Shown: positions 1 through 64,000 of the stretch, piece after piece
Numbering within the stretch: the stretch's first letter is position 1
How the letters are laid out: each line of letters opens with the position of its first letter
Assembly (NCBI GenBank): GCA_951406725.2
Contig: OX597820.1
Coordinates: 51,150,001-51,214,000 of the forward strand
Source of the DNA: Octopus vulgaris
Lineage: Eukaryota
Reading direction: 5' to 3'
Length of the DNA stretch: 64,000 nucleotides
Translations under genes and position numbers: made by a program
The notes under the pieces: generated by a model
The model's database searches: none
What the model was told of the DNA's origin: nothing
What the model saw: only the letters and a program-made list of their open reading frames with translations

Positions 1-613
1 TGATTATACATTACATGAATCCTCACGTATAGATCGATAATGTTGATAGTGTAAATAGCAACGGAGCACTATTCGATGGTATTTTCTGATGGTTGATTTC
101 AAGACTAGAAATTCCTCAACAAAAGACTACAGATCTATATATTCGATCTCATATAGATCACTTGGTTGATGGAAGCAGTGGTTCTGTTATGGAACTTTTG
201 ACATGGATAGAAGCTTATGTAATCCCTGGGAGTGTGATACTGGCACTAATGTGCTTGAATAGATTATGCATAACGTAGAACTACGTCCTTTGCGAGCCGA
301 TTGTCTGTGAAATATGGCACTTCGCACCTCCTTTGTTTCAGGTTTGCATAACATTTGCTTTCACACAAACTTCTCTGTGAAAATCGTAGAAAGCACCTCG
401 CCAACTGCACTATACTGATGTATACTTTTCTCACACTGGCTGTGTCTATTTCTCACGCAATGTATCACAGCTTTTTCTCTTCCTATTAAAACACTGTGCA
501 ATTAACTGATTTCTTAAACAATATCCCGCACACAAAACTGACCTTCACTTTCTTTACATACGCACACACACTCACACGCACGCACACAACCACACACCTA
601 TTTGTTATCTTCT

Positions 614-704
<91 letters not shown>

Positions 705-710
705 GTGTGT

Positions 711-996
711 GGAGGCGCAATGACCCAGTGGTTAGGGCAGTGGACTCGCGGTCGTAGGATCGTGGTTTTGATTCCCAGACCGGGCGTTGTGAGTGTTTAT
801 TGAGCGAAAACACCTAAAGATCCACGAGGCTCCGGCTGTACTCTTCCACCACAAATTTCTCTTACTCTTTCTTCTGTTGGCCTGCTCGCTTAGCCAGCGG
901 GGTGGCGTCATTGAAGGCTTAAACAATGCGAAGCGCATTGTGACCAGCGATGCGTAACAACATCTGGTGGCCTGGTCAGCCACGTGGTCACGTGAT
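711..996 (+). mobile_element. tRNA-derived SINE (family S1), near full length
   Basis: Head GGAGGCGCAATGACCCAGTGGTTAG (A-box-like) and GGTTTTGATTCCC (B-box-like). The 3' part (AAACAATGCGAAGCGCATTGTGACCAGCGATG...CACGTGAT) matches 25890-25966. Preceded by (TA)n(TG)n. Confidence 0.8.
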
Positions 997-2291
997 ATGT
1001 ATGTATGTATGCATATATATATGTACATGGAGGCGTATGTATACGCATATAGAGCATGTGACAATCATTTTACTTCCAATAAAATGAGTTTGATTATTTT
1101 CCAAGTGATTCTTTAGCATTTCCAATCGAGTTTCCATAAAACTGTGCGATTATAAGACTTACTTACCCTAAGGTACCATAATTGATATATTTCCCAACTA
1201 TCCTCCACCATAGCCGTATCTTCAGCAATTCGTTGTGAGTACAAACATAATATGTAACCGTGCTAAGGAACACACCATGTGTGTTGTTTTGTATTTTGTC
1301 AGTCAAATGACTGAAAAAAGTAAAAGAATAAAAGAATATATAAGCACGCTTGCACTCACACGCAGACACACATATACCCATGCATACGCATACACATACA
1401 CACATATATGGCGGAAATTTTCAGATGAATCTCTCAAATATCGATTTTTAATAATTACTATTTAGTCACTCAATATTTGGTCAGATGTCATCCCCAGACA
1501 TTGACCACTATTCATACATGCACGTTGGTGTCTATACTTTTCGGACATCACGTGCAATAATTATTTCATTATCTAATCCATGTCCTCTAACAACATGAAA
1601 TGTTATCTCCACATTTATCATGTCCATTTTTAAACATTACAAGAAATTAAAATATATTTTCCTATTCACAACTGGTCCAAATTATTTTCTAAAATTAAAC
1701 ATCTCTTCCTACTGATTGAATTTTACATTAATAAATATTAATGAAATGTGACTTGTAACTTCATTTGTAATCCACATTATCCAGTTTAGATTTCTTTAAA
1801 AGACGTACAGTTTATTCTATTTTATTTATTTTTCATTCTCTATCATATTTCTCATGATATGCCTTTAGTATTGACGATTATTTCCGTTTTCGGGTAGGAA
1901 ATTTATGAAGGAGAACATTGTAATGAAATTAGCGGGAAACAAAATCCACAAAAAATGTGTAAAATGAGGATGGCTCATAAACCACGTCACAGAAGTTGAA
2001 TTGGTTTTTACATTTATTTCACTATAATTAAGTGGTTCCTAGAGAGATTCCCTCTATAAGAGTTTGTTGAATTACATGGAACGGTTTTCGAAAATTTTGT
2101 GAGCTTTAATGATAGGGACATTAAGTGTTCCTGCAAAAGTTTAGAGCATTATGTAATGAATTACGCATGAGTTTAATTACTGTCGTATTACATACAAACG
2201 TGCATATATATATATATGCAAATACACACAAATATACACACACGTATGCAGGTACATGTATCCATCCATCTATCTATCTACCTTCTATCTA

Positions 2292-2322
<31 letters not shown>

Positions 2323-2899
2323 ATCTATCTATCTATCTATCTATCTTCTTATATTTGATTACTCGATAAAGAGGCGAAGTCAACATATTTTACTTTAGCG
2401 TAACAAAAGTAACGACGTATGGAAGTCATTATTTTTTCCTATTTCACAAAAAGAAACACTAAGTCAAACATAGACACATGTTTTCAATTTTGGATGGTAA
2501 GGCAACTTTATAAAACCTTGTAATTGCCTATTACCGATTTTATCATATCTCAAAGCGATTCAGAATTGGCACAGAAAAACAAAAACAGTATATTTTTCGA
2601 CAGCCTACTACTTCTATAATACCAAGTCCACATTTTCGTTAATACTAACTATTCATTAAGTTCATATGCACGAAGCCACACCAGTGTGTAGGAGAAATAA
2701 TGAATTACTTGTACGATTTTATCAAGCAGATACAACGATTTACCAAGCAAATACTACCTCAGCAAAACTTCGGATCAAAATACAAATTGATGTAACTACA
2801 CAATGCATAGTATTATATACTCTTTTCTCTTAACTCTTAGCAGTTAGATCCGTCAGTACTCTCAGTACAATAAGAAACAAGCCTTCTCCAAACATCTCG

Positions 2900-3040
2900 A
2901 TTGAATGCTTTCCTCTTAACCTACCGAAAACCCATCGCTCTCAAGTCATCCCGAAACGGCCTGCACCATCTCATCCTTTGCCTTCCACTCGATTTCTTTG
3001 CTCCTTTGGGCGTCCACTCTCTCACGACAGCACCATGTAT
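2900..3040 (-). mobile_element. RTE-type LINE C-terminal remnant
   Basis: Reverse strand translates VREWTPKGAKKSSGRQRMRW, matching the RTE C-terminal W-x-P-x-G-x-R-x-x-GR-x-x-x-RW pattern. Confidence 0.5.
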
Positions 3041-3579
3041 TTCCTGCAATAACTGAACAACTTAGTCAATGCAACGAACCCACCGCTTAATCATCACATT
3101 TTACAAAGTAGCACTGCTATCTCTTCTCATTCCTTTTTGTTTTCTTTCTTTTCCGGTACGAGTTGCCAGAATTGAACGTACACAACGTCAATGGAAAGCA
3201 TGCAACAAGTGGGAAATCTTCTGTGATGTTTTAAGGTTTCATAGGCGTGGTTGGTTGTTAGTCTATAAATAGATGACTATAACTACATGTTTATCTTCTG
3301 ATTGTAGGATTATTATTTGATTAATCAGGTAAAACAGGATAGGACGTTGAAGTTTGGCGAGATTTAAACTCATATCGTAAAGAAAATAATGCAACTAAGT
3401 ACCATCTAATTGATTACTTGATCCTTACATTCATAATTGGCTGGCAAATTATTTTATTGAAGATGCAGGTAGATTTGATTGAAGTGCTATATAAAAGCGT
3501 AAAACAAGGGCTTTTTATTCATAATCCAATGCTCTAGCGATATTGCAATTTAAAATCAGTATTAAAACAGTTTATAATC

Positions 3580-3760
3580 TTTGTTTCGGCACAATGGTCC
3601 GAGTGACTTTCTGACGTAATTTGTTTCGGTTATTTATCTCCAGAATTCCCATCTCGCAGCAGGCATCTTTGACTTTCATCTTATCAGAGTGAATAACAAT
3701 GTATTAGCAAGGTACCGAGTAGCCATTTACCATTAACTTTCTGGTCTTGTGCCTTTATCA
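3580..3760 (+). mobile_element. Degenerate SINE (family S3)
   Basis: CTTTGACTTTCATC...TCTGGTCTTGTGCC resembles the S3 copies at 5365-5557 and 58786-59468. Confidence 0.45.
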
Positions 3761-4288
3761 TTATGAATAATATTAATTATTGCAATGTAGCAAATGGAAT
3801 TATTCAGATATTGTTATTCGATAATTACGTATGACATAATCTTATATAGTATAAAATCGCATTAATCCGTACTGTACCATGATATACACAAGAAAATTTA
3901 TATTTCAGACTATTTACACGGTGATATTTCATATCTTTTATTAAAATAAATATTTTTACGGAACAAAGAAAAATCTGCCTCTAAAAACCATTGACCGCAT
4001 ATTATATGTGCGCAGTAAATTATTTTTCCTGGCGTTATGTAGTCTAAAATTACAATCTAAATAGCTTTTTAATGGCTTTTCTTGTGCGTTGGTATTCGTA
4101 CACGTGTTTAAAACGGCTGTGTAAACTATTTAAACATGAATTTATAAAGCCCTGAGCGTAAAGAAACAACATTTCGTTGCTTTGAACAAACGAACGCAAA
4201 CGTGCTTGAAAAGAAAAGTTAGCAAAAGAAATACATTTGATTTTTAAAGAAAATAACTATGGAATCCGATATATATATATAAATACAC

Positions 4289-4423
<135 letters not shown>

Positions 4424-5194
4424 TGAACTGGTAAGAACCCAGCCACACACGATAGATACACACATAAACAGAAAGCGCATCATGTATGCTTTTCCAAATG
4501 CGATACAATCATTTATACACAAACGCACGTACACACACATATATTTACACAAGTGTATATATATATATATATAATCACTTTTGTGTCCGCTTCCGTGTAG
4601 CGTCGGTGTGCATGAATGTAGTGGGTATATATGTGTATCTTTCTATACGTTAATCTAGTTTATGCATCTACATGTGTAAATTTCCTAGATACTGCTGATC
4701 ATTATATGGCCCTTCAGATTCTAGGTGAACATAACAACCAAATTATTGTTGAAAATTAAGATAGCGATGTTGTCAGGAACATAATTTGCCGAGTGAAAAT
4801 GCCTTCGATGTAGAATACATTTTACCTGTTCTCCCATCAATTATTTAAGTCTGTAGTTTGCTTAAAATTCACAGAATGTTATAACAAAAATTCAGGTAAA
4901 TGCTGTATTTGAACAACATAAACGTGCTGACGGCCATTCGGAAAAAAGCCTAGCCAGTTAGTCAACAAAACGGTTTAATGCTACATATAAAGCAATGGTT
5001 TGCAACATGTTGACTATTTGTTTTGTCATCATAAAAGACGAAAAAAATGTAACTTCAAAAACATAAATAATATATAAAACCAACACCAGTGTACTTTCAA
5101 ATTATGTTGTTAAGCAACAGCTGAAAATGAAAAAGAAAAAAAAATGTTCAACTACTATCCAAATGCAGTGAAGACAAAGAAAGTAAGAGAACGC

Positions 5195-5345
5195 CAGTAT
5201 TCCAACGTTTTCGTCTAATATGTAGGTTGAGAACCATCAATAAGATATACATGCAGCTAATTGCTTCCATTGTTATACCAACAACCACCTACGCCTGTGA
5301 AACCCGGAAAAAATAGCGAATATCTCTCAATTGCTGACGATTTTT
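5195..5345 (+). mobile_element. RTE-type LINE reverse transcriptase remnant
   Basis: Translates IASIVIPTTTYACETR, matching the RTE L-x-YGCETW motif, with frameshifts around it. Confidence 0.5.
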
Positions 5346-5364
5346 ATTGCTCTGTTGTTATTCG

Positions 5365-5557
5365 TTGAGAGCTTGTAGAATTGTTAGCCCATAAGGAAAA
5401 TTTTTACCAGTGACTTACTTTATTATATGAAATATTGTCGGGGACATCTTTGCCTTTTATCCTTCTAGGTACATCCAGCTGAACACGGGGTTCCATGTAA
5501 TCGACTTGCACCCTACTCCAAAATTGCTGGCCCTGAGCCAAAATTGAAGCCAATATT
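5365..5557 (+). mobile_element. Degenerate SINE (family S3)
   Basis: AGAATTGTTAGC head, CTTTGCCTTTTATCCTT core, ATGTAATCGACTT and AAATTGCTGGCCCTGAGCCAAAATTGAA tail, shared with 58786-59468. Confidence 0.6.
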
Positions 5558-6249
5558 TTTGAATCTTTAGATGCTAAATCCTTAAAGAAAAATACGGAAG
5601 TGGACGCAAATCCAAGTGGAAAGCGTTTTTGGCAGGGATTATATTACCCGGTATAACCATTACACAATACCACACTTAAACCCATATAGGTTATTTTCTA
5701 ATTCAATTTTAGTAAATCATATGTAATCTGAAACTGGTTCATGCGTCTGGTATTAAAAAAAAATTCTATCTGTTATTTGAATGTATTCTACCTAAAACTC
5801 ACACACAGCATAGTATTGCAATACTCTCGGTACATTTATGTATATTCTGGACGTTTCGTTACATATTGCTTTTTATTTCCTTTAATGATAACGAAGCAAG
5901 TAAGGTCATAATTTAGTTCCACTTCAAACACCAACATTTTGCTTATCTAATTCCCCAGAGTGTTATACTTGGGTGTATTCAAGATTTCTTTCATATATAA
6001 TATTTTATTTTCGAATTGACTCATCCAATATTTATCCTAATTAATCTAATTTCTCCACCTGGGAATCTAGAATGAAACATAGTAAATTGATTATATTAGT
6101 CATTCTCATTGTATATATTTACAATTAATTGCCATTCGGTGAAGCAATTAGTGGTATAAATACTGGATTATGTATCTGGATATGTTGTTCAATATATGTA
6201 AGACATAACCTTATTGTGATTGAACTGTTTATATATAAACTCGGGTAGC

Positions 6250-8170
6250 CATAATCAATATCGTCATTCTTTAAAACCTCTTCATATCTAATATATAATC
6301 TAAAACCTCCTTCATTAAAATTTGTGTCTTTGATCTGAGGCCGTCATCAAAACTTGTGTTGATTATTCATTTAATAAATCTATAAATTTGTTGGTAAACT
6401 CTTTAATAGCTGTTTTGTACGCTGTTTGCATACGTCATTAAAAACGAAGTATTTTCTTTAATCTGAGCTCTGTATGTTGCCTCTAAGCTCAATTGTTTTA
6501 ATGCTGAAGATGATTGAATATAATTTATTTTACTTAAATGTTACCTTGACAAAATTTTCTGAAATTAATCTCAGATAACTTCCTCGAGCGTACCTCTCGT
6601 GCACGTTGTTGATTTTCCTCTTGTTTAGCATATATAATGCACAATTTGAAGTCATTAGTGGAGAGTTTGTGGTTTCCTCCTCATATCATTTGCATCAGAT
6701 TCCTGTTTGGAATAACATTTTCGTTTAATGTGATAGTAATAGTAAAGAAACAGCTAAGAGATCTATTAAGAAAAACAGAGTGAGAGAGAGGGAAAAACCC
6801 GCACTCCGTAAATTATTCCCGGGCTAATAGAAAATGTTTTAGCTTTTCGTAATTGTTTACTTCATCTCTAGCTGCAACATCATTTGCCATTTCTGCGGGT
6901 TGTGTTCGATGTGCGTGTTTATTAATACAGCTACCTTAATCATAGTTAATGTTTCCTAAACTAGTGAAGGAAGAATACTCCCAAAGCACTTCTGTTAGTC
7001 AATGCGTGCCATATTCAGTCAGGTTTTTTCCATTACTGTTATATATCTGTTGGTCATTAACAGGTTTTACAACATATGGATCTTTGTACATTCATTATTT
7101 AAATTTCAAAGGGAGACATCTTTTGTGCCATCATGTGTCCCTGAATAATTATAGCAGTTAAGAGTCTATTCTTTTCTGATGAATATTTTTGTATCATATT
7201 ATTAGGATTTAAGATGGATTCATCTCTATGCAACATTATACTACGTTTATAAATCTTTCATTGTATGATAAAATATATTTCCCTCCGTACATTACGTTCT
7301 TAATGCACATTTCAACCAATATGTTGGACTTTTTTTAATACTAATGTATGAACTGATACTCACCTATTTTCAAGAGCAAAACCTTTATTTTTTCTAATTT
7401 CCAAAGCATGCCGATGTAATACAAATAAAATATGTTTGGTTTGCTTATGATCGTATATTGATTTCAGAACTGATTTAAGACACATTTAAGTTGGCATTAA
7501 ACTACTTGTTCCTTTTACCTAGAATACTTTGATACTATTTAGAACAGAAGCTTAGCAGTTTAAGGAGAGTCTCTATTTTAGGCGATCTTGCTTGCGTGTC
7601 TTTTTTTGAAAACTGAGGTGTTGGTGGTATTGTTATGCATATTTTTCATATGGTGTTTCGGTGATGTCATTTACGACTTTTAAAGATCTTTATACGCTTT
7701 GTTTTTTATATGTATTCACTTTCCAAACATTTCTTTCCTCTTTTCTCTTCCTAAGTGAGTTCTTTGGAAAAAATAAATAACTTATTTTTAAGTAAAAGTA
7801 TTGTGGTTGGTGCAGAGCCTATTTGTTTATTCGGTGATATTAATATTAACACTTTGTTCCCGAGAATGTATAATATAAGGTGGAAATATGGTATTCCTTT
7901 CATAACAGCATTATGGTCTGTTGAACTGTTAGGGTCGTGCTCCCATATTGAGGTCATGTGTAATGGAAAACTTTTAAGGAGGTTATATAGTTGCATTAAG
8001 TTAATACGACTTTAGAAGCTTATACGGTTCTTTATTTAGATTAACATTATTTGCGTCATGCATCAGGTTAATTAATTTCAAGGGGTGTTGAGTTTTAGAA
8101 ATGCTATTTTACATACTGTTTATACCTCTTGATCAATACATGGTTATGTTCCAATACGAATTTTGTAATG
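6250..8170 (-). mobile_element. Very decayed Penelope-like element remnant(s)
   Basis: Scattered reverse-strand peptide traces: DLNMGA (FDVTMG-like), NKLYSIIFSIKTIEL (KLxKIFNxNTVKLSY-like) and a GLTE-like stretch. Heavily interrupted by stops and frameshifts. Confidence 0.3.
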
Positions 8171-9170
8171 TTTAACCTTTAATGCAGGGAGGGTGAACAC
8201 CATTACTAATTAATTTTTGCTCAATTGCAGTGGAGTGTCTTTTCTACCTTGCTTTCTCTTCATTACTCGATTAAATTATTGGTCAGCAACCGCGCTGGGA
8301 AGCACCTGAAAGAGTTTAGCCAAACAAATTGACCCAGTAATTTATTTTAATTCTGGTACAATAACGATCTATTTTGTAAATCACGAATTAAACAGGAAAG
8401 AAAATAAACCACTACCAGAGACGAACGCAAATACAAAGCACACAGACTTGCATATATACAAGCACATACGTACATGCATATACACACTTATACATCCATA
8501 CATATATAATGTGTTTGTGTGCATGCATATATAGAACAGATAGTGAGGGCTTATCAATCGGGGCAGAATCTTTTATAAGCTCACTGATTGCACACCAGGC
8601 TAACAATATTACCTAGCTATGTAAAGAAATCCAAAATAATCTTTTGAGCAAGGTGCCAAGTTATGTATGCAAATCAATAGATAGGCTTCAGATAAACTGA
8701 TATTTACAGTGTGATATATAAGACACAAGTTAAAAATAATGGTCATTACTTATAATTCCTTTATTAGACCAAATTTTGCTTATAGCTGTTTCCAGTAGTC
8801 ATTATAGATAAGTTTGCTCAATTGGTCTATTGATCAATTGAGGTAAATTGAAAGACTTTTCGTCAGTGCGATTACTGAAATAACAAGCACAGAACTTGAA
8901 GAATGGCTACTGCATGGGAAAAGTGGAGGAAGATTGGAATGTTTAAGTGGAATAGTTGAAGGCAATTTCAATGTAGTGTTAGCAATTGAGGGAGTAGAAG
9001 TAGCAGTATTATTATTCGTAATAGCAGGAGTATTGTATTGCCAGATTTAGAAGAGGGACAATCACATAGGTCAGCGACCTTTATCATTTTGGCATTGTAT
9101 ATAGGTGAGATACTCTCCAGCCATATATGTAAGTGTGTGCGTGTGTACGTATATGTGTGCGTGCATATAT

Positions 9171-9337
<167 letters not shown>

Positions 9338-9890
9338 TATGCTCTGATGCAGTACCAGGCAGTGGTTCCCATGATTTTGACCTTAACTCACTGTAAGAAT
9401 TCTCACGTACATTGTTTTGTCTTCGTATAAAATATGGGCTACAGCAAATATACAGGTCAATACCACAGATTTGCTTGTCTGTTGTTTGACCATACCCAGT
9501 TTAGCATGTCCCATAATAGCTGACGATATGTTCATTTCTGATCACGAGCAGAAATACTGGGGAAGCATCATACCCATGTACTGAGAGGAATTCTATTCCA
9601 TTTGAATAATTCGTCTCTGGTAACATGGGTGGTTTGTTCATTCTTAAAGTAAACCTTATTCAGGGGACTTTTGATTGAGATGGGCTATTCGTCCTGACGA
9701 AAATTCTAACTGAGCCCCACATGCAATGTCATGCATTGTTTATTTTGATATGAGATAACCATGTCACGCACATATGATTGTGATCCATTTTATGGTGTAC
9801 GCTTATCGGACGGGTAGTCATAATGAGTATACCAGTCATCGTATATTATACCCTAGTGTCATGTTGGCATGCACTGCTCTCTCACTGAAT
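9338..9890. mobile_element. ~550 bp non-coding interspersed repeat bracketed by AAT/GAT repeats
   Basis: GC-richer block starting GCTCTGATGCAGTACCAGGCAGTGG and ending GCACTGCTCTCTCACT, with trinucleotide repeats directly on both sides. It resembles a repeat I recall from octopus DNA. No ORF. Confidence 0.5.
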
Positions 9891-9926
9891 GATAATAATA
9901 ATAATTATCATCATCATCATCATAAG

Positions 9927-9974
<48 letters not shown>
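9891..9974. repeat. (AAT)n-(CAT)n microsatellite at the junction of two elements
   Basis: Directly visible. Confidence 0.95.
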
Positions 9975-10812
9975 TGCCTTTGCACACCTACTAACTCTGA
10001 GGATGTACCACGGTGTCAAATGTTAACTACCAGTGAAGTAAGGTAACATCCCCTATTTTTCAAGCACCTTCCGAAGTATTCGAGCGGTTCCAAGCAGTGC
10101 TGTTTTCTGCAAATGCTCCACTCTTATTGCAGCCCCTATTTCTCCCAAGTACTTCTCAAAATTTTTACGCACAGTTTCCAGGGCTCCGACAATTTATTTC
10201 TATTGCTACCACCTTTTTTATCGACCGCAACTTCTTAACCACCCACGCTAGCCTGTCATAGCTATCGACGTTTCTTTCTTCTTTATCGCATAACATGTTG
10301 TCTGCTGGGCATGCTATGTCTATGATCCAGCATCGTTTGTTTTCTTCCTCAATTAACACTATGACTGGCTTCCTACTCTCTACCACATGGATGCGCAGAA
10401 TCATAAAATCGCATATGATCTTTGCATTATCCTTGTCGATGATGCCTTCGGTTTTACGTTCGTACAAATTTGTGCTCTGTCAAGACTATAATTGTTTCAA
10501 AAATATCCAATGGACAACCCTTGCTATATTGTCATGAGCTCTCTTATATTCTTTCTGGGCTAGGGGCGTTCATTGACTGGCAATATGCCATACGGTTTCA
10601 CCATTTTGTCCGCAGATTCTGCATTTATTACTTTCTCAATATGTTGTCTATTCTGCATTTCATTTAGTTCGTTCTTATTGCTAGCTCTTTGGCAGCACAT
10701 ATTAGAGCCTCCCTTTCCGGTCTTAAATCACTTTTAGTCATCCATAGCCATCTTTTTTCTCTGTCTGTCTTATCTTCAACATCCCTATGAAATTGTCCAT
10801 GCATTCTTTTCG
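9975..10812 (-). mobile_element. 5'-truncated R4/Dong-like non-LTR retrotransposon with a restriction-like endonuclease (RLE), pseudogenised
   Basis: Reverse strand reads MHGQFHRDVEDKTDREKRWLW...ALICAAKELAIRTN*, then the zinc knuckle KCRICGQNGETVWHIASQ* (last Cys lost) and YKRAHDNIARVVHW. The RLE follows (RKPVIVLIEEENKRCWIIDIACPAD...KEE; ORF 10165-10467), ending VEHLQKTALLGTARILRKVLEK*. A short 3'UTR runs into (GAT)n. Confidence 0.9.
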
Positions 10813-12364
10813 TTGCACCAGCGACATAATATGAATCGGAAGAAGGTTATAAAGCAGAACCCAAATACTCTTTGTAAAATTTACTTTTTTTATAAATAAC
10901 TATAGATTATTAATTACCAACGTAGCAGTACTAAATATTCATACCATTATAAGAAAACCAACTGAAAATCATAAATATCACCCCCAATTAGATGTGGAAT
11001 TAAAAACAATATAGCAGATAAAGGACGTAGTCATCATGTAATGCATAATTATTATAATGGGATTGATACAAAGTCGTTTGTAAAACATCTATAAATTAAC
11101 TTGAAGGATATTCATAGGCACGTAGCACAAAGTAACTATACCAGTGTTTTTAAATATATTGAGAACATTCCCAAAGAGTATTTGCTTTTATAATTTGAAC
11201 ACTTTTGTGCATGTTTTACCTAATTTCTTTGATGCTTGAATATTAAGTTTTGTTGTTTTCAATATTATTAATGAAAAAATCAAATAACAACAGATGTGAG
11301 AAATGCCTTTCCCTACTTTCATCGACATTGTTCTAGCTACAATAATTAAAGTGGAATTTGCTTATTTACATACATCCCACGGATGCACCTTTTAGGTGTA
11401 TCTTTAGCATTTCATTAATGTAGTTTTGATCACGTCGACATTAAAACGAAGTTTATTCAACATATAACACTATTGCTATTTAGTTCGTGTACACCGGATT
11501 ATTTGAACTTTGAAGCGAATATACTATTCCTGGTTGGTTATTTCCCTCAAAGCATTCACACATAAGTATTATCTACTGCGGTAGTATCATCAGCGAACAT
11601 CTCACTATAATGTGTTCTAATAATACATCCACGTTAAGCATATTATACAGATTGCTATTCGATAGTAATACTGCTTTCGCCGTTAATATTTATGTATTTT
11701 AAAGAGACTATTGTTTATTTGCGACACCAGTGACTTGATGGCTTGGTTGGCATGCAGGGAACGGACACCTGTCATTCACGAAATGCATGTTGGTTGAACT
11801 TAGTCGATTTGATAGTTCCGGTGATCAATCCAGCCGATTCCTTTCTTCTAGCAATATTTGTCTGCTCTAAACACTATCAAATTTTGTCAAAGGATCCCTG
11901 ACGTTGAATTCTGCAATGTACATTGTTGTGATAATTTATCTACGTGAAGTAACACACGAAGACTGATAGCGATAAATATATTTTAAACTCTTATTCAATA
12001 GACTTTTGATTGTTTCCACCTCTCATCTGCCTGAATATTCAGGACAGAATCTAATACGTATAGTAATATTTCAGCTATTGTACAATTTCAGAATGATTCC
12101 ATTTATACTTTAGCTAAAATACCGGATTAACAGAGGTTGCGTATACGCTATTAATGTAATTAACATTTCTATAAGTGTGTAAAAGAGTTAGCATCTATCT
12201 TGCAGAATTAGAAATACACCACAGTTCTGTAGTATAGGCACTGGAGTGAGCCAAGGCAAATGGAGAACTGTCTTATGAAAAACGTGTGACAGCATTAACG
12301 GGAATTGTATGTTCGGAATTAAGCATCTTTTGGCCAACTCCTGAACATATTATTGATGCGGAAC

Positions 12365-12505
12365 AGTTTTAGCTTACATTATTTACATCATTTATATTTG
12401 ATGGATATTTGTCCTCATCTTGTTTGTTGTTATACCCTCCAGCCTTCATCATATATATTTTGAAACCGGGTTCTCATTCCTAAGGTATTTTTTCGATGTT
12501 GTTGT
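12365..12505 (-). mobile_element. PLE-type short repeat (HHR family A), left inverted arm, internally deleted
   Basis: Reverse complement of 12755-12900 (GGATATTTGTCCTCATCTTGTTTGTTGTTA, ATACCCTCCAGCCTTCATCA). Also matches 55051-55232. Confidence 0.75.
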
Positions 12506-12539
12506 TCTACTACTACTACTAGTAGTAGTACTGCTGCTG

Positions 12540-12571
<32 letters not shown>

Positions 12572-12677
12572 GTTGCTGCTACTGCTGCTGCTACTACTAC
12601 TACTACTACTACTACTACTGCTACTACTACTACTACTACTGCTGCTACTACTACAACCATCACTACTACTACTACTC

Positions 12678-12740
<63 letters not shown>

Positions 12741-12754
12741 ATAATAATAATAAT
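12506..12754. repeat. (CTA)n/(CTG)n trinucleotide microsatellite ending in (AAT)n
   Basis: Directly visible; explains the poly-Leu and poly-Val ORFs. Confidence 0.95.
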
Positions 12755-12935
12755 ATCGAAAAAGCACTATCTAGGTTCGAAATTTCCCCAAGACACCTGA
12801 TGAAGCCTGGAGGGTATATCAGCCGAAACATTGCGTTAACAACAAACAAGATGAGAACAAATATCCGTCAAATGTTAATAAGGTAAATGTTGTAAATAAC
12901 GTACATAATTTCTCATCTCTTAGATATACAACAGT
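12755..12935 (+). mobile_element. PLE-type short repeat (HHR family A) with a degenerate minimal hammerhead
   Basis: GACAC-CTGATGA-A-GCCTG-GAGGGTATAT-CAGCC-GAAAC-ATT-GCGTT at 12792-12837 has the HHR core CUGAUGA...GAAA. Homologues at 12365-12505 and 55051-55232. Confidence 0.7.
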
Positions 12936-13169
12936 TTTAGATATTCATTGAATATTTCTTTCTTTCATCAGTATACAAAGGCTAAGAGAAACTTAAAATA
13001 ACTTCAAAGCAACTTTGAAGCAAATGCGAAGAAGTATAGGATATATCTTTTATATGATCAATCATAATCATTAGCAATCTAGGATATTGATACTAGTTTT
13101 CTTATATAAGTTATTAATACATTCAATCATAATGAATTATTAATTATGTTTTTCTTTCTTTTGTTTCAG

Positions 13170-13791
13170 AAAGAAAATGCCGGCAACTATAGATGGGCAG
13201 ATGACAATTGAAAAGACGCCGAGTTATTTTATAACAAAAGAGGTTCCAAAAAGGATCTTCAACATGTCCAAAGAGATGAAAATTCTTGTAATCGTTCGCG
13301 ATCCAGTCACAAGAGCCATTTCTGATTACACGCAACTTGCTTCAAAACGTATGAATCAGATGAAACGCTTCGAAGAACTGGCATTCCTTAATACCTCAAC
13401 TAGAATTGTCGACACAAGTCGAAATATAATTCGGATCGGGGTCTACGCAAAATTCTTGGAGCGATGGCTTCATTACTTTCCTCTATCTCAGATGCATTTT
13501 GTAAGTGGTGAACAATTGATATCTGATCCTGCGCAAGAACTTAGCTTAGTGCAAGATTTTCTTGGATTAAAAAGGATCATTTCTGAGAAACATTTTTACT
13601 TTAACGAGACAAAAGGTTTCCCTTGTGTGAAAAAGGCTGAGGGAAGCGGTCATCCACATTGTTTGGGTAAGACGAAAGGAAGGCCTCATCCAACTGTAGA
13701 TCCGACAATATTAAAGCGACTGAGAGATTTTTATAGGCCGTTTAATACAAAGTTCTACCAAATGGTTAATAGGAATTTTCGTTGGCCATGA
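13170..13791 (+). CDS. HS3ST: Terminal coding exon of heparan sulfate glucosamine 3-O-sulfotransferase (HS3ST2/3/4/6 / Hs3st-B type); partial gene
   Basis: Polypyrimidine acceptor TTTTTCTTTCTTTTGTTTCAG ends at 13169. The phase-2 entry would complete the conserved WYR codon, followed by KKMP. Motifs: TIEKTPSYF, the 3'-phosphate-binding [26 protein letters not shown] and [13 protein letters not shown] (disulfide Cys pair), ending FRWP-TGA. The 5'-PSB motif (GVKKGGT) is not in the window. Confidence 0.95.
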
Positions 13792-13960
13792 TTTTATGTA
13801 AAGCGATATTTCTGTACTATGATATTGTCTGTGTTTGTGTATTTACCATGTCATAAAGGAGAGAAAAGAAAACAATACTTCATGTTTATTGCCATTTTAG
13901 ATTCGAATATGTTTGTAATTTTTTTTCTATGAAAAAACTGTTGTTTAATCATCGGGAGTA

Positions 13961-13966
13961 AATAAA
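13961..13966 (+). promoter_or_regulatory. Candidate polyadenylation signal for HS3ST
   Basis: First AATAAA, about 170 nt after the stop, followed by GT/T-rich sequence. Further AATAAA at 14596, 14611 and 14724, so the used site is uncertain. Confidence 0.35.
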
Positions 13967-14153
13967 ACCAAAACAAGGCGTGTTTGGTAACCAAACTACT
14001 TGTTTATTCCTGGCTTATTCTATACCGATATAGGTTTCGCAGAAACACAATATACATAAATTCATAAATAATCAAGAAAATGAAGAACATATGCAAATAC
14101 ACGAAGATTATATATGCGGGTATATGCATATTTACTTGCAAGCATACACACAA

Positions 14154-14184
<31 letters not shown>

Positions 14185-15719
14185 AATTTTATTCATAACC
14201 GCGAACTGGCAGACACACTCGCAAATAATTAGACACAGACACATAAGTATATGTAACTAAATTATTACAGGGATAAGAATTTCGATCTTGTACTGTAACT
14301 GAATATAAATTATGAGGAATCAGGATACATAAATAATTTATGCAATATATATCCATATATTATTTGATAATTACAGCCGACTTTATAAAACGTCTAAAAA
14401 TATTAAAAATATTAACACATGCATTCACAAAACAATGCACACCGTGGCTGTCTGCCTATCTATCTATCTATATGCGTGTGCGTGTGCATGTATACATGTA
14501 TGTATGTATACAATTATGTATGTATATGTAAGTTAGCAATCATATTTATTACAGAGAAACTATATCATTTACTTCGAATAATATTAGAAAATAACAATAA
14601 AGACTTGACAAATAAATTCGTGATGAATATTAATAAGATTAGTATTACAAACTAGTAAACAATATAGCATAACTATATGTTTGAAACCAATCTTCCTTAT
14701 CAATATTCTGATTGTTTTCCACAAATAAATACATGCATCCCTAAACATAGTTGCGTACTTATATGACGCTTACACGTACACATAAATAGATACACATATA
14801 GGAATATATATTATGAAACTTATTTTCACAATGTTTTGCTTTTCAGTTTCTTTGGATTAGTAGATTTTCTAAAATCATCATCAATATTTCTAAATTGACT
14901 GAGTCATATCTTTCTCACGGCAGAAAATTTGTGTGTACTTGCCTGTTTATAAAATGCAGTGCGTTTAATATAACTAGAAATTACGGACAAATTTTAAAAT
15001 TTAACCGTTAGATATTCATATGTCTTCATTGGAATATATGTTTATATATTTCACACCTTTGTGCATAACATGTAGTATGATGATAATTGAAACTTCTATA
15101 TTTGCGAGCTGATGTTAGCAAGAAAGTTATTCCCTTAACTTTAGCGAGTAACATATCACTTATGTAAGTTTAACGTTTTCTGTGTTTCCTTTTGTTTTCT
15201 ATTTTACGTTTTTCGCAATGGCAGTGTGTAAATCTAGTACATACATAGTACGCAATTTGATTACTATATTTTATGTGCTGTTTAATGACTGTACTATTCA
15301 ATGCCTATGTTAATGTATTAGCTATTACTCACTCTGAAATTATGTAAACGTAGATGTCGTTGTCTGTCGTTGGAGACTGTGACAATTTAGAGAAATTTTG
15401 ATGATGAATTTGGACAACTTTTGTTCCATAAATAAGGCAAAGAACCTCAGACGGAATAGCAAAACTAGAAAATTAGAGATCACATTCCTGTATTGCATAT
15501 ATCAGATGCAAATATCTGTATGTGAGCATATATAAACACACGCACCCACATTCACACACACATATACATACACACCCACACATATACATACATACTAGGC
15601 TTATCTAGCGGTGGTCTGATCTTTCGCAGAACCTGTGTATGTGGACCTACTCCAGTACTCCCTATAGGAACTTGGAGGTGCCATACCATCCACTGATTCC
15701 GTTAAACATATTACTAGAA

Positions 15720-15960
15720 CTTCTGCTACCTTGCCTAGTCTTGGGATATAATACGGAGTGGTTTCCTTGACTTCTCCAGGCAGGTGGAATTTGAACTCGG
15801 AAACTGAAGCGACGGAATATATAGGGTAAAGCATTTTCCCAGCCACAAAGCAACGTGAAATGAAGTGTTTTGCAAAAAAACAACAACAAAAAACAACACA
15901 CCGCCCGACCCGAGAGTGGAACCCACGTTGTAGAGAACGTGAATGCACTAGGCCATGATC
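15720..15960 (-). mobile_element. Degenerate tRNA-headed SINE, possibly chimeric
   Basis: Reverse strand starts TCATGGCCTAGTG...GGGTTCCACTCTCGGGTCGGGCGGTGTGTTG, followed by an S3-like GAGTTCAAATTCC segment. Confidence 0.4.
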
Positions 15961-16092
15961 GTATATTCATACACTGACTAATGTATAATATGTATACCTA
16001 TACATACTCATGTGTGTGTGTATATATATACATATATATGCATGGATGAATACTAGTATGTATATACATATACATATATATATACATATACA

Positions 16093-16143
<51 letters not shown>

Positions 16144-16539
16144 GGATGTATATGCATATATGTTCAGATTATTCGTGAAGTCAAATCGAAAAATACTAAT
16201 GGATTCTCTTAACGATACCTGACAGGCGGTTAAATGATGACCTCCCTATATTTTTACTTCATTTTCTCCTTTCTATTTCTCTCGCTCTTTATTTGTCTCT
16301 TTTCCTCTCTCACTCTGACTCACTCACTGTCTCTTTCTCTGTTTCTTAATTCTCAGTTTGTATATCAAACAGTCATTCTGTTCATTGCTGTGCTGGAAGA
16401 TTGATTCTTGACACTCCCTGGTGTAACGAACGCCATATATGTTAAATAAAATGACTGTATATTGTCCTAAATAAAATATATATACATGATAACCTGTTCT
16501 TATTTATGTTATTTACTTTATGGAATACTATTTCTTCAT

Positions 16540-16746
16540 CTTTTATTGGTTTTATTCATTGGATCTTGGCCTTACTGTAACACATTCAATGTTCTAATCG
16601 AACAAATCGACGCCAATTCTCTGATTTGTTTTTCTGAAACCTGCTGCCTATTCTATCGATATCATTTGCCGAAAAGCTAATTTTTCGGGACGTGAATAAT
16701 CCAACCACCATCTGTCAAATAGTCTCTGGGGACAAGCTTACACACA

Positions 16747-16822
<76 letters not shown>

Positions 16823-17010
16823 CACACAAATACACACATATACGACAAACAAGCATATTAATTATTACGTCTACGAAATCAACTCACACAAGGCTTTTGC
16901 TGGCCCGGCGTTATTGTAGAAGACACTTACATCATGTATCACGTAGTGGGGGACTAAACACGGAACCATATGGTTGAGGACCAAACTTGATACCCACCAT
17001 CACGCCTGCT
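16540..17010 (-). mobile_element. SINE family S2 (internal microsatellite), old copy
   Basis: Reverse complement aligns with 27052-27525, including the internal (CA)n at 16740-16828. Confidence 0.7.
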
Positions 17011-17609
17011 CAATGCGACGAATTTGTAGGTGAGTTGGTTTCCATTAAATTACGCTCAGTAACAGTATTATCATACCCTGAAAGCTACAAGTCAGTTTAA
17101 AACACTGAGTCAAAATAGAGTATAAAAGTCCTTTACTGGAATTATTCCTTTCCACGAGTAAAGAAATTTGGTCTCATTATTGATTCGGTAACTTAACAAT
17201 ATCTGAGTTCACTCTGAATTTTCATATTAATTATTATCAGCTTTGCAGACAGGAAAAATAAACAGGAATTATAGGGACTTGCCCGAGGAACAAAGAGCCT
17301 CAAATTCTGAGAATGCCTTATAGGTGTGAATCTAATATTTTTATACAGCTAATATCTTCAAAAATATTTGAACCGAACATCTATATATATAGATGTTTGA
17401 CATATTGTAGAAATTACCAATATAATGATGTTAGAATTTTCTCTCAAAATATATCTTAAACTTGACTATTTTTGGCAATGGTAGTTTACGTCAATATGTT
17501 TGTGAATCTGCAGTATCTTCCCTGAACAATAATATCTTTGATTAAATTGGGAATGTTCATGTATATTTTGTAAGGTGTACATTTCTCTTATGCCAATACA
17601 CTTTTCATG

Positions 17610-18194
17610 TACACAGACATGTAGGAAGTATATAGACACGTTTAAAGTTTTCAAAATTTCTGATCTAAGCGTCTTAATATATTTTCAGCGGTGTAGAATT
17701 TAAAATGTAATTATTCTTTTTCATTCCGGGTGCCATTATATTAAACATTTGCGAAGAGTAACCATGCAAAGCACAAAAAAACTCAGCACAACTGTCAGGT
17801 GTTCAAAGAAGTCGTATTGCTGGGAATCTGAGGCTGGTCTTAGCCAGTGAAAAATTGCCGAAAAATCTTCAAATTCCTCTTGCTACTGTTAACAGAATTA
17901 TAGTGCAAGTCAAAAGTCAAGGAGAAGAGTCAACAGACTCTCGACCCGCCGACCTCGGCCCTTTGAAAGGAAACTTCGCTGTTTGAAGAGAATTGTGGAA
18001 AACGAACCCCGTTCGAAGGCTAGTGACAGTGCAAAACAGCTAGAGGTTAGTCCACGAACGTGTGTCACATATCTGCATAAGCTTGGGTATTATGAACGAG
18101 CAGCTAGAATAAAGCCTCTCCTTCAACCAATTTATATCAAATAAAAGATTTTGAAACTTTAAGGTGTCTATTTACTTCTGTCTGTGTATTTGTA
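17610..18194 (+). mobile_element. Internally deleted Tc1-family DNA transposon
   Basis: Imperfect TIRs: 17610-17657 GAAGTATATAGACACGTTTAAAGTTTTCAAAAT versus 18148-18194 (reverse complement GAAGTAAATAGACACCTTAAAGTTTCAAAAT). A frameshifted N-terminal transposase starts at ATG 17764: GLSQ*KIAE..NLQIPLATVNRII..RPR..LKRIVENEPR..LEVSPRT..LHKLGYYERAARIKPLL. No DDE domain. Confidence 0.85.
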
Positions 18195-18299
18195 AAGCCA
18201 TGGATGATAAATATACGGCAACACAACACAATTTAACAATTTGAGAGAATCTTTAGAAGATAGATCAGAATGTCCTACAGTGGCACTTCCAACAATCTG

Positions 18300-19680
18300 A
18301 GCTTTGAGTTTAAACGTGCATCGGAAACTGCATATCCCGACTACGAGCAAACCCATGCAAATTCGTTATCCGTTGAAAAAACAACTAGAGAGATGTCAAA
18401 AACAAAACAAAAAAACTGAGAAGATATTACAGCTACTAACGATAACACATAGCAAAATATCAGACGTTACACTTCGGGATTCAGAAAATATGCACCAATC
18501 ATAGGCGGAGCTATGTCTTTCAGATATTTGACCGAGCATTTTGTGTTCCAGCATAACCATTTGTGATGAGACTCGTGTGTAGATTTCAATAGTTTTTCCT
18601 GTGTTGTGACCGTTAAGTTGTAAAAAACATGATTCAAAGGTGTTCGACTGATATCTTCTTATTTCAATGATGCAGAATTTATTTCTATTGATTGAAGGTT
18701 TATGTATAAGTAAGTAGATCACCTTTATGTAAGATTTTAAAGATTGAGTATTAACGACTGGAGTCTTACGCGCGCAATCGAAGATCGTCACAGAAAAAGT
18801 AATTGACGATTATTGGGTGGTGGGTACTTATTCTAGCTTAAAGAGTGGTTTATATAATAGATATCCATTTTGATATATATTTATTGGACAAATGGACATT
18901 AGCTCTTAAATTGTTTAGTAGTTCTACCATATACTTGTTTTTATGCAGTTTAGCGTGATAATGTTTGTCCTTCGAGGTATAGTAACTGCATTACTATGGT
19001 TGAAAGGAATGTTGTTAGATGTGGGATTAGCGACGTGGCGGCAAGTGAGGTTTCTCTTTGGAAGTTAAACTGTTAACAGGTTTTGTATGGTCGAAGTATT
19101 TTTTCAAAGCAATTGTGTTAAGGAAAATTGGTGATATGATGTTGAATTTGAAACCGACGACATCCTTTTCTTTGATGGATTCTTGGCGAATACGTTTGTG
19201 GTTGTTTTGCAAATCGCAATGCCGAAGTGTATTTTTGAAGATCTGACAAACGGGCTGTTTATATTTTAGCTCTGAAATATTGGTTTCAAATTTTAGTACA
19301 AGGACAGGAATTTCGATGTATTGGGTAAATCGATTAAATGTATCGATCCCAATGCTCAAGAGGTACTTACATTAGCGACCTCGAAATAATGAATGGAAAC
19401 GTCGAACCCGGCGGCATTTGAAACCAGAACGGAAAAAACAGAGGAAATGGTGCTAAGCATTGTAGTCGGCGTCTTTTGGTTTTAAAATATTCACGATATG
19501 AAATAACTTCAACAGAGGCACAAGACCTGAATTCATCTGCAACAGTGCGTAACTGGTCCATTATTTCATATGCCCTAGAATCATTTAAGTAAAATGAGTA
19601 CATGTTAGATCGTAAAGAATTGTGAAACAGTGCCAATAGTTTTATCCAAATAACTAGATATTCTAATCATACACGGAATG
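18300..19680 (-). mobile_element. Possible decayed hAT-type transposase remnant
   Basis: Fragmented minus-strand ORFs. KRIRQESIKEKDVVGFKFNIISPIFLNTIALKKYFD and ILLCVIVSSCN loosely resemble ZMYM1/Tip100-type hAT segments. Confidence 0.25.
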
Positions 19681-19911
19681 TTCAAAATAGTGAAAGGTCA
19701 ATTGTGAAATGTACTTGTAATTTCTACCAATCATGACGTTTTATGATTAATGATTTATCTATATGTGCGTGTGTGTGTCTGTGTGTGTATGTGTGTGTGT
19801 GTTTGTATGTTTGTGTGTAACTATTATTCAAATAACATATCTGTCACTTGACGGAATAGTTTTTTGTTGATATTAACTTTACGGGTCTACACATTATATA
19901 TACATACATAC

Positions 19912-19969
<58 letters not shown>

Positions 19970-20299
19970 AAGATCATAATTATCAATGATCTGACATATA
20001 TCTTTCAATATATCGGAAATGGAGTGTTAGACATTTGAGGATATCTGAACGAAATAATTAAAAACACACTGTATATACCGTCACTTGACATATACTATTC
20101 TCTTTCACTATAAATCAAAAAGGAGACATTTAAAAACGATACTATGTGATGCATTATTAAATAGGTAATACGTACATTGAGCTAATGCATAAAGATAAAA
20201 CAGTTCCCCGTGAAAATGATGTTAGCTGAAATTTTAAAAAAAAGCATAAGGCCTGGATATTATTTCTAAAGTCCTGCGAAAAATGGCATCATATATATA

Positions 20300-21750
20300 C
20301 ATGGTAAGACTGGGATTTCATTACATATATGAACTTTGCAGTCACACCAAATACATGCATACACAGTTGCATACATACATGCAAAATAGATTAAAATGTA
20401 CACGTATAACAAAGAGAGGTAAAGCGTAAATTAGCAGGGCAACAAACACGATATATTAGGAAGTTACATTTGGAAAGCATAAACTATATCGGATTCGAAA
20501 ATAGATGATTTAAAAGATAAGATATATGGCAAAAGCATAAGAAAAGCACACAAATCAAATCAAAGAAAAAACTGTTTAAGAAGTAAATCACGAAGATGGA
20601 GATAACATGTGCAAATCAATCAAAGCAAATGAATAAACACCTATAAAATCATATCCTTAAAAAAATGAAGCATTCTCAATAGGAAAAGCATAAACATGGC
20701 AATATAAAAACGGCAGCGACTGAATAACTAAAAACAATTCAGCTTCCTGAGTACTAAATAAACTACCTCTCTTATAAGATACAATAAAAACAGCAGCGAT
20801 AAAAGACGTACATCTGGCAAGCAGAAACTTAATGAAATCAGACCACCAGGTTAAAAGAAATAATGTAGGCAAAAAGAGCCACTTTATTTAGAAAGTAGAG
20901 TGGATAGTTCTTCAGATGTACTAATACAAGCATATATAGAGGGAAAAAAAGTAGAAAATATATGTTGCTGTTTAGTAATTCAAACGTACAAAAGTAATAC
21001 TGAAGAATCTTTCTGAAATAACAATATATATAGGAAAATAAAAGAAAAAACGAGACCTATAAAACGCCATAGGTAAAGTTCCTTTACAAATAGCAAATAA
21101 TCGTATTGAAAGCCAGACAGACTTTGAAGAAAACAAGTAGTTCACAACAATTTAATCATGAACTATGTAAAAGAAAATAGAATCAATGTAGCATCAGAAA
21201 GAGAGTTAGAAACAGTCTGCATAATATATGTGGATAGTGAAGAAAGCCATCACGGATATGATTGTGCCAATATATATCATTGTACTTTATCGTGGGCGAC
21301 AATAACATCACAAAACAACTCAAGTTGCTATAAAAAGGAAACAACATAAAGCATTAAGCTAGAATGGATTCCAAAACCCGCATGTATAATATTTAACAGT
21401 GAACCGTGTTCCTATCTATAAGAATGTAACTGAAGGAAAAAATTAATCCAAAAATACAGACCCATACCAAGTCTACTTTCAGTTTCAACTACAACACTAT
21501 CAAATGTATGACTGGAAGAAAAATGTGATTGTAGAAGATTATAACATATATTACAAAGGTTCAGATAAGCAGAAATTGAAGAATTACTTATAAATAAAGT
21601 CATAACCAAATTCTGTAGAAGAAGAAGGGTATATCTGAACATGGTTTGCATTGACGACTAAAACCGTGTTTAATGTTCAAGGTAATATTAACACTCAGTA
21701 AAATAGTAGAAATAATATGTCGATTTGAATCTATTATGATTGCATGGTAA
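20300..21750 (+). mobile_element. Decayed Penelope-like fragments (GIY-YIG region)
   Basis: A-rich coding-like strand with ILNRKSINMA (IFNRNTVKLSY-like), TIYIGK then HR*SSF (YIG...H..SF-like) and a second IIFNSE..SY stretch. Confidence 0.35.
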
Positions 21751-22420
21751 CCATTTTTGCAATTCGAGAATGCTGGAGTAAAATATTATTTACAAAGATC
21801 ATTTCAGTGTGTTTTCCGAACTCTTACATATGTTAGAGAAAAACGCTTGAAGCAACGTATTACATAAGACCTAATTCCGACAGAAAGGCAATGGAAGAGG
21901 AATAAAAAGTATTCTTACGTTGATTACTTCAGCCGTAACAAGTATGCTGTAACCAACTAGGAACACGGCTGCAGATGCAACACACATACTTTAGAGAAAT
22001 GTTCATGTGATTAAAAGTAGAAAATGGCCTAAGTCCCATTGCACACGTCAAAATTAATTATAAATGCTAATACAATTTGAGATAAATTAGAAGTTATAAG
22101 AGCATAAAAACATGATAGAGTATGAAGTAAAAGCAAATACATATAATATTGGTATATTAAACAAATAAAACGTACAGAATAAAGAAATAGGCAGCAATAA
22201 AGGAGCATTTACAGTAATAAGTAATAGTTGAAATATTCTAAAGTGACCGCTATATTAGTGTGGAAATAAGAAAGAGAATGTGTACTTTAAATATGCAAAG
22301 ACTGTTTTCTAAATAGAGTAGCCTAAATATATATCATGCGTTCACCTCAAATCCTTAATTACTGCATCGTGACAACGTGTACATCTGTATATGTATATAA
22401 ATATATATATATATATATAT

Positions 22421-22610
22421 AAGAAGAATTCACAAAACGAAACAAAACAAAAGACGAAGACATGTGGTGTAGACAGTAAACAGAAGCATTGTTTTAACGC
22501 TCGGGAAGTGAAAGAGTTTTTAACGTCTCGAGCCTACAGTCTTCCACAGAAAGGAACACAGAAACAAACAAGGATATGTAGTCGCTAGCTATCTGTCGTG
22601 GCGAATGATA
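22421..22610 (-). mobile_element. PLE 3'-end repeat (HHR-like family C)
   Basis: Reverse complement matches 45215-45383 and 54918-55044 (AAAAGACGAAGAC..GGTGTAGAC, CGAGCCTAC..TCTTCCACAGAAAGGAACACAG). Flanked by TA runs. Confidence 0.75.
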
Positions 22611-22732
22611 GATTTACTATATATATATATATAACAAAGTGGAGTTGCAGGGTACCGCACGAGTGGAATTATATACGAAAGAAGGTTTGAAAATGCAATT
22701 TTAAGATATGTTTATTTACTTAAGTAAATATA

Positions 22733-22819
<87 letters not shown>

Positions 22820-23563
22820 ATACATATATATGTATGTATGTATATATATATGTATATATATGTAGATATGTGTATATGCGTGTTTGTGTGTATGTGTGTG
22901 TATGTGTGTGTATTGTGTGTATGTGTGTTTGTGCGCATGCGCTTGTGTGTGTTTGGATGCTATCGACGCACAACAATTAAACTATCCAGTATTTGGCTCT
23001 AGTGTTGAGCGCGTTAAATTTTGTCCGTAGCTGGTACACTCAGGTCGTCCAGACTCGGGAGAGGGCTACGGCGTAATATAAATAACACAGCAGTAATAAG
23101 AGAGAAGAACATACGTTTTTGCATTTAGTGAAGTAAATATAAATACAACACATTGATGTACATTACAGGACCCACATTGTGCCGAAACATATCCTCCGAG
23201 AGTAAGAGAGAAATTACTATGGAACTAACAGCAAACAAACTTTAAAATAGATTGGACGCACAGACGAGACGGGAGGAGAGATAGGAGGGGGTATTTTATG
23301 AAACTAAACCACATAACTAAACGTAGGCTGTTGAAAGTAATTTGACAGGCTTTATGATAGATTATGACAAAATTCCCTAACATTCGAGCATGTGTGAATC
23401 AATGACTTGATTATAATAGAAATGCCATAATAGCATTTGTCTTACTAATATACATCAAGAGCAATGGATTTTTATCTGAATAATCTTCTAAGATAATAAA
23501 TACGTTGACTAGACATCTATAATATTCTACTTAACGTATATATATATATACAGAGAGAGAAAT

Positions 23564-23768
<205 letters not shown>

Positions 23769-24962
23769 AACAGTTTTACTCAAATTTTTTTCATACCCTT
23801 TTCTCTAGGAATTTCCGTTTTACAATTGTTGTTTCAGAAACAGAAACTACATGATAACCTGCTTAATAGGACATTTTCTTTCTTTTACCATCATACCTCA
23901 TAAGCATATCGGCTCTGCTGACAGATGCACATCATGTGGGGGAAATTAAATGTTCACATGACAATGATATTTGAAACATCAAAGTGTAGACATTTAAAAA
24001 GAACCGTCAATATCTTTCATTCGAATGTCTTCCTAGTTAATGGGAGTATCTAAGATGTGTATGTTAGTAATAACATTACAACTGGCCATTAAAATCAAAT
24101 TCGGAACAGCTCATACAATTACGCAACCGGTATACATTGGAAGACAAGGTCTCTGGTTTTCTGTTGCATATTAAGTGAACGAGTTAATTCAACAAATGTG
24201 AGATGAAATAAAAAGGAAGAATTTATTTGGAGTAAGAATTTATATCTGTATATGAACGTATCCACACAATCATATGCACGCGCGTGCACACAGGCACGTC
24301 CACAGACAGACACACACACACACACACACACAGACATACACAGAGGAATATGTAGAAGAGGATTGTAAAACAATACAGAATGGTGAAAAACTTTGTTTTT
24401 TAACTTACTTAGATCGTACGAATGTTACGCTTTGTTAGTGTGCCTGTTTCTCAATACACATGCACTTCACATACGTATGTGAGAGAAAGGGAGAGAACGA
24501 GAAAGAGAGAGATAGAGTATGATGTGTGTATGCATATTGACTATAATCTTGTAATTATTGGAATTTTTGGTATGTTTTCAGATTTATGGTGGTAAAGAAG
24601 ACATCTGAATCCAGATGTTCAAACATTCTTATCACGAAAGACGGTGGTGCGCTGCATGCTTCATTTTAATTTCACTAATTAATTGTTCTAACATACAAAA
24701 TTAAATATTGATTGACAAAGGAGATTTTCTAGGAGATATTTGCCGCGAACAGTGATTTGAGGTCAGACGCACATATATTTAGAGGCAGAATAACTCAATA
24801 TTTTTTATTGTGTATTCTAGTACGCTAGTATACATACTTGCTCACAATCAACTACACATACAAAACAAAATACACACACACATACATAGACCCGTATTTA
24901 TGATTGTAAATATGTATGAATATATCTATGTATTCGTATGTTGCTTATATACGTACATTTTA

Positions 24963-25004
<42 letters not shown>

Positions 25005-25042
25005 TATATACATATACATGCATATATATATACATATACATG

Positions 25043-25109
<67 letters not shown>

Positions 25110-25795
25110 ATGTATATACATATATATGTATATGCCACATATCCTTCCAAAGCTATACACTAATATCTATGCCTTATCTAATTAGATTATCAGTGAAGAA
25201 TACCAAGCAAAGTAAGAGGCCTACCCCAGACAATGAATCTACAATACAAACACTTTCCAACTTAGAAGAATGAATGAGATCTGAGAGTAAGGAGGCTAAG
25301 TTTTCAGAAATTCACAATCAATGATAACAAATGTTTATTGCCATTATAAGCTGTCAAATGGATATCCCTATTATTTCAAGACATGAGCAACAACATTCAG
25401 CCCGGTGTTATCTGAGAATCTATCAGTTTATCACTACGAATAACAGCATAACATTATCAGTGATACCTTGCAGCTATAAATGTGCACTTGTAATCAAGGA
25501 AAGCACAATGAAACAAAAGCTACTAGATAGTTTATTTCTCAGACGTATACATGATATGATACCAAAAACAAACCAAATGAAATCCGGTGGATTCGTATAT
25601 CACTTAAACAATATCCTCGACCGATATATATTTCTTGAAGGAAACGTTCAAGCCCAGATCAATATATATGAAACAAGTTCGATAGTATAATGTATATTGA
25701 TAAATTGCATATTTACAATGAAACAATAAAAGAAAAAAGAGAATTAGATTTAAATTAAAGTGAAAAAAAATATTTACATAAATGTATATATATAA

Positions 25796-25966
25796 AGTCG
25801 CATTGCTCAGTGGTTAGTGTGCCGGGCTCACTGTCATGAGGCAGTGAGTTCTATTCCTAGACCGGATGGTGTGATGTGATCTCAAAGATTAAACAATGCA
25901 AAAAGCATTGTGACCAGCGATGTGCAACAACTTCTGATAGCTTGGTCGGTTACGTTATCACGTGAT
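25796..25966 (+). mobile_element. tRNA-derived SINE (S1-related), internally deleted
   Basis: TTGCTCAGTGGTTAG...GAGTTCTATTCC head joined to a 3' part homologous to 915-996, followed by (TA)n. Confidence 0.7.
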
Positions 25967-25970
25967 GTAC

Positions 25971-26065
<95 letters not shown>

Positions 26066-26069
26066 AAAC

Positions 26070-26510
26070 CAAAACTCGTCTTCCTTGTAGAATACCTTTT
26101 TAGGCCATTTGATCTTTTTGATCTAGATATTTTTGGAGATGATTAGAATCTTTCTTGACAGTTTTGTTCGTATTCAATGTCTTACAATCTTTTCCTTCCG
26201 GAATATACCTACATATCTAAAGAATTTCTGACACTTTCATGTTCATATTATGATACCTTCCCAATTAATTATTTCTTACACAACACTCACAACCTTTATG
26301 CAAACTTCTTTATAACTTAGTCGCTGAATCGGCAATATCATTCTTAAAATGATATCTTGAATATGGTATTTCTTGAGCGAGGATAGACACAGAAGATACT
26401 AGCTGTTATTAGATTAGACTTCCAAGTTCAATATCGGTCAATTGTAATCCTGTAAATTCATTCCTCGTTGTCTAATTTTCACGCTTCTCATCGTTGCGTT
26501 TTACTGAAGT
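26070..26510 (-). mobile_element. Possible decayed non-LTR reverse transcriptase remnant
   Basis: Reverse strand gives KGILQG (RT GIxQGD-like motif) and an upstream NYRPI-like trace. Many stops. Confidence 0.3.
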
Positions 26511-26860
26511 TACAATTAATACATATATGTTAAAGGAAATCGTATTTGTACCTTTGGGGGAGAAAATGATATCTAAAAGAATAAACGGTAAATGATAAGT
26601 GACAAGAAGCCTCTCATAGATCACTGTAAATCTTTTCACTTTTGAGGCACTGCAGAATTTATGCTCATTGAATAAATCTTCTAGTTGATATCAGTACTAA
26701 GGATTAAAATTTCCTAAAGAAACTGTCATCCATATAAACCTCTCCATACTTCTCTTTATACATGCAAGCATAGACACTCGCGCACACAAACACACATCCA
26801 CGCAACACATTCACACTCAAACAAACATATACACAATTATGCGTGTGTGTGCGTGTGCGT

Positions 26861-26934
<74 letters not shown>

Positions 26935-27051
26935 TACGACTTCTATCAGAAATATATATCCTTTGCTTTGCACTGAATTCCATTCATTAGCAATGCATTA
27001 ACTGATATATAACATAAATATCGTCAATCATTAAACAGGCAAATATCATAT

Positions 27052-27228
27052 AGGCTTAGGAGTGGCTGTGCGGTAAGTAGCTTGCTTATGAACCACATGG
27101 TTCCAGGTTCAGTCCCACTGCGTGGCACCTTGGGCAAGTGTCTTCTACTATAGCCTCAGGCTGGCCAAATCCTTGTGAGTGGATTTGGTAGATGGAAACC
27201 GAAAGAAGCCTGCCGTATATATGTATGC

Positions 27229-27320
<92 letters not shown>

Positions 27321-27525
27321 TTGTGTGTCTGCGTTTGTCCCCTCAACATCGCTTGACAACCGATGCTGGTGTGTTTACGTCCCCGTAACTTAGCGGTTCG
27401 GCAAAAGAGACCGATAGAATAAGTACTAGGCTTACAAAGAATAATTCATGGGGTCGATTTGCTCGACTAAAGGCGGTGCTCCAGCATGGCCGCAGTCAAA
27501 TGACTGAAACAAGTAAAAGAGAGAA
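27052..27525 (+). mobile_element. SINE family S2, full length, with internal (TA)n(TG)n
   Basis: tRNA-like head AGGAGTGGCTGTGCGGTAAG...GGTTCAGTCCC, body GGCACCTTGGGCAAGTGTCTT, internal microsatellite, and tail TGACTGAAACAAGTAAAAGAG. Other copies at 16540, 27554, 42133, 46149 and 60156. Confidence 0.9.
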
Positions 27526-27553
27526 AGAGTAAACCCACTTTCCTTTTCATTTT

Positions 27554-27596
27554 ATTTGGTAGACGGAAACTGAAAGAAGCCCGTATATATAATGAA

Positions 27597-27654
<58 letters not shown>

Positions 27655-27878
27655 TTGTGTGTGTATATGTTTGTGTGTCTGTGTTTGCCCCCCCCCCCCC
27701 AACATCGCTTGACAACCGATGCTGGTGTGTCTACCTCCCCGTAACTTTGTGGTTCTGCAAAAGACACCGATAGAATAAGTACTAGGCTTACAAAGAACAA
27801 GTCCTGGGCTCAATTTGCTCAACTAAAGGCGCTGCTCCAGCATGCCCACAGTCACATGATTCAAACAAGTAAAAGAGT
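27554..27878 (+). mobile_element. SINE family S2, 5'-truncated tandem copy
   Basis: Starts at ATTTGGTAGACGGAAACTGAAAGAAGCCC and repeats the 3' two-thirds of 27052-27525. Confidence 0.9.
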
Positions 27879-29210
27879 AGAGTTTCTGCCACTTGTCTAT
27901 TTGTCAATTAGCGATGCAATTCTTATACATCACATCTCTTTGGTTTCTGTAGTTTTTTTTTAATAGCTTAATAATCATAGGGCCTATCCTTGATCAACAG
28001 CGATGAAATATGGATTATCTCTTGTTACACAATAAATATTGTCGATCACTCTCTGGATAATAGAATGTTCTGTGACAACAGTTTAATAATATGTTATATA
28101 CTAATGACAATATGTCTACTGATATGCCAAGCAATGACTGTTTGCATTAAAATGTCTGGTTATATGGAAGAACTAAGTCGCCAGGAAATGCAGTCATGCT
28201 GGTTTAATAAAAACTAGAACACCATAGAAAATCCAAAGTCATTCTCAACCAAAGTCAGAATGTTAAATAAAATTTCATTCTGAACTTCCTAACGAAAAGG
28301 ATTATATGAAAAATAATGTCGTCCTCTTTTGACGTCGGAGATGTGGTCCAGAACTACGTGAAATCTTATAGTATTAATCTAAGTTAAATGCAACTTCACA
28401 GAAACATACCTTTGATTCGTGGAATATATTCGAACGAATAAACTGCGTGATACCTGAATATTCGTTGAGGAATATCGAGGAGGCGTAAACAAAAATATAA
28501 CATATACCTTAGAAGTGTAGAATATATATTATCAAAGTTTTAGGAAACAGCGGAACAAATTTCTAAACTTCTTAGAACACAAGACATACATAAATATGGT
28601 TTTTCTTCTCTGTAAGATGAATTTAAGTAGCCAAAACATTCGACAGAAATTGTTTAGCTTTCTGTGTCTTATGAAGAGAGTGATTTAATAACGTTTTCTA
28701 GTTCAAATTTTGTTCTATATTATTTGCATAAACAAAAAAACAATGAAATTATGACTAGAGATGATATTTGTTGAAGTTTGAAAATTGAAGTAATCAAAAT
28801 TTATTGCAAATATAAATGATTAAAAACGTCGTATCTATAATGTAATAGTTACTAACGCCAAAATTGTAATATTATTAAAATCAGGTTCTGTCAATCAGTG
28901 GAATGATACCAGACTTTTTAAAAATTAGTTATGGTGGGTAGACAGAAAATATTATTCTTACGCTTATGCTCATGTAAACCAATATATAAGAGAGAAAAAT
29001 TTGTGAATCTTCAGCTCATTTGCTTTTATATCCTAATATTTATAACTCTTAATTCCATTTGCATTTTCTATCGCTTTCTCCGCGTTTGAAGCCACATATC
29101 TTGTATGACTAGTAATTAAAATATACATATATGTATGTCTCTCTTCTCTTCCACTTTCTCTGTGCATTTATGTATTTATCTATCTTTTTGCCTTTGTGTA
29201 TCAAACTCGC

Positions 29211-29270
<60 letters not shown>

Positions 29271-32004
29271 TGTGTTGATGCAAACAGGAAAAATACTACT
29301 TAAAATGTGCGTATATGTATATTTTTATTAATATTTAGCAGAACAGAGTGACTCAAGATCCGAATGTTTCGTGCTTTGGTACGTACCAAATTGATTACAT
29401 GTCGAACCTATGTAAACTCACGGATCTTCGACCTTTAACTAGCTTGGTATGTGCCAACACACGAAAGTCTCGGACCTTGAGTCACTATGTTACTTCTGCT
29501 AAATATGAATATATATATATATATATATACAGAAAGAGAGAGAGAGAGAGAGAGAGAGAAGGAAAGAGATCGATTGATAGATAGATAGACAGGCAGACAG
29601 ATACACACTCACACTTCCTGCATTCCTCAAATTATTTTTTGTATAATTGCATCCATCTTCTATTTATGAAACATGCTCTGTATATCACCATGCATTTTCT
29701 TTCCACATTTAGTGTTCGTATGATTTTTTTTCTGTCTCCATTACTCTACGTATTACTTGTTCTCTATCCTAATTTTCTCTCTTGTTCTCTTTACTTTCCT
29801 TCTTTCTTTTCCCCCCTCTCCCATACACATCGTATCTTATACTTATCTTTTTTTCTGTTTTTACCTTCCGATTATATGAACATTCCTACTTTTCTGTACT
29901 TTATTATTCATTCATCTAAACAAGATTTCCATGAAATATAAAGCAACAGCGAATAATATCTTAAACGAAAAAATAATAAATATTTAATAAAGCAATTCAA
30001 AAATGTCCACAAGTAGATTTATATGATATTTTACGATGCTCCTCTCAATAACTTATCATGGCGGAAATCTTTAACTGAACGGAAATTTTCCTCTGATTCT
30101 CATCAAATCCACAGACTACTTTTGTATAGTTAATATTGTTAATGCTACTCACTTTCGATTTTGCATTCGTTTCTTTTTTTCGCATGAGGTATTCCGCTTG
30201 AAATAAGTTCACTTGTGGAAAAGACTGAACATTTGCTAAACATCTACTGAGCAATTCAACAATAGAAAGAAAAATTAAAGAAACAAATTAACTACTATAT
30301 ATTCAGGAAAAAAAAATAAAATGTCTAACAAAACAAGCTGTCATTTTCTTATTAAGGTTACTAATTTTGTGCTGTAGTCATCGTAGAATAAAAACTTGAT
30401 AGCTTTCTACTTTATCGATTATTAAAATATAGAGCATTTAAAACATCGATGAATTTCATTTTATAAACTGCTGTAGCTTATTTAAGCGGAAGTACTTATC
30501 CGAGTATTTTACAGCGAATAGATGAAGGAATGATCAGAAAAGCATTCCATACCTCTATCGCACATGGGTATGATGCAATTCTATTATAGATTTTTCCTTT
30601 TGTTAATGGTATGAATTGCTTTACATAGAATCAAAGCTAAAATTTGACGAAAATTAACATACACAAACGATTGGAGTAAATCCAAATGATGTTATCTATT
30701 TTTTGTAAACAGGCGTCTTATAAACCAGAAGCGAGTTTAGCACTGCTTGCAAAGAAGAAAAGTAATTACTCAAGGACACTTTACTGTCACTCGTTCTCAT
30801 ATTTCCCCTTACCCGTTTCAGTTGACATTGTCTCTTAATAGAATCACAAGCGTACTGGATTGATGTAGAACTCCAAACAAAATGACTTATAATATTTAAT
30901 TAAGTCGTTTTGGTGTCAGTAAAACAAGTAGCAATAAAATGTATTATAACCTGCTATAAACAAGTTAATATATGACGTCTATTGTCTATGTTAGAAATTA
31001 ATGAGTAATGAGTGATGCAAATACGGTTTATTCCTACAGATACTTAGCTTAATCCAAGATCATACCGCTGAAATTTTCTCTCAACTCAAAAAGATATAGC
31101 AAATAAGGCATGAATATATAATATTTTTTCAGATTATCGCGTCAACAGCTGCGTACAATTACAAATCATTATACATAAAATATTGTTTTTTAACTGAAAA
31201 GGAAAATACCACTATGTGTCATATATTCTAGCACGTTGATGTTCTACCGTTCTTTTACGGTAGTTACATTCAGTTCGAACATAGTTTCTGTAAATCAATT
31301 ACATTTCAATACATTTGTATGTGTACAATATGATTCTTTTATCAGTTCTCTCTTTATGCACATTTCACTGAATTATATCAAATTTTAATTTTCTGTAATG
31401 TAGATCGATATTAAATATCTTCTTCTCTAGAGGAATTGCTTCTTTCATACTATTTGCAAACCTAAATACTTATTTAGAAGCATAATCGAAAGCGAATCTC
31501 TGTTACTTGTCTTTTGTGATTTTCAGGTGAAGACTGGTGCCACGAATCACAAGTTGCTTTTCTTCGGTACATATTATGGGGTATGCACGGACAGACAAGA
31601 AACTATTTTGATGTATATATGAATATACTTTTTCTGTATTAGTTAGGTTAATTTGAAGAGTACATTAACTTTTCCATGAATGGGAATAAAGTAAAATACT
31701 AAACTCACAACAGTATCAGAATGGTAATTAAAGCCTAATATTTAAAATATATGAATAAGGATCGATAACATAAGTTAATGTAAAAGTACTAGCAGACATC
31801 CACAAAATCAATGTCAAGTACAATATATTAATAATGCTTGTATCTAATAGTATATCGGTATTTTCACTAGCTTACAATACCACATAATTGTTACATACTG
31901 AACAAATCTCAAGGAAGTAAACTCTAGATATTCATAACTTCACTTATATATGAACTGTTATGTAGTAACATAAAAACAAGCGGGTCTAAACAAGTACGCG
32001 GATG

Positions 32005-32052
<48 letters not shown>

Positions 32053-32060
<8 letters not shown>

Positions 32061-33232
32061 AAAAATATGGTAAAGTAACAAAATTCACTTTACCACACAC
32101 TGAACTTTTCAGAAATAGCAGCCAAAAATTTGGCTATTTCCTCAACTGCAAATAAAAGTCTCCAGACAATGCATACTCAGAAAATAACTCACATAGGTAT
32201 AAGGGAAAAACAATGAAAGATCACATCCATATAAGATACCCGAGGACAGCCTGTTTCTGGATTCGTGGGTTAAACGCCACTTTTCCTTCATCAGCTCAGA
32301 GATTTCTTCTGATTTAGATTTGAAAATACTAAGAATCAAACATACCCGTCCGATATCTGTAACATTCTCTCCAAGAATTTGAACTGCAGCTTTTGCCTCT
32401 GTAAGAATGTACTACTCTATGACTCACGTGGGTGGACAGGGAGAATAATAGATCTCATTTGTATTTTTGGATTCGCTGGTACTGGGTGTCTGACATGGTT
32501 TGTCCGATGTTACAGATATCGGACGGGTATGTTTGATTCTTAGTATTTTCAAATCTAAATCAGAAGAAATCTCTGAGCTGGTGAAGGAAAAGTGGCGTTT
32601 AACCCACGAATCCAGAAACAGGCTGTCCTCGGGTATCTTATATGGATGTGATCTTTCATTGTTTTTCCCTTATACCTATGTGAGTTATTTTCTGAGTATG
32701 CATTGTCTGGAGACTTTTATTTGCAGTTGAGGAAATAGCCACATTTTTGGCTGCTATTTCTGAAAAGTTCGGTGTGTGGTAAAGTGATTTTTTTTTACTT
32801 TACCATATTTTTATAAATTAATACTTCAAATATACCGTAAACGGTCTTTTTACATACCGAATACTGCTTGGTCGAATTGATTAACAATTAATTAATTCTA
32901 CCCTTTTTTACTGACAATATAATGCTTTCTCTCCAAGAATTTGAACTGCAGCTTTTGCCTCTGTAGGAATGTACTACTCTATGACTCACGTGGGTGGACA
33001 GGGAGAATAATAGATCTCATTTGTATTTTTGGATTCGCTGGTACTGGGTGTCTGACATGGTTTGTCCGATGTTACAGATATCGGACGGGTATGTTTGATT
33101 CTTAGTATTTTCAAATCTAAATCAGAAGAAATCTCTGAGCTGATGAAGGAAAAGTGGCTGTCCTCGGGTATCTTATATGGATGTGATCTTTCATTGTTTT
33201 TCCCTTATACCTATGTGAGTTATTTTCTGAGT

Positions 33233-33235
<3 letters not shown>
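32053..33235. mobile_element. Young non-autonomous PLE/retrozyme-like element (HHR family B): inverted arm plus tandem direct repeats
   Basis: 32053-32365 is the near-perfect reverse complement of 32507-32820. 32927-33235 is a direct copy of 32365-32700 with a short deletion. Every copy has all or part of an HHR motif. Bounded by (TA)n on both sides. Confidence 0.85.
32239..32300 (-). ncRNA. Type I hammerhead ribozyme candidate (family B, intact core)
   Basis: Minus-strand RNA: UCUGAG-CUGAUGA-A-GGA-AAA-GUGG-CGUUUAAC-CCAC-GAA-UCC-A-GAAAC-AGGCU-GUC^CUCGGG. Stems I, II and III can all form, with a GUC triplet. Confidence 0.65.
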
Positions 33236-33270
<35 letters not shown>

Positions 33271-33285
33271 ATGTATGAATATATA

Positions 33286-33341
<56 letters not shown>

Positions 33342-35119
33342 TATTTATTTATTTATGCATATGCGTGCGATTTTGCATATGAGCGTGTATACTCAACGAT
33401 ATTCCGCCGAGGTCGACTTTGCCTTTCATTCTTTCAAGAAGATAATTATAATTGCACGGTGTCATCCAACAGAGAATATAACGAGTTGCTTACGGAAGAC
33501 TGAGTTCAATGTGATTAAACCTACAGATACATGGATGGTTTACGAACATTTTATCCAGGTAATCTTATTTACTGCTTTTGTCTACATTTTATTTACCATC
33601 TGTTTTATAGATTTGTTGATATTTTGGCTCTCACTGAAGTGCGAAGAAGGAAATCTTTGAAACTATTTCACTTCCTTCTTAGAAATTAGAGGAAAATATT
33701 ATTCACTAATATATTGGATTCATCTAATCGTTAATTAACCATATCAAACTCAAGATTAATAGCCAACATATTTATCTTCCTCCATTAAATTACACTCCTT
33801 GATCTTATAAGCTTTTTGTTTTGCTTTTTGATATTTATGCTTAAATTACGGAATAACATTGAATTAATGATTATCAATGAGATTTGGGTTAGTTCTTTTT
33901 TTTTATGATTCATTAATCCACGGGATGTTCTCTTGATTCCCCATTTGTAATCATTAAAAATTGAATGAACGCAAAAAGGAACTTTGTGAAAATCACTCTA
34001 TTTCCTTAAAGCATTCCGCCAAACATTTTCAGAAATATCGAAACAATCTAGGAAGATTCGACTAATTGGATCTCAGAGCAGATTCATGTCCATAGAGATA
34101 AGTGCAGTTGCTTCTGATGCTGATACCTTAATGTATAGCCTTTCAATACACACTCATTGCATATATGAAGAGGTTATATATATTCTGTACATAGCAAGGA
34201 TATGCATCATACATATCAAACGACAATGCATACAATATTTGTATATAAGCGTGAGTAAGGATTCATGTGTGTGATTGTGTATGTGCTTAAGGATTTCTGG
34301 ATGTAAAGAGAGTATTAACGAAAGGCACTAATGTGAAAATAGCTCATTCATGAGTTACAGAATGGGCATGATATCAGCCATGTCACATTGTAAACTTACG
34401 TGATTTTGTGCTGTGCTTCAAGGCCGATATCAACATCACATTTTGCTTATGGAATAAATATGTATATGTGTGCGTATATGCGTGTGTTTTGTGTGTTGGT
34501 ATGTGCATGTGTGTGAACGTGTATGTGTATGCACATATAAATGTGTACATATGTGTATGTACGTATATACGTGTATTTTTAGATGTATATATTCGAGTGT
34601 ATATGCGTGTATAATTCAATGGGATTTCAAACACTTCTGCGCGCGCATGTGTGTGCGTAGGTGCGTGTGTGTTTGTGGCAATGTGCTTACTGACTATAGT
34701 AAAACATTTACAAGGATGCAGAATGCATGGCATCAGTACAAGCTTTGACTATCTACGGTACATTTGTGGTATAACTCTTCATCACCGTTCAGTTTCTTTC
34801 TCTATTTCCTTTTCGTTTTTATTATAGAACGTCTACTATGGTCCCGCTGAACCCAGAAATACTTAAATAACGATGTGCATTATGTAATAATTTCTGATCT
34901 CTGTTCTTAAGACCTTACTGACATCTTTTTAAATTCAAATGATTTACTTGAAAATTAACGTTCCCTGTTAAACATTTATCAAGCTGGTCAATTTAAATTT
35001 GTTTAAAATCATATGATAAGGACAGATTATTTACTTGATGTCATCGAATCAATCTCAATAGTAATAAATGAAAATGCTGCTAAAACAACCGTTGTGAATG
35101 ATAAATTGAAAAAGAAAAA

Positions 35120-35241
35120 TATCCTTTATTATCCTTTATAATTGAAAAACTTCTATTCACTTTGGGACAGAACAGCCTCTTATGTTCTGTTACTACGACC
35201 GAATACATGTGCTGGCGTAAGCTGCAATATTAAGGACATCT
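35120..35241 (+). repeat. ~120 bp diverged dispersed repeat, copy 1
   Basis: Aligns with 36717-36845 (GGGACAGAACA...TATGTTCTG.TACTACGA.CGAATACA.GTGCTG..GTAAGCTGC). Confidence 0.8.
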
Positions 35242-35484
35242 TATTTCGTTGATCTACTGTGCTAGTGTTAAAAATAACTTTTCAAGATTGTCAATACATA
35301 TCTTGTACAAAAATAATAGCCGGCGCGGATTTGTTGCGACGTTTTGCATATAAATACACCTATTATAAACAATAACGTGATCGAAGAAAAATGGATATTG
35401 TTTGTACATACGATATTTCAGAAGCCCTTACTTCGTTCATTAACTCACACACGCACACACGCACGCATGCACGTACACATACTT

Positions 35485-35562
<78 letters not shown>

Positions 35563-35894
35563 ACACAGCATATAATTATGAGCTACTAGGCAGGTTGTAA
35601 CAAGGAACTTAGTGTATTCTAGCAATCTCCACACTGTGAGCACATACAAGGTCTATACACGTTATAAGTTAAGAAAACAGCGGGAAGGTGGATGCAAAAA
35701 TCAGAAGAGAGTAAGAAATGGAAAAAGAATGGAAAACGATAATTAGAGATATATCGCATTTGACCGTAGCACTATAAAATTAGTTGATGTAAAATGAATG
35801 GAATGGTCGAAAGTTTGCGATACAGCTATTCAGTCTGGGGAGGGTGTTGCCAAAAGGAACTTGTTCACGTATTTGCATTTGCTCAAAATTTCTG

Positions 35895-35972
35895 ATCTGG
35901 CGTTTGATCTAGTGGTGTTCCAGCATGACCCCGGCCGCATGGCTGAAACGAGTAAAAGAGTAAAAGAGTAAA
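35895..35972 (+). mobile_element. SINE S2 3'-end fragment
   Basis: GGTGTTCCAGCATGACC...TGGCTGAAACGAGTAAAAGAGTAAAAGAG matches the S2 tail. Confidence 0.6.
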
Positions 35973-36178
35973 TTCTTGATCTAAAATATATACGTAATTT
36001 TGCAGCTACGCATAACTTGAAGTTTTTACATACATTAACGTATGGTATATGAACTTTTCTTCGATTTTCCACATGATTCTACGGGGCATGGAGTTAGTCT
36101 TCAAAAGAGAGACAAGTAGACAGGCAGACAGAATGATACTAATGATATGGTGTTAGAACTCAATATATATATATGTGT

Positions 36179-36221
<43 letters not shown>

Positions 36222-36716
36222 TTTGTGTGTGTGTGCGTGTAATTATAATTAAATTCTTACAAAAAATATTATGAAGCATATTTGCTGATGATAGACGGTA
36301 ATTCGCCTCAACACTTTAGAAATCACAAAACTGCACGCGCCGAGATTGTAATCTATTGTAAATCAATAACAGAATAGTTAACTCCGAATTAGCTACTTCC
36401 TGGTTCTGCTCCATCCTAGCAGATTTAACGTTCATCTTCAGTATATAGACTTCAAAATTTTTTTATATATCCTTGATTATAATTACTTATATTTTAGAAA
36501 TATTGAATTTCTAAATGTCTCAAAGAGACATGAGCGGTGGTGGAGCGACCGAGTGGTTGTATACCGTCAACATAACGTGACAGTCCCGTAAAGGGAATTA
36601 CACACCGCTATTTAGCCCTAGGAAGCATCGACGCTTCCTGTCGGCATGATTTCAAATTAATCGGTCTATTTTTATATTCAGCCCACTGAAAATTTTTTAA
36701 ATAGATTGAAGAAAAA

Positions 36717-36845
36717 ATATTATCCTTTATTATTATAGTCGAAACACTTTTATTCATTTCGGGACAGAACATCTGCCTATGTTCTGCTACTACGATCGAA
36801 TACACGTGCTGAGGTAAGCTGCGAAATATATTCTTAGGGATATCT
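36717..36845 (+). repeat. ~120 bp diverged dispersed repeat, copy 2
   Basis: Aligns with 35120-35241. Confidence 0.8.
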
Positions 36846-37207
36846 GAGGCATACATGTGTTGTTATGCCTCTGCCTTTGCTTTCCTGCAGATGTGTATAA
36901 ATATATAATTTATTTCCTATATGTATCCTCTGCTTATGAGGTAAAACTATGAAGCAGAACTAGAAATTAGCTAATCCAGGGCTATCTATGTTGCTATTAA
37001 TTTCCGCTTGCTTGTTCCCACGCATTTGACGCACGTACTTTTGTGATTATTGGAGTGATAAGACTATTTAGCGTCTATCTTCAGCATATAAGCTTGAAAG
37101 ATATTTTTTGTATGCTGTTAATCATAATTATATACATGATTTCACCTTAATCCGTCTAATTTTCTATGCTGGTCACTGATAATTTTTTTCTGTTCGAAAG
37201 TTATCTT

Positions 37208-37700
37208 GTATATATATATATATAACAGAAAATGCACGTCTATATGTTTGTCTGTTTGTCCGTCTGTATCGTTATGCATTTCCAATTTTTTAGACCGATT
37301 TCGTACCGAGCATAACCAAACACCGAATAACTGCGCATAACTCTCTGTTTTTCGAGAGATTACTTCAAAATTTGACACGAACGTTACTTCCAATGTTTCC
37401 AACTGATTCACTCCAAAATGGACACATACATTACTTATGTTTCAATAATTGTTTTCGACTTATGTTTTTGTCACGACCATCTGCGTTGAATGGGAAAAGT
37501 CTGCGAATAACTGCGTAAAAGTCATTTTTTTGCCAATAACTTTCGCAGTTCCAGAACCGATTCCCTCCGAATTTGGTAAAAATATTACACATTCTTGTTT
37601 GGTAGTTCTAAACTAATATTAGGTCAAGATTATTCGCATTTGCTACTTACTGGACTAAACTTGGTTCTTTGGTTACAATTTCTGCCGTTTACTCACGCGC
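37208..37700 (+). mobile_element. Helitron-like non-autonomous element, 5' part
   Basis: (TA)n followed by TGTTTGTCTGTTTGTCCGTCTGT and repeated ACCGATT...AAATTTG motifs, like the reverse complement of the end of 44245-44750. Confidence 0.4.
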
Positions 37701-39190
37701 CAACGATTGTGAGGCAGTTTTACGTCGCTGATTTGATCTGTGTACATTAGTACCCCCTATTATTTGCCTAAGATCATGATGTCCCCACCTACATTTCAGC
37801 CCCAATTTTCTTTAATTACCCTCCGCTCATGGTGTGATAACACGGGGTGAACTGTGAGTATAACCTTTGACATGTGGACGTGAACCCTATTAATGCGTCC
37901 CCCACTTTTTTTTGATCTGTGTACATTAGTATTTTCTTAACCCCCACCATCGCCTACGGCCCTTACTTCAGCCTCTTATCTGGTGTTTATGATTGCTTTT
38001 ACCACGTCCTTAGTGTTCAATCTTCGCTGTGTATCACAGCATTTACAAGGGAGTTCTTCATCTTTACTGTTGTGCGAACACGTCTTTAAAGGTAATCTCT
38101 TACCTGAGAATAGACTAACTACACGGAAGTTTAATTCATTCTCCCTTCTAAGTTGGCTAAAAATCTTACATACTTCATAACCCAATTTTCCAATCTCGCA
38201 AGCAATGACACGACGATGAAGTGTTATAAGAAGAGATCTGTCAATAGCAGCAGGACAATATGCAAATCGAGTAGCTTTTATGTGGGAATACAGAGCATAA
38301 CAAAGTGCTGATTATAGCAGAAACGAGGACAGCATTCACAGGCAATAATTCTGCGACACTCACATATAACCAAAATGAAACTCGTAGAAGAAACAACAAG
38401 GAAAAGAGATTTACAGTATACAATTGGATAATATTGCTGAAAAGGAACAAGAGAAAGGAGGGAAAGTAGGAAAAAGGTTAAACAGAGAAATGTAATAAAT
38501 TACAGAAAGAAGTTTCAGGAATTCCGTGCACACATGCACATTGCGTGTTCATACTTTTTCGGTTTCAAAACTGTTTACAGATCACAACCGTCTCATGAAT
38601 CTGCGTTCGTGCGGAGCGCCTAACACTCCCATGGTTATGCAAAAATAGATAAGGAAACTGACGAGAAAAGGGAAAGGAGATTAGAAAGTTTCAGAAAGAG
38701 GTCTGAAGATAGCCATGCATACAAAACGAGACGGAACAGAAAAAAGTTAGACTGAGAGAATAAGTTCCTTTGCTAGAATTTGTATGGAATGCGGCAAACA
38801 TGAAAATGCGCAGCATTTGTGGAAACTAAATCTGTAATCACTAAAAAAACCTTTACATGGTGTTTCTTACATGTTTGTAAGCTCAGGTATCCATGAGTAG
38901 ATATGCATATATTTTGGTAGTTTCCAATACATGTACACGTACTACAATGTCAAATATTCGTCTAATATTTATTGTAGAAAATAACATGATATTGCATAAT
39001 GAATGGATAACTGACAACTATAAGCCTGCATATAAAACATCATCATACCTGTAGCGTATTTGGGGAATAATAAATATAATTTTCTTATGTACATGTTATT
39101 TTGTCGTTTTTTTTACATCATCACACACTCATAATTCTGTCTATATATCTCAATGTTTCACAGCTTCCTTTACAGACTCGAAGCCCTTTA

Positions 39191-39240
<50 letters not shown>

Positions 39241-39699
39241 CACACACACACGGACACATGGACACACAGACATGCTTATATGTCTTCATATATAAGTATA
39301 TTTTCATATACACATAACATCTATAAAGACATCCACACATCCACACACACACACACGCATAATCACACACATATGCACATTTATATGCATACGTATATAC
39401 GTGATCTATTAACTATTCAGTTTCATTGGGATCTCTCGTTTTTCCATAATTAGCAGCCTGACATGACCGAACGTTTGCGTTAGACTCTTAAAAAAACATG
39501 AAAATACTAGATATCATAGTTGAGAATACATTAGAACACAATGCTGGTTGATCATGTATTGAATAGTGGTTCACTGATTACATTTGGACACTCAATGACC
39601 CTCAAGCAAACATGCAATCAAACATATCTGATGAATTTCTGTAATCGATAATACTGTACGAAACGGACTTTCAAATCTCGGTATATAGTAGTCAGACAT

Positions 39700-41152
39700 A
39701 TAATATCAAAGAACATCGATTACCAAATCTTCATATAAACACATTACGTTTAATACGATATATCAATAGGGTTACAAAAAACAGGAACAAGTCTCTATTA
39801 TCTCGGTTATCGGCGTCGCATATGATTACAGTATACCTTTAAATTTTCTAGTATTTGCAAGGGGTAAATATACCTTGTAAACATAGCAGAAAATTCCTGC
39901 GGTACAACACCAAATACCCATAAATCACGTATATTGAAATCAACAAATATATTATCGAACAGGATATTCATATGGCGAAGATCGGTGAAAAGAATACCAC
40001 TTTCATCAATAATAAAAAAAAAGACGCAAGTAAATTAGTATCACACACAAACACACACCAGTCCACATAAGTATATCGGAAAATCACAAATTTGCTATTA
40101 GTAACCGATGCACTCCCCGCTGCAGATCACGTTTTCAACAAGTAGACACTAATGCTATATTTCTCAAGAATATTTTGTAGATGATATATAAGTATTCTAC
40201 AAGTACATCGCCTGCAGGAACCAAGGCAAATGTGAATAACAGAAAAAGGAACAGTAACGATGATTACTACTACCGTTACGAGTATACAGAATAAGTTACC
40301 ATTTTAAATGCCAAACAAGAAAGGACATATTTTTACTTCAATTCTCGTTATCAGCGCAATATAACATAAATTACTCTATACCTCATTAATAACTAACATA
40401 AATCGTTCACAAGCGAACCATCTGACAACAAACCTAAGAATTATAAATGGACGATTCTTCCAGAACTTATAAATCAGTGAAAAACGTGTCTCAGGCATCC
40501 GTTTTCACACCTATTCACTCTCACTTCTACGACGTTTCACAGTATAACTTTGCAGAGTAAACATATGAAGCTTTCACAATTCTCTTCTATTTCTACGATT
40601 TACTAGGCACAGTGAATGCACCCATTCCCTCACCTTGGATCGTTCACCTAGGACATTTGGTTCAAGAAACTGAAAATAACACCAACCGAAATAGTTACAC
40701 TACTTTCATTATAAACTCTTATAAAATCATAATCACGCATCATGAAATCATAATCTCTCAATATAAATGGTCCGCAATCATAAAATAAAAATTGCCTCAA
40801 GTGAATATGTAAATTCATTTAAAATTTCTCACTGCATTTATAAAACATGTCGTTAACAAAGCAAAAGAGAGCAAAGAAGCAAGTTCGAAGTACTGAGAAA
40901 TGTTATGATTGGATAATGGAAAACAGACAGCAGTGTACAAAACTACAAGATATTTAATGAAACATTTGCTAGTCAGGTCAGAGTAAACAATATATATTCT
41001 AAAAATTATACCTTAATCTTCTAAAAAGTATAGTAACTGGTGCAGTTTTTAAAATGAGAATATGAAGACTAATCACACCGGATGAGGATACTGTATGAAC
41101 CCTAATAATGAAATGGAATGATTTCATCAAGATCCGAAAGACCAAGTTTGTT
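39700..41152 (+). mobile_element. Decayed Penelope-like element with a degenerate 3' HHR
   Basis: Traces of VDDI and LPF RT motifs and a GK.T..R..NEH-like GIY-YIG stretch, then CGGATGA-GGAT...ATCC-GAAA at 41079-41139. Confidence 0.35.
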
Positions 41153-42132
41153 TAAGGCGTCAAAATCGGGGCACTTTTCTCAATGCCAATTTAGTGGAAT
41201 TACATCCAAGATACATAATTTTTATAACAAAACAGTCCTGTACATTCTAAATATTCCACAGTACATAATACCCTTAAATACAAAGATGATACCAGAAAGT
41301 TTGTATAAGCAGTTGCAGGATACATTTAATTGTTTCTACGGGGTCACACAAAGTACAAGCAATAGCTACTGTCATTATTTTAAAAACACTTCTTAAAAAT
41401 TACCTTAAAGGATTTTCTGTACAAATTATTGCCAGCGCTGATTATATTCGACGTTTCGTATCTGAGACGTCAGGTGTAAACAAGAGTGAGATCGAATATG
41501 AAAAATGAGTAATAGGTGGATGTGCCATTTTTCAATATTTCTCTGTTATCAGCACCCATAAAACCCGTTAACGTCCACGAACATCTTGTTTAAATAGACA
41601 TTAAATATCAACAAATAAACGCCTTGTTTAAATAGCCATTAAATATAGCTATATCAATTTTACAAAACATCTACATTCCTATCAATTGGTAGGATTGTGT
41701 GTGTACATATTAATTACTGGTAGGGACACTGTATTTCGTAATGCAATCATAATATGTTACAAAGTATATTAAACGATGTTATAAGTCAATACTGAGTATT
41801 GCTGTGTTAGCAGTGCTATTGCATTACTAGCTGAGGTTATAACTTCAAATATTTAAAGAAATTATAGCCAGCACTAGCCTTGGCACTATACGGTTCTGAG
41901 TAAGCTTAATGTTAAAAACAATGAGATCGAAAATGAAAAATGCTGGCTACAGTTTCTAATGAAAATATGTAGGTATAACTAACGAAGTTATGTAATAGCT
42001 CTTGTAATACAGTAGAAGATATTGTTGGTTAATAAATGCGTTTCATTTACTTTGTAGTATATCATGTTTGCATAACAAAATACGTTCTCACTAAAGGTAA
42101 TTAATATTTTTAAATAGTTTTAAGAAATAAAT

Positions 42133-42534
42133 GCAGGAGTGGCAGTGTGGTAAGTAGCTTGGTTCCGGGTTCAGAGCCACTGCGTGGCACCCTGAGCAAA
42201 TGTCTTCTACTATAGCCTCGAGCCGACTAAATCCTTGTGATTGGACTTGATAAAGGGAAACTGAAAGAAGCCCGTCGTATATATATGTGTGTGTGTGTAT
42301 GCTTGTGTGCCCGTCGTATATATATATTATATATGTGTAGGTATATGTTTGTGCGTATGTGTTTGTCCAATGCTGGTTTACGCCCCCGTCACTTAGCGGT
42401 TCGGCAAAAGAGACCTATAAAATAAGTAGTAGGCTTACAAAGAATAAGTCCATAGGTCTATTTGCTCGACTAAAGGCGATGCTCCAGCATGGCCGCAGTC
42501 AAATGACTGAAACAAGTAAAATAATAAAAGAATA
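42133..42534 (+). mobile_element. SINE family S2 with a head deletion and an internal duplication
   Basis: Homologous to 27052-27525. GCCCGTCGTATATATA occurs twice (42270, 42309). Confidence 0.85.
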
Positions 42535-42623
42535 ATGATAGGTGCCTTCGGACAAAATCGCAATGCATAGATAGGTGCATATATACTCATATATATACAT
42601 ATTTATATGAACATATACATATT

Positions 42624-42841
42624 TATGAGGGGTGCTGACAATTTCCTGATTTTAAAGGCGTCGCGAAAAGCCTGGCGGGAAACCAAACCTTCCGACTTCT
42701 TTTATAGAGCTTAGAAAAAATAAAGCATCGCTGCAATAAGTGTGTAAATCTGATGAGGGATATGTTGGATAAAACCATAATTAACTGATACTCGTGCATT
42801 TTCTTTTACCAAAAGCCAGGAACTTTCCAGCATAACTCGTA
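42624..42841 (+). mobile_element. Mariner-derived MITE
   Basis: Imperfect TIRs TATGAGGGGTGCTGACAATTTCCTGATTTT / AAAAGCCAGGAACTTTCCAGCATAACTCGTA with TA ends. The interior encodes LEKIKHRCNKCVNL, like the mariner C-terminal L..RW.KC motif. Confidence 0.75.
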
Positions 42842-43584
42842 TGTGTGTGTGCATGCGTGTGTGCGTGTGCATGCGTGTGTGTGTATGTGTTTGTGTATGC
42901 GTATGTTTGTGTGTGAATGTGTTTGTACGAGTATTAACTGAACTATAATCTGTCAATAAGCAACGCCGACTCCTCACAATGTGGGGTAGGAATAAATCTA
43001 GGAGAAACTTGCGTCGCAAGTATCTCGTTTCACAGAATATTAAGTGAAGGAAAGATTTTTGCTCCTTCGTATATTGATGTAATAAATGCTTTGTAGCTGA
43101 CATTGAACCTAGGAAAATTTGCAGGGCAATAATTGAACAAAGACAAACGGAAGCACAAAGCTCCTTACCATAGATATGGGAGAGAAATATTAAGGAAAAA
43201 TCAAAGTGAGCTTTGAAATACTCGACTAATGTTGAGGAAAAATAATTTTATGAAAACCATTTCAGGACTAGTTACATGGTTACAGGGTATTTGCTTCTTA
43301 TCAGTGTAGAGCAGCCGAACCGAGCAGGCGTCATATATATATATAAATTATTTAAATAATTTTTTATTTTTAACTTTTATATTTTAAAATTAATTTTATG
43401 TATTGGCTTATGTTTTTCACTGTTTGATTTGCCTAATTGTGGTTTTATCTCTAATATAATATAATATAATATAATATAATATTATATATATATATGCATT
43501 TATGTATGTATGTATGTATGTATGTATGTATGTATGTATGTATGTATGTATGTATATATATATGTATGTATGTATATATATATG

Positions 43585-43615
<31 letters not shown>

Positions 43616-44244
43616 GCCTTTTATGCAATTGTATATATACATGCGTTTAGATATAGTGGCATATGCGAATATACGTTTTGATGTGGAATACAGTTTTATT
43701 AGTAATTAATGAGATATGGATGTGCGTTATGCGCCCCAGTGTCTTTTGCTTAAGGCAAAACTTTGTGTGAATTTAATATTCAATTTTAGATAATATTTTA
43801 TCGCTTTGGAAATGAGAATTCCTATTTGGTTACTATTCATTTAATTGACATCTTCAAAACATCTTCATAAACAAAACAGAAACTTGAAAATTTAGATGTC
43901 TGAGTAGATATGAGAGAAACACAATATTTCAACCGTCTAATTGGTAGTATACGTGAGCGATGTCTCGCAATATCAAAGGCATAGACATGTTAAGTTGATT
44001 AAAATTAATATGCAAATGATCAATGTATGTTTTACGATTAACTAATGTAATTTCAAACTGACACAAGCGCTTCGGCAGAAACACTCACTCATATTCAATT
44101 CACAGCCATCACCGCTCTCACATTTACAAATATATATATACACATTGATAAATTAAAAAAAAAACACATTCATTATTCTTATAAACTGCATTTCTTTTAC
44201 GAAAAAACTAGACGCTAGTATACTGCTAGTATATATATATATAT

Positions 44245-44745
44245 ACTAGCAGTATCGCCCGGCGTTGCTCAGGTTTGTAAGGGAAATAACTATATAAGCA
44301 TTTTTAGAGAGTTACTTCCTTTATAGATGCCAATTCGGGCTTTCTTAGCCATTTCTGTTTTGGTGTCTTCAAGCCATGAAGTCGTTGTTCTAAAAGAACG
44401 CTGGTCTCCTTGACAACGCATTACGACGCTGATTTCCTTAAACTCCCTTCCCCACAGCTTCACGAGGGAGGGAAGAAGGGGAGAAGCAAACGCAGGTGCA
44501 GGTGTTTGAGCGTGGACGCCAACTCCGCCGCCATCGACACACGAAAAATTATGCATTAAAATGGAATAAAAAATGATGTTAAATTATTTTTAAAATCGTA
44601 GACTCATCGTAGACGCGCGCTAATAGCCAGACGGGCTCGATATTAATCACGACTATAAGATACCCGAATTTGGTTAAACTCCACCGCAAAATGTGGGAGG
44701 AGTTAGGAATCTAAATCGAAGGGGACAGACACTCACACAACTACA

Positions 44746-44750
<5 letters not shown>
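44245..44750 (-). mobile_element. Non-autonomous Helitron-like element
   Basis: Minus-strand 3' end is a hairpin (CCTGAGCAACGCCGGG) plus CGATACTG-CTAG|T. The other end has GACAGACAC...TTTT(AT)n. No TIR or TSD. Confidence 0.65.
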
Positions 44751-44792
<42 letters not shown>

Positions 44793-44796
<4 letters not shown>

Positions 44797-45043
44797 GAAA
44801 TAATGGAGTTGAACGACGAATTAACAAAATTCCTTTATTTTCGACATATGTTTCGAAGGCTGCATATTCCTAATTTCGAAGGAATAAGGGGTGCATTATG
44901 CCGCCTTCTCATCAGGAAAAAACAAGGAACTTATGTCAGCATCAAGATGCACAAAAACTTTTAGATGACTGCCCACACGGATTGCTACCCAGGTATCGGT
45001 TAACCGAATTATCCATAATAAGATAATTCATTCAACTACTCAA

Positions 45044-45049
<6 letters not shown>
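44793..45049 (-). mobile_element. ~255 bp hammerhead-bearing element (HHR family D), copy 1, within (TA)n
   Basis: Bounded by (TA)n on both sides, homologous to 53064-53315 over its length, and contains a complete HHR. Confidence 0.8.
44830..44929 (-). ncRNA. Type I hammerhead ribozyme, apparently intact
   Basis: Minus-strand RNA: UUCCUU-GUU-UUUUC-CUGAUGA-GAAGGCGGCA-UAAUGCACCCCU-UAUUCC-UUCGAAAUUA-GGAAUA-UGCAGCCUUC-GAAA-CAUAUG-UC^GAAAA-UA-AAGGAA. Canonical core; stem I is 5+6 bp, stem II 9 of 10 bp, and stem III is the palindrome ACAUAUGU. Predicted cleavage between 44843 and 44842. Confidence 0.85.
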
Positions 45050-45083
<34 letters not shown>

Positions 45084-45085
<2 letters not shown>

Positions 45086-45383
45086 GCAAACGGAACGCCA
45101 CTTCGCAAACCGGTTCGCGGAACACCTTCGAGACATCCGACTCGGCATTGGCACCCCTTCTTCCTAGCTCTCCTGTGTGACCCCTACGTCCGGCATTCGT
45201 CATGATAGATCGCTCTCCACTACATATTCTTTATTTTCTCTCGTTTCTTTCTGTGTTCCTTTCTGTGGAAGAGCATACGCTCAAAACGTTAAGGACTTCA
45301 CTTCCCGACCGTTAAACTAATACATCTCTTTGTTGTCTACACTACCTGTCTTCGTCTTTTGTTTTTTGTGAATTCTCCCTATA
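45084..45383 (+). mobile_element. Penelope-like 3' remnant: GIY-YIG fragment plus family C terminus
   Basis: Translates GQTERHFANRFAEHLRDIR (YIGxTxRxLxxRFxEH of the PLE GIY-YIG), then joins the family C end with an HHR-like motif at 45257-45295. Confidence 0.8.
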
Positions 45384-45817
45384 TACATATATATATATAC
45401 ATATACATACATAACACATACATACATGTTTGTGTGTGCTTGTGCGTGTTCGTGTGTAGGTATGTGTGTGTTTATGCATATAAATAACGTAGTAGGGAAC
45501 ATATTTATAGATTTGTAATGAAAACTATGTGTTTAGGAAAATATAATCAATTCATCTGTAAAATAAGGGAATCAACTACAAACCAATAATGCTTCTATTT
45601 GGTGAGTGTGTCACCTGATGTTTACGAATTTTATCAATATGCTAACACAACGTGTAGACAGCCTTTAAATTTAGTGGATATTGTGAATTGGGAAGTTCAA
45701 TATGCATATCTAATTAATACATTCTTGGTAGGGTTATGGCTTCTTAATTTCGCTCGTAGTTTCAAGAGGAATCAATTTGTTACTATAATGACTATAATAT
45801 CTATTCAGCTTTAACAG

Positions 45818-45848
<31 letters not shown>

Positions 45849-45869
45849 CGTGTATGTCTCTGTGTGTGC

Positions 45870-46148
45870 AGATATTACGGTATCGGTCTCGCGTTCGCCG
45901 GATCGCTGTCTCAGCTTTTATACCAGCAAATGTGTTGTGATCTTGAACTCTTCATCTCAAGTTGCTCTACGATCACTTCGACACCTGACGAGTGGTACAC
46001 TGTGCGCCTGTTCAGACAACGTCGATTTGATGGAAAGAGGGAGCTAATGTACAGATCATGAGACCTAATGTACGTTTGATCACTATAAATAAATCATTTA
46101 GTAGGTATCGTTCGGCAAAAGCTGAAAACTCGTACGTTGTATTCGATA
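45870..46148. mobile_element. Unclassified CpG-containing interspersed repeat
   Basis: Block richer in GC and CpG than the background, lying between (TA)n and an S2 SINE. It resembles a repeat I recall from octopus DNA. Confidence 0.35.
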
Positions 46149-46503
46149 GCGTGGCTGTGTGGTAGGAAGCTTGCTTCTTAGCCACATGGTTTTGGGTTCA
46201 GTACCACTTCGTGGCACCTTCGTCGTGTCTTATCTACTATACCCTCGGGCCACCACATCATTGTTAGTGGGTTTGGTAGACGGAAACTGAAAGTTGCTTG
46301 TAGTGTATATACGTGTGTGTGCGCGTGTGTATGTGTTTGTCCTTGTCACCCCGCACTCATCTCAGAACCGACGATGTACTTATGCGGCTGTTAGTTAGCG
46401 GTCCGGCCAAAGAGACCGATGGAATAAGTACTAGATTTAGAAAGAATAAGTCATGGGATCAACTCAAAATCCTTTATGATGGGTGGTGCCCCAGCTTGAC
46501 TGC
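46149..46503 (+). mobile_element. SINE family S2, diverged
   Basis: GTGGCTGTGTGGTAGG...GGTTCAGTACC head and GGCCAAAGAGACCGATGGAATAAGTACTAG body. Confidence 0.8.
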
Positions 46504-46510
46504 ACTCATA

Positions 46511-46570
<60 letters not shown>

Positions 46571-46829
46571 CATGCACACCCACACATATATATGTATATA
46601 TGTATTATGTATGTATGTGTGTGTGCAGGCGTGCGCGTGAGTAACTTTAATAATAAGAAGAAGATTGGAGGTTTGCACATCCATAGTTACTTTTACAGTT
46701 TTTTTTACTGAATATTACCATGAATTACATGTGTCTTCCCTGCGACGACTGTACATTATTGCATGTGCAAACTTGCAATATTGTCAGTGCATTTTCATCA
46801 GTGTCTGTAACTTAGGTCTAATTCAAATT

Positions 46830-47176
46830 AAGCTGGATTAGTTAGAGCGTCATACTCACAATCATGAGGTAGTGAGTTTGATTCCCGGACAAGGAAGTTT
46901 GTTATGTTCTTCAGGAAGACATTTTAATTCATGTTGCTTCAGTACGCTCTGCTGTAGAAATGCGTTGCCACGTCATTGGGGCAAAACTGTATCGGCGTTT
47001 GCCTCCCCCTTGGATAACACTGGTGATGTGGATAGGGAACGCTTGTAAGCATGGTCGACTGCTAGTCTTCCATAAAAGACCATGCTCGGACTTGCGCCTT
47101 GTGTGTGTGTGGGGGATTGTGTATCTGTAGCCTCCAAAGTCGTTCATGAATGAAGAGCGTTTTTATCCTTATCCTT
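46830..47176 (+). mobile_element. tRNA-derived SINE (S1-like head, different body)
   Basis: TAGTTAGAGCG...CACAATCATGAGGTAGTGAGTTTGATTCCCGGAC head like 25796, ending in a (TATCCT)n-type tail. Confidence 0.6.
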
Positions 47177-47229
47177 CTCACGAGATTTAAAAATTTTATC
47201 CATTATATCTGACCCGGCATTTGAAATCT

Positions 47230-48466
47230 ACTGCTTAAGCAATTTCTCGACATTCTACTGAAATACTTTTGAAATAAATCAAAAGCTTTGCTGGAGATGA
47301 TCTAGATATTCAAAACAAGCACCGAAAACAATTAATGAAGATATCGGCTTCCTTCGAGTCTGTGAACCTAAACACTAATATCCCAACTAAGGAACAGAGA
47401 CAAACAAATTCTGTCTGGAAAACTATCCAGAAAAATTCCCAGAGCGCATGAACCAGGAAGCCTTGAAATGTGTCTTTCACAAAAACTACTTCTTATTTTA
47501 TAGCACTTTCTATAGACAAAAATGCGAAAAAAACTTTGGTGACAAAAGCAGCCCCAGCTTATGTGTACCTACTAATGGTATAGTGAGAATCAGTTATGTC
47601 AAGTATCATAACAAAACATAGATATTCAGTTTAGCAATATATGAGATAGAACTGGATATGCTATCTGGATCACTGCTTTATTATTTGGAATAAGAAAATT
47701 GATAAACGTTTTGAATTTATATCACTGTTCAATAATATAAATCCAAATATTTTGTTTACAATAGCATATAGCAAAGAGCCACCCCCATTCCCTAATATTT
47801 TGATAAAACAAAGTTGTACAACTCAATTGAAATCAATATCTATAATAAACTCTCAGACGCAAAGGAATAACTTCAGGTTAACTCATTCCATCCGAAACAC
47901 AATGCAATGTATCCGTACAAAGGATACAAATACACATGACCTTCACCTTCATGAAATAAAAAACACATTAGTCGTGAGATATAAATGAAGGGATCAAACG
48001 TGCAACGGAAATAGATATCGAAACACTAAGTGAAAGAAAACAAAATTTCACACTCCATATAAACATACAATGATGCATATAAAAATATTATTCAAATTTT
48101 ACCTATTCTCACTATGGATCCTAAAATCAACCACATTCTACGAACACACAAATACATCAAAAGGAAAAACAACCTAACACTAAAATATGTGAAATTATAC
48201 CCAACAAGGAATCTAAAAAGTAAAGGATGTGGTCGCCCAAATTGTGGAACGTAGAGCAACTTACACGAAGGTTTAGAATTCTAATTTTAAACAGGGACAA
48301 AGATTCATAATTACGGCTGCTTTCACCTGTGCCATCGAAAATCCAATTTATGCGATGTTTTGTTCAAGATGAGGATACACATTGGATGTTCTTAGACGGA
48401 GACGAAGACTGCATTGGGAACAAATCCGTTTTCTAAGATATCGACAAATTCTGTTAAGCGAACACA
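47230..48466 (+). mobile_element. Decayed Penelope-like retroelement (RT plus GIY-YIG)
   Basis: Ordered motif traces: TNIP, NYF.F, TKAAPAY, WICYLDHCFIIW (YxDD region), FTIAYSKEPPPFPNILI (LPFLD-like), IY.K..D..F.HP.H, GRPNCGT, FTCA..N.IY..FC and [14 protein letters not shown]. Truncated by (GA)n. Confidence 0.75.
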
Positions 48467-48468
48467 GG

Positions 48469-48471
<3 letters not shown>

Positions 48472-48558
<87 letters not shown>
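48472..48558. repeat. (GA)n microsatellite
   Basis: Directly visible. Confidence 0.97.
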
Positions 48559-48565
<7 letters not shown>

Positions 48566-49303
48566 AGATGAATGGAAAATCAGCAGCTTCCCCATTTACC
48601 TATGCAAGGAAACAGTTTCTATTCAACAAACGTTAAATAAACAGAAAATACTTATTGAAAAATAAAATCAACGCCTGGATATGAACACAAAATAAATTAT
48701 GAATTTTTAGTGTGTACGTGTGTATGTGTGGGTGTGTATTTACAGAGATGTGTAGAAACACATATACCTATATGTTTGAATAGAGATAGGCATATTTATA
48801 TACATATATATGTATTGACGTTACTGTGTGTGCGTGCCTTCGTGTACGTCCGTGTGTATGCGTGTGCGAGTGTCTGTGTCATTGTGTGTGCGTATGTATG
48901 TTTATGTGTGTGAGTTTGTGCATGTATCTGTGTATGACTGTCTTTGTGTCTATATATGTGTTAGTGTCTGCTAGCATGCGAGCGATTTTATGCATATAGC
49001 ATAGCTAAATCTACTACCATGAAATCCTGTCATACTTTCGTAAATGAACTGTCTGCAAATATTTCCAAATAGATTTGAGATTTTTACTTGAATCCCACAA
49101 GAAAACAGTAAAATATAGACATTCATAATTGAAAATTATTAACATATACATATCCAAATACAGAAATTTCGGGTCAAACGCTTATTTGTTCGCTTCGTAT
49201 AGCTGTATATGCATTATAATATCGTGCTTGGATGCCCAGAGATACGTGTTGCAAAAATCGATGATATCCCTTGTATTATGGAGAAACATGTCGAAATTGA
49301 ATC

Positions 49304-49353
<50 letters not shown>

Positions 49354-49582
49354 ATATATATATATATTTATTAAAATTATGTATACATGAATGTCGAATA
49401 TAGCTTGTTTTTAAAAGTATACACACACGCATATGTGCATATGTACATAAAACAGAATAAGACAGATTTGCTTAGCTATGGAATTCATTTCTGCTTTCAG
49501 TCTTTCAGTTTGCTTCATATGTATACATGTGTGCATGTATGTATATAACTATGTATGGATATGTATATATGTGTGTGAGTGC

Positions 49583-49620
<38 letters not shown>

Positions 49621-50440
49621 GCACACTAACATACAAACAGAAACAAGCACACACGGTCGTGAATATATTTATATATATATATATTTATACTTAGAGCAGG
49701 TATAAATACATACATATGTAGTACTGATATATTTGTGTGTTTGTGTGTGTGAGTTTATGTGTGCATGTGTCTGTGACTTTCTGCACGTATATGTTTTCGG
49801 GTGTCTATACATTCTTTTACTGAGTGTATATGTTTATGTGTCTGATGCTTAAACCCTGACACTAGGTTATATATATAACAATATTTGCGTCACGGCTGTC
49901 GAGTTTCCGGATAATATATTTTACGTTATCATTACATCTACATAGAAAAAACGATCTGAACGTCCAGCTTTCAGTGCTACCCTCCATATAGCCATGCGTA
50001 TATATGTTTTAAATGTATATAGGTCGTAACTTTTTTATTATTTTATTTTACATTCTACTTGACCAATATATAAGAAAGTTCGAGCGTAAACCTATTTCAG
50101 TTTTAAAAGTTCAGCATTAGTTTTGAACTTCTGTTATTTTTTCCCTACTAAGACCATAAATTTTCATTTTTCGAGAAATCTTTTACGATCTTTGTACAAT
50201 GAAGTTTTAAGATTGGTTTTCTATGTTGAGCTGTTTTCCTGTACATTAATACGGCATATTCTTTTGTATTATCGTTGCTTTATTCATTGCATTGTGACCC
50301 TGCTGGAGTAACACCTTGAATTGTTTCCTTTAGCAAATCGACTCCCATCAAATCTTTTACCAAACGGTAGGGGATGTAGAGAAGCCAACTCCTTTTGTCG
50401 AAATTGCTGTTTCACAGAAACACCAAGATACACACACACA

Positions 50441-50495
<55 letters not shown>

Positions 50496-50929
50496 ACAAG
50501 CATATATATGACAGTTTCCGCAATTTTTTCTGATTCTCGCAAATTGGTTTATGGCTTACCTAACAAGACAGGTGCTCAAAATAACGCGCACTCGGTGCGA
50601 ATACGAAATTCTATGGCTGACAGCGATCAGTCGCTGATTTATGAATATATGTTTCATCTCTAGAATAATGAAACGGTAATTGATTTCCTACGTTTGAAAT
50701 CAAAAATGAAAGGTCCTATATAATTACGCAAATAAATTGGTCAACTTCTGTAAGGATATTGTTCACCCCTCCAGTCATAAATATTTGTATCATAGACATG
50801 TGTTTGTGGGAGAAGAACCTTTCGATTATTTGGACAATTACATGTTACATCAGTTTATCGCAAAAAGGGGGCAAGCTTATAGAATTATTAACGATTCGAA
50901 CAAAATGCATCGCAGCAGTTCTTCCGGCT

Positions 50930-51085
50930 TTATATTTTGAGTTCAAATTCGACCTCCTTGGCGGAATTTGAACTCTAAACTTTGCGGTTCATTCTTTCGG
51001 GGTTGATGAACAATTGGGCACATATCATCGATGTTATGAAAAAAACCCCTCTGTTCAAAATTTCATTGTGCTAATAATAGACAAA
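50930..51085 (+). mobile_element. Degenerate SINE S3 fragment
   Basis: GAGTTCAAATTC...ACTTTGCGGTTCATTCTTTCGGGGTTGATGAA core. Confidence 0.5.
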
Positions 51086-51357
51086 AAAAAAAACGTGACT
51101 TCGAAAGAAGTAACAATCAATAGCAGGTTGACCTGTGCTGGAATTGAAAGCAGACCGATAGAAGGGCAAAGTATTTTGTTTAAAGCTGTATGGATTTTAT
51201 CTATCTACCGTCCCATGAATAATATAGTCTTGATAATATAAGAAGGAAACAGTTTCAGCACTCATTATCCTATTTTACTCCATGTAATGAATACAATATA
51301 TGCGTATGCGTACATGCGAATTATATTTTGGATCATCCATTTCCTCGTCATCTGTAT

Positions 51358-52095
51358 ATCTATAAAAGGCAGGCAGGATATGTGTGTATGTGTATACGTG
51401 AATGTAATTTATGCACATCCACAAATTAGCACGCATGTCGGTCCAATTTTAGGAAGACATTCGTCACGACCCTAGCTGGGTTTGTGAAGTTATTTTTCCC
51501 GAGGCACCCGGGAATAGCGGTAGAAATCAGTTTTCTACCATAACTTTTACAAATTTTGAAGTTTACTAACATGAGTTAAGCCCCTTTCCTGCCATGGCAA
51601 AGTGGAAGTGCGTGTGTGAGAGAGAGAGATGGGGGAGAGAAAAGTTGTCTGTTAATGTAGTGTGTGTGAGGGAGAGAGAGAGGGAGTTTTACAGGGTCTA
51701 GCAAAATAAAAGGTAAAGAGAAAGTGTGTGTGAAGGAGAGGCAATAGGTGATAGTGTTCATGAAATATGTTTTTTTTGAAACAAGTGATAACGTCTTCAA
51801 ATTTAGGATGTTTTTAAAATACACAGTATTTTATAATCAGCTTATATATATTTTCTCAAACAATTAAAATATATTTATTTTAAATCACTTATTTATCTAT
51901 TATAAATTATTCATATTTCTTCCCCTTCACACACACACATTACTTTGGGCGCGAAAGAGTTGTGTTTTTATATTACGCCGACAAAAAAAGTGTTTCGTTG
52001 TGAATCCATTTAACAACAAAGAAACATAGAGTAGAGATAGGTGACACTTTGTCAGTGAATTACACAATATGTCACATCTACTATCTATCTATCTA

Positions 52096-52149
<54 letters not shown>

Positions 52150-52945
52150 AGACAAGATGCATGTGTGTGTGTGTGTAAACGTGAATATAATTTATGCACG
52201 TCCACAAATTAGCACGCATGTCGTTTCAATTTTAGGAGGACATTGATCACGACCATGGGTGTGATTTGTCAACTAATTTTTTCTAATTTCCACAACGGTG
52301 AAATCCGTAAGATTATTAACATGAGTTAAGTCCCCTGTCTAGCAATGACGCAAAATGGGTACAATTTTTAGATTAACACCCATACGATTTTCACTAAGAA
52401 AAGAAAGCCTCGGATCTATTGCGTGGAACCAAGTATCCTGACCTCCTAATATGCTGGAAATCTCATATTTTGGTTCGGAAAAAAGCAGCGTAGGACGAGG
52501 TAGGGGACCCCACCCCCATGCAGGATCATTGGACATTTTTGTTTTTCGTTGAATGAATTCCTGTCAACTCTCATACTATGCTACAAAACCCTTTTGGGGG
52601 TCCGGAAAACGGGATGGGGTGAGGTGGAAGTCTTCGAAATTTTGTCCCACAACTCAAATGACCATTTCACCCGTACGATTTTCACTAAGGAAAAAACTAA
52701 AAATCACATTTTTTTTTTTTGCTTGGAATCCAGTACCCTAATCTGCTGCAAATACCTTCATTTCGTTCGGAAGAAGGGGGTGGGATGATTGGGACTCCCC
52801 TTCCCGGAACCATTCGGAATTTTTTTATCGTACAATGAATAAATGTGACCTCCTAATATGTTACAAACCTCTTGATGGGGATGGGTGAAAAACGGGGTGG
52901 ATGAGGTGGAAGCCTCAGAAATTTTACCTACTCCCAAAATGTTAC
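51358..52945 (+). mobile_element. Two tandem Helitron-like 5' ends with internal ~290 bp tandem repeats
   Basis: 51380-51600 and 52160-52355 are direct repeats (CGTGAAT.TAATTTATGCAC.TCCACAAATTAGCACGCATGTCG...AACATGAGTTAAG). 52373-52660 and 52667-52945 are tandem copies. The repeats are directly visible; the Helitron call is inferred. Confidence 0.55.
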
Positions 52946-53063
52946 AGGCATAAATATTCCTGATGTGTGAATTGCATGGTTCATTATTAAATATATATAA
53001 TGTACATATATATGTATATATGTATATGTGTATATGTGTGTAAATATATATATATATATATAT

Positions 53064-53497
<434 letters not shown>

Positions 53498-53864
53498 ATA
53501 TATAGATACATATATAATACCGTGCAAACCTTCGATGCAGATCACCGATTTAGCTTTCTCCAATGCATATCGTCGACTAGATCGGGATTAGTCGCTGCCT
53601 TTTAGAGGCTCCCGGGCCCGCTTTCGCTAGGTTAGCTTAGTATTAGGGTAAGGCTTTGTTGTGATCTGAACATAACCTCCTCTGTCAGAGAGGGTCGGGA
53701 GTCCTTTGGGGCATTCTATTTCCCTTGCCGTAAGGGCTCCCAGCTGATGGAGGTAGTGGTTTCGGAATGGCTGGCATGTGCAACCTGCTCACCTCTGCCA
53801 GTCAAACTCCCAACCCATGCGTTCCCGTCACGACACTGATTCTGCAGAATTGTGTTGGGTGTGA

Positions 53865-54371
53865 AAACTAACTTTAAAGTATAAATATGGAATTTTTGAA
53901 TCAGCAATGTTGCGTTCAGTTAAGTTCTATTTGGGGTGAAAAAGTCACTGAACTGATTCCTTATGGGTTTTCCCATTCAATCACCATGAAAAATCGATAA
54001 ACCGATTCCTTATAGGTTTTCCCACTAAAATTGGCAACACCCCATTTTCAACTACAACTGTTACCAATTTTGATGTATTTTGTTCAAACTTGATGCCGGA
54101 GTTACTTAGGATTCATGGGATGTTTGAATGCTTTTTAAGTTCTCCAAAAGAAAAAAAGAAACAATCGGTAAGAGGAAACATCGATAAACCAATTCTTTAT
54201 GGGATTTTCCAATCAAATTGTCTGCAACCTATTCTCAGCCAAACCTTTACCAATTTCAAAAGATTTCGCGCAAATTTCACGTCGGTGTTACGTAGTTTTA
54301 TTTGAAACAACGCGTTTGATTAACTTAATAATCCTAACGTAATCCGTAGCAATGCCTGGATGCACTGCTAG
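53865..54371 (+). mobile_element. Non-autonomous Helitron-like element, 3' part
   Basis: Ends with the hairpin ATCCG-TAGCAATGCC-TGGAT plus GCACTG-CTAG|T, the same terminus type as 44245. The internal motif (G/A)ATTC(C/T)TTAT.GG.TTTTCC occurs three times. Confidence 0.6.
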
Positions 54372-54852
54372 TATTGAATAAACTAGTTTCCTCCAATCAG
54401 GTGAATGTCATTTTTTAAATCTATTATTTGACAGAGAACAGATTGACCACAGTTTTCTAAGATATATTTCAAAATACGTTTAAAATTATTACCGATGTTT
54501 TTTTTTTTCAAAATACTTTGTAATTTTACTTTCGGAATAAAGTTATAGGCTTTTATTGCAAAACTAGTTTTTCAACCACATGACAGACCAATATTTTATT
54601 CAGAAGATGATATGTTCCACACTTTAAAGTAGACACAGAAAAAGGTGCATATATTTAATCTCTCACCCTCTCTCGCACTCTCTCTCCTTCTCTTCTTTGT
54701 CGTTCTTACTATTTACTCTTCACTTGCTATATATTATGTCTATGTATTTATCTACCTATCAATCAATATATGCCTATACACATATTTTTCCCTATAAGTT
54801 TGGATATACTCCCTAATATTATTATTATTATTATTATTGTTATTATTATTAC

Positions 54853-54917
<65 letters not shown>

Positions 54918-54918
<1 letters not shown>

Positions 54919-55044
54919 AAGAGAGATTACGGACAAAACAAAAGACGAAGACAGGTGGTGCACAAAACAAACAGATGTATTAGTATAACGTTCAGTAATA
55001 GAAAAAGTATTTTATGTTTCGAGCCTACGCTCTTCTACAGAATA
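54918..55044 (-). mobile_element. PLE 3'-end repeat (family C) fragment
   Basis: Matches 22421-22552. Minus strand reads CTGTAGA-A-GAGC-GTAG-GCTC-GAAAC-ATA. Confidence 0.75.
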
Positions 55045-55050
55045 TATATA

Positions 55051-55232
55051 GTTCTATACTTAAGAGATGAGGAATTATATACCTTATTTACAATTAACGT
55101 ATATTTGTCCTCACCTTCTTTGTTGTTAAGGCAACTTTTCGGGTGATATACCCTCCAGCCTTCATCAGGTGTCTTGGGGAAATTTCAAACCTGAGTCCTC
55201 ATTCCTTAGGTATTTTTTTGCTGTTGTTGTTG
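55051..55232 (-). mobile_element. PLE-type short repeat (HHR family A) copy
   Basis: Reverse complement of 12755-12935. Minus strand reads GACAC-CTGATGA-A-GGCTG-GAGGGTATAT-CACCC-GAAAA-GTT. Confidence 0.75.
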
Positions 55233-55254
55233 AAGCAGAAGAAGACAAAGCTGG

Positions 55255-57445
55255 TGTATAACAATTTCTACAACGAACGTCTGGATATATTTATGATCAA
55301 ACAGATAGAAAGATTTGTTACTCTTGAAGGATACAAACCAACTGTACATATGTATCTCTTTTTATGTCAATAAGCTAACAGCTTCCACAAGACCGTCATA
55401 TTGCTATCTTCCTTGTATTATTGGTGAAATCTCTATTTCCGTTTAGTCAGTATTCTTCATATCTTGATACCGAGATATGCATCTCTTTTTGTGGTAACAA
55501 GCGAACAGTTTCTACAAAAAATTGGTGACGTAGATGAGATAAAATTTGGCATTGAATGTGGACTGAAATCGAACGCTCAAACGTACGTGAAAATTCAAAG
55601 AAGGCCTCAGCAAAACGAAGAATGTCATCCTCGAGCAAAATAAGATGATGCATCAAAGCAGCTACTCTCCGACTTCAGGCAGTGATTGCTATTCCAATAC
55701 ACATCATCTCTGCAATTGAGGGACATGATCGTGCTCGCTAAACTATTAAGGAAGATATACTAAATAACCAAAGGAGAATAGAAATTATCGAGAAACAAGA
55801 GGCAAACTGGGAAGAAATTGCCGAGATGTTGGAAACCAAAGTTCAAGTGGCCAGTGCATGCGAAGAAGAATGGCAGCTAACAGAATTTTACCAAGGCGAC
55901 TATGTGTACATAAAAACTCATCTGGATGCCCTTGAACGTCTAACGAAACTCGAAGTGTATCTCGAAGTAATTAACTCGTTCGAAGGATTACGGTAATCGT
56001 AGACAACAAGGTCTTGCTAAAGATTCAGCGACGAGGCCTCTTACTGCCTGAATAAGGCTACCGGAGATACAATTACCGACCGTCAATTTCGACCAACTGG
56101 AATGTTCAACATTTTGGTCATTTTTCAAATCAGCAGTTCACAATGCTTCCGAATACGAGCTACCGAAAGTTTAGACGTTCATTTACTTGTACACTTTAAT
56201 CGAAAGCAAAGCAATTGAAACGATTGGTGGTTTGAGTATAACGGCCAAAATCCCGAGCTCGCAACTGAACATTTTAAAGGAAGCTACAGGCAAAATGAAA
56301 CTTCTAAACGCGAGTTGCAAGGCAGCTGAGAAGCATCCGACCGAACAGCGAAAATCCCGAATTGCTCAGGAAAACAATTGATAAACAAGTCCTGTTTGGA
56401 ACTAGAATTACTGGAATGAAATCCTCAAGTGGCGAGGACAATTTTAACATCAAGTTGCAGAACGTGTGATCGCTAGCAACCTCGTGAATCTCAATGACTG
56501 ACAACAGACTAAAAATTATTCAAGGAATATAAGGAATTCATTGAAAATCGAATTAGCATAGGAATTATGGAAGAAACCCCAAAACAAGAAACCGAAAATG
56601 TTCATTATTGAACACACCATCCTGTACTGAAGCAAAGCAGTACACACACGAAGTTGAGAGTTGTTTACGATGCGAATGCAAAGGCTCTGATGAAAGGAAG
56701 AAAATCATCAAAATATGGTAGCAAGTGAAGAGACATTAGAACATGTAGCTGCCTTGGTAAACACTGAGGTTTTCTGTGAAGAGAAATATGAACAAGAGAA
56801 TCAGTCTACTGAAGACATTATCAAAAACAGACATGGAGAAAAAAGAATCAGATATATCTAATATGGTATTAACAGATGTCTTCTGAAGCACCACCAATCC
56901 AGATGGGTATTCTCTGCTCCCTCACAAAACATTTGCTTCCAAGTGATACCAAACCATCAGATATTTCGGAAGATGATACCTTTGCAAAAGACCAATTTCA
57001 AAAAGAACTACCTGTCTCTTTATATACATACAGTAGTGGCGATAGTTGAAAACACTTGATTTGACTGCTATGCTTCAGGAGGAAACAGGAGGCATTCATA
57101 TGATCGGACAAAAGTTAGAGAGAAGATACGTTTAGAGAAAATGAAATATTGTTTGAAATAAATTTGTCGTCAGTTCATGTGAAATTTTTGACAATCTTTT
57201 GTCTCTTAGAGGTTGTCGTGACATATATTTTACGAATTAGCACCGAGTGGCTTTTGTAGCGGTTAACAACGCCATGTTGTTCGATAGCGTTGGCAAATAA
57301 AAAAAGAACACAGACAACGAAAAATTGTAAAAAAGCCAAGACCATCAAGGACTACTGAGTCGCGGTTCGGATGTCTAGACGATAATAACTAGCAGGACAT
57401 ATTTATGATCAAAGAGATCAACTGTACATATGTGTCTCTTTTCGT
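55255..57445 (+). mobile_element. Decayed, internally deleted BEL/Pao LTR retrotransposon
   Basis: Gag DUF1759-like IRLPEIQLPT..FWSFFKSAVHN..FIYLYTLIESKAIETIGGLSITA (56050-56250). Pol KEYKEFIE..GIMEE..VHY*THHPVLKQSSTHTKLRVVYDANAK (56522-56683). LTR remnants share GGA.ATATTTATGATCAAA.AGAT..CAACTGTACATATGT.TCTCTTTT (55283-55365 and 57395-57445). Confidence 0.85.
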
Positions 57446-57566
57446 GTTTATACATATATGTATGTGTGTGTGCGTGTGTTTGTATGTATACATATATATA
57501 TGTATATATTTATATACATATACATATATACATATATACATATATATATTTATGCATATATATATT

Positions 57567-57621
<55 letters not shown>

Positions 57622-57809
57622 GTATATATATATGTATATATATATATATGTATGTATATATGTATGTATGTTTGAATATACTCATATATGTGTTTCTGTA
57701 TATGTATGAGATCGAACTGCGATTTATTTAAGGTCAAGCGTATTGAACATCTGTGATATATCATCCAAAATGTGTGAAATTTCCTTTTACATATAACTAC
57801 TCACACACA

Positions 57810-57846
<37 letters not shown>

Positions 57847-58785
57847 ACGTATTCTAATCCCTCTTAAGCTCCATTTTCTGTTCATTTCAATGTGTGAGCT
57901 TAAAGAATGCGGTATTTTTGCCAAGCAAATGCATATTTTACTGTAACATTCACAGTTTCAGTTCAAATAATGTCAGCAACAGGTGATACAATTTTCATAT
58001 TTATATATAGGAGTGATACGAACGAATTCAGGAAATGAAGTCTGACATAGCCGAAGAATCTTTGCCAATTCCATTTCCGAATTCACTTTCAATATTTGAA
58101 AATCTATAAATCCGTTGCGTTCTAGTTTTGCTTTCATAATTACCATATCATATTTAAGTAAATGTGTAATCCCGTGACAATATTCGTCTCTGCCGCAGCT
58201 GCATTATGAAGTTATATTCTTTTTCACAGCGAATGGTGTCCTCGCAGAGTCCCGTGATTTCCTATTCAATGAACCCACGAAGTTGCAATAGCATTACTTA
58301 TGTGACTTTACATCTTCATCATTTGCTTCAAATCTTGCGAACTGGCCAAATATATGATTGATATTTTTACAACATTTCCTTGCTTTGGTTGAAAGAGGAT
58401 ATAAACTCTGATGCTTTCTAACTGTGACATACGGCCACTTCAGTTGAATTATGTTTCAGATCCTCAATCACTGCAGAAATCTGATTTAGTGAATAGTGTT
58501 GATCAGAATATGGATGTCTTCTCACCAAGAGATCATCGTAACTTGTCAAAGGGTCATCACATTAACGTATGGCAATATTCCAATATATTGGACCACAATC
58601 TAAAACGATACAGATTACAGGAAGTTAATAAAAAAACGAAGATATGTGTGAAATAATCAGGAGATGAAGTTTAGTATGATCTCAGTGTGATGCAGAAGTG
58701 GATGCACAAAATATCTTTAGCTATATCATTATATATCTGCAATATATTTAGGACAATAGAAACAATTACAACATTAAATATATTC

Positions 58786-59468
58786 GAAGGGGTTGGACTG
58801 CTAGAATTGTTAGCACACTGGGCAAAATACTAGCGGCATTTCGTCCATCAAAGTCTGCCGGGTTCCACTTATCATTTCATTATTACGAGGTCAATAGAAT
58901 AAATACGGGCTAGGCACTGGAGCCGATGTAACCGATTTAATCCATCTCCTGAGATTGCTGGTCTTGAGCCAAAATCTGAAACCAATATTGGATATTCTCA
59001 TGCAAGGTGATAAGCTAAGAGAATCGTTGGCATATCGCGCAAAATGCTTGGTGGCGTTTCGTTTCTTGGATTCTGAGTTAAAATTCCGCAAATATCGACT
59101 TTGCAATTCATTTTTTGATGGGTTGATAAAATAATTAGTAATTGAACATTGGGGTCGACCTAAATCATTTTCTCCTTCTATTGAAATTGCTGGTCTTGTG
59201 CTAACATTGGAAACATATATTTAATATTTACCTGCTAGCATGATCTACGACGCCGGTCAACAGAATATCTAGCACACCGGTCAACATGACTAGCGGCATT
59301 TCTTCCGGCTCTTTATGTAAAGAATTCTTGTTCCACAGAGGTGAAATTTGTCTTTGACGTTCTGTGGTCGATGAAATAAAGTATCGCTCAAGTACTGGAG
59401 ACGATATAATAGACCAAAACCATCTCCAAAAATTGCCTACCTTGTGCCAAAATTTAAAACCAATAATA
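58786..59468 (+). mobile_element. Three head-to-tail degenerate SINE S3 copies
   Basis: Units 58786-58989, 59003-59216 and 59231-59468 each have AGAAT..TTAGCA..GCGGCATTTC..GAT.AAATAA..ACTGG.G..GAT..ATTGCTGGTCTTG.GCCAAAAT..GAAAC. Confidence 0.75.
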
Positions 59469-60155
59469 AATATTCTTGTTTGCCTCTTCCGGTCAGCTGT
59501 AACCAATAACATTTAGGAAAAAAAAGCATTCAGATCGGCATTGTCTCGTCTTTTCAAGTATATATTATCTAATGTGCCTTCCCTTTTACCAGGTTAGTAT
59601 GGTTTGATATGGTGGAGATTCCACTGCTATTTCTAGTAACTCCGTCGACGATGTAATAAGTTGAACATAGACAAAACTACATTTTATGTCATGAAAACAC
59701 GCATTCAAACGGAGTGGAATTCCGAGGAAGATACCACCAGCAGAAAGTTTAAGAATTGTACGCTATATCTATGTTATAGCTGTGTTAAAACTTTACTCAT
59801 AAAGCCGCGACATAACACCATGTTAATCTCTTTCCAGTTTTAAAGAATGTTGCTTTCAATTGGCTGTTAAGAACATGATATAAGGGTCATACGTTAATTG
59901 ATAATGCTTTTGAACTATTGTAAAGTGTGGTGTCCGTAAACAGATTATATAAAATTTTCCCCAGAATTAGCAAAAGTCATATTCAAATACAAATCTATAC
60001 TATCTGCCAACACATCTAATCACGGAAAGTTATTTTGAATTGAAATTCAACTTATGAATTGCTTTACATATGAACAGTATTTCTGTTTTATATTGAATAA
60101 GAATTTAATGTGATTCGTTTTAACTTCCTCAGTAATGTATATATATATAAATATC

Positions 60156-60320
60156 GGCGCAGGAGTGGCTGTGTGATAAGAAGCTTGCATACCAACCACA
60201 TGCTTTCAGGTTCAGTCCCACTGTGTGACATCTTCGAAAAGTGTCTTCTACTAGAGCTAGCCTCGGGCCGACCAAAATTTTGTGAGTGGATTTGATAGAC
60301 GGAAACTGAAAGAACCCCGT

Positions 60321-60378
<58 letters not shown>

Positions 60379-60540
60379 TATGCATATGTGGGTATGTCCC
60401 GACATCGCTTGACAACCGATTCAGTTCGGCAAAAGAGACTGACAGTATAAGTATTAGGCTTACAAAGAATAAATCCTGGGGTCGATTTGCTCGACTAAAG
60501 GTGGTGCTCCACCATGGATATAGTCAAATGACTGAAACAT
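60156..60540 (+). mobile_element. SINE family S2
   Basis: GGCGCAGGAGTGGCTGTGTGATAAG head, internal (TA)n and AGTCAAATGACTGAAAC tail. Confidence 0.9.
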
Positions 60541-61598
60541 GTATTAGGCATAGCATCGATTGTATTCTTTCTTTTTCACAGATTCTCTCACTTCATCTCT
60601 ACCCAACCCTCTTTCTGTCTCTCGTACACTCATGCATATGTTTATATATCTCTATGTATACATGCATACAGGCAAAACGAGGGAATGCACAAGGTGGAGA
60701 CTTCAGGATGGTGAATTTATTAATAGCTCCAACTTACAGAGAACAAAACGACACAGAAAATTAAAGTGGTGAGGAAGAAAGCTGTTATAAGCCCAACAGC
60801 TATTTCTGGGGGTTGTTCGGAGAGCCATAATGACGTTCGTGATTCCTCTCAATAGGTAGCTGTAATGAATACAATCAACAGTGGATGACACAAACCTCTG
60901 TCGTGTGGATAGAGAGGGTCTGATATTACAGATCTTAATGCAGAGAAGTTCAAAGATGGAACGAATATATCAATATATGCATGTGTCTATGCATTGGCAT
61001 CTAAGGTTATTTTCGCATTGATGTGTATGGGTGCATTTCTAATTTTTGTACGAGAACAAGAAAACGGAAGATTGATATGTAGACTTTAATTTATCAGAAC
61101 ATATTCACTTCCGAATAATATCAAATACATTGCATCTACGCATGTTTCCAAACAATTCAATTTGAGAAATAAAAATTAACTTAAATTAAATTTTCATACT
61201 GAATACCGTTAATTGAGCATGTAGTCACGGGAAGAATTTGATATAAAGGAGCTACATTACAATGTGCATTTTAATCATTGTTAGACACAGATATATGCGT
61301 TTCATCAACCAATGTATTTAAAAAAAACAACATAACTTCTGTAGATGCATATGCACTTATGTTGATGAATTTGTTCGCGCGTGCGTATAATGTGTTAAAA
61401 AACGAAAGTATCCGTTAGCTTAAGAAATATTTCGATACGATTACTTTACCTATAAATTATAACAACATTCCTAATTTACATTATTAGTTATAATAGATTG
61501 GAATGTCAGGAAAGTATGTAATCATTTGCCACAATTAGTTATAATTCACCCAGTTGTAATCCCTAGTAATTACAGCCAAATAATAAATTATCATCCTT

Positions 61599-61799
<201 letters not shown>

Positions 61800-61960
61800 A
61801 TGTATTATTTATTCATTTTTAAAACCCTTTCTAAAAATTTCTGGCCGATGAGGAATCAAAACAGCTTAGCAAAGTTGAATATATTAAGTCTTCAACATTT
61901 GTGTACGATATATTTATTTATAATAGTAACAATAGATAACAACGATCATAATTCAGGATA

Positions 61961-62063
<103 letters not shown>

Positions 62064-63090
62064 GTATGTATATACACAGACTAGATAACAGCGGATATTA
62101 TTCTTCTTGCATAGTGGTTCTACTAGAAACAAGCTGTCAACCTCTGTCGTATTACATGCACAGAATGCTCATTCCTACAATGCATTTGGTATTGTACAGT
62201 TTGATTCGGATAACCCATTGCTGGAAAAGAAAAAGAACAACTGGTAGAAAATTTTGTGGGATATATTTCTACTTTCAAGGTTCGGCTTCTTTTTTATTGG
62301 AAAATCAGAAATGAAAATAATACTAATTTTTTTAACATCAAATGAAAAATATTTTCTGCGACTGGAAATGTCATTTCTTCATGCTCATCTGTAATTTTAC
62401 TAACAGAGATCATATAGAATTAAACATGTATGTTTTTTCAGGAAAATAGAGAAACCTGTACCTTCCAAGGATTTTAGATATGCCTGAAGCAGCGAACGCG
62501 CATTATGATAAACTGCAATTTATTTGGTAGTGACACATCTGCCTATTTCTCCTACATATCCAAAAATGAAAAGAAGAAAAAATATATCATATATAACTGG
62601 AATGGATAGACCAGCGGCTGCCTGGGGATAAACATCAATATTTCTTTCATGATAGATGAGACATAAGATTCTAAATCAGTAACATAGATTTGCATAGTTT
62701 CATACAAAAATGAGCAAATATAAAAAGAACACGGAAAAAATCATCGGCCCAAATTCCTCAGATTGTTCGTGCAAATTTATTACACATCGATATAGGAAAT
62801 ATATGGAATATTTCTCAGGTATTTTAATTATTAAAGATTGAAATAATCTTAAACAAATATCACTATTCTCACTTGTATTATATCGATCATGATAAAATAT
62901 TTTCGTTTAGGGCCATGTTGTTTCTAAGACTACAACAACATGCTTCCTCAATGCTAAAACAATGCAAATTTAGCCAATGATTTCGAAACAAATCAATGAA
63001 ACACTGTTTAGTTGTATGTATGTGCATGTATGTCTGTATGTAGCTATGCGTGTATGTATATATGTATATGTGTATGCATATATGTATGTA

Positions 63091-63143
<53 letters not shown>

Positions 63144-63160
63144 TTGTATGCATGTACGTG

Positions 63161-63205
<45 letters not shown>

Positions 63206-63493
63206 TTATATGTTTGTGTGTGTATTAATATTTCGAGTATTTCTGACACGTGTGTACAGACGTTCTTACAATTTAAAGTAAATAATTCAGATGTTACCTA
63301 TCTGTAAATGTATTTAATTTCATCAAACAAACTACGAGACTATACGAGGGCATACAAGAACATGCATGGGACACACACGCATAAACACACGCGCAAACGC
63401 ACACCCATACACATAAACATACAAGCACACATAAACTAACAAATCTCAAATACAATCTCAAATACAAGCACACATACATACATCATATACATA

Positions 63494-63563
<70 letters not shown>

Positions 63564-63956
63564 TATGTATATACACATGCACACAAACACACACACATGC
63601 ACACACATATATATTATATACCGTTTTCTCGTAAAACTACGTGTCTAACTATATGAAATTTTTACTTTCATTATTGTGGTACGTGCTTAGTTTGTATGTG
63701 TATGAATGATGTGAACTGCTAAACTTGCAAGACACCGATCTTTTCACATCTGGAAATGAAATTTCAGAATATATGTTTTATTTAATTTTTTTTTGTTTTA
63801 TACGGTATTTATATTTTGTTAAACAAGATGTCTAAGGGAACTGATTGACAGTATAAATATAAGCAGTATAAATGCATACATACATACAAACATACATATA
63901 TACATACATACAAGTACGTGTATGTCTATACATACATACATATATGTATATGTATG

Positions 63957-64000
<44 letters not shown>

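Follow-up and report, generated by a model that had tools for sequence, protein, structure and literature searches.

What kind of element leaves three hammerhead copies and no credible protein between two TA-rich runs of octopus DNA? The window, the whole 64-kb stretch of DNA analysed here, contains such an insertion (Table 1). It is probably a copy of a multi-copy, protein-free 562-nt Octopus repeat with a variant type I hammerhead motif, a retrozyme-type pLTR derivative that was copied by a Penelope-like element (PLE) into a TA microsatellite.

Layout and ribozyme copies of the insertion

The insertion is built from a small number of parts, in the order inverted B, A, B, C, A' and a truncated B', with the last base at 33235. 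Self-alignment recovers the ~313-bp near-perfect inverted arms that an earlier note on this DNA had described. Positions 32053-32365 and 32507-32820 align over 314 columns with 98.1% identity (E 2e-154), on either side of a 141-nt spacer; they differ at six positions, three of them within one T-tract, and the T-tract difference lies at 32788-32794. The direct repeat of ~562 bp was also seen correctly, and its period is exactly 562 (32365-32703 versus 32927-33238). The second copy departs from the first by two substitutions (2/309) and one 27-nt deletion at ~33156, with GGC on either side. At the inner inversion junction one base is common to both sides (1-nt microhomology). Since TA-rich microsatellite, (TA)n on the left, adjoins both ends, a target-site duplication is unreadable. 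Diverged relatives of the unit are found nowhere else within the 64-kb window. The word 'young' holds for this insertion only in a relative sense.

Table 1. Features of the window discussed in the text
Feature	Position	Strand	Details
Last coding exon, heparan sulfate 3-O-sulfotransferase	13165-13791	+	Identical to Octopus sinensis protein
Left flank, (TA)n microsatellite target	32007-32052		No target-site duplication discernible
Inverted 5'-truncated copy (part B)	32053-32365	-	Outer end = unit position 32820; inner end at rod apex
Type I hammerhead motif, family-consensus core CUGAUGA	32239-32300	-	C3 at 32294; predicted cut after 32245
Full 562-nt unit, 36% GC	32365-32926	+	A 32365-32506, B 32507-32820, C 32821-32926
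Predicted rod	32382-32728	+	Part A 32382-32511 pairs with 32515-32728; apex hairpin 32500-32526
Hammerhead copy 2, CUGGUGA at 32578-32584	32572-32633	+	A6G at 32581; predicted cut after C32627
Core of hammerhead copy 2		+	Bulged A32585; G32586-C32613 = 10.1-11.1; extra A32614; GAAA 32615-32618
Hairpin segment common to other, more abundant repeats	32744-32820	+	
Partial second unit (A' + B')	32927-33235	+	B' stops 120 nt before usual terminus
Hammerhead copy 3, broken	33134-33168	+	27-nt deletion with GGC microhomology
Right flank, (TA)n/(TG)n microsatellite	33236-33340		
Decayed Penelope-like element, RT + CxxC linker + GIY-YIG region	~47180-48470	+	Many stops, frameshifts, (GA)n interruption

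An assembly artefact, with a repeat that was collapsed or wrongly joined where it lies between two TA runs, is very unlikely. The T-tract difference could be homopolymer error, and the locus-specific junctions (the inversion junction and the 27-nt deletion) are absent from the contigs of the four public runs described below. However, those runs are possibly from other animals and speak neither for nor against the assembly, point changes and a microhomology deletion between copies are not expected of fold-back chimeras, and the ends and layout fit PLE biology.

The insertion has little coding capacity, in agreement with the earlier statement that it holds no credible protein. The longest stop-free frame of the circularised unit is 81 aa, and Pfam matched none of 83 stop-free frames from 22-44 kb of the window (83 of the 96 listed for that span; SINE-like and microsatellite frames were left out). 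No remnant of an ORF was found in the unit by tblastn with 33 PLE-like proteins (best E 0.035). The RT plus GIY-YIG ORF that an autonomous PLE carries between its pLTRs is missing from the insertion. Nor is a host exon recognised by Pfam near it in the same 83 frames; nothing points to a function of the insertion for its host, and as repeat biology it is ordinary. An exon-like stretch at 31528-31568 (+), 480 bases to the left, has acceptor and donor motifs and no Pfam match. The sulfotransferase exon of Table 1 is over 13177-13788 100% identical to the Octopus sinensis protein, 96% to that of Argonauta and 88% to that of Octopus bimaculoides, which places the host in Octopus, near O. sinensis; tblastn found no upstream exons of this gene within the window.

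The hammerhead can be drawn with a 6-bp stem I, CUGAUGA, a bulged A, a stem II that starts with G-C, an extra A, and GAAA. Its stem III has 3 bp and a GGC loop, with GUC at the cut. Almost palindromic, this stem III segment is of the dimer type and is predicted to pair with itself at -10 kcal/mol. Among the three copies, the consensus core occurs only on the minus strand. Even this copy, which had been called intact and does have CUGAUGA, comes with qualifiers: an additional A stands between C11.1 and G12, Rfam gave no hammerhead match at gathering score or at E<=10 (only microsatellite-driven miRNA noise), and folded in isolation it does not outscore its shuffles (z 0.14 and -0.05). The active fold lies 3.7 kcal/mol above the predicted minimum for the monomer and has a predicted cost of 6.5 kcal/mol within the whole unit.

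The two tandem-direction copies are both damaged, as had been noted from the letters. The plus-strand CUGGUGA carries A6G, and changes at A6 are described as giving low activity (Perreault 2011, PMC3088659). Because A stands at the equivalent of 32581 in all four public runs, the G appears private to this locus. In the third copy the 27-nt deletion, with GGC on both sides, removed GAAAC together with the 3' portion of stem II. The extra A is another matter. Related hammerheads in two loose ends of public contigs, which belong to related families, retain it, and it is therefore not private decay; in one related hammerhead an A-U pair of stem III is replaced by G-C. Two consecutive units with complete hammerheads, which define an 'active' retrozyme copy in Li 2026, are not present here (A6G; 27-nt deletion), and the only whole hammerhead is on the opposite strand, inside the 313-bp hairpin. 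As both tandem-direction ribozymes are broken, the locus is probably dead, and it probably cannot release monomers.

The 562-nt unit in public sequencing runs

Part of the 562-nt unit is carried by 20 of the 24 runs listed (nine studies, four organism labels, best share 0.53). None of the runs listed as carrying it is recorded as RNA; X5 and X18 are guessed to be RNA. Four runs (X1, X5, X7 and X18) were compared as assembled contigs on one period, 32440-33001. In all four, depth is seen in 30 of 30 bins and the joint that goes back exactly 562 is present. Diverged contigs with more than 31 letters on either side bridge the A/B join (X1 record 1, 19 other letters), the B/C join (X18 record 14) and the C/A join (X1 record 5, 8 other letters), and mid-A is also bridged by diverged contigs in other samples. 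These bridges are spread over different runs, and the whole unit is spanned by no single contig. A head-to-tail, multi-copy unit of a few hundred bases, as expected of a retrozyme, is what the period and the bridged joins describe. Whole-unit cover together with bridged joins identifies 562 nt as the unit of the family rather than a locally deleted Penelope; a single-copy unit, the case that the earlier note had set against its own proposal, is not what the four runs hold.

Summed unit depths are 500-10,000 in X1 and 7,600-115,000 in X7, far above the weakest contigs of these runs, at depth ~8, depth not being the same as copy number. Some contig pieces hardly differ from the window (at 2 of 222, 0 of 95 and 0 of 86 letters), which would fit a recent subfamily. 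The unit patterns had no matches in the metagenome and viral contigs scanned, and no autonomous element with this pLTR came to light there. An intron, with a donor-like site near 32683 and an acceptor-like site near 32936, was considered and is not supported: the contigs of the four runs, a kind of data that can hardly prove its absence, have no skip joint, and an unspliced contig crosses the donor.

One segment of the unit behaves differently from the others. Depth over 32744-32820 is several times higher, and contigs have loose ends at 32747 and 32795, which indicates that this segment is common to other repeats. Other insertions end at 32820-32823, like the outer end of the inverted copy at this locus, and X7 depth drops there from 114,608 to 30,395. 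The segment is likely the site of RT recognition and initiation. The right end of the insertion (the equivalent of 32700) is 120 nt shorter than the usual terminus and is not a terminus of other copies among the loose ends listed; either synthesis began at a second start site or a deletion later cut into the microsatellite, as possible explanations. A 1514-nt X7 contig also ends in 32744-32820 and might belong to an autonomous partner.

The public contigs bear directly on a simpler origin, an ordinary autonomous PLE that lost its ORF at one locus and has a 562-nt period by local accident. The canonical PLE geometry and the sharing of 32744-32820 with other families would both suit it. It is nonetheless highly improbable, as the C/A join and mid-A are spanned by diverged contigs from other samples, all bins are covered, tblastn gives no ORF remnant, and part A goes back to an old copy of B in inverted orientation and not to the end of an ORF. 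To judge from the contigs, it appears largely refuted.

A predicted rod and A>G changes

Part A and 32515-32728 are complementary in inverted orientation, though imperfectly (score 291, against a maximum of 253 in 500 shuffles). As RNA, the two would form a long rod with the ribozyme placed in its bulges; gaps of the A/B alignment face most of the ribozyme. For the hammerhead-sense unit as a circle, the predicted MFE is -169 kcal/mol with 65% of positions paired, and z is -8.35 for the sense versus -3.46 for the antisense strand (60 dinucleotide shuffles each). The highly self-paired monomer typical of retrozymes is thus seen in the predicted fold. The oppositions between A and B include 24 G.U and 4 A.C (p 0.0002 with strand-neutral scoring), or 19 and 5 at other gap costs, and the G.U excess was matched by 7 of 300 composition-matched shuffles. 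The strand-neutral null is the right one if part A descends from a perfect inverted copy.

Family variants tend to avoid the pairs of the rod. They fall at unpaired positions in 14 of 22 cases, against 35% expected (p 0.005), these 22 being drawn from 40 of 80 rows listed with 17 editing-like rows and 32581 set aside. Five of the eight variants at paired sites retain the pair and three break it. One reading of part A is that the unit captured an old pLTR in head-to-head inverted orientation. Palindromes are typical at inverted junctions of PLEs (Arkhipova 2013, PMC3846280), and the inner end of the new inversion coincides with the rod apex.

Two further ideas about the rod were discarded. As an off-switch, 32465-74 would pair with stem II and GAA (32608-17); to reach the active fold takes 6.5 kcal/mol when part A is present and 8.0 kcal/mol when it is absent. 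Pairing in most metazoan retrozyme circles is described as not specially blocking the ribozyme (Cervera and de la Pena 2020, PMC7229834). The whole circle is also not a palindrome, as part C against the 3' part of B scores no better than shuffles (564/1000).

Differences between contigs and unit are unevenly distributed among substitution types in one run. On the hammerhead-sense strand, X18 shows A>G at 41 places and T>C at 3; this run is only guessed to be RNA, and all 41 places are supplied by a few contigs, not paired with DNA from that animal. The DNA run X7, with the same organism label, has 4 versus 3 (Fisher p 0.028), and X1 has 5 versus 8. The other RNA-guess run, X5, has no such bias (5 versus 6). 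Among the 17 A>G sites listed (of 41), 14 have U or A on the 5' side, and a 5' G is depleted (1/17 listed versus 34/130, p 0.05). The same sites are enriched in the rod span (14/17 listed, p 0.02) and are not enriched at paired positions (12/17 listed, p 0.34); two A>G sites fall in stem III of the ribozyme. ADAR prefers U or A and disfavours G 5' of the edited site, hyper-editing is very high in octopus, and a lizard Penelope is heavily edited (Porath 2017). The X18 bias is ADAR-like, and it is a good hint of sense-strand transcription with editing, or else of genomic copies made from edited RNA. An ADAR origin of the fixed G.U pairs was tried and not adopted; depletion of 5' G at these (4/32 versus 17/59, p 0.06) gives a hint only.

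A proposed route of insertion and comparison with known elements

The layout of this locus is that of a PLE insertion. A partial tandem, an adjacent inverted 5'-truncated copy and a bias to microsatellites are canonical for these elements (Craig 2021, PMC8557442), and the locus has the partial tandem with the inverted 5'-truncated copy beside it and a microsatellite target. The geometry proposed in the earlier note, an inverted partial pLTR followed by tandem direct pLTRs with hammerheads, thus matches Craig 2021 and Arkhipova 2013. Its suggestion of an ORF-less, ~560-nt retrozyme-like PLE parasite is supported by the whole-unit cover, the bridged joins, the lack of an ORF remnant and this geometry. 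The left end matches the ends of other copies (32820-32823), and the right end is 120 nt shorter, as against an optional PLE tail of 30-40 nt.

A possible course of events can be outlined. Family copies would be transcribed on the hammerhead-sense strand as RNA longer than one unit, as the A>G-biased contigs suggest. This RNA is predicted to fold, by an observed complementarity, into the long rod of the old head-to-head inverted pLTR. As a candidate step, the dimer-type ribozyme would cut multimers to monomers, which would be circularised by host ligase. A partner RT-endonuclease, probably of Neptune type, would nick (TA)n, and both DNA ends would prime internally on the RNA, near 32820 (the family terminus) and near 32700, sites that differ from the ribozyme cut site. 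The two outward-pointing ends lie 193 and 73 nt downstream of that cut. At the rod apex two cDNAs, of 313 nt and ~870 nt, would then have been fused head-to-head, with a microhomology of 1 nt. As ~870 nt corresponds to 1.5 units, the template would have been a circle or an uncut multimer. Head-to-head joining resembles the twin priming of L1. A6G and the 27-nt deletion would afterwards have broken both tandem ribozymes, leaving the locus a probable dead end, and any read-through RNA from it would form a 313-bp duplex accessible to ADAR.

Such a route has biochemical parallels. At AT-rich DNA, an anole PLE protein cleaves the two strands and extends them, initiating inside the RNA, downstream of the hammerhead, and hammerhead cleavage is dispensable for insertion in vitro (Frangieh 2024, PMC11167929). 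Cleavage of both strands with internal initiation would explain two outward-pointing ends downstream of the cut. The decayed element of Table 1 is of Neptune type, as assigned by its CxxC linker and not from a tree, so that partners of this type exist in the octopus genome; this particular element is too old to have been the mobilising partner. Other hammerhead-bearing repeats also occur in the window. A second type, at 12790-12835 (+), just upstream of the sulfotransferase exon, and at ~55130-55185 (-), has CUGAUGA, a bulged A, stem II and GAAA; the two copies are ~85% alike, stand beside trinucleotide repeats and are likely pLTR stubs of a different PLE family. A hammerhead-like motif of a third type is found at 44860-44920 (-).

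The tandem and inverted copies might also have arisen after insertion. A non-autonomous PLE passenger with a vestigial hammerhead could have inserted as a single unit, with the copies made afterwards by DNA repair, through fold-back or a switch of template at the apex of the hairpin. The inner junction at the hairpin apex suits this explanation, as do the differences between copies (6/314 and 2/309 places and a deletion) and the non-consensus core with no Rfam match. It is unlikely all the same, because the left end is the terminus of other insertions, as expected of fresh priming, the tandem join is present in diverged copies elsewhere, A6 is retained in all four runs, and stem III covaries in a relative.

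The preferred reading, a PLE-copied retrozyme-type unit, can be compared with three groups of known elements. Non-LTR animal retrozymes (PMC7229834; Li 2026, 10.64898/2026.07.22.740005) have an ORF-less tandem unit with a type I hammerhead, GC below 50%, a highly self-paired predicted circle, and a presumed PLE helper and pLTR origin, as seen in or proposed for the octopus unit. At 562 nt the latter is longer than the 170-400 nt of invertebrate retrozymes (PMC7229834) and within the range of 51-972 in Li 2026. It differs from them in its PLE-type core with an extra A before GAAA and in its inverted truncated copy. In the parts of Cervera 2020 and Li 2026 covered, no cephalopod case of a non-LTR retrozyme was found. 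Most of the predicted retrozyme dimers in Li 2026 stayed uncut; one of nine cleaved (bioRxiv 10.64898/2026.07.22.740005).

EN+ PLEs of the Neptune and Penelope-Poseidon groups (PMC8557442, PMC3846280, PMC11167929) share with the octopus insertion a partial tandem with a head-to-head inverted 5'-truncated copy, a palindrome at the inverted junction, a microsatellite target, and ends downstream of the hammerhead. In contrast to these, the octopus insertion has no RT/GIY-YIG ORF, a period of 562 nt versus ~3 kb, and ends that differ by 120 nt where EN+ PLEs have a 30-40 nt tail. Non-autonomous Chlamys PLEs, e.g., MRC1, also form pLTRs and head-to-tail multicopy insertions, and share their 3' end with autonomous families (PMC8557442). 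These come from a green alga, and their clade is mostly without hammerheads, unlike the octopus unit.

The ribozyme also resembles those of PLEs. A bulge between 9 and 10.1, a G10.1-C11.1 pair, a long helix II and a small palindromic helix III of the dimer type are described for metazoan and PLE hammerheads (Cervera and de la Pena 2014, PMC4209133) and found here. The extra A between 11.1 and 12 has no mention in the text of PMC4209133 or PMC3088659. No description of a 562-nt octopus or cephalopod family was found in the literature searched; repeat databases and paper supplements may list the family or the core variant.

The element is best described, from its sequence, as a retrozyme-like non-autonomous PLE derivative: it would work in the manner of a non-LTR retrozyme and insert in that of a PLE. 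The suffix '-like' is kept because the locus does not have two whole ribozymes in tandem and because cleavage and circles are candidate steps. PLE geometry and the link between retrozymes and PLEs (PMC7229834; 10.64898/2026.07.22.740005) have already been published. What is new here is the predicted rod from an old inverted copy, the variants that avoid its pairs, the A>G bias and the extra core A.

Mobilisation of animal retrozymes by PLEs has been proposed from co-occurrence and pLTR similarity (PMC7229834; 10.64898/2026.07.22.740005). The case is made more directly by a retrozyme-type unit that has an inverted copy specific to PLEs, a terminus in common with other insertions and a microsatellite as its target, and 32744-32820 can be named as a short candidate cis signal. 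The rod suggests an origin for the pairing in such circles, and the A>G-biased contigs tie a retrozyme-like unit to cephalopod RNA editing. A fuller reading can be offered as a doubtful one: a cephalopod retrozyme with the full PLE signature, whose viroid-like rod is a fossil inverted-pLTR junction under RNA selection and scarred by ADAR, repeated editing and reverse transcription having turned A-U pairs into fixed G.U pairs, and whose ribozyme works despite a new core insertion. If true, this would show in concrete terms how the geometry of PLE insertion can give rise to self-paired RNA circles, and that ADAR editing of a mobile RNA can be inherited.

Follow-up and report, generated by a model that had tools for sequence, protein, structure and literature searches.

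The window, a stretch of 64,000 nucleotides (64 kb) of Octopus vulgaris DNA, contained a 255-bp element on the minus strand that lay between two (TA)n runs and carried the core nucleotides of a type I hammerhead ribozyme (HHR) close to its 3' end. A second and more diverged member of the same family was found in the same window. The two members, designated copy A and copy B, and the parts of copy A were as follows:

44750..44793, no strand: (TA)n flank on the 3' side of the element
44793..44828, minus: 3' tail, with weak complementarity to the 5' head; 27/36 identical to copy B
44794..45048, minus: copy A, the complete element of 255 bp with a (TA)n run on either side and a boundary uncertain by 1-2 bases owing to the TA repeat
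44829..44930, minus: type I hammerhead domain with extended stem I; 72/102 identical to copy B
44843..44854, minus: GAAA, palindromic stem III (ACAUAUGU) and GUC triplet; copy B keeps 10/12 positions and has the triplet GUA
44855..44908, minus: long stem II of 54 nt, in which segments of 6 bp and 5 bp are separated by a G.A mismatch and followed by a one-sided bulge of 12 nt and a distal hairpin of 5 bp with an 8-nt loop
44909..44915, minus: core CUGAUGA (C3-A9); copy B has CUGAAGA, which differs at the free position N7 only
44931..44989, minus: variable middle; other or extra sequence in other subfamilies around 44975-44982 and 44919
44990..45048, minus: conserved 5' head, a 9-bp hairpin followed by the motif AACCGATACCTG; common to subfamilies with different middles
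45049..45082, no strand: (TA)n flank on the 5' side of the element
53065..53317, minus: copy B, a diverged member with the orientation and ends of copy A, (TA)n on both sides, a different middle and a partly decayed hammerhead

Other repeats bordered copy A on both sides. A second TA-flanked repeat family adjoined it, with three copies in the window (45083-45387, 22422-22617 and about 54935-55042) at 75-80% identity. The other side was occupied by a 504-bp TA-flanked block (44246-44749), present as a single copy in the window over the part tested, and the start of this block may be Helitron-like. Positions 13144-13791 on the plus strand were an exon of a heparan sulfate 3-O-sulfotransferase (HS3ST3-like) gene, which at 13177-13788 was 88% identical to a cluster containing the HS3ST3 of the cuttlefish Sepia pharaonis; the next matches were at 73-74%, a pattern that by itself pointed to a coleoid cephalopod host other than this cuttlefish. 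An open frame at 10165-10479 on the minus strand resembled, by eye, the end of a non-LTR retrotransposon that carries its restriction-like endonuclease.

Architecture of the element and its hammerhead

The sequence-only reading had described a unit of about 255 bp without an open reading frame inside (TA)n, and this description held: the longest open frame within the unit was 56 codons. ARAGORN detected no tRNA genes in the 64-kb window and Rfam gave no tRNA match, so that a tRNA-like head with A and B boxes, as in tRNA-derived SINEs, was not found. The 9-bp hairpin in the head of copy A was formed by 45029-45021 paired with 45006-45014. A by-eye search for an antisense hammerhead in the head, a bulge-head pseudoknot and pol III boxes found none that were conserved between copies A and B, and neither window locus contained a pseudo-LTR (pLTR), a partial tandem or an inverted 5'-truncated copy. 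The ends had also been described as imperfectly complementary. Complementarity between the head and the tail of copy A was present (-14.2 kcal/mol) but weak, since 21/1000 shuffles paired as well, and for copy B the figure was 39/1000. The head-tail complementarity is thus real but weak, and the inverted ends were gapped, not near-perfect terminal inverted repeats as in a MITE. Copy-specific co-evolution of the two ends was rejected, as ends swapped between copies A and B paired equally well.

All core nucleotides that had been proposed for the minus-strand HHR were found, with CUGAUGA at 44915-44909, GAAA at 44854-44851 and GUC at 44845-44843. The hammerhead was in the sense orientation, and the predicted cut between 44843 and 44842 was located 50 nt from the 3' end of the element. 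The three stems could all form around the core, stem I being open. Stem I consisted of 5 bp (44920-44916 with 44838-44842), an internal loop and another 7 bp, in agreement with the proposed extension across an internal loop. Stem III was indeed palindromic, and its 8-nt sequence ACAUAUGU could form 2 bp with a 4-nt loop in the monomer or 8 bp in the dimer; the monomer was limited to 2 bp because the 3-bp form needs a forbidden 2-nt loop. The proposed branching of stem II, a 10-bp helix with an extra 6-bp hairpin, was wrong, and these two helices share base 44865. Instead, stem II of copy A was predicted to be one long unbranched helix of 6+5+5 bp with a one-sided bulge, in which all but two pairs had probabilities of 0.92-0.99. 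The sequence CCTTCGAAA was present twice in stem II, at 44882-44874 and 44859-44851, and its distal copy was not conserved; the long arm may have arisen from an internal duplication. A second register of the ribozyme using the duplicated CCUUCGAAA at 44882-44874 fitted a loose descriptor, and was ruled out by the variation of its GAAA base 44876 in about 45% of the depth of one public sequencing run (X2).

A type I descriptor applied to both strands of the 64-kb window returned one site, the hammerhead of copy A. Sites were found in 3/100 dinucleotide shuffles with stems of 4+4 bp and in 0/100 with stems of 5+6 bp. Folding of the HHR region, which had been suggested as a check, gave a z score of -3.65 with 0/200 shuffles as good, and folding of the whole unit gave a z score of -2.89 with 2/200 shuffles as good. 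The Rfam hammerhead models, suggested for the same purpose, gave no match to copy A at E values up to 10, probably on account of the length of stem II.

The family in the window and in public runs

Copies A and B were matched by blastn with E values of 4e-15 and 2e-6, and (TA)n was present at 4/4 ends of the 2/2 window copies. Conservation between them was modular. The head was identical at 36/45 positions (45034-44990), apart from its first 15 nt, which were the least conserved part of the head (7/15); the middle was identical at 18/59 positions, the hammerhead domain at 72/102 and the tail at 27/36. The core of copy B was intact except for the free positions N7 and H17, plus one base of the palindrome. 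In its proximal stem II, 10/12 positions paired and two were mismatched; the changes included one compensatory U-A to A-U, one G.A to U-G and three to G-U. Stem I of copy B had one mismatch, and its distal hairpin kept 2/5 pairs in the MAFFT register, or 4/5 if one gap was moved by eye. The covariation evidence comes from these two sequences and is therefore thin. A profile of copies A and B found no third copy in the 64-kb window.

The element is a multi-copy family with several subfamilies and not a single locus. Among the 24 public sequencing runs listed, 20 contained at least half of the sampled element words (4 organism labels, 9 studies), and the highest word share in any of the 24 was at most 0.80. 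Contigs from four of the 20 runs (X2, X7, X10 and X20) were compared with the element, and 3,026 matched in all: 2,342 in X2, 503 in X10, 122 in X7 and 59 in X20. Their identity to the window copy spread from 99% to below 90%. The summed depth in X2 was about 1 million, a sum that is not a copy number, and single listed contigs had depths of 17-313; we infer that thousands of copies of the element exist. Six records listed, from three runs, had a TA flank at identical boundaries and a sequence differing from the window copy.

Contigs in all four runs matched 44982-45059 and then diverged, and loose contig ends near 44981-44982 and 44919 revealed subfamilies with a shared head and ribozyme and other middles. 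One contig carried a deletion joining 44921 to 45006, with the loss of 44922-45005. Past 44977 or 44986, some contigs continued for at least 255 nt in unlike sequence, with 1.3 kb upstream in one case; the share of contigs continuing in unlike sequence was 0 in X2, 0.01 in X10 and 12% in X7/X20. The allele at 44833 reached 48% and 77% in X7 and X20 (guessed to be RNA) as against 0.1% and 4% in X2 and X10 (DNA-like). At 44833 and 44983-45050, X7 and X20 were dominated by other subfamilies than X2 and X10, a difference that could reflect copies lying inside host transcripts. In all four runs, the loose ends before 44982 showed that other subfamilies had a conserved stretch with TGACGT just inside the head, which was absent from the window copy; it resembles a CREB/ATF-type site and is a candidate internal promoter element. 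No head-to-tail or go-back joint was present among the joints listed in the four runs (3,026 contigs), although contigs cannot prove absence, and the sole joint listed was a strand switch in one contig.

None of the 40 substitutions listed, out of 58, fell in the hammerhead core. Thirty of the 40 were mapped on the structure, the other 10 being located at 44825 and 44931-44950. The common ribozyme substitutions in X2 were at the loop positions 44876, 44888 and 44921, and at 44840, where the pair was kept as U-G; a further common substitution in X2, at 45021, turned a U-G pair of the head hairpin into C-G. Low-frequency variants at 44904, 44905, 44870, 44884 and 44886 would break stem II pairs unless an unlisted partner had also changed. 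Pattern scans of other collections yielded no further members: none of the 24 loci in metagenomes could be aligned to the element by blastn, none of the 10 loci in prokaryote genomes had a full stem I (the one weak nhmmer match, L034, with an E value of 0.001, reflected the search pattern), and the scan of viral contigs returned 0 loci.

Predicted folding and cleavage

Secondary-structure prediction suggested that a lone RNA is mostly outside the active fold. In the monomer, the catalytic register of stem I had a predicted probability of 0.07-0.10, with stem I slipping by one register, and stem III had a probability of about 0.01. The AUG of the core was predicted to pair with stem III at a probability of 0.67, and the hammerhead fold lay about 4 kcal/mol above the predicted minimum. 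With the commoner allele at 44921, the predicted probability of stem II fell to 0.04 and a competing hairpin sequestered the core. The palindrome was calculated to form a self-duplex between two molecules at -7.0 kcal/mol. A circular molecule was predicted to be less stable than the linear one (-61.1 vs -66.4 kcal/mol). Given this predicted misfolding of the monomer, cleavage is likely to depend on a dimer or a protein. The ribozyme may also be weak or dead.

A poorly populated catalytic fold in the monomer is common among dimeric metazoan HHRs, and Lunse et al. reportedly described dimeric hammerheads of Penelope-like elements (PLEs) in 2017. Low activity, the formation of dimers and a possible need for factors are described for PLE hammerheads in PMC4209133. 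The predicted folding of the element fits this account and the protein-assisted cleavage described for PAc (PMC11167929).

Relationship to PLEs and retrozymes

The element is reasonably likely to be a dispersed, fixed-ended, non-autonomous PLE that is copied in trans by the enzyme of a TA-targeting PLE, and in this respect SINE-like rather than a tandem retrozyme. All copies examined in the window were monomeric and ended at the same two points; the head, the ribozyme domain and the tail were conserved, whereas the middle could be swapped. The sequence-only reading had called it a non-autonomous retrozyme or PLE-derived family. The PLE-related part of this assignment was supported by the second window copy and the high copy number in public runs, the (TA)n flanks, the HHR 50 nt from the 3' end, the palindromic stem III and the modular conservation. 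The word retrozyme, in its published sense of tandem arrays giving circular RNA, was not supported and is not used for the element here: both window copies were monomers, and the joints listed in the four runs, from contigs that cannot prove absence, included no head-to-tail joint. The (TA)n flanks alone are weak evidence, because many other repeats in the window are TA-flanked too. The fixed 5' end is a point against the PLE reading, as it is atypical of PLE insertions, most of which are 5'-truncated (PMC8557442). Comparison by eye and word search with four published octopus consensi found no autonomous partner. Naiad_Ovul, Naiad_Omin, the 3' part of Naiad_Obim and Hydra-1_Obim shared only short words with the element, which were judged by eye to be due to chance, and three 11-12-nt motifs of the element had 0 matches in the octopus Hydra and Naiad consensi of the accessible part of PMC8557442.

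In the mechanism that we propose, a transcript spanning the unit would be made from a host promoter or from the head. An autonomous PLE of the Hydra, Neptune or Naiad type would supply the RT-endonuclease that binds the structured ends of this transcript. By analogy with PAc of Anolis, the endonuclease would nick (TA)n, and reverse transcription would begin on the uncleaved RNA at a fixed position, roughly 50 nt downstream of where the ribozyme cuts. The end of the 3' tail would be the start of reverse transcription. With its 2-bp stem III and competing folds, the ribozyme is predicted to be largely off in the lone RNA, which would spare the template; cutting would require either the pairing of two RNAs via the palindrome or the refolding of the RNA by the PLE protein. 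The copies retain 50 nt beyond the cut, so the template would have been uncleaved, nicked but held together, or circular, and the simplest option is internal initiation on uncleaved RNA, as in PAc. The long stem II is most likely a protein-binding or folding arm, although this assignment is speculative. The fixed 5' end and the conserved head suggest a second cis-signal, which could be a promoter or a site for the completion of insertion.

Insertion into (TA)n is known for Hydra, Naiad and Neptune PLEs, and almost all Hydra families insert there, all of them with canonical HHRs (PMC8557442). Like Hydra-clade PLEs including Hydra-1_Obim, described by Craig et al. in 2021 (PMC8557442), the element was inserted in (TA)n with an HHR near the 3' end and a palindromic stem III. 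The HHRs of three Hydra-clade consensi in the supplement of that paper lie, counted by eye, 36-47 nt from the 3' end. That supplement lists some PLE consensi of octopus without a pLTR, and Hydra-1_Obim is an octopus member that has no pLTR and a shared end point, as in the element. In contrast to the Hydra clade, the element had no RT-endonuclease reading frame; the HHR of Hydra-1_Obim has another sequence with a 7-bp stem II, and no homology to it was found in the published consensus. The same supplement annotates the cephalopod Naiads Naiad_Ovul and Naiad_Esco as "no pLTR; HHR_half_core". The HHR architecture had been called atypical, and the length of stem II (54 nt) supported this, whereas the branching did not stand and the long arm had a precedent in PLE-X1_sMoe (File S2 of PMC8557442), so that the architecture is rare but not new. 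Stem II of PLE-X1_sMoe has 9 bp and a 35-nt loop, 53 nt in all against 54 in the element; the loop holds a further hairpin by eye, and the HHR is marked in that source as deviating from the canonical form. PLE-X1_sMoe differs from the element in being an autonomous, endonuclease-less spike-moss PLE of unrelated sequence that targets 28S rDNA.

PAc, the Poseidon of Anolis studied by Frangieh et al. in 2024 (PMC11167929), is a model for protein-assisted cleavage and for the copying of uncleaved RNA into AT-rich DNA, and like the element it has its HHR upstream of the element end. According to that source, reverse transcription is initiated at an internal site past the HHR, mainly on uncleaved RNA, and cleavage by the HHR requires protein. 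Unlike the element, PAc is autonomous and tandem with a minimal HHR, and its reverse transcription starts about 85-90 nt past the cut (by subtraction). Non-autonomous PLEs are also represented by Chlamys elements such as MRC1 (PMC8557442), which have 3' ends in common with autonomous families; these green algal elements, in contrast, form pLTRs and head-to-tail insertions and most are described as having no canonical HHR.

It is possible, though we hold this only tentatively, that the family represents a SINE-like class of PLE parasites, namely linear fixed-ended monomers with a 5' head, a 3' long-armed hammerhead and a freely exchanged middle, amplified in octopus-like genomes to copy numbers in the thousands with no tandem arrays. 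Somewhat unlikely is a classical non-LTR retrozyme, in which tandem master arrays would be cut by dimeric hammerheads into monomers of about 255 nt that circularise, a PLE reverse transcriptase would copy each circle once from a fixed start, and pairing of head with tail would provide the closing hairpin of a rod-shaped circle. Metazoan non-LTR retrozymes, described by Cervera and de la Pena in 2020 (PMC7229834) and by Li, Clavereau and Pollet in 2026 (bioRxiv 2026.07.22.740005), resemble the element in their length (150-450 bp), high copy number and proposed mobilisation by PLEs; the size, low GC, lack of an open reading frame and type I HHR with a weak palindromic stem III are as described in PMC7229834. 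The share of monomeric copies ranges from 0 to 1 among retrozyme families, and in some of them such copies are common (bioRxiv 2026.07.22.740005). A circular template would also account for both fixed ends, and the palindrome self-duplex (-7.0 kcal/mol) agrees with dimeric cutting. Against this stand the monomeric state of both window copies, the less stable circular fold and the lack of a go-back or head-to-tail joint among those listed in 4/4 runs, although arrays spaced by long (TA)n would escape the contigs. The element further differs from retrozymes in having both ends fixed in (TA)n, a conserved head with a swappable middle, and a stem II that spans 54 nt compared with the canonical 4 bp. 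That each copy is instead the 3' remnant (a solo pLTR or a 5'-truncated copy) of an autonomous PLE ending in these 255 nt, with no separate non-autonomous family, is improbable: most PLE HHRs are single motifs and most insertions 5'-truncated (PMC4209133), and the contigs that continue in unlike sequence would fit, but these were nearly lacking in X2 and X10, and random truncation would not yield one 5' boundary and head in A, B and the subfamilies with different middles. A MITE-like DNA transposon that entered TA through inverted ends, with an old hammerhead as passenger, would agree with the flanking TA, the fixed boundaries, the exchangeable middle and the imperfect inversion of the ends, but is very improbable given that the inverted ends contain gaps and pair hardly better than shuffled sequence (21/1000 and 39/1000 shuffles as good), that the first 15 nt are poorly conserved, unlike transposase-binding ends, and that core and stem pairing are maintained at the RNA level.

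The element, which we prefer to regard as a non-autonomous PLE, does not define a class of its own among either ribozymes or retroelements. In the literature searched, outside Repbase, Dfam and subscription papers, no description of a hammerhead repeat family in an octopus, a cephalopod or a mollusc was found, in line with the suggestion that the family was undescribed in this lineage. The species set of bioRxiv 2026.07.22.740005 includes no mollusc; its supplements may list related families, and the element may already be in Repbase or Dfam as an unclassified repeat. The finding adds a young, high-copy repeat family with a predicted ribozyme to a lineage for which that literature describes no hammerhead repeat, and it indicates that a genuine core can escape the standard hammerhead models if its stem II is long. 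At 255 nt, the element is a natural minimal PLE substrate, the conserved head and tail of which should mark the cis-signals for the PLE RT-endonuclease; because its copies retain 50 nt downstream of the cut, it can be used to test the copying of uncleaved, nicked or circular RNA by PLEs. If the ribozyme is active and the family is a SINE-like class, long-stem II hammerheads that are invisible to Rfam and to short-spacer descriptors would be abundant in animals. Activity would also mean that genuine ribozymes may be present in some of the "hammerhead-less" Naiad PLEs that have been scored as half-core (with a spacing of 35-50 nt), two cephalopod families among them.
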